This document shows, in pieces, positions 1 through 32,075 of a stretch of DNA of 32,075 bases. Each line of letters begins with the position of its first letter. Position 1 is the first letter of the stretch. This stretch comes from a virus. The translations under genes were made by a program, and so were the position numbers. The stretch lies in UHGV virus genome UHGV-2009075; one strand, 5' to 3'. The notes under the pieces were generated by a model. The model was not told the origin of the DNA and made no database searches. It saw only the letters and a list, made by a program, of their open reading frames with translations.

Positions 1-615
1 ATGAAACGTGTCGGAATAAAGGCTCAGGTCGGATACCGAAGCCCGCGGGCACGTAAAGGCGAGGCCAGTATCGTGTCACCCAACAGGCTCCAGCGACAGT
101 TCAATCCGGATGCTCCTGATGAGCGTTGGGTAACGGACATAACCTACATCAGGACCCACGAAGGCTGGCTGTATCTTGCCGTTGTTGTTGATCTGTTCTC
201 ACGCAAAATTATCGGCTGGTCCATGCAATCCCGGATGACAAAGGACATTGTCCTGAACGCACTGCTGATGGCTGTATGGCGGCGTAATCCCGAAAAACAG
301 GTGCTGGTTCATTCGGATCAGGGCAGTCAGTACACAAGCCATGAGTGGCAGTCGTTCCTGAAATCACACGGCCTGGAGGGTAGCATGAGCCGTCGCGGTA
401 ACTGCCATGATAATGCGGTTGCAGAAAGTTTTTTCCAGTTGTTGAAACGTGAACGGATAAAGAAAAAGATCTACGGAACGCGGGAAGAAGCCCGCAGTGA
501 TATTTTTGATTACATCGAAATGTTTTATAACAGTAAGCGTCGGCATGGTTCTAGCGAACAGATGTCACCGACAGAATATGAAAACCAGTATTATCAACGG
601 CTCGGAAGTGTCTAG
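1..615 (+). CDS. IS3-family transposase OrfB (DDE integrase core), 5'-truncated by window edge
   Basis: Translation contains the rve-type core typical of IS3-family OrfB (WVTDITYIRTHEGWLYLAVVVDLFSRKIIGW ... HSDQGSQYTS ... CHDNAVAESFF). Recognised from memory of the family; exact IS not identified. Confidence 0.85.
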   Translation: MKRVGIKAQVGYRSPRARKGEASIVSPNRLQRQFNPDAPDERWVTDITYIRTHEGWLYLAVVVDLFSRKIIGWSMQSRMTKDIVLNALLMAVWRRNPEKQVLVHSDQGSQYTSHEWQSFLKSHGLEGSMSRRGNCHDNAVAESFFQLLKRERIKKKIYGTREEARSDIFDYIEMFYNSKRRHGSSEQMSPTEYENQYYQRLGSV

Positions 616-650
616 ATTATCCGTGGCGATTCAAGACGCAGTCTTTCCCA
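1..650 (+). mobile_element. IS3-family insertion sequence, right-hand portion (left part lies outside the window); right terminal inverted repeat expected shortly after the transposase stop, exact end not determined
   Basis: Transposase ORF runs to the window edge; the element ends somewhere between 616 and about 660. Boundary is inferred, not seen. Confidence 0.6.
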
Positions 651-666
651 GAATGCACTTAGCCAC

Positions 667-966
667 ATGTGGTACAGCGAAATCAGTGAATACCTCATAA
701 GCAGGGGGAAATCGTTCGCTACTGCAGCATGGGTAAAAGATGCTCTCAAACACACATACCTCGGTTATGAAACCAAAGACCTGGTTGATGTCGTAACCGG
801 TGAAATCACCACTATTCAGTCGTTACGCCATACCTCCGATCTTGATACCGGAGAGATGTATGTCTTCCTGTGTAAGGTTGAAGCCTGGGCGATGAATATT
901 GGCTGCCACCTGACTATTCCGCCGAGCTGCGAGTTCCAGCTGCTGCGCGACAAGCAGGAGGCGTAA
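667..966 (+). CDS. nin-region protein, probably the C-terminal portion of a YbcN-like gene truncated by the upstream IS insertion
   Basis: ORF immediately upstream of ninE, stop overlaps the ninE start (TAATG). The same frame stays open back to the transposase stop with no SD before ATG 667, consistent with a disrupted gene. Identity is a recollection of DLP12 gene order, not verified. Confidence 0.45.
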   Translation: MWYSEISEYLISRGKSFATAAWVKDALKHTYLGYETKDLVDVVTGEITTIQSLRHTSDLDTGEMYVFLCKVEAWAMNIGCHLTIPPSCEFQLLRDKQEA

Positions 967-1136
967 TGGCTACACCGCTTATTCGTGTCATGAATGGGCA
1001 CATTTACAGAGTACCAAATCGTCGTAAGCGTAAACCTGAGCTGAAGCCTTCCGAAATACCAACACTGCTCGGATATACCGCCAGCCTGGTTGATAAAAAA
1101 TGGTTGCGACTGGCAGCAAGGAGGAATCATGGCTGA
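966..1136 (+). CDS. ninE: NinE-family small protein (56 aa, below the ORF-track cutoff)
   Basis: Hand-translated: [56 protein letters not shown]. Basic, lambda NinE-like, in the expected position between the nin fragment and ybcO. Confidence 0.65.
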   Translation: MATPLIRVMNGHIYRVPNRRKRKPELKPSEIPTLLGYTASLVDKKWLRLAARRNHG

Positions 1137-1419
1137 TTTGAGAAAAGCAGCGCGTGGTCGGGAATGCCAGGTAAGAATCCCTGGCGTATGTAATGGCAAC
1201 CCTGAAACGTCTGTACTGGCACATATCCGGCTGGCTGGATTGTGCGGCACCGGTATTAAACCGCCAGACCTTATTGCCACCATTGCCTGTTCTGCCTGTC
1301 ACGACGAAATCGACCGCCGCACGCATTTTGTCGATGCTGAGTACGCAAAAGAATGCGCGCTGGAAGGTATGGCGAGAACGCAGGTTATCTGGCTGAAAGA
1401 GGGGGTTATTAAGGCGTGA
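1129..1419 (+). CDS. ybcO: YbcO-like (DUF1364) putative nuclease of lambdoid nin regions
   Basis: ATG at 1129 preceded by AGGAGG; product begins [23 protein letters not shown], with Cys-rich motifs. The track's start at 1090 is an upstream in-frame extension. Stop overlaps the rusA start. Confidence 0.8.
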
Positions 1420-1778
1420 ATACCTACAGCATCACATTACCCTGGCCTCCGAGCAATAATCGCTATTACCGCCATAATCGCGGGCGCACGCACGTCAGCG
1501 CAGAGGGGCAGGCATACCGCGATAACGTCGCCCGAATCATTAAAAACGCAATGCTGGATATCGGCCTGGCTATGCCTGTGAAAATCCGCATTGAGTGCCA
1601 CATGCCGGATCGCCGTCGCCGTGACCTGGATAATCTGCAAAAAGCCGCTTTTGACGCACTCACTAAAGCAGGTTTCTGGCTGGATGATGCTCAGGTCGTT
1701 GATTACCGCGTTGTGAAGATGCCTGTTACCAAAGGTGGGAGGCTGGAACTGACCATCACCGAAATGGGGAATGAATGA
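1416..1778 (+). CDS. rusA: Holliday junction resolvase RusA
   Basis: 120-aa product [24 protein letters not shown] ... matches remembered E. coli RusA over its whole length; GTG start overlapping ybcO stop. Confidence 0.9.
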
Positions 1779-1915
1779 TGTTTGAGTTTTATATGGCAGA
1801 ACTTCTTCGCCACCGCTGGGGGCATCTGCGCTTATATCGTTTCCCCGGTTCTGTTTTGACCGATTACCGAATACTGAAGAATTACGCCAAAACCCTGACA
1901 GGAGCAGGAGTATGA
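1775..1915 (+). CDS. ylcG: YlcG-like small protein (46 aa)
   Basis: Hand-translated [46 protein letters not shown]; ATG overlaps the rusA stop. Below the ORF-track size cutoff. Confidence 0.6.
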
Positions 1916-2000
1916 AGTCAGAGATAACAATCAACTAATACTGTTTTGTTGATTTTTGCTTGTAATTGGCGTTCTGGTCTGATTTTTGTGGAGTAAGTTG

Positions 2001-2384
2001 ATGCGTGATATTCAGATGGTTCTTGAGCGTTGGGGAGCGTGGGCGGCTAATAATCATGAAGATGTGACCTGGTCGTCCATTGCCGCCGGTTTTAAGGGAT
2101 TAATTCCTTCAAAAGTAAAATCTCGCCCGCAATGTTGTGACGATGACGCGATGATCATTTGCGGGTGCATGGCCCGTCTGAAAAAGAACAACAGCGATTT
2201 GCACGATTTATTAGTAGATTATTATGTAGTCGGTATGACATTCATGTCACTGGCAGGTAAGCATTGCTGCTCTGATGGTTATATCGGGAAAAGGTTACAA
2301 AAGGCTGAGGGCATAATTGAAGGGATGTTAATGGCATTAGATATCCGGTTAGAGATGGATATCGTTGTTAATAACTCTAATTAA
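2001..2384 (+). CDS. quuD: Late-gene antiterminator Q (DLP12 QuuD type)
   Basis: 127-aa product [24 protein letters not shown] ... with Cys-rich zinc-binding region. ATG at 2001; the track start at 1986 is a TTG extension. Confidence 0.85.
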
Positions 2385-2404
2385 TACGCCAATTATTTAC
2401 TAAA

Positions 2405-2560
2405 AGTTATTAAAAATGGGGCGTTGAAACGCCCCCAAAAATACAGGGTAATATATAACAGAAGGTTTGTATAGTTAGAAGCAAGGTTGTGCTTCTAAAG
2501 GAAGTGGCTTGAGGGAGCCACTTATATGTTGGGGAGGCAAAGCCTCCCACAACATATCTT
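2405..2560 (-). terminator. Cluster of four stem-loops between Q and the convergent porin gene; the GC-rich hairpin at 2418-2435 reads as an intrinsic terminator on the minus strand
   Basis: Hairpins ggggcgttgaaacgcccc (2418-2435), gaagcaaggttgtgcttc (2478-2495), gtggcttgagggagccac (2503-2520) and an imperfect long palindrome at 2524-2557. On the minus strand the 2418-2435 stem is followed by a T-tract. Confidence 0.6.
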
Positions 2561-2572
2561 TTAGTAATCAAA

Positions 2573-3655
2573 TTAGAACTGGTAAACCATACCTACAGCA
2601 ACGATATCATCGGTAGCAACGCCAGATGCTTTCGTGAAATCGCTCTTATCAATCAGGTTGATTTTGTAGTCAACAAAAGTGGACATATTTTTGTTGAAGT
2701 AATAGGTTGCACCTACATCAACATATTCAACCAGGTCCTGATCACCCCAAACACCCAAGTCTTTTCCTTTAGAATGCAGGTAAGCAACGGATGGACGCAG
2801 GCCGAAGTCGAACTGATATTGTGCAACAGCTTCGAAGTTTTGTGCTTTGTTGGCAATATGGTTATTACCAAAAACAGTCATGTTCTGGGTTTCAGAATAG
2901 GTGGTGGCCAGATAGATGTTGTTCGCATCATATTTCAGACCAGCTGCCCATACTTCAGCATTTTGACCAGAAGCATTCAGACCGTTGTTACCGTAGATAA
3001 CCTGATTATTAGTGCGATCAGATTTAGCATAGGTTGCACCCACGCCGAATCCTTCATACTCATAAGTAGTTGAGAAACCGAAACCATCGCCATTAGCTTC
3101 AGTTACTTCATTTCGGTCATTTTTGCCCTGATACTGAGCTGCAAAGTTCAGGCCATCAACCAGACCAAAGAAGTCGTTGTTACGATAAGTTGCAACACCT
3201 GTGGTGCGACCAGTCATGAATACATCTGTTTGGGTCCAGGTATCGCCACCGAATTCTGGCAGAACGTCGGTCCATGCACCAATATCGTATGCTACACCGT
3301 AGTTACGGCCATAATCGATGGAGCCGTAGTCACCGAATTTCAGGCCAGCGAAGGCAAGACGGGTTTTATCTTTGGAGGAACCTTGAGATTCAGCGCGGTT
3401 GCCTTTGAATTCATATTCCCACTGACCGAAACCAGTCAGTTGATCGTTGATTTGGGTTTCACCTTTGAAGCCAAGACGGGCATAAGTAGTATCACCATCA
3501 TCTGCATCATTAGAGGAGAAGTAGTGCTTAGCATTAACTTTCCCGTACAGATCCAGCTTGTTACTGTCTTTATTATAAATTTCAGCTGCCTGAGCAGACA
3601 TCGCCATCAGTACTGATGCAGCTACAGCAGAAATTGCCACTGTTAATTTTTTCAT
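2573..3655 (-). CDS. nmpC: Outer-membrane general porin, OmpC/OmpF superfamily, NmpC/Lc (phage-encoded) type, with signal peptide
   Basis: 360-aa product with signal peptide [30 protein letters not shown] and C-terminal beta-barrel signature ...VAVGMVYQF; ATG confirmed at 3653-3655 on the reverse strand. Closely resembles remembered NmpC. Confidence 0.85.
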
Positions 3656-4083
3656 CGTGAGCCCTTTTTTTTGAACTATTATTAAAAAATGATGTCACTG
3701 CGCGATAAATATTCATCTAATCAATGTGATTATTTCAAGATGTAAGTTTTGGTTTCTCGTTTAATTTGTGAAGTAGATCTCTATTTTTATCTGAACTTTT
3801 TTCTATCGAATCCTATTCATGGCTCTTGGCTGAATAAAAATAAATCTATTAGCCAATTTATATTAATGGCTGTTATTTATAAGTGCTCTATAATTTGAAG
3901 GTTCAATTTAAATTGGCTAAAAATAACGCTGGAAATTATTTGTTGGTTATTTGTTGAGATTTGCTTATGTATTTGTAGTGGTGTTTTCAATACTCGGTAG
4001 CATTCTCGCAAATATCATTTAGTGGTTTACGTACGTAAAAAATTGGTTATGCTGTTAAGAGTGGTTACTTCGTCACACAGCGT

Positions 4084-4116
4084 AAACCCGCCGTCGAGCG
4101 GGTTTTTCCATTTTTT
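4084..4116 (+). terminator. Intrinsic terminator just upstream of the holin gene, plausibly the tR-prime-like terminator of the late promoter leader
   Basis: Stem aaacccgc/gcgggttt with 6-nt loop followed by ttccatttttt. The late promoter itself should lie in roughly 3960-4080 but I could not assign -35/-10 boxes confidently. Confidence 0.55.
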
Positions 4117-4228
4117 GAGTCTCGATATTAGCTGATAACCCAATACCTGAGTTATTCACTGACTCCGAGTCTGTTACGTTTCGTAGTATTCCCTCAATTT
4201 ACACCCGCTTTGTCTGCGAGGTGGGGTT

Positions 4229-4444
4229 ATGAAATCCATGGATAAGTTAACAACGGGTGTCGCCTATGGCACCTCAGCAGGTAGTGCCGGGTACTGGTTT
4301 TTACAGCTGCTCGATAAAGTCACGCCCTCACAGTGGGCAGCAATAGGTGTGCTGGGTAGCCTGGTATTTGGCCTGCTGACGTACCTGACAAACCTTTATT
4401 TCAAGATTAAAGAAGATAAGCGCAAGGCTGCGAGAGGTGAATAA
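4229..4444 (+). CDS. Class II holin (phage 21 S-type pinholin) with dual-start motif
   Basis: 71-aa product [26 protein letters not shown] ... resembles remembered S21/EssD. Met1-Lys-Ser-Met4 is the classic antiholin/holin dual start; two predicted TM segments. Confidence 0.85.
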
Positions 4445-4941
4445 TGCCTCCATCATTACGAAAAGCTGTTGCTGCTGCTATTGGTGGCGGGGCTATTGCT
4501 ATAGCATCTGTGTTAATCACTGGCCCAAGTGGTAACGATGGTCTGGAAGGTGTGAGACATAATCCTTACAAAGACATAGTTGGTGTATGGACTGTATGTT
4601 ACGGGCATACAGGAAAAGACATCATTCCCGGTAAAACGTATACCGAAGCAGAGTGCAAAGCCCTCCTGAATAAAGACCTTGCCACTGTCGCCAGACAAAT
4701 TAACCGGTACATCAAAGTCGATATACCGGAAACAACGCGCGGCGCTCTTTACTCGTTCGTCTACAACGTGGGTGCTGGCAATTTCAGAACATCGACGCTT
4801 CTTCGCAAAATAAACCAGGGTGATATTAAAGGCGCATGTGATCAGCTACGGCGCTGGACATACGCTGGCGGTAATCAATGGAAAGGACTGATGACTCGCC
4901 GTGAGATTGAGCGTGAAGTCTGTTTGTGGGGGAAACAATGA
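4444..4941 (+). CDS. SAR endolysin (T4-lysozyme-like, GH24) with N-terminal signal-anchor-release domain
   Basis: N-terminal Gly/Ala-rich weakly hydrophobic segment ([20 protein letters not shown]) followed by the lysozyme catalytic region [26 protein letters not shown] overlaps the holin stop. Confidence 0.9.
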
Positions 4942-5396
4942 GCAGAGTAACCGCGATTATCTCCGCTCTGGTTATCTGCATCATCGTCTGCCTGTCATTG
5001 GCTGTTAATCATTACCGTGATAACGCAATCGCCTACAAAGAGCAGCGCGATAACAAGGCCAGTGAACTGGAGAAGGCGAACGCCACCATCGCTGACATGC
5101 GGAAGCGTCAACGTGATGTAGCAGAACTCGACGCAAGATACACAAAGGAGCTTGCTGATGCTAACGCGACTATCGAAAGTCTCCGTGCTGATGTTTCTGC
5201 TGGGCGTAAGCGCCTGCAAGTCGCCGCCACCTGTGCAAAGTCAACGACCGGAGCCAGCGGCATGGGCGATGGAGAAAGCCCAGGACTTACAGCAGATGCT
5301 GAACTCAATTATTACCGTCTCCGAAGTGGAATCGACAAGATAACCGCGCAGGTTAACTACCTGCAGGAATACATCAGGACGCAATGCCTGAAATAA
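4938..5396 (+). CDS. Rz i-spanin (inner-membrane spanin subunit)
   Basis: ATG at 4938 overlapping the endolysin stop (ATGA); N-terminal TM helix then coiled-coil-rich periplasmic domain. Track start at 4926 is a GTG extension. Confidence 0.8.
5158..5343 (+). CDS. Rz1 o-spanin (outer-membrane lipoprotein) embedded in the +1 frame of Rz
   Basis: ORF wholly inside Rz; from ATG 5158 the product [20 protein letters not shown] has a lipobox-like VSAC at residues 17-20 followed by a Pro-rich segment. Track start at 5152 is TTG. Confidence 0.65.
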
Positions 5397-5427
5397 TTTT
5401 TTTGCAAATCACAAAGTCCATTTAATG

Positions 5428-5457
5428 AGCCTCGCGATGCGGGGCTTTTTTTACATC
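5428..5457 (+). terminator. Intrinsic terminator downstream of Rz/Rz1
   Basis: Stem gcctcgc/gcggggc (one G-U pair) with loop gat, followed by a run of T. Confidence 0.6.
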
Positions 5458-5601
5458 TGAATTTCACAGCGCATCTCACGCGCATATTACATCACCCGAG
5501 CCTTTCAGAAAGTTGAGCCTGAGAACTGCCGTATATGGTGGCGACCATCTCGGGGCGGCTTTTCTGTGAGACAGGCTCACTTTCTAAAAGGTAAAGACGC
5601 T

Positions 5602-6090
5602 ATGAACCAATTAGAAGAAAAGCTTCAAAGAATGATTTCCTTATACAAGGAAGATAACTGCCAAAAAGTTCCTGAAAACATCGCAGAGTTAATGGAATTG
5701 GCAAGTGAATTTTCTGGCATGCTTAAGTCGTCAGGTGTTCGGTCAGCGTTCTTTGTTGAAATGCTGATGCACGGCGGACTTATGGCAACAATGAGACGTG
5801 TAATGGAAGACCAGAGAAAAGAACCTCCTCAGGTATACGTTTTGTCATCGAAGAAAACTGGGCTAACCAAAATTGGGTATTCATCCAACATTCCACAACG
5901 CATCAAATCGCTTGGCAACTCTGGACCAGACTGCTTGAAGCTTGAGTGCCTGATCCCTGGTGGAAGAGAAACTGAAAACATGCTTCATCGCAAATTTGCC
6001 GCAAAGAGAAAGCACGGTGAATGGTTCGCCCTGTCCAAGGATGACATTGAGGGATTGAAATCTGTAGCGATTACTTCTGATGGCTATTAA
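5602..6090 (+). CDS. Protein with C-terminal T5orf172 (MUG113-like, GIY-YIG superfamily) domain; function unknown, AT-rich moron
   Basis: C-terminal segment VYVLSSKKTGLTKIGYSSNIPQRIKSLGNSGP ... ECLIPGGRETENMLHRKFAAKRKHGEWFAL fits my recollection of the T5orf172 motif pattern. ATG 5602 preferred over the track's GTG 5566; start not certain. Domain assignment unverified. Confidence 0.6.
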   Translation: MNQLEEKLQRMISLYKEDNCQKVPENIAELMELASEFSGMLKSSGVRSAFFVEMLMHGGLMATMRRVMEDQRKEPPQVYVLSSKKTGLTKIGYSSNIPQRIKSLGNSGPDCLKLECLIPGGRETENMLHRKFAAKRKHGEWFALSKDDIEGLKSVAITSDGY

Positions 6091-6768
6091 TGCTTGTTTA
6101 GAGCAATTTTCATAACAACTCTTCATTACAAAGCCCATCTACTGGTGGGCTTGATAATGAAACCGTGATTTACATCCCCACAATCCGGGTATGTAAAAGA
6201 TAGTTCAGGCGAGAACGGATTTAACTAAATCTGTGCGCCACCAGTTAACGGCAGTACCACGAAACAACCCAAGCCAGTAAGTGGGGAAATAACACCGGCA
6301 GCCACTGAAAGATGAACCTCCTGCCTTATGGCAAAAAAGATTCTTTGTGGTGGCGGACTGATGGAAAGACATCCTAATTTCAGCCAAACATTGAAGGAGT
6401 TGTTATGTCAGCAGAAGGTTTCAATAACCCATCAAAATTCCGGGATGAGTGGGATAGCAGCGTAAAGAGTAAGTGATGCCATCACAAAAGCCATTCCCTA
6501 CAGAGTGGCTTTGATAATGGCTTATACCCTACACGGGATAACTTAACTGATATCCCTTTTAAAGGATAAAGGTATTCAAGCCTGACACATCATGCGCTGT
6601 ATCGTCGCCGTATTCCCGTATTAACAGAGACCGTAGCCCGACGGGGAACTCCTTCTGCGCGAGTGTGCGGGAATAATCAAAAACGATGCACACCGGGGTT
6701 ACCGGGTACACATATTTCATCATGCCAGCGAGTCCGGTTCTGGCACGGAAGAAACCGGACGTTATGAT

Positions 6769-7179
6769 TTAGTGCGGAAATATTTGTGTAGTGTTCTGAA
6801 TGTTCTCAGTAAAGAGTAATGAATTATCAAAGGTATAGTAATACCTTTTGTTTTCGTGGATATTTGTAATCCATCTGAAAACCCCTGCTGTAGCAAGATT
6901 TTTCCTGTATTCGTAAAATGATAACTCTCCTGATTTGAATCCTTTTAATGTGGCTTCTATAAGGCATTTATTTTTTGAAAATCTTACATTTACAACCTTA
7001 CCCTGTCCTTTTATTAAAACCGTATTATCGTTTTCAAGAACAAGATGAATATTCTCTGTGGCTAAATAGTAAATGTAATGTGAGACATTGTGACGTTTTA
7101 GTTCAGAATAAAACCAGTGATAGTTTAAATTATTTCGCACTTTATCGAATATTTGTTTAAAAATGGCAACCTGAGCCAT
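6769..7179 (-). CDS. YbcV-like (DUF1398-type) lambdoid accessory protein, function unknown
   Basis: AT-rich ORF; two in-frame ATGs (7194 and 7179), the second preceded by GGAAGG at good spacing. Product [51 protein letters not shown] ... resembles what I recall of DLP12 YbcV. Confidence 0.6.
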
Positions 7180-7236
7180 TGTAGTACCTTCCATGTGATA
7201 TGAAGGTACCTAGTCTGCACGATTATCTAAATTGCT

Positions 7237-7470
7237 TCAATCTGGTCTGACCTGCTTTCTGAGCAATTCAGTAATGTCACTCTTTTCTTTGTTTGCTTCA
7301 GGCGAAACTCTTTTTTCTGAGCACAGTCTTCGGCGGCAGGCTTCAATGACCCAGGCTGAGAAATTCCCGGACCCTTTTTGATCAAGAGCGATGTTAATTT
7401 GTTCAATCATTTGGTTAGGAAAGCGGATGTTGCGGGTTGTTGTTCTGCGGGTTCTGTTCTTCGTTGACAT
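7237..7470 (-). CDS. Small ribbon-helix-helix-like DNA-binding protein
   Basis: 77-aa product; RNIRFPNQMIEQINIALDQKGSGNFSAWVIEACRRRL has the alternating beta-strand plus two-helix pattern of RHH (CopG/Arc) proteins. Sits immediately upstream of the YbcV-like gene on the same strand. Confidence 0.6.
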   Translation of the reverse strand: MSTKNRTRRTTTRNIRFPNQMIEQINIALDQKGSGNFSAWVIEACRRRLCSEKRVSPEANKEKSDITELLRKQVRPD

Positions 7471-7669
7471 GAGGTTGTCCCGTATTCAGTGTCGCTGATT
7501 TGTATTGTCTGAAGTTGTTTTTACGTTAAGTTGATGCAGATCAATTAATATGATACCTGCGTCATAATTGATTATTTGACGTGGTTTGATGGCGTAGATG
7601 CACGTTGTGACATGCAGATGATAATTATTATCATTTTGCGGGTCCTTTCCGGCGATCCGACAGGTTACG

Positions 7670-7681
7670 GGGCGGCGACCT
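7670..7681 (+). other. cosN cohesive-end sequence (12-nt GGGCGGCGACCT) of the lambda-type cos site; cosQ lies upstream and cosB (terminase small-subunit and IHF sites) between here and Nu1
   Basis: Exact GGGCGGCGACCT preceded by ...GATCCGACAGGTTACG, matching the remembered lambda genome ends; Nu1 begins about 190 bp downstream as in lambda. Confidence 0.8.
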
Positions 7682-7858
7682 CGCGGGTTTTTGCTATTTA
7701 TGAAAATTTTCCGGTTTAAGGTGTTTCCGTTCTTCTTCGTCGTAACTTAATGTTTTTATTTAAAATACCCCCTGAAAAGAAAGGAAACGACAGGTGCTGA
7801 AAACGAGCTTTTGGGCCTTTGTCGTTTCCTTTCTCTGTTTTTGGCCGTGGAATGAACA

Positions 7859-8378
7859 ATGGAAGTCAACAAAAAGCAGCTGGCTGACATTTTCGGTGCG
7901 AGTATCCGTACCATTCAGAACTGGCAGGAACAGGGAATGCCCGTTCTGCGAGGCGGTGGCAAGGGTAATGAGGTGCTTTATGACTCTGCCGCCGTCATAA
8001 AATGGTATGCCGAAAGGGATGCTGAAATTGAGAACGAAAAGCTGCGCCGGGAGGTTGAAGAACTGCGGCAGGCCAGCGAGGCAGATCTCCAGCCAGGGAC
8101 TATTGAGTACGAACGCCATCGACTTACGCGTGCGCAGGCCGACGCACAGGAACTGAAGAATGCCAGAGACTCCGCTGAAGTGGTGGAAACCGCATTCTGT
8201 ACTTTCGTGTTGTCGCGGATCGCAGGTGAAATTGCCAGTATTCTCGACGGGATCCCCCTGTCGGTGCAGCGGCGTTTTCCGGAACTGGAAAACCGACATG
8301 TTGATTTCCTGAAACGGGATATCATCAAAGCCATGAACAAAGCAGCCGCGCTGGATGAACTGATACCGGGGTTGCTGA

Positions 8379-8404
<26 letters not shown>
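7859..8404 (+). CDS. nu1: Terminase small subunit Nu1
   Basis: 181-aa product MEVNKKQLADIFGASIRTIQNWQEQGMPVLRGGGKGNEVLYD ... matches remembered lambda Nu1. Confidence 0.95.
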
Positions 8405-12085
<3,681 letters not shown>

Positions 12086-12105
<20 letters not shown>

Positions 12106-13405
12106 TCTCCCGCATATTGCCAGTATGGCCTTTAATGAGCCGCTGATGCTTGAACCCGCCTATGCGCGGGTTTTCTTTTGTGCGCTTTCAGGCCAGCTTG
12201 GGATCAGCCGCCTGACGGATGCGGTATCCGGCGACAGCCTGACTGCCGGAGAGGCACCCGCGGCGCTGGCGTTATCCGTTGATGATGACGGACCACGACA
12301 GGCCCGCAGTTATCAGGTCATGAACGGCATCGCCGTGCTGCCGGTGTCCGGCACGCTGGTCAGTCGGACGCGAGCGCTGCAGCCGTATTCGGGGATGACC
12401 GGTTACAACGGCATTATCGCCCGTCTGCAACAGGCTACCAGCGACCCGATGGTGGACGGCATTCTGCTCGATATGGATACGCCAGGCGGGATGGTGGCAG
12501 GGGCATTTGACTGCGCTGACATCATCGCCCGTATGCGTGACATAAAGCCGGTATGGGCGCTGGCCAACGACATGAACTGCAGTGCAGGTCAGTTGCTTGC
12601 CAGCGCCGCCTCCCGACGTCTGGTCACGCAGACCGCCCGGACAGGCTCCATCGGCGTCATGATGGCTCACAGTAATTACGGTGCTGCGCTGGAGAAACAG
12701 GGCGTGGAAATCACGCTGATTTACAGCGGCAGCCATAAGGTGGATGGCAACCCCTACAGCCATCTACCGGATGATGTCCGGGAAACACTGCAGTCCCGGA
12801 TGGATGCAACCCGCCGGATGTTTGCACAGAAGGTGTCGGCATATACCGGCCTGTCCGTGCAGGCTGTGCTGGATACCGAGGCTGCAGTGTACAGCGGTCA
12901 GGAGGCCATTGATGCCGGACTGGCTGATGAACTTGTTAACAGTACCGATGCGATCACCGTCATGCGTGATGCACTGGATGCACGTAAATCCCGTCTCTCA
13001 GGAGGGCGAATGACCAAAGAGACTCAATCAACAACTGTTTCAGCCACTGCTTCGCAGGCTGACGTTACTGGCGTGGTGCAAGCGACGGAGGGCGAGAACG
13101 CCAGCGCTGCACAGCCGGACGTGAACGCGCAGATCACCGCAGCGGTTGCGGCAGAAAACAGTCGCATTATGGGGATCCTCAACTGTGTGGAGGCTCACGG
13201 ACGCGAAGAACAGGCACGCGTGCTGGCCGAAACCCCCGGTATGACCGTGGAAACGGCCCGCCGCATTCTGGCAGCTGCACCACAGAGTGCACAGGCGCGC
13301 AGTGACACTGCGCTGGATCGTCTGATGCAGGGGGCACCGGCACCGCTGGCTGCAGGTAACCCGGCATCTGATGCCGTTAACGATTTGCTGAACACACCAG
13401 TGTAA
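12086..13405 (+). CDS. C: Head maturation protease / scaffold-related protein C
   Basis: Product (M)TAELRNLPHIASMAFNEPLMLEPAYARVFF ... as lambda C. Start codon here is GTG at 12086 preceded by AGGAGGA; the track's longer ORF from 11951 is an upstream extension overlapping B. Confidence 0.85.
12800..13405 (+). CDS. nu3: Scaffolding protein Nu3, internal in-frame start within C
   Basis: ATG at 12800 in the C frame gives MDATRRMFAQKVSAYTGLSVQAVLDTEAAVYSGQEAIDAGLADELV ..., the arrangement known for lambda C/Nu3. Confidence 0.8.
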   Translation: MDATRRMFAQKVSAYTGLSVQAVLDTEAAVYSGQEAIDAGLADELVNSTDAITVMRDALDARKSRLSGGRMTKETQSTTVSATASQADVTGVVQATEGENASAAQPDVNAQITAAVAAENSRIMGILNCVEAHGREEQARVLAETPGMTVETARRILAAAPQSAQARSDTALDRLMQGAPAPLAAGNPASDAVNDLLNTPV

Positions 13406-13414
13406 GGGATGTTT

Positions 13415-13747
13415 ATGACGAGCAAAGAAACCTTTACCCATTACCAGCCGCTGGGCAACAGTGACCCGGCACATACGGCAACCGCGCCCGGCGGATTGAG
13501 TGCGAAAGCGCCTGCAATGACCCCGCTGATGCTGGATACCTCCACCCGTAAGCTGGTTGCGTGGGATGGCACCACCGACGGTGCTGCCGTTGGCATTCTG
13601 GCGGTTGATGCTGACCAGACCAGCACCACGCTGACGTTCTACAAGTCCGGCACGTTCCGTTATGAGGATGTGCTCTGGCCGGAGGCTGCCAGCGACGAGA
13701 CGAAAAAACGGACCGCGTTTGCCGGAACGGCAATCAGCATCGTTTAA
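13415..13747 (+). CDS. D: Head decoration protein D
   Basis: Product [41 protein letters not shown] ... as lambda gpD; the track's start at 13409 adds two residues. Confidence 0.9.
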
Positions 13748-13766
13748 CTTTACCCTTCATCACTAA

Positions 13767-13789
13767 AGGCCGCCTGTGCGGCTTTTTTT
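13767..13789 (+). terminator. Short hairpin plus T-tract between D and E (partial terminator or RNA-processing structure)
   Basis: gccgc ctgt gcggc followed by ttttttt. Confidence 0.45.
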
Positions 13790-13802
13790 ACGGGATTTTT
13801 TT

Positions 13803-14828
13803 ATGTCGATGTACACAACCGCCCAGCTGCTGGCGGCAAATGAGCAGAAATTTAAGTTTGATCCGCTGTTTCTGCGTCTCTTTTTCCGTGAGAGCTATCC
13901 CTTCACTACGGAGAAAGTCTATCTCTCACAAATTCCGGGACTGGTAAACATGGCGCTGTACGTTTCGCCGATTGTTTCCGGTGAGGTTATCCGTTCCCGT
14001 GGCGGCTCCACCTCTGAATTTACGCCGGGATATGTCAAACCCAAGCATGAAGTGAATCCGCAGATGACCCTGCGTCGCCTGCCGGATGAAGATCCGCAGA
14101 ATCTGGCGGACCCGGCTTACCGCCGCCGTCGCATCATCCTGCAGAACATGCGTGACGAAGAGCTGGCCATTGCTCAGGTCGAAGAGATGCAGGCAGTTTC
14201 TGCCGTGCTCAAGGGCAAATACACCATGACCGGTGAAGCCTTCGATCCGGTTGAGGTGGATATGGGCCGCAGTGAAGCGAATAACATCACACAGTCTGGC
14301 GTCACGGAGTGGAGCAAGCGTGACAAGTCCACGTATGACCCGACCGACGATATCGAAGCCTACGCGCTGAACGCCAGCGGCGTGGTGAATATCATCGTGT
14401 TTGACCCGAAAGGCTGGGCGCTGTTCCGTTCCTTCAAAGCCGTCAGGGAGAAGCTGGATACCCGTCGCGGCTCTCATTCCGAACTGGAGACAGCGGTAAA
14501 AGACCTGGGCAAAGCGGTGTCTTATAAGGGAATGTATGGCGATGTGGCCATCGTCGTGTATTCCGGACAGTACGTGGAAAACGGCGTCAAAAAGAACTTC
14601 CTGCCGGACAACACGATGGTGCTGGGTAACACTCATGCACGCGGTCTGCGCACCTATGGCTGTATTCAGGATGCGGATGCATTGAGTGAGGGTATTAATG
14701 CGTCTCCCCGTTATCCGAAAAACTGGAAGACATCCGGCGATCCGGCGCGAGAGTTCACCATGATTCAGTCAGCACCGCTGATGCTGCTGGCTGATCCTGA
14801 TGAGTTCGTGTCCGTTCAACTGGCGTAA
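13803..14828 (+). CDS. E: Major capsid protein E
   Basis: 341-aa product MSMYTTAQLLAANEQKFKFDPLFLRLFFRESYPFTTEKVYLSQIPGLVNMA ... as lambda gpE; ATG at 13803. Confidence 0.95.
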   Translation: MSMYTTAQLLAANEQKFKFDPLFLRLFFRESYPFTTEKVYLSQIPGLVNMALYVSPIVSGEVIRSRGGSTSEFTPGYVKPKHEVNPQMTLRRLPDEDPQNLADPAYRRRRIILQNMRDEELAIAQVEEMQAVSAVLKGKYTMTGEAFDPVEVDMGRSEANNITQSGVTEWSKRDKSTYDPTDDIEAYALNASGVVNIIVFDPKGWALFRSFKAVREKLDTRRGSHSELETAVKDLGKAVSYKGMYGDVAIVVYSGQYVENGVKKNFLPDNTMVLGNTHARGLRTYGCIQDADALSEGINASPRYPKNWKTSGDPAREFTMIQSAPLMLLADPDEFVSVQLA

Positions 14829-14869
14829 TCATGGCCCTTCGGGGCCATTTTCTCTCTGTGGAGGAATCC

Positions 14870-15265
14870 ATGACGAAAGATGAACTGATTGCCCGTCTCC
14901 GGTCGCTGGGTGAGCAACTGAACCGTGATGTCAGCCTGACGGGGACGAAAGAAGAACTGGCGCTCCGTGTGGCAGAGCTGGAAGAGGAGCTTGATGACAC
15001 GGATGACGCAGCCGGTCTGGACACGTCTGTCAGCCCGGAAAATGCGCTGACCGGACATGAAAATGAGGTGGTATCAGCGCAGACGGATACCGTGACTGAT
15101 ACGGCTGCTCTGGTCACGGTTGTGGCACTGGTGACGCTGCATACTGATGCACTTCACGCCACGCGGGATGAGGCTGTGGCATTTGTGCTGCCTGGAACGG
15201 CGTTCCGTGTCTCTGCCGGTGTGGCAGCTGAAATGACAGCGCGCGGCCTGGCCAGAATGCAATAA
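14870..15265 (+). CDS. FI: DNA packaging / head assembly protein FI
   Basis: Product MTKDELIARLRSLGEQLNRDVSLTGTKEELALRVAELEEELDD ... as lambda gpFI, with a diverged central segment; ATG at 14870. Confidence 0.9.
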   Translation: MTKDELIARLRSLGEQLNRDVSLTGTKEELALRVAELEEELDDTDDAAGLDTSVSPENALTGHENEVVSAQTDTVTDTAALVTVVALVTLHTDALHATRDEAVAFVLPGTAFRVSAGVAAEMTARGLARMQ

Positions 15266-15276
15266 CGGGAGGCGCT

Positions 15277-15630
15277 GTGGCTGATTTCGATAACCTGTTC
15301 GATGCTGCCATTGCCCGCGCCGATGAAACGATACGCGGGTACATGGGAACGTCAGCCACCATGACATCCGGTGAGCAGTCCGGCGCAGTAATACGTGGTG
15401 TTTTTGATGACCCTGAAAATATCAGCTATGCCGGACAGGGCGTGCGCGTTGAAGGCTCCAGCCCGTCCCTGTTTGTCCGGACTGATGATGTGCGGCAGCT
15501 GCGGCGTGGAGACACGCTGACCATCGGTGAGGAAAACTTCTGGGTAGATCGGGTTACGCCGGATGATGGCGGAAGCTGTCATCTCTGGCTTGGGCGGGGG
15601 GTACCGCCTGCCGTTAACCGTCGCCGCTGA
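15277..15630 (+). CDS. FII: Head-tail connector protein FII
   Basis: 117-aa product MADFDNLFDAAIARADETIRGYMGTSATMTSGEQSGAVIRGVF ...; GTG start. Confidence 0.9.
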   Translation: MADFDNLFDAAIARADETIRGYMGTSATMTSGEQSGAVIRGVFDDPENISYAGQGVRVEGSSPSLFVRTDDVRQLRRGDTLTIGEENFWVDRVTPDDGGSCHLWLGRGVPPAVNRRR

Positions 15631-15641
15631 AAGGGGGATGT

Positions 15642-16220
15642 ATGGCCATAAAAGGTCTTGAGCAGGCCGTTGAAAACCTCAGCCGTATCAGCAAAACGGC
15701 GGTGCCTGGTGCCGCCGCAATGGCCATTAACCGCGTTGCTTCATCCGCGATATCGCAGTCGGCGTCACAGGTTGCCCGTGAGACAAAGGTACGCCGGAAA
15801 CTGGTAAAGGAAAGGGCCAGGCTGAAAAGGGCCACGGTCAAAAATCCGCAGGCCAGAATCAAAGTTAACCGGGGGGATTTGCCCGTAATCAGGCTGGGTA
15901 ACGCGCGGGTTGTCCTGTCCCGACGCAGGCGTCGTAAAAAGGGGCAGCGTTCAGCCCTGAAAGGTGGCGGCAGCGTGCTTGTGGTGGGAAACCGTCGTAT
16001 TCCCGGCGCGTTTATTCAGCAACTGAAAAACGGCCGGTGGCATGTTATGCAGCGTGTGGCCGGGAAAAACCGTTACCCCATTGATGTAGTGAAAATCCCG
16101 ATGGCGGTGCCGCTGACCACGGCGTTTAAACAAAATATTGAGCGGATACGGCGTGAACGTCTTCCGAAAGAGCTGGGCTATGCGCTGCAGCATCAACTGA
16201 GGATGGTAATAAAGCGATGA
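15642..16220 (+). CDS. Z: Tail completion protein Z
   Basis: 192-aa product MAIKGLEQAVENLSRISKTAVPGAAAMAINRVASSAISQ ... as lambda gpZ. Confidence 0.9.
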   Translation: MAIKGLEQAVENLSRISKTAVPGAAAMAINRVASSAISQSASQVARETKVRRKLVKERARLKRATVKNPQARIKVNRGDLPVIRLGNARVVLSRRRRRKKGQRSALKGGGSVLVVGNRRIPGAFIQQLKNGRWHVMQRVAGKNRYPIDVVKIPMAVPLTTAFKQNIERIRRERLPKELGYALQHQLRMVIKR

Positions 16221-16612
16221 AACATACTGAACTCCGTGCAGCCGTACTGGATGCACTGGAGAAGCATGACACCGGGGCGACGTTTTTTGATGGTCGCCCC
16301 GCTGTTTTTGATGAGGCGGATTTTCCGGCAGTTGCCGTTTATCTCACCGGCGCTGAATACACGGGCGAAGAGCTGGACAGCGATACCTGGCAGGCGGAGC
16401 TGCATATCGAAGTTTTCCTGCCTGCTCAGGTGCCGGATTCAGAGCTGGATGCGTGGATGGAGTCCCGGATTTATCCGGTGATGAGCGATATCCCGGCACT
16501 GTCAGATTTGATCACCAGTATGGTGGCCAGCGGCTATGACTACCGGCGCGACGATGATGCGGGCCTGTGGAGTTCAGCCGATCTGACTTATGTCATTACC
16601 TATGAAATGTGA
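16217..16612 (+). CDS. U: Tail terminator protein U
   Basis: 131-aa product [48 protein letters not shown] ... as lambda gpU. Confidence 0.9.
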
Positions 16613-16619
16613 GGACGCT

Positions 16620-17360
16620 ATGCCTGTACCAAATCCTACAATGCCGGTGAAAGGTGCCGGGACCACCCTGTGGGTTTATAAGGGGAGCGGTGACCCTTAT
16701 GCGAATCCGCTTTCAGACGTTGACTGGTCGCGTCTGGCAAAAGTTAAAGACCTGACGCCCGGCGAACTGACCGCTGAGTCCTATGACGACAGCTATCTCG
16801 ATGATGAAGATGCAGACTGGACTGCGACCGGGCAGGGGCAGAAATCCGCCGGAGATACCAGCTTCACGCTGGCGTGGATGCCCGGAGAGCAGGGGCAGCA
16901 GGCGCTGCTGGCGTGGTTTAATGAAGGTGATACCCGTGCCTATAAAATCCGCTTCCCGAACGGCACGGTCGATGTGTTCCGTGGCTGGGTCAGCAGTATC
17001 GGTAAAGCGGTGACGGCGAAGGAAGTGATCACCCGCACGGTGAAAGTCACCAACGTGGGACGTCCGTCAATGGCAGAAGATCGCAGCACGGTAACAGCGG
17101 CAACCGGCATGACCGTGACGCCTGCCAGCACTTCGGTGGTGAAAGGGCAGAGCACCACGCTGACCGTGGCATTCCAGCCGGAAGGCGCAACCGACAAGAG
17201 CTTCCGTGCGGTGTCTGCGGATAAAACAAAAGCCACCGTGTCGGTCAGTGGTATGACCATCACCGTGAAAGGTGTTGCTGCAGGCAAGGTCAACATTCCG
17301 GTTGTATCCGGTAATGGTGAACTTGCTGCGGTTGCAGAAATTACCGTCACCGCCAGTTAA
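16620..17360 (+). CDS. V: Major tail tube protein V, with C-terminal Ig-like domain
   Basis: Product [51 protein letters not shown] ... as lambda gpV; ATG at 16620 (the track start at 16590 is an upstream extension). Confidence 0.95.
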
Positions 17361-17375
17361 TCCGGAGAGTCAGCG

Positions 17376-17798
17376 ATGTTCCTGAAAACCGAATCATTTG
17401 AACATAACGGTGTGACCGTCACGCTTTCTGAACTGTCAGCCCTGCAGCGTATTGAGCATCTCGCCCTGATGAAACGACAGGCAGAACAGGCGGAGTCAGA
17501 CAGCAACCGGAAGTTTACTGTGGAAGACGCCATCAGAACCGGCGCTTTTGTGGTGGCGATGTCCCTGTGGCATAACCATCCGCAGAAGACAAAGCTGCCT
17601 TCTATGAATGAAGCCGTTAAACAGATTGAGCAGGAAGTGCTTACCACCTGGCCCACGGAGGCAATTTCTCATGCTGAAAACGTGGTGTACCGGCTGTCCG
17701 GTATGTATGAGTTTGTGGTGAATGATGCTCCTGAACAGACAGAGGACGCCGGGCCTGCAGAGCCTGTTTCTGCGGGAAAGTGTTCGATGGTGAGCTGA
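17376..17798 (+). CDS. G: Tail assembly chaperone G
   Basis: 140-aa product MFLKTESFEHNGVTVTLSELSALQRIEHLALMKRQAEQ ... as lambda gpG. Confidence 0.9.
   Translation: MFLKTESFEHNGVTVTLSELSALQRIEHLALMKRQAEQAESDSNRKFTVEDAIRTGAFVVAMSLWHNHPQKTKLPSMNEAVKQIEQEVLTTWPTEAISHAENVVYRLSGMYEFVVNDAPEQTEDAGPAEPVSAGKCSMVS
17774..17780 (+). other. Programmed -1 ribosomal frameshift slippery site GGGAAAG producing the G-T fusion
   Basis: GGGAAAG is present at the 3' end of G in the position where the T frame (-1) opens; this is the known lambda G/GT mechanism. Confidence 0.8.
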
Positions 17799-18214
17799 GT
17801 TTTGCCCTGAAACTGGCGCGAGAGATGGGGCGACCCGACTGGCGTGCCATGCTTGCCGGGATGTCATCCACGGAGTATGCCGACTGGCACCGCTTTTACA
17901 GTACCCATTATTTTCATGATGTTCTGCTGGATATGCACTTTTCCGGGCTGACGTACACCGTGCTCAGCCTGTTTTTCAGCGATCCGGATATGCATCCGCT
18001 GGATTTCAGTCTGCTTAACCGGCGCGAGGCTGACGAAGAGCCTGAAGATGATGTGCTGATGCAGAAAGCGGCAGGGCTTGCCGGAGGTGTCCGCTTTGGC
18101 CCGGACGGGAATGAAGTTATCCCCGCTTCCCCGGATGTGGCGGACATGACGGAGGATGACGTAATGCTGATGACAGTATCAGAAGGGATCGCAGGAGGAG
18201 TCCGGTATGGCTGA
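17780..18214 (+). CDS. T: T frame of the tail assembly chaperone, expressed only as the G-T frameshift fusion (fusion spans 17376-18214)
   Basis: Open frame ...LSFALKLAREMGRPDWRAMLAGMSSTEYADWHRFYSTHYFHDVLLDMHF ... overlapping the G 3' end in the -1 frame, as in lambda. Confidence 0.85.
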   Translation: MFDGELSFALKLAREMGRPDWRAMLAGMSSTEYADWHRFYSTHYFHDVLLDMHFSGLTYTVLSLFFSDPDMHPLDFSLLNRREADEEPEDDVLMQKAAGLAGGVRFGPDGNEVIPASPDVADMTEDDVMLMTVSEGIAGGVRYG

Positions 18215-20768
18215 ACCGGTAGGCGATCTGGTCGTTGATTTAAGTCTGGATGCGGCCAGATTTGACGAGCAGATGGCCAGAGTCAGGCGTCATTTTTCCG
18301 GTACGGAAACTGATGCGAAAAAAACAGCGGCAGTCGTTGAACAGTCGCTGAGCCGACAGGCGCTGGCTGCACAGAAAGCGGGGATTTCCGTCGGGCAGTA
18401 TAAAGCCGCCATGCGTATGCTGCCTGCACAGTTCACCGACGTGGCCACGCAGCTTGCAGGCGGGCAAAGCCCGTGGCTGATCCTGCTGCAACAGGGGGGT
18501 CAGGTGAAGGACTCCTTCGGCGGGATGATCCCCATGTTCCGGGGGCTTGCCGGTGCGATCACCCTGCCGATGGTGGGGGCCACCTCGCTGGCGGTGGCGA
18601 CCGGTGCGCTGGCGTATGCCTGGTATCAGGGCAACTCAACCCTGTCCGATTTCAACAAAACGCTGGTCCTTTCCGGCAATCAGGCCGGGCTGACGGCAGA
18701 TCGTATGCTGGTCCTGTCCAGAGCCGGGCAGGCGGCAGGGCTGACGTTTAACCAGACCAGCGAGTCACTCAGTGCACTGGTTAAGGCGGGGGTAAGTGGT
18801 GAGGCTCAGATTGCGTCCATCAGCCAGAGTGTGGCGCGTTTCTCTTCTGCATCCGGTGTGGAGGTGGACAAGGTCGCTGAAGCCTTCGGGAAGCTGACCA
18901 CTGACCCGACGTCGGGGCTGACGGCGATGGCGCGCCAGTTCCATAACGTGACGGCGGAGCAGATTGCGTATGTTGCTCAGTTGCAGCGTTCCGGCGATGA
19001 AGCCGGGGCATTGCAGGCGGCGAACGAAGCCGCAACGAAAGGGTTTGATGACCAGACCCGCCGCCTGAAAGAGAACATGGGCACGCTGGAGACCTGGGCA
19101 GACAGGATAGCGCGGGCATTCAAATCCATGTGGGATGCGGTGCTGGATATTGGTCGTCCTGATACCGCGCAGGAGATGCTGATTAAGGCAGAGGCTGCGT
19201 TTAAGAAAGCAGACGACATCTGGAATCTGCGCAAGGATGATTATTTTGTTAACGATGAAGCGCGGGCGCGTTACTGGGATGATCGTGAAAAGGCCCGTCT
19301 TGCGCTTGAAGCCGCCCGAAAGAAGGCTGAGCAGCAGACTCAACAGGACAAAAATGCGCAGCAGCAGAGCGATACCGAAGCGTCACGGCTGAAATATACC
19401 GAAGAGGCGCAGAAGGCTTACGAACGGCTGCAGACGCCGCTGGAGAAATATACCGCCCGTCAGGAAGAACTGAACAAGGCACTGAAAGACGGGAAAATCC
19501 TGCAGGCGGATTACAACACGCTGATGGCGGCGGCGAAAAAGGATTATGAAGCGACGCTGAAAAAGCCGAAACAGTCCGGCGTGAAGGTGTCTGCGGGCGA
19601 TCGTCAGGAAGACAGTGCTCATGCTGCCCTGCTGACGCTTCAGGCAGAACTCCGGACGCTGGAGAAGCATGCCGGAGCGAATGAGAAAATCAGCCAGCAG
19701 CGCCGGGATTTGTGGAAGGCGGAGAGTCAGTTCGCGGTACTGGAGGAGGCGGCGCAACGTCGCCAGCTGTCTGCACAGGAGAAATCCCTGCTGGCGCATA
19801 AAGATGAGACGCTGGAGTACAAACGCCAGCTGGCTGCACTTGGCGACAAGGTTACGTATCAGGAGCGCCTGAACGCGCTGGCGCAGCAGGCGGATAAATT
19901 CGCACAGCAGCAACGGGCAAAACGGGCCGCCATTGATGCGAAAAGCCGGGGGCTGACTGACCGGCAGGCAGAACGGGAAGCCACGGAACAGCGCCTGAAG
20001 GAACAGTATGGCGATAATCCGCTGGCGCTGAATAACGTCATGTCAGAGCAGAAAAAGACCTGGGCGGCTGAAGACCAGCTTCGCGGGAGCTGGATGGCAG
20101 GCCTGAAGTCCGGCTGGAGTGAGTGGGAAGAGAGCGCCACGGACAGTATGTCGCAGGTTAAAAGTGCAGCCACGCAGACCTTTGATGGTATTGCACAGAA
20201 TATGGCGGCGATGCTGACCGGCAGTGAGCAGAACTGGCGCAGCTTCACCCGTTCCGTGCTGTCCATGATGACAGAAATTCTGCTTAAGCAGGCAATGGTG
20301 GGGATTGTCGGGAGTATCGGCAGCGCCATTGGCGGTGCTGCCAGTGGTGGAGCATCCGCGTCAGGCGGTACAGCCATTCAGGCCGCTGCGGCGAAATTCC
20401 ATTTTGCGACCGGGGGATTTACGGGAACCGGCGGCAAATATGAGCCAGCGGGGATTGTTCACCGTGGTGAATTTGTCTTCACGAAGGAGGCAACCAGCCG
20501 GATTGGTGTCGGCAACCTGTACCGCCTGATGCGGGGCTATGCGGAAGGTGGTTATGTGGGCGGTGCCGGAAGTCCGGCGCAGATGCGGCGGGCTGAAGGC
20601 ATTAATTTTAATCAGAACAATCACGTGGTGATTCAGAACGACGGTACGAATGGTCTGCCAGGTCCACAGATGATGAAGGCAGTGTATGACATGGCCCGCA
20701 AGGGTGCCCGTGATGAAATTCAGACACAGATGCGTGATGGTGGCCTGTTCTCCGGAGGTGGACGATGA
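18207..20768 (+). CDS. H: Tail tape measure protein H
   Basis: 853-aa product MAEPVGDLVVDLSLDAARFDEQMARVRRHF ... with long coiled-coil region and C-terminal Gly-rich segment, as lambda gpH. Confidence 0.95.
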   Translation: MAEPVGDLVVDLSLDAARFDEQMARVRRHFSGTETDAKKTAAVVEQSLSRQALAAQKAGISVGQYKAAMRMLPAQFTDVATQLAGGQSPWLILLQQGGQVKDSFGGMIPMFRGLAGAITLPMVGATSLAVATGALAYAWYQGNSTLSDFNKTLVLSGNQAGLTADRMLVLSRAGQAAGLTFNQTSESLSALVKAGVSGEAQIASISQSVARFSSASGVEVDKVAEAFGKLTTDPTSGLTAMARQFHNVTAEQIAYVAQLQRSGDEAGALQAANEAATKGFDDQTRRLKENMGTLETWADRIARAFKSMWDAVLDIGRPDTAQEMLIKAEAAFKKADDIWNLRKDDYFVNDEARARYWDDREKARLALEAARKKAEQQTQQDKNAQQQSDTEASRLKYTEEAQKAYERLQTPLEKYTARQEELNKALKDGKILQADYNTLMAAAKKDYEATLKKPKQSGVKVSAGDRQEDSAHAALLTLQAELRTLEKHAGANEKISQQRRDLWKAESQFAVLEEAAQRRQLSAQEKSLLAHKDETLEYKRQLAALGDKVTYQERLNALAQQADKFAQQQRAKRAAIDAKSRGLTDRQAEREATEQRLKEQYGDNPLALNNVMSEQKKTWAAEDQLRGSWMAGLKSGWSEWEESATDSMSQVKSAATQTFDGIAQNMAAMLTGSEQNWRSFTRSVLSMMTEILLKQAMVGIVGSIGSAIGGAASGGASASGGTAIQAAAAKFHFATGGFTGTGGKYEPAGIVHRGEFVFTKEATSRIGVGNLYRLMRGYAEGGYVGGAGSPAQMRRAEGINFNQNNHVVIQNDGTNGLPGPQMMKAVYDMARKGARDEIQTQMRDGGLFSGGGR

Positions 20769-21094
20769 AAACCTTCCGCTGGAAAGTGAAACCCGGTATG
20801 GATGTGGCTTCGGCCCCTTCTGTAAGAAAGGTGCGCTTTGGTGATGGCTATTCCCAGCGAGCGCCTGCCGGGCTGAATGCCAACCTGAAAACGTACAGCG
20901 TGACGCTTTCTGTCCCCCGTGAGGAGGCCACGGTACTGGAGTCGTTTCTGGAAGAGCACGGGGGCTGGAAAGCCTTTCTGTGGACGCCGCCTTATGAGTG
21001 GCGGCAGATAAAGGTGACCTGCGCAAAATGGTCGTCGCGGGTCAGTATGCTGCGTGTTGAGTTCAGCGCAGAGTTTGAACAGGTGGTGAACTGA
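20765..21094 (+). CDS. M: Tail tip assembly protein M
   Basis: 109-aa product MKTFRWKVKPGMDVASAPSVRKVRFGDGYSQRAPAGLNANLKTYSVTL ... as lambda gpM. Confidence 0.9.
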   Translation: MKTFRWKVKPGMDVASAPSVRKVRFGDGYSQRAPAGLNANLKTYSVTLSVPREEATVLESFLEEHGGWKAFLWTPPYEWRQIKVTCAKWSSRVSMLRVEFSAEFEQVVN

Positions 21095-21792
21095 TGCAGG
21101 ATATCCGGCAGGAAACACTGAATGAATGCACCCGTGCGGAGCAGTCGGCCAGCGTGGTGCTCTGGGAAATCGACCTGACAGAGGTCGGTGGAGAACGTTA
21201 TTTTTTCTGTAATGAGCTGAACGAAAAAGGTGAGCCGGTCACCTGGCAGGGGCGACAGTATCAGCCGTATCCCATTCAGGGGAGTGGTTTTGAACTGAAT
21301 GGCAAAGGCACCAGTACGCGCCCCACGCTGACGGTTTCTAACCTGTACGGTATGGTCACCGGGATGGCGGAAGATCTGCAGAGTCTGGTCGGCGGAACGG
21401 TGGTCCGGCGTAAGGTTTACGCCCGTTTTCTGGATGCGGTGAACTTCGTTAACGGAAACAGTGACGCCGATCCGGAGCAGGAGGTGATCAGCCGCTGGCG
21501 CATCGAGCAGTGCAGCGAACTGAGCGCGGTGAGTGCCTCCTTTGTACTGTCCACGCCGACGGAAACAGATGGCGCTGTTTTTCCGGGACGTATCATGCTG
21601 GCCAACACCTGCACCTGGACCTATCGCGGCGATGAGTGCGGTTATCACGGTCCGGCGGTCGCGGATGAATATGACCAGACAACGTCCGATATCACGAAGG
21701 ATAAATGCAGCAAATGCCTGAGTGGCTGTAAGTTTCGCAATAACGTCGGCAACTTTGGCGGCTTCCTTTCCATTAACAAACTTTCGCAGTAA
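21094..21792 (+). CDS. L: Tail tip protein L
   Basis: 232-aa product MQDIRQETLNECTRAEQSASVVLWEIDLTEVGGERYFFCNE ... with C-terminal Cys cluster, as lambda gpL. Confidence 0.9.
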   Translation: MQDIRQETLNECTRAEQSASVVLWEIDLTEVGGERYFFCNELNEKGEPVTWQGRQYQPYPIQGSGFELNGKGTSTRPTLTVSNLYGMVTGMAEDLQSLVGGTVVRRKVYARFLDAVNFVNGNSDADPEQEVISRWRIEQCSELSAVSASFVLSTPTETDGAVFPGRIMLANTCTWTYRGDECGYHGPAVADEYDQTTSDITKDKCSKCLSGCKFRNNVGNFGGFLSINKLSQ

Positions 21793-21797
21793 ATCCC

Positions 21798-22541
21798 ATG
21801 ACACAGACAGAATCAGCGATTCTGGCGCACGCCCGGCGATGTGCGCCAGCGGAGTCGTGCGGCTTCGTGGTGAGAACGCCGGAGGGGGAAAGATATTTCC
21901 CCTGCGTGAATATTTCCGGTGAGCCGGAGGATTATTTCCGGATGGCTCCGGAGGACTGGCTGCAGGCAGAAATGCAGGGTGAGATTGTGGCGCTGGTCCA
22001 CAGCCACCCCGGTGGTCTGCCCTGGCTGAGTGAGGCTGACCGGCGGCTGCAGGTGCAGAGTTATTTGCCGTGGTTGCTGGTCTGCCGGGGGGCGATTCAT
22101 AAGTTCCGCTGTGTGCCGCATCTCACCGGGCGGCGCTTTGAGCACGGGGTGACGGACTGTTACACGCTGTTCCGGGATGCTTATCATCTGGCGGGGATTG
22201 AGATGCCGAATTTTCATCGCGGGGATGACTGGTGGCGTCACGGCCAGAATCTCTATCTGGATAATCTGGAGGCCACAGGGCTGTATCAGGTGCCGTTGTC
22301 ATCAGCACAACCGGGCGATGTGCTGCTGTGCTGTTTTGGTTCATCGGTGCCGAATCATGCCGCCATTTACTGCGGCGACGGTGAGCTGTTGCACCATATT
22401 CCTGAACAACTGAGCAAACGAGAGAGGTATACCGACAAATGGCAGCGACGCACACACTCCCTCTGGCGTCACCGGGCATGGCACGCATCTGCCTTTACGG
22501 GGATTTACAACGATTTGGCCGCCGCATCGACCTTCGTGTGA
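21798..22541 (+). CDS. K: Tail tip assembly protein K with MPN/JAMM-like and NlpC/P60-like regions
   Basis: 247-aa ORF from ATG 21798. The canonical lambda K annotation (199 aa) would start at the internal Met near 21942; the longer ORF includes more sequence upstream of the EIVALVHSHPGG motif. Domain calls are from motif inspection only. Confidence 0.85.
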   Translation: MTQTESAILAHARRCAPAESCGFVVRTPEGERYFPCVNISGEPEDYFRMAPEDWLQAEMQGEIVALVHSHPGGLPWLSEADRRLQVQSYLPWLLVCRGAIHKFRCVPHLTGRRFEHGVTDCYTLFRDAYHLAGIEMPNFHRGDDWWRHGQNLYLDNLEATGLYQVPLSSAQPGDVLLCCFGSSVPNHAAIYCGDGELLHHIPEQLSKRERYTDKWQRRTHSLWRHRAWHASAFTGIYNDLAAASTFV

Positions 22542-23110
22542 AAACGGGGGCTGAAGCCATCCGGGCACTGGCCACACAGCTCCCGGCGTTTCGTCAGAAA
22601 CTGAGCGACGGCTGGTATCAGGTACGGATTGCCGGGCGGGACGTCAGCACGTCCGGGTTAACGGCGCAGTTACATGAGACTCTGCCTGATGGCGCTGTGA
22701 TTCATATTGTTCCCAGAGTCGCCGGGGCCAAGTCAGGTGGCGTATTCCAGATTGTCCTGGGGGCTGCCGCCATTGCCGGATCATTCTTTACCGCCGGAGC
22801 CACCCTTGCAGCATGGGGGGCAGCCATTGGGGCCGGTGGTATGACCGGCATCCTGTTTTCTCTCGGTGCCAGTATGGTACTTGGTGGTGTGGCGCAGATG
22901 CTGGCACCGAAAGCCAGGACGCCCACGGCAGCAAGTACAGATAACGGCAAACAGAACACCTATTTCTCCTCACTGGATAACATGGTTGCCCAGGGCAATG
23001 TTCTGCCCGTTCTGTACGGTGAAATGCGCGTGGGGTCGCGGGTGGTCTCTCAGGAGATCAGCACGGCAGACGAAGGGGATGGTGGTCAGGTTGTGGTGAT
23101 TGGTCGCTGA
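22439..23110 (+). CDS. I: Tail tip assembly protein I
   Basis: 223-aa product MAATHTLPLASPGMARICLYGDLQRFGRRIDLRVKTGAEAIRALATQLPAF ... as lambda gpI. Confidence 0.9.
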   Translation: MAATHTLPLASPGMARICLYGDLQRFGRRIDLRVKTGAEAIRALATQLPAFRQKLSDGWYQVRIAGRDVSTSGLTAQLHETLPDGAVIHIVPRVAGAKSGGVFQIVLGAAAIAGSFFTAGATLAAWGAAIGAGGMTGILFSLGASMVLGGVAQMLAPKARTPTAASTDNGKQNTYFSSLDNMVAQGNVLPVLYGEMRVGSRVVSQEISTADEGDGGQVVVIGR

Positions 23111-23166
23111 TGAAAAACGTTTATGTGAAACCGCCTCCGGGCGGTTTTGTCGTTTATGGAGCGTGA

Positions 23167-26568
<3,402 letters not shown>

Positions 26569-26586
26569 ATTTTATAACCCATAACG

Positions 26587-26610
26587 GGCGTCAGAAATGA
26601 CGCCTTTTTT
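26587..26610 (+). terminator. Intrinsic terminator after J
   Basis: ggcgtc agaaat gacgcc followed by tttttt. Confidence 0.7.
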
Positions 26611-26634
26611 ATTGCAGAAAAGCGAGAGGTAATT

Positions 26635-27234
26635 ATGCGTAAACTTTATGCCGCCATTTTGTCCGCAGCCATTTGTCTGGCCGTATCCGGTGCGCCTGCA
26701 TGGGCGTCTGAACATCAGTCCACGCTGAGCGCGGGGTATCTTCATGCCCGGACGAACGTTCCCGGCAGTGATGATCTGAACGGGATTAACGTGAAATACC
26801 GTTATGAGTTTACGGACACACTGGGGATGGTGACGTCGTTCAGCTATGCAGGAGACAAGAATCGCCAGCTGACCCATTACAGCGATACCCGCTGGTATGA
26901 AGATTCCGTGCGTAACCGCTGGTTCAGCGTGATGGCGGGGCCGTCTGTACGCGTGAATGAATGGTTCAGCGCGTATGCGATGGCGGGTGTGGCTTACAGC
27001 CGTGTGTCGACTTTTTCCGGGGATTATATCCGCGTAACTGACAATAAGGGGAAAACGCACGATGTGCTGACCGGAAGTGATGACGGTCGCCACAGCAACA
27101 CGTCTCTGGTGTGGGGGGCTGGCGTGCAGTTTAACCCGACCGAATCCGTGGCCATTGATGTCGCTTATGAAGGCTCCGGCAGTGGTGACTGGCGCACTGA
27201 CGGGTTCATCGTGGGTGTTGGTTATAAATTCTGA
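26635..27234 (+). CDS. lom: Outer-membrane protein Lom (Ail/Lom family beta-barrel)
   Basis: 199-aa product with signal peptide MRKLYAAILSAAICLAVSGAPAWA and C-terminal ...GFIVGVGYKF, as lambda Lom. Confidence 0.9.
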   Translation: MRKLYAAILSAAICLAVSGAPAWASEHQSTLSAGYLHARTNVPGSDDLNGINVKYRYEFTDTLGMVTSFSYAGDKNRQLTHYSDTRWYEDSVRNRWFSVMAGPSVRVNEWFSAYAMAGVAYSRVSTFSGDYIRVTDNKGKTHDVLTGSDDGRHSNTSLVWGAGVQFNPTESVAIDVAYEGSGSGDWRTDGFIVGVGYKF

Positions 27235-27260
27235 TTAGCCAGGTAACACAGTGTTATGAC

Positions 27261-27287
27261 AGCCCGCCGGTTCAGGCGGGCTTTTTT
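27261..27287 (+). terminator. Intrinsic terminator after lom
   Basis: agcccgcc ggttca ggcgggct followed by tttttt. Confidence 0.7.
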
Positions 27288-27298
27288 GTGGGGTGAAT

Positions 27299-30200
27299 AT
27301 GGCAGTAAAGATTTCAGGTGTACTGAAAGACGGCACAGGAAAACCGGTACAGAACTGCACAATCCAGCTGAAAGCAAAACGTAACAGTACCACGGTGGTG
27401 GTAAACACGCTGGCCTCAGAAAATCCGGATGAAGCCGGGCGTTACAGCATGGACGTTGAGTACGGTCAGTACAGCGTTATTCTGTTGGTGGAAGGATTCC
27501 CGCCGTCACATGCCGGGACCATCACCGTGTATGAAGATTCTCAACCTGGTACGCTGAATGATTTTCTCGGTGCCATGACGGAGGATGATGCCCGTCCGGA
27601 GGCTCTGCGCCGTTTTGAACTGATGGTGGAAGAGGTGGTGCGTAACGCGTCCGCGGTGGCACAGAACACGGCAGCCGCGAAGAAGTCAGCCGGCGATGCC
27701 GGCACATCTGCCCGTGAGGCGGCAACCCATGCGACTGATGCTGCAGGCTCAGCACGCGCAGCCAGCACGTCAGCAGGACAGGCCGCGTCGTCGGCTCAGT
27801 CAGCGTCTTCCAGCGCAGGAACGGCATCAACAAAGGCCACTGAAGCGGAAAAAAGTGCTGCCGCTGCAGAGTCCTCAAAAAGCGCGGCGGCCACCAGTGC
27901 CGGTGCGGCGAAAAAGTCAGAAACGAATGCGGCAGCGTCACAACAATCAGCAGCCACTTCTGCATCCACCGCGACCACGAAAGCGTCAGAAGCTGCCACC
28001 TCAGCCCGGGATGCGGCGGCCTCAAAAGAGGCAGCGAAATCATCAGAAACGAACGCATCCTCGAGCGCCAGTAGCGCAGCTTCCTCGGCAACGGCGGCAG
28101 GAAATTCCGCGAAGGCGGCAAAAACGTCCGAGACGAACGCCAGGTCTTCTGAGACGGCAGCGGGACAGAGCGCCTCAGCTGCGGCAGGCTCAAAAACAGC
28201 GGCTGCGTCGTCTGCCAGTGCCGCGTCAACAAGTGCCGGGCAGGCCTCAGCCAGTGCCACCGCCGCCGGAAAATCGGCAGAAAGTGCCGCATCGTCTGCT
28301 TCAACAGCCACAACGAAGGCTGGCGAAGCCACTGAACAGGCCAGCGCAGCAGCGAGGTCAGCTTCCGCAGCGAAGACATCCGAAACGAACGCGAAAGCGT
28401 CGGAAACCCGTGCAGAATCCTCAAAAACGGCTGCCGCATCGTCCGCCAGTTCGGCGGCGTCATCGGCCTCATCGGCGTCTGCTTCAAAAGATGAGGCGAC
28501 CAGACAGGCATCAGCAGCGAAAGGCAGCGCCACGACGGCATCCACGAAAGCAACAGAGGCGGCAGGCAGTGCGACGGCAGCATCTCAGAGCAAAACTACT
28601 GCTGAATCCGCTGCGACCCGTGCGGAAGCTGCTGCTGATCGTGCTGAAGAGATTGCCGGTGCAGTTGCGATGGAAGACGCAAGCCTTACAACTAAAGGTG
28701 TTGTGAAACTTAGCAGTGCTGTTGATAGCACCAGTGAATCGCTGGCCGCAACGCCAAAAGCAGTTAAAGCAGCCAATGACAATGCGAATAGCAGGGTGCC
28801 ATCTAACCGAAAAGTTAACGGAAAAGCACTGACTGCGGATATAACATTAACGCCGAAAGATATTGGTACTTTAAATTCAGTAACGATGTCTTTCTCTGGC
28901 GGGGCTGGGTGGTTCAAACTGGCTACGGTTACCATGCCACAAGCGAGTTCCATCGTTTACATCGCATTGATTGGTGGCGCTGGTTACAACGTCGGTTCCC
29001 CACATCAGGCAGGCATTTCAGAACTGGTTCTACGAGCAGGCAATGGAAACCCCAAAGGAATTACCGGGGCTTTGTGGAAGCGTACAGCCGTCGGATTAAC
29101 GAATTTCGCCTGGATCAACACATCCGGCGATACATATGATATTTACGTTGAGATTGGCAATTATGCGACGAGTGTAAATATCCATTGGGATTGTACTGCA
29201 AATGCGTCAGTTTCTGTTTATACCTCGCCAACATATTCAGCGAGTAAGCCTTCCAGCGTTACCTATGGTGTTGTTTATACGATGTATAGCTCACATCAGA
29301 AACCTACACCATCAGATATTGGAGCACTGCCAACAACCGGAGGAACAGTTTCAGGTCCGTTGTCTGTTACAGGTGGATTAACTGGTTCATTGAATGGTAA
29401 TGCAAGTACAGCCACGAAATTGCAGACGGCAAGATCTATCGGTGGAGTTGTTTTCGACGGTTCTGCAAATATTAACCTTCCAGGTGTAAACACTACGGGT
29501 AATCAGAACACCACTGGTAATGCTGCAACTGCTACAAAACTTCAGACTGCAAGAAAAATATCCGGTGTTCCATTTGATGGTTCTACTGATATCACTTTAA
29601 CCGCCGCGCATGTGGCTGCTTTTGCCAGAAGGGCAACGGATACATATGCCGATGCGGATGGTGGCGTTCCCTGGAATGCCGAATCAGGCGCTTACAATGT
29701 CACCCGCTCTGGCGACACCTATATTCTGGTTAACTTCTATACCGGAGTCGGAAGTTGCCGGACCTTGCAGATGAAGGCACATTACAGAAATGGAGGTCTG
29801 TTCTACCGTTCCTCAAGAGATGGCTATGGTTTTGAGGAAGACTGGGCAGAAGTTTATACCTCGAAAAATCTTCCACCAGAAAGCTACCCAGTCGGCGCAC
29901 CAATCCCGTGGCCATCAGATACCGTTCCGTCTGGTTATGCCCTGATGCAGGGGCAGACTTTTGACAAATCTGCATACCCGAAACTTGCAGCCGCTTATCC
30001 GTCAGGCGTGATCCCTGATATGCGTGGCTGGACGATTAAGGGCAAGCCCGCCAGTGGTCGGGCCGTATTGTCTCAGGAACAGGACGGCATTAAATCACAC
30101 ACCCACAGCGCCAGCGTATCCAGTACGGATTTGGGGACGAAAACCACATCGTCGTTTGATTACGGCACTAAATCCACGAATAACACTGGTGCGCATACCC

Positions 30201-30526
30201 ATAGTGTTAGCGGTACGGCTGCTTCAGCCGGTGCACATACCCATTCGATGACATTTGTTTCAGGTGGTTCCAGTGGTGCTCCGGGAAGTGGATCACCTGA
30301 TTATTCTAAATACAGTGTTAACACTTCTTCTGCAGGCGCTCATACGCACTCTGTATCGGGTACTGCTGCAAGCGCAGGTGCACACGCACATACTGTCGGT
30401 ATTGGTGCTCATACGCACTCCGTTGCGATTGGTTCACATGGACATACCATCACCGTTAACGCTGCTGGTAACGCGGAAAACACCGTCAAAAACATCGCAT
30501 TTAACTATATTGTGAGGCTTGCATAA
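27299..30526 (+). CDS. stf: Side tail fibre protein Stf, extended mosaic form (about 1075 aa)
   Basis: N-terminus [37 protein letters not shown] ... and C-terminus ...[31 protein letters not shown] match lambda Stf; long Ala/Ser/Thr-rich repeat region and an inserted central block with two TATKLQTAR-type fibre repeats. ATG at 27299 (track start 27293 is GTG). Confidence 0.9.
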
Positions 30527-31110
30527 TGGCATTCAGAATGAGTGAACAACCACGGACCATAAAAATTTATAATCTGCTGGCCGGAACTAATGAATTTATT
30601 GGTGAAGGTGACGCATATATTCCGCCTCATACAGGTCTGCCAGCAAACAGTACCGATATTGCACCGCCAGATATTCCGGCAGGCTTCGTGGCTGTTTTCA
30701 ACAGTGATGAGGCATCGTGGCATCTCGTTGAAGATCATCGGGGTAAAACGGTTTATGACGTGGCTTCCGGCGACGCGTTATTTATTTCTGAACTCGGTCC
30801 GTTACCGGAAAATGTTACCTGGTTATCGCCGGAAGGGGAGTTTCAGAAGTGGAACGGCACAGCCTGGGTGAAGGATACGGAAGCAGAAAAACTGTTCCGG
30901 ATCCGGGAGGCGGAAGAAACAAAAAACAACCTGATGCAGGTAGTCAGTGAGCATATTGCGCCGCTTCAGGATGCTGCAGATCTGGAAATTGCAACGGAGG
31001 AAGAAATCTCATTGCTGGAAGCCTGGAAAAAATATCGGGTGTTGCTGAACCGTGTTGATACATCAACTGCACCTGATATTGAGTGGCCTACGAACCCTGT
31101 CAGGGAGTAA
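30526..31110 (+). CDS. tfa: Tail fibre assembly chaperone Tfa
   Basis: 194-aa product [59 protein letters not shown] ... as lambda Tfa; ATG overlaps the stf stop. Confidence 0.9.
30947..31026 (+). repeat. Direct repeat copy 1 (tfa 3' segment); copy 2 at 31996-32075, about 88% identical over about 80 bp
   Basis: gagcatattgcgccgcttcaggatgctgcagatctggaaattgcaacggaggaagaaatctcattgctggaagcctgg versus gagtatattgcgccactgcaggatgctgtagatctggaaatcgcaacggaggaagaaagatcgttgctggaagcctga, aligned by eye. Confidence 0.8.
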
Positions 31111-31164
31111 TCATTGGGATTATGCCGCAGCACGTCTTAAGCAAGAACGCGCTGCGGTTGGATG

Positions 31165-31833
31165 CTATTTTTTCCCTGAAGCGGAAAACATTACTACAGT
31201 ACCTTGAACCTTGGTTTTAACATTCTCGAAATGCTCTGAGAGTATATGTGTTAAGCCTTCTTCGGAATCTTTTGTGTTTGAAAAGATGCCTTTCTGATTG
31301 TAAATGCGCATCAGTTTTTGACCGAAGCTATTGTGCACAACTCCATCGCCAAGAATTGTGGCTCCGTATAGAGTTCCATCGTCAGTTAAGGCCTGCGCCG
31401 CATTGCGTATTACACAGCTTTTTGTAGATATATTTCCAGGCAGGCAGTGAAGAAGGTAAAACATGGAAATGGAATCAAATTGACCATGTAACGCCGCGGG
31501 ATAAGGTTCAAAAACATCATGGCTAATTTTATGTTTAATTTTTGATTCCCCAGCCCTTGTAGATGCCGCGTTCAGGCTAGCTTCGTTCAAATCCATTAAA
31601 GATATCAGACTACTCTCAGGTACGTGAGTAAGGTAAAACCCAGTTCCAACACCAATATCCAGATGGTTGTTACCTAAATGTTCCAGAAAGTGTGGAAGAA
31701 GGTGTTCCTTTGTAGGACATCCCCATGCAAGCCGATTTGATACTCCCAAAACCCACCAGTCATAAAGCTTTAGGGTAAGTGGTGTGTAAATTTTAGCCCC
31801 ATCATCTGTGTTTTTTTTCATTAATTTCACCAT
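31165..31833 (-). CDS. Class I SAM-dependent methyltransferase (Rossmann fold), substrate unknown; AT-rich moron convergent with tfa
   Basis: Motif I LDIGVGTGFY, acidic post-strand residue (LISLMDLNE) and motif III-like FDSISMFYLLHCLP. No DNA-methyltransferase motifs (no DPPY, no PCQ/ENV). Two possible ATGs (31833 and 31821, the latter with a GGTGA SD). Confidence 0.75.
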   Translation of the reverse strand: MVKLMKKNTDDGAKIYTPLTLKLYDWWVLGVSNRLAWGCPTKEHLLPHFLEHLGNNHLDIGVGTGFYLTHVPESSLISLMDLNEASLNAASTRAGESKIKHKISHDVFEPYPAALHGQFDSISMFYLLHCLPGNISTKSCVIRNAAQALTDDGTLYGATILGDGVVHNSFGQKLMRIYNQKGIFSNTKDSEEGLTHILSEHFENVKTKVQGTVVMFSASGKK

Positions 31834-31889
31834 GTTATAGTTTTATTTGTGAATTAAATCAATTATGGCAATGAATTACAAGGGGTTAA

Positions 31890-32075
31890 ATGCTGCCGCA
31901 GCATAGCGATATTGAAATAGCCTGGTATGCTTCAATACAGCAGGAGCCGAATAGCTGGAAGACCGTCACCACACAGTTCTACATCCAGGAATTCAGTGAG
32001 TATATTGCGCCACTGCAGGATGCTGTAGATCTGGAAATCGCAACGGAGGAAGAAAGATCGTTGCTGGAAGCCTGA
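31890..32075 (+). CDS. Small ORF whose C-terminus repeats the Tfa C-terminal segment; second tfa-like gene or remnant, reaches the window edge
   Basis: ATG at 31890 preceded by AAGGGG; product ends ...[26 protein letters not shown], paralleling Tfa ...[30 protein letters not shown]. In-frame TGA falls on the last three bases of the window, so completeness is uncertain. Confidence 0.45.
   Translation: MLPQHSDIEIAWYASIQQEPNSWKTVTTQFYIQEFSEYIAPLQDAVDLEIATEEERSLLEA

Follow-up and report, generated by a model that had tools for sequence, protein, structure and literature searches.

The 162-codon gene at positions 5602-6090 (+) of a lambdoid prophage encodes an uncharacterised small subfamily of a known and very large nuclease-like family, and it is preceded by a leader RNA that is a more novel element than the gene itself. 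Sequence comparison places both in the rha slot of phi80, P22 and HK620-type phages, where alternative genes share a single leader and a single start codon. The leader and its cassette slot are of greater interest than the gene, and possibly undescribed. The gene is contained in a stretch of 32,075 nt, the virus genome UHGV-2009075 (hereafter the window), which is a DLP12/lambda-like prophage identical to E. coli 214-4 across the stretch that was tested.

The gene lies directly 3' of the Rz/Rz1 spanin gene and ahead of Nu1/terminase. Leading up to it the order is quuD, an OmpC-like porin gene (-), essD, rrrD and Rz; past it come the DUF1398 and YlcI genes (-), followed by nohD/Nu1 and terminase. 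The DUF1398 (141 aa) and YlcI/YnfO-like (77 aa) genes, at 6769-7470 (-), adjoin Nu1, and GC in the DUF1398 part falls to 0.31, the lowest value of this region. The 162-aa product is RefSeq WP_016245257.1, a 'GIY-YIG nuclease family protein', and corresponds to gp64 of phage HK106 and to PHROG 4284, which is annotated as 'unknown function'. A BLAST search with positions 5400-6200 found the full gene in HK106 and, among 5,426 complete E. coli genomes, in 80; a scan of species-representative genomes returned one locus.

The open reading frame claimed by a first-pass annotation is intact, running from the ATG at 5602 to the stop codon at 6088-6090. It had been asked whether it might be a fragment of a larger, disrupted gene; it is not, since full-length relatives of 160-163 aa exist at 35-98% identity. 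Against an orthologue of 87% identity, dN/dS is 0.12 for the whole gene; taken separately, the N-terminal part gives 0.18 and the C-terminal domain 0.09, values which indicate that both halves of the protein are under purifying selection. The gene had also been called AT-rich, which is true only in a mild sense, its GC content being 0.42-0.46 where that of the lysis genes is 0.50-0.53. The ATG at 5602 is taken as the start codon because homology among the slot alleles stops right after it. The GTG at 5566, which would give a protein of 174 aa and from whose equivalent codon phi80 rha is annotated, was rejected, since indels in the E. coli W leader separate the two codons by a stop. The phi80 rha annotation begins 12 codons upstream of the common ATG. 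A public 224-aa version of the protein (P0001) is 100% identical across the 162 aa, and its start call is over-extended, as the window has a stop codon upstream of 5566.

The remark that the gene has no partner holds for the window, where it stands alone; in Klebsiella, an Endonuclease_NS gene overlaps the stop codon of an orthologue. This orthologue, in a Klebsiella variicola prophage (L130, 5001-6187), is 74% identical and has a GTG start; the Endonuclease_NS (PF01223) gene encodes 232 aa, overlaps the stop codon by 4 nt and is not found in the window. It may be a partner, or it may be a neighbouring moron.

The C-terminal half of the protein carries a T5orf172/MUG113 domain (aa 78-151; 5833-6054, +), which models as a GIY-YIG fold. 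The pattern had been noticed by eye and was borne out by a Pfam profile search, in which both families scored above their gathering thresholds: MUG113 (PF13455) over aa 90-151 (E=6e-15, 56 bits against a cutoff of 22.3) and T5orf172 (PF10544) over aa 78-150 (E=2.8e-10, 41 bits against a cutoff of 20). The same families were matched by 16 of 16 diverse relatives. The canonical Pfam GIY-YIG profile (PF01541) scored 12.5 bits, under its threshold of 22.6, an NCBIfam search with the 162-aa protein returned nothing, and an hhalign comparison with an approximate I-TevI sequence gave no useful alignment. The predicted structure of the C-terminal half has a beta-beta-alpha-beta-alpha core, and its top structural matches are GIY-YIG nucleases; SLX1 chains are among the best of these and show the highest sequence identities (18-19%). 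Membership of the C-terminal half in the GIY-YIG superfamily is thus supported by the model.

The residues Y79, K90-I91-G92, R100, E125, L128, H129 and E140-W141-F142 are invariant in a set of 16 full-length relatives whose identity reaches down to 24%. Y79, R100 and E125 would correspond to the catalytic positions of GIY-YIG enzymes, an equivalence drawn from the Pfam alignment of aa 77-104 to GIY-YIG positions 3-30 and from the order of secondary-structure elements, not from a residue-level superposition. The second Tyr, that of the YIG motif, is absent, and K90-I91-G92 stands in its place, as in other T5orf172 proteins. In Odn, a T5orf172 nuclease, an Arg and a Glu are described as conserved catalytic residues, and the substitution E180A abolishes activity (PMC8263062). 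The T5orf172 domain is found in 38,241 representative clusters at E<=0.001, of which only about a dozen share the N-terminal part of the present protein.

This N-terminal part (aa 1-75; 5602-5826, +) is predicted to form a bundle of three long helices. It had been reported as unrecognisable and proved to be so, with no match in Pfam, NCBIfam or PDB sequences. It is acidic and contains no invariant residue. A profile search with aa 1-75 alone returned only fragments of the same gene, and by sequence the domain is restricted to this T5orf172-gene family, with no detectable relatives outside it. Comparison with DNA-binding domains in Pfam, in the PDB and at the level of fold likewise gave no match, the domain resembling a generic acidic bundle. 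Judging from the model, the bundle probably serves in oligomerisation or in binding a partner protein.

The gene had been placed in the position of lambda bor. It is indeed the first gene after Rz, as bor is in lambda, but there is no homology between this locus and bor: in lambda that gene is on the opposite (-) strand, 31 nt past Rz, and a model of the leader found no match in lambda even with filters off. The approximately 180 nt before the ATG recur, by BLAST with 5400-6200, ahead of Rha and KilA-N genes in phi80, HK620, Sf101, CUS-3, Stx phages and P22-like Salmonella phages. The loci of phi80, HK620, HK106 and E. coli W can be aligned, the leader in each ending at the common ATG, after Rz and before the packaging genes, and the gene contexts given in the annotations are consistent with this.

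A comparison of this locus across lambdoid prophages, as the first-pass annotation had recommended, found about ten genes alternating behind one leader and ATG. A leader pattern search of IMG/VR matched at least 120 contigs, and in 109 of those listed there is a complete ORF of at least 100 aa starting from the shared ATG. Among the matches listed, the most frequent occupant is Rha with ORF11CD3 (at least 67 loci), followed by KilA-N types (at least 14) and the present T5orf172 protein (at least 12). A Rha-only protein of 228 aa occurs in at least five loci, a second T5orf172 type, that of E. coli W, which is about 30% identical, in at least four, a protein of 198 aa with no known function in at least four, and ANT/KilAC in at least two; an HNH_3 endonuclease with an AP2-like tail was recognised by eye in at least one. 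In all, two unknown proteins are reckoned among the occupants in these matches. In Klebsiella and other hosts, orthologues of 49-87% identity likewise follow the lysis genes, and a relative of 35% identity is located elsewhere, in a phage-like cluster.

On the 3' side of the gene there is a strong 16-bp stem-loop without a U tract (6122-6161, +; fold -22.2 kcal/mol, z = -6.4). The sequence from 6124 on is a 3' boundary common to many slot alleles and lies 1-2 nt past the rha stop codon. Other alleles lack the hairpin and join straight to 6239 or 6249, and because the boundary varies in this way, integron-like site-specific cassette exchange between two bracketing hairpins was rejected. At one locus (L055, 3799-3916) the slot is apparently empty, the 5' half of the leader being joined to the equivalent of window position 6243 onward; at another (L075) the T5orf172 ORF is broken after about codon 88. 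Just past the cassette, in a module at 6239-6373, lies a 26-aa hydrophobic ORF (6225-6305, -; MAAGVISPLTGLGCFVVLPLTGGAQI) with a GTG start and an AGGAGG sequence 10 nt upstream. The stretch is conserved at 93-99% across most related loci and carries no annotation in RefSeq; its product could be a small membrane peptide, a toxin, or nothing.

Upstream of the gene, a terminator scan identified an intrinsic terminator after Rz (5427-5454, +), consisting of a 9-bp GC-rich stem at 5427-5447 followed by a T run; the curated records of HK106 and phi80 annotate a terminator at the equivalent place. Next in the MFE fold is a GCGC-N7-GCGC hairpin or palindrome (5469-5487, +), a motif present in every leader variant, even the divergent L127 and L130, and then a long imperfect hairpin of 93 nt and about 34 bp (5500-5592, +), with an MFE of -44.3 kcal/mol (z = -4.1). 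The Shine-Dalgarno (SD) sequence AAAGG (5587-5591, +), 10 nt before the ATG, is paired in this hairpin with CCUUU at 5501-5505. In the MFE structures of 43 of the 48 distinct leader variants, at least four of the five SD bases are paired.

Compensatory changes in the aligned sequences strongly back the 5500-5592 hairpin. In a covariance alignment of 35 copies taken from diverse phages, paired cells make up 91.4%, compared with 44-50% when the partners are slid, and 28 of the 34 pairs change on both sides; none of 500 shuffles reached the observed values, which are to be read with the caveat that the alignment was fitted to the structure of the model and that many rows are related. The covariance model, of which the GCGC-N7-GCGC element is no part, takes in divergent and second copies, and it found divergent copies including those ahead of the 49-87% identical orthologues. 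It replaced an alignment of the 48 leader variants with MAFFT and RNAalifold, which had returned no covarying pairs, a result ascribed to an invariant core and to misalignment of the divergent group. A search of Rfam gave no match at E<=1 within 5200-8000, and no description of the leader was found in the literature. The sole Rfam family in the window at gathering scores is IS009, matched at full length at 30869-31067 (+) with 220 bits against a gathering threshold of 117.

The gene had been said to have a terminator-bounded leader. The first of the two terminators, at 5427-5447 with its T run, stands; the second (5528-5565) is the apex of the 5500-5592 hairpin. In the common variants this apex is followed by UUUUCU, whereas divergent copies no longer have the U tract, yet compensatory changes have preserved their pairing, that of the SD included. 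It is therefore the SD-sequestering hairpin that is conserved, and not a terminator. This bears on the suggestion that the inverted repeat of the leader acts as DNA, as a plain terminator or as a mere recombination linker, with no part as a regulatory RNA. The reverse strand folds nearly as well (-41.5 kcal/mol, z = -4.7), the leader element coincides with mosaic boundaries, and in the common variants UUUUCU follows the apex. However, there are 106 G-U cells to 25 A-C cells, and the score of the covariance model is 129 bits on the + strand but 26 bits on the - strand, both of which point to an RNA of the sense strand. Together with the retention of SD pairing in copies that have lost the U tract, this makes the suggestion unlikely.

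Second, divergent copies of the leader are found in the same phages, ahead of other genes. In phi80 (L003) the second copy, at 4173-4275, precedes gp49; elsewhere such copies precede an HNH_3/AP2 endonuclease (L173, 623-741), a KilA-N gene (L072, 341-444, -), a 141-aa ORF (L006, 8526-8625) and an HNH fragment (L037, 11112-11228, -).

The proposal that the gene is a moron is made doubtful by the finding of no promoter and by the burial of the SD in a conserved hairpin. A scan of 5300-6400 for sigma-70-like promoters returned none, where 1.7 would be expected by chance, although a weak or non-sigma-70 promoter could escape such a consensus scan; the curated phi80 and HK106 records annotate no promoter at the slot. 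A by-eye candidate, TTCACA-16-TATTAC, is weak and is not conserved among the leader variants. As to the other marks of a moron, the 3' hairpin at 6122-6161 is strong and has no U tract, and the GC content is only about 6 points lower than that of the neighbours. Elsewhere in the window, an OmpC/NmpC-like porin gene (2573-3655, -; flanks 3600-4050) lies between the Q antiterminator and the lysis genes, which is a classical moron position, and adjoins very AT-rich DNA (GC 0.29-0.30).

Given the lack of a promoter, the buried SD and a position past the Rz terminator on the strand of the late operon, expression most likely takes place by Q-dependent read-through of the late operon. Q-modified RNA polymerase would read through the Rz terminator, such that the gene would be transcribed only in lytic growth. 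The 93-nt hairpin would then hide the SD against the upstream CCUUU and keep translation low or conditional, and its release might come about by RNase III cleavage, by a trans-acting factor or by breathing of the helix. Gating at the level of translation is plausible in that the products of the slot are perhaps harmful: the annotation of phi80 Rha makes it an inhibitor of DNA synthesis in hosts deficient in IHF. A possible IHF site at 5601-5613, with one mismatch, was considered on account of this link between Rha and IHF and was rejected as being at chance level (23 matches against 22 expected).

About 40 viral contigs, on different backbones, share the ORF at 98-100% identity. Where the backbone is unlike that of the window, identity declines with distance from the ORF, being 90-97% in the hairpin, 76-88% farther upstream and 61-92% at the 3' end of Rz. 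From the sequences, this decay fits recent transfer by recombination in conserved flanks. Alleles of rha also occur with several leader variants, and as they are equally promiscuous, the pattern alone gives no proof of nuclease-driven spread. The slot is polymorphic, but its alternates are other genes, with the one empty site described above. A homing-like reading is suggested by the presence of both T5orf172 and HNH/AP2 proteins in the slot, these being the two homing-endonuclease families described near terminase genes in ICP1-like phages (PMC10448857). It is weakened by the lack of a DNA-binding module: the sequence-specific module expected of a homing endonuclease was not found in aa 1-75, and 87% of T5orf172 homing endonucleases carry zinc-finger modules (PMC10448857).

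The reading favoured here, at just short of an even chance, is that the protein is a late-expressed, tightly gated DNA endonuclease serving in inter-phage competition or homing-like spread. It would cut the DNA of competing elements, such as satellites or related phages that are co-resident or co-infecting; alternatively it would cut alleles without the gene and spread by recombination in the flanks, like a free-standing homing endonuclease. This endonuclease reading is supported by the Pfam scores, the structural matches to GIY-YIG nucleases, the invariance of Y79, R100 and E125 and the low dN/dS. It is weakened by the acidic N-terminal bundle and the lack of a recognisable DNA-binding domain, and the spread of the gene can be explained without nuclease drive, as ordinary mosaic recombination suffices.

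It is conceivable, though on balance doubtful, that the protein is instead a non-catalytic DNA-binding or regulatory protein which does the same job as its Rha, KilA-N and ANT alternates, using the fold for binding only. Its task would be to modulate replication, late development or the repressor of a resident prophage. The slot, leader and start codon are indeed held in common with Rha, KilA-N and ANT, and the annotated activity of phi80 Rha as an inhibitor of DNA synthesis in IHF-deficient hosts fits such a task. The T5orf172 domain was first predicted as a DNA-binding module, a prediction made by association, as it turns up together with Bro-N and KilA-N; at least one relative, CapR, has been described as a domesticated relative of such endonucleases with a regulatory role. 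However, an invariant Tyr, Arg and Glu under strong purifying selection would be needless for mere binding, and since HNH/AP2 endonucleases also occupy the slot, its occupants are not all regulators.

Two further proposals fare less well. The protein might be a defence moron expressed in the lysogen, a prophage nuclease that excludes superinfecting phages and takes the ecological place of bor. PADLOC does report a partial match to the candidate PDC-S57 (E=7e-6), but this aligns aa 73-146 with only profile positions 3-83 of 212, in a different architecture, and there is no full-length match to any PADLOC defence-system protein. No promoter was found for expression in the lysogen, two hairpins separate the gene from any transcription upstream, the SD is sequestered, the orientation is that of the late operon, and the alternates in the slot are late-region phage regulators and not defence genes; the proposal is thus very unlikely. 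It is also highly improbable that the protein is an SLX1-like structure-specific endonuclease that trims branched intermediates before packaging, in the manner of T4 endonuclease VII or T7 endonuclease I. The prominence of SLX1 among the structural matches would suit such a role, which would need no sequence-specific DNA-binding domain, and a gene just upstream of the packaging genes would be made late. Yet the gene is dispensable, as most phages hold a non-nuclease in the slot, the prophage of the window already encodes RusA, and the gene accompanies lambda-type, P22-type and other packaging systems alike. A packaging co-factor like gp74 of HK97 is unlikely as well, the gene being replaceable and associated with several unrelated packaging systems.

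The nearest parallels to the protein are found among phage-borne T5orf172 nucleases. ICP1 Odn (Gp88) likewise ends in a T5orf172 domain that has the conserved Arg and Glu and whose first helix lacks the His/Tyr (PMC8263062), and the T5orf172 homing family of ICP1-like and T5-like phages is likewise phage-borne, near terminase and at a boundary of genetic exchange (PMC10448857). In contrast, Odn has a RepA_N-like DNA-binding domain and most of its family have zinc fingers, whereas the present protein, described from sequence and model, has a 75-aa acidic bundle and belongs to a temperate lambdoid phage. The free-standing GIY-YIG enzymes of T4 (I-TevI, Seg) similarly have a DNA-binding domain joined by a linker, which the present protein lacks, and unlike the sites of the T4 homing genes, the rha slot has other genes as its alternate alleles and not an empty site.

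The rha genes of phi80 and P22 share the slot, the leader, the start position and often the 3' boundary hairpin with the T5orf172 gene, but the Rha protein (Phage_pRha with ORF11CD3) is unrelated: its DNA-binding domain is Bro-N-like, and it lacks a nuclease fold. Lambda bor and DLP12 borD are, like the present gene, non-essential accessory genes placed first after Rz/Rz1. The bor gene, however, is on the opposite strand, and its product is an outer-membrane protein, said to give the host serum resistance, with no relation in sequence or structure to the T5orf172 protein; bor is reported to be one of the genes that the lysogen expresses (PMC7067206). For the leader, a parallel exists in the IsrK-orf45-anrP leader of Gifsy-1, also a prophage leader with a terminator, whose read-through transcript is rendered translationally inactive by its structure; both leaders control an antirepressor-like accessory protein (PMC4825925). 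The Gifsy-1 leader differs in lying between Q and the lysis genes, in having its own promoter and in having a short form that acts in trans (PMC4825925). It has no sequence or Rfam relation to the leader described here.

Taken further, it is possible, and is proposed only tentatively, that the hairpin leader represents an undescribed cis-regulatory RNA family which gates swappable, probably toxic accessory genes of the late region, with the T5orf172 protein as a nuclease that has no DNA-binding domain and is recruited through its three-helix domain. The genes served by such a gate would be two nuclease families, Rha, KilA-N and ANT, in lambdoid and P22-like phages, sometimes with two leaders per genome. 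Release would be triggered by a specific signal, such as processing by RNase III, a factor from phage or host, or a terminated short form that works in trans, and the T5orf172 nuclease would be aimed, for example, at satellites or rival prophages during induction.

If the hairpin is a mere recombination linker and the protein is inert, the locus is a case of ordinary mosaicism. The locus raises the questions of how toxic accessory genes are kept silent yet deployable, and of whether the nuclease alleles drive their own spread. Learning what a T5orf172 protein that lacks a DNA-binding domain does in a temperate coliphage would aid the annotation of thousands of phage genes, and a single structured leader that serves both regulators and nucleases provides a tractable system in E. 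coli, with HK106, phi80 and HK620.

Follow-up and report, generated by a model that had tools for sequence, protein, structure and literature searches.

The virus genome UHGV-2009075, analysed here over its 32,075 nucleotides (the window), closes with an arrangement that raises a question of origin: how did a methyltransferase gene of low GC content come to lie between a tail fibre assembly gene (tfa) and a second copy of the 3' end of such a gene? A preliminary description made from the sequence alone took the arrangement for the outcome of modular exchange between tfa-like 3' ends, with the methyltransferase carried along. We find that the end of the window is the tfaD-ybcY-tfaX end of a lambda-like E. 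coli prophage, already catalogued. In the explanation that we favour overall (probability about 80%), a lambda-like prophage occupies the E. coli DLP12 site, upstream of appY-ompT-envY, and the region is where its tail-fibre operon gives way to its accessory right end. The features discussed below are collected in Table 1.

Table 1. Features at the right end of the window, with the basis for each (the window cuts the second repeat copy; positions beyond 32075, here and in the text, are extended coordinates from the STEC309 chromosome)
Feature	Position	Strand	Basis or remark
stf, side tail fibre gene, 1077 aa	27293..30526	+	Pfam phage_tail_N, Collar and Phage_fiber; the STEC309 annotation has a prophage tail fibre here; upstream of tfa
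tfa, full-length tail fibre assembly gene, 194 aa, tfaD/lambda type	30526..31110	+	Pfam Caudo_TAP, E 9e-44; corresponds to K-12 tfaD (b0561)
Rfam RF02111 "IS009" match inside tfa coding sequence	30869..31067	+	220 bits, gathering score 117
Direct repeat, copy 1 (tfa codons 137-188)	30934..31090	+	In frame with tfa
Stable hairpin where tfa and the methyltransferase gene converge	31124..31157	.	Centroid energy; lambda homology to 31159
Imported cassette: methyltransferase and 143 nt upstream, including the 5' part of a divergent 79-aa ORF	31153..31976	-	Citrobacter match
ybcY-type class I SAM-dependent methyltransferase, 222-aa ORF	31165..31833	-	Pfam gathering scores passed
Candidate sigma-70 promoter of the methyltransferase (TTAACC-16-CATAAT with upstream TG)	31862..31889	-	Consensus scan
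tfaX, chimeric ORF, 61 aa	31890..32075	+	K-12 tfaX (b0563); stop codon is the window end
Direct repeat, copy 2 (tfaX-type tfa 3' end)	31983..32075	+	64 nt more past the window, to 32139

Identity of the locus

The chromosome of E. coli STEC309 is 99.9% identical to this region (1 mismatch in 1676 nt) and continues beyond the window with appY-ompT-envY-ybcH-nfrA. From position 30672 onward the window is also 99.2% identical to K-12, and the arrangement is not new, being that of K-12 genes b0561-b0563. The tfa gene is an intact ORF that overlaps the stf stop by one base and matches the Caudo_TAP profile over positions 1-130 of 131; this match and the adjoining tail fibre gene identify its product as a tail fibre assembly protein, Tfa. 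Nucleotide identity to lambda orf-194 is 93%, with homology extending to 31159. The hairpin downstream of tfa (centroid energies of -20.5 kcal/mol on the plus strand and -25 on the minus strand; z-scores -2.5 and -3.65) is thus part of the segment shared by tfa and lambda, and not of the methyltransferase cassette. It is not a canonical intrinsic terminator, because its T-run is not adjacent to the stem, and the terminator scan gave none at this place.

Direct repeats and the chimeric nature of tfaX

The direct repeat of the tfa 3' end had been put at about 80 bp. It is real and slightly longer, covering 92 nt in the window (30934-31025 and 31983-32074) at 88% identity, far beyond chance. Extension to the right with the STEC309 sequence carries it to 157 nt (30934-31090 and 31983-32139; 132/157 positions, or 84%), after which an AT-rich spacer and then appY-ompT follow. 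The preliminary description had named a much lower identity on alignment as an argument against the repeat; neither the stretch in the window nor the extended one shows this. The two copies differ at dS 0.58, with a dN/dS of 0.15. They were, therefore, distinct alleles, and these values point to a separate functional tfa allele as the source of the second copy.

The different small ORF whose 3' end was said to carry that copy also exists, and can be specified further as the known chimera tfaX, which PGAP (the NCBI annotation pipeline) treats as a pseudogene ("internal stop; missing N-terminus"). Alignment to a 79-aa ORF from Citrobacter (see below) shows that the N-terminal part of tfaX corresponds to the first 31 or so codons of that ORF, and the 3' part to the last third of a tfa allele other than the one in the window. 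Profile matches divide accordingly: phrog_3893 covers residues 3-37 and tfa families residues 28-61, while Caudo_TAP is matched at profile positions 74-105 of 131 only. The first ten or so nucleotides of copy 2 (31983-31992) are a microhomology common to the 79-aa ORF and tfa, and the tfaX stop codon TGA derives from a tfa Trp codon, TGG. With its unrelated N-terminus and premature TGA, tfaX does not qualify as a full-length Tfa. The 79-aa ORF is thus joined at about codon 31, via the microhomology of about 10 nt, to another tfa allele, functional at one time, at about its codon 139, and the chimeric gene was later hit by the TGG-to-TGA change. It is this fusion that created the direct repeats. 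tfaX itself would have no function of its own.

Origin and expression of the methyltransferase cassette

Citrobacter freundii sequences (three contigs) match the insert at 91.4% nucleotide identity over 825 nt with no tfa nearby, and carry the 79-aa ORF upstream of the methyltransferase. The left limit of the match, 31153, agrees with the end of lambda homology. A foreign cassette of 824 nt thus lies 43-49 nt past tfa and contains the low-GC methyltransferase, its upstream region and the start of the 79-aa ORF. Phage Ayreon shares the left junction and retains 46 nt more of the 79-aa ORF, unfused to tfa (its methyltransferase is internally deleted); the cassette therefore lay downstream of tfa before the fusion occurred. 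More distant relatives of the methyltransferase, at 50-75% identity, are stand-alone chromosomal genes, again with no tfa nearby; those at 50-68% identity are spread across Gammaproteobacteria.

Calculation of base composition bore out the lower GC content ascribed to the methyltransferase gene: GC is 0.408 and GC3 0.359, as compared to 0.482 and 0.451 for tfa, 0.532 for stf and 0.529 for the whole window. A composition unlike that of the neighbouring phage genes is one mark of a moron. The start codon is probably that of Met5 (31821), giving a protein of 218 aa, as Met5 is invariant in 41 homologues and positions 1-218 of the PHROG profile match residues 5-222. Values of dN/dS between 0.11 and 0.21 indicate that the gene is under purifying selection. 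ybcY is dispensable in K-12, where it is a pseudogene.

Genomic SELEX in vitro with K-12 material revealed binding of RpoD holoenzyme and of H-NS in the spacer between ybcY and tfaX (PMC3946193; see also PMC3661553 for promoter and H-NS). The candidate promoter in Table 1 lies next to tfaX; it comes from a consensus scan for promoters and terminators in which site counts did not exceed shuffled expectation. Neither the terminator scan nor hairpin folding found a canonical terminator inside the cassette. The methyltransferase may be a gene of moron type, with leftward transcription that starts at a sigma-70 promoter of its own within the H-NS-bound spacer and does not depend on the late operon.

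Enzyme class

The preliminary description of a 222-codon class I SAM-dependent methyltransferase is sustained by four Pfam models scoring above their gathering cutoffs: Methyltransf_12 (37.6 vs 30), Methyltransf_23 (28.8 vs 27), Methyltransf_25 (27.7 vs 27) and Methyltransf_11 (24.6 vs 21.2). SAM-binding motif I (D/E-x-G-x-G-x-G) and an acidic residue closing strand 2 are present, with D59, G61, G63, G65 and D81 invariant in the 41 homologues, and the protein has the seven-stranded alpha/beta fold. Taken together, profile, motif and fold place the predicted ybcY product among the class I (Rossmann-fold) SAM-dependent methyltransferases.

A structure search returned only small-molecule or lipid enzymes as top neighbours, among them MM_2633 (3dtn), BelI (9fce), RebM (3bus) and a bacterial phosphatidylethanolamine N-methyltransferase (8ys9). 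This set is functionally mixed and, at 11-21% identity only, none of its members stands out; no substrate can therefore be transferred from it. No NCBIfam family scored above cutoff (CpaM and RquA lay below threshold, at about 17 bits against cutoffs of 175-180), a PDB sequence search gave marginal matches only, to JHAMT and UbiG (E about 1e-3), and PHROGs places the protein in a family of unknown function. Searches of NCBIfam, PDB sequences and the literature found no characterised close relative of YbcY. The literature on ybcY and tfaX yielded no functional study, only SELEX or promoter-island listings and mentions of genomic context; nor did operon context offer a clue, since the homologues on the Salmonella and Enterobacter chromosomes do not form part of operons. 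The Pfam matches, being of small-molecule type, and the structural neighbours suggest that YbcY would methylate a small molecule or a lipid rather than DNA.

Distribution and exchange at the repeats

The methyltransferase is found in 3832 of 5426 complete E. coli genomes (71%), and in about 70% of complete genomes ybcY is intact and at least 95% identical. Among phage records, the tfa region is matched by 57 and the methyltransferase by 15 (14 of them full-length and lambdoid); the methyltransferase is missing from lambda, HK629, ev099 and mEp460. At this position, then, some phages have the gene and close relatives do not, as expected of a moron. This patchy distribution, together with its low GC, speaks against a ubiquitous core gene of ordinary composition, the finding that the preliminary description had said would count against it; with the Citrobacter cassette lacking tfa, it sustains the view of the methyltransferase as AT-rich cargo.

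Comparison of phages revealed mosaic breakpoints at 30990, 31088 and 32068/9. The left tfa remnant begins at 30990 in ev243, 2G7b and PhiR49_1. On the right, the copy in ev243 and PhiR26_1 changes to a different allele after 32068, retains the TGG codon and is followed by a different cargo. Three strains lacking the insert at the same locus, compared as the preliminary description had proposed, carry hybrid tfa genes joined inside the repeat. EM18-18-42 and WGI31CT match a PhiR26_1-type tfaD on the left and, on the right, tfaX with the spacer, without a mismatch over 600 nt; the junction falls in a 40-nt block of identity and both strains have TGA. The tfa gene of SFE8 is 100% PhiR68_2-type up to offset +82 and tfaX-type from there on, and is intact (191 aa); at its junction, identity to the parental alleles compared extends over no more than 2 nt, and the true parent may differ from these. 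Phages ev099 and PhiR42_1 were also considered as empty sites and rejected: the tfa 3' end is tfaD-type in both and the downstream DNA unrelated. Their second piece had looked like an empty site because of a cross-match of the repeat. The repeats, with phage breakpoints and hybrid junctions inside them, coincide with sites of module exchange.

Alternative explanations

Exchange between tfa-like 3' ends is seen directly in these alleles. The part of the original proposal that does not hold is the origin of the right-hand repeat, which we ascribe to illegitimate fusion and not to homologous recombination. Taken literally, that proposal has two tfa 3' ends recombine homologously (in a Campbell-like or unequal manner) to let the cassette in, with the repeats left as the footprint of insertion. 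The repeats do bracket the insert exactly, and taking one unit of repeat plus insert out of the window gives the alleles that lack the methyltransferase. Such an entry is nonetheless improbable: the right junction lies outside tfa homology, joining a truncated 79-aa ORF to mid-tfa, in the Ayreon and Citrobacter cassettes the 79-aa ORF is longer or complete and no tfa is fused to it, the left junction is not in tfa but 43-49 nt past its end, and the copies are too divergent in dS to be anything but distinct alleles. It is more conceivable, if still rather unlikely, that the stf-tfa-spacer-appY alleles of SFE8, EM18-18-42 and WGI31CT represent the ancestral empty site and that the repeats mediated no deletion. 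There must once have been a recipient in which a full tfa with a tfaX-type 3' end adjoined the appY spacer, and the three strains show exactly that layout. Yet each of these tfa genes divides cleanly between a known allele of tfaD type on the left and tfaX on the right, with junctions that differ between strains; identity to the window tfaD is 96-99% over the 5' 408 nt and only 84% at the 3' end. Moreover, the fusion junction is shared with phages whose remnant has TGG, so that the simplest origin of TGA is a change in the remnant; the full-length genes of EM18-18-42 and WGI31CT nevertheless have it. The same alleles could in principle result from replacement by an incoming phage rather than from intramolecular deletion. 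That tfaX is left over from a tail-fibre switch working by inversion, like the Mu G, P1 C or e14 P segments, is hardly tenable, for all that a serine recombinase of the pin type separates tfa from the methyltransferase in PhiR68_2: the copies are direct, not inverted, there is no alternative stf 3' segment, and the window holds no recombinase and a single weak inverted pair (74% complementary) at an unrelated position.

Fusion into a remnant without function also has to be weighed against a working element. If tfaX were a functional small protein, one could explain its annotation as a protein in K-12, the existence of a PHROG family for it (phrog_2341) and the 101-aa version without the stop in active phages; if the repeat were an IS009 sRNA gene, one could explain why copy 1 with 65 nt upstream matches the full Rfam model well above gathering. 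We consider both very unlikely. tfaX is put together from two truncated genes, is classed as a pseudogene, covers a fraction of the Tfa profile and has a polymorphic stop codon (TGA or TGG). The IS009 match is in frame inside tfa, differences between the copies are mostly synonymous, the tfaX copy scores 108.9 bits, below the gathering score, and a separate RNA was not found; the match here is tfa coding sequence. An EHEC study likewise set IS009 aside as lying within genes (PMC5331693). Finally, YbcY might be a DNA methyltransferase or an anti-restriction enzyme protecting phage DNA. Orphan DNA methyltransferases are frequent in phages, and one weak PADLOC match (mad2, E 0.0033) goes in this direction. 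There are, however, no matches to N6A, N4C or C5 DNA methyltransferase families in Pfam, NCBIfam or PADLOC, and no DNA methyltransferase among the top structural neighbours; this agrees with the absence of DNA-methyltransferase motifs remarked on initially and makes such a role highly improbable.

Significance and comparison with known systems

The feature is an ordinary scar of phage gene shuffling and the standard right end of DLP12-type prophages. Its use is mainly one of housekeeping: what is striking in the raw sequence turns out to be standard and already annotated, and the oddity of K-12 "tfaX" is accounted for as a chimera from two truncated genes. The locus also offers a worked example of how, in lambdoid phages, illegitimate joins provide homology patches for later module exchange. 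YbcY represents a widespread methyltransferase family. As a speculation with the odds well against it, YbcY might be a lysogenic-conversion enzyme kept by E. coli, methylating a host metabolite or membrane lipid and conferring a fitness or phage-resistance phenotype once H-NS silencing is lifted, with the tfaX remnant persisting as a landing pad for lambdoid tail-fibre swaps in which the cargo is kept or dropped.

The closest known system is the DLP12 prophage of K-12, which shares genes, order, strands and junctions (tfaD-ybcY-tfaX-appY-ompT), as well as the TGA in tfaX and the AT-rich spacer downstream. It differs in that ybcY is a pseudogene, whereas the window has an intact 222-codon ORF, and in that most late genes are gone and tfaD is 5'-truncated, whereas the late region of the window is complete from Nu1 to tfa. 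The methyltransferase recurs, at 99-100% aa identity, in a group of inducible lambdoid coliphages (ev243, 2G7b, PhiR26_1, PhiR29, PhiR30, PhiR49_1, PhiR68_2, Kati and Turner), and so does the fusion of the 79-aa ORF to tfa, but the left and right partners differ. On the left, some retain no more than a 120-nt piece of tfa; in PhiR68_2, pin and ynaE are inserted; and in some a different tfa 3' allele, with TGG, leads to an alpha/beta hydrolase gene instead of appY. Lambda itself has a closely similar tfa, including the 49 nt downstream of it, but neither the methyltransferase nor a second tfa fragment. The methyltransferase sits where lambda's leftward-transcribed non-essential genes (b region) begin and, in its low GC, its occurrence in some phages only and a candidate promoter of its own, resembles the lambdoid morons lom and bor, from which it differs in that no terminator of its own was found.

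Structure of the tfa-methyltransferase-tfaX junction

Window positions 30400-32075 recur with a single mismatch in the E. coli STEC309 chromosome, which continues beyond the window end into appY, ompT, envY, ybcH and nfrA; this chromosome was therefore used (locus L001) to extend the window coordinates. The same gene order is found in the cryptic prophage DLP12 of K-12 MG1655, namely tfaD (b0561), ybcY (b0562, a pseudogene in this strain), tfaX (b0563), appY and ompT, and the two sequences are 99.2% identical from 30672 onward. Thus, the feature corresponds to the annotated tfaD-ybcY-tfaX junction. The arrangement is already known, being long annotated and very common in E. coli prophages. The rightward extension, proposed in the preliminary description, showed the second tfa-like ORF to stop at the window end and to be followed by a spacer, appY and ompT. 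The spacer (L001 9752-10296; 556 nt) has 25% GC, and appY 32%.

Genes at the right end of the window
Feature	Position	Length	Remarks
stf	27293-30526		upstream of tfa
tfa	30526-31110	194 aa	Caudo_TAP, E 9e-44
methyltransferase ORF	31165-31833	222 codons	strand opposite to tfa
small ORF (tfaX)	31890-32075	61 codons	last ORF of window

The preliminary description also claimed a direct repeat of about 80 bp. The repeat is real and slightly longer: within the window, 30934-31025 (copy 1, inside tfa) and 31983-32074 (copy 2, inside tfaX) are 88% identical over 92 nt, which is no chance match, and with the L001 extension the repeat reaches 157 nt (30934-31090 and 31983-32139; 132/157 identical). Differences between the copies are mainly synonymous (dN/dS 0.15, dS 0.58), indicating that copy 2 derives from another tfa allele that was once functional, not from a decayed duplicate.

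Origin of the cassette and of tfaX

Homology with phage lambda and close lambda relatives extends 49 nt past tfa, to 31159; beyond that point the sequences diverge. In contigs of Citrobacter freundii, a counterpart of 31153-31976 is found at 91.4% identity in surroundings without any tfa; the limits of this match define an imported unit of about 824 nt, comprising the methyltransferase and 143 nt upstream. In Citrobacter, the DNA upstream of the methyltransferase opens a divergent 79-aa ORF. The first 31 or so codons of tfaX are the start of this ORF (MLPQHSDIEIAWYASIQQEPNSWKTVTTQ...) and the remainder corresponds to tfa from about codon 139 onward, with the PHROG matches dividing at the same place and a short microhomology marking the fusion point (around 31983-31992). 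The tfaX stop, which coincides exactly with the window end, is a TGA in place of a tfa Trp codon (TGG); behind it, the tfa-like frame runs on to ...DIEWLIQP and a stop. PGAP labels the stretch a tail-fibre-assembly pseudogene ("internal stop; missing N-terminus").

Illegitimate fusion of the 79-aa ORF to the middle of a tfa gene produced both the chimeric pseudogene tfaX and the right-hand repeat. The earlier reading, exchange between tfa-like 3′ ends, holds for later events but not for the right repeat itself, whose origin is this microhomology join. Phage Ayreon has the same left cassette junction, and its 79-aa ORF, unfused to tfa, is preserved for a further 46 nt; the cassette thus sat downstream of tfa before the fusion making tfaX. 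In Ayreon (L101 2494-2888) both cassette ends are kept and the methyltransferase body (window 31201-31859) is gone, an independent internal deletion. An annotated 63-aa "hypothetical protein" reads across the scar.

Probable recombination between the repeats

A synthetic empty-site query, joining the 5′ portion of tfa to the 3′ portion of tfaX and the spacer that follows, gave single-piece 926-nt matches in several genomes. All three inspected (EM18-18-42, WGI31CT and SFE8) carry stf, a single tfa, the AT-rich spacer, appY and ompT at this locus, and lack the methyltransferase. The left part of the EM18-18-42 and WGI31CT tfa genes is of PhiR26_1 tfaD type, with 2-4 mismatches over roughly 290 nt, and the right part is identical to tfaX plus spacer (0 mismatches over 600 nt), the junction falling in a 40-nt block where the parents are identical (32016-32055, copy 2 coordinates); both contain the TGA as an internal stop. 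The SFE8 gene follows PhiR68_2 tfa at 100% identity as far as offset +82, is tfaX-type thereafter, and is intact (191 aa). Such variation in the junctions, with constant outer flanks, is what recombination between the repeats is expected to leave.

These alleles could have arisen by intramolecular deletion or by swap-in of another phage's tail-fibre module. In phages sharing the 79-aa-ORF::tfa fusion, the remnant still reads TGG; the simplest account is thus that the TGA arose in the remnant before being carried into the hybrid genes, which would favour deletion. Phage genomes have further breakpoints within the repeats or at their margins. The left tfa fragment begins at 30990 in ev243, 2G7b and PhiR49_1, several tfa alleles diverge at 31088, and in ev243 and PhiR26_1 copy 2 changes allele after 32068, with an alpha/beta hydrolase following in place of appY. 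PhiR68_2 has pin and ynaE inserted between tfa and the cassette. Together with the three hybrid genes, the phage breakpoints bear out the modular exchange initially proposed.

The methyltransferase

The minus-strand ORF scores above the gathering threshold for four Pfam families of class I methyltransferases. Residues invariant among 41 homologues include YDWW (24-27), the SAM motif D59-G61-G63-G65, D81, H105, D120 and YLLHCL (126-131), among others. Met5 is also invariant and is where the PHROG profile begins; most homologues are 218 aa long, and a Shine-Dalgarno-like GGTG lies just before this codon. The annotated 222-codon start (31821-31833, minus strand) is thus probably four codons too long, the protein having 218 aa. 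A high-confidence AlphaFold2 model (pLDDT 90, pTM 0.87) has a seven-stranded fold. Its top Foldseek neighbours in the PDB are bacterial phosphatidylethanolamine N-methyltransferase, juvenile-hormone acid methyltransferase, phosphoethanolamine methyltransferases and polyketide C-methyltransferases, with no DNA methyltransferase among them, in agreement with the original assignment to class I enzymes devoid of DNA-methyltransferase motifs. NCBIfam, PDB sequence and PADLOC searches gave no family-level name. We assign YbcY as a predicted cytoplasmic small-molecule or lipid methyltransferase.

Its GC content is 0.408 (GC3 0.359), lower, as first noticed, than that of tfa (0.482), stf (0.532) or the whole window (0.529). 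At ≥95% nucleotide identity the gene occurs in 3832 of 5426 complete E. coli genomes, in up to 4 copies per genome, and the whole tfa-methyltransferase-tfaX stretch in 1495. Fifteen records of the phage collection match it (99-100% aa identity), all from Escherichia lambdoid phages; 14 span the full-length gene, the other being a 1.7-kb fragment. In GTDB (one genome per species), tfa or 79-aa-ORF fragments adjoin the gene only in Escherichia and Shigella, plus two obviously contaminated MAGs. Short contigs in Firmicutes MAGs (L022, "Bacillus sp."; L031, "Planococcaceae") match the methyltransferase and tfaX of E. coli at 100% identity and are almost certainly binning contamination. Relatives at 50-75% identity are stand-alone chromosomal genes in Enterobacter, Klebsiella, Yersinia, Salmonella, Erwinia, Proteus, Pasteurellaceae, Pseudomonas and others; those of Citrobacter and Salmonella with 79-90% aa identity lie in accessory regions with DinI, CdiI, PerC, autotransporter and phage ClpP genes. 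The methyltransferase is under purifying selection (dN/dS 0.11-0.21). Its description as accessory cargo was essentially correct.

Expression signals and RNA annotation

Lying antisense to the late operon, the methyltransferase cannot belong to the late transcript. A candidate promoter-like site, TTAACC-16-CATAAT preceded by a TG, occupies 31889-31862; overall, the scan gave no more hits than chance. The ybcY promoter printed for K-12 (TTGATT-17-TATAAC) falls at 31863-31835; transcription from it would begin inside or at the 4-codon extension. In K-12, genomic SELEX found RpoD holoenzyme and H-NS binding in the ybcY-tfaX spacer (PMC3946193), and the tfaX-appY region is an H-NS-bound "promoter island" (PMC3661553; PMC4469952). 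These data fit a silenced, horizontally acquired gene. Divergent transcription has been reported for the K-12 tfaX-appY spacer. A strong hairpin (31124-31157) lies within the lambda-shared segment and is thus part of the tfa module.

Rfam IS009 (RF02111) scores 220 bits against 30869-31067 (plus strand), the 3′ third of the tfa coding sequence, and 108.9 bits, just under the gathering score, against the tfaX copy (L001 9514-9717). In an EHEC study, IS009 was left out of consideration because of its location within genes (PMC5331693). The match is read here as an annotation overlap; what the family describes seems to be tfa coding sequence and not an independent RNA.

Other features of the window and comparison with DLP12

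The central part of stf (27600-28700) has 58-66% GC and a long Ala/Ser/Thr-rich low-complexity stretch, with long spurious ORFs in other frames or on the opposite strand (e.g., 27522-28583, minus strand, 353 aa). Near the stf C-terminus (30188-30423), a 20-nt unit encoding the His-rich GAHTHS motif (Pfam Phage_fiber repeat) occurs four times. At its left end, the window begins within an ORF for an IS3-type transposase (1-615; rve integrase core). An intact 360-aa porin gene (2573-3655, minus strand) occupies the place of the IS5-disrupted nmpC of K-12. Finally, a 174-aa T5orf172/MUG113 ORF (GIY-YIG-like; 5566-6090, plus strand) lies between the lysis genes and a DUF1398 gene, at roughly the place where DLP12 of K-12 has borD.
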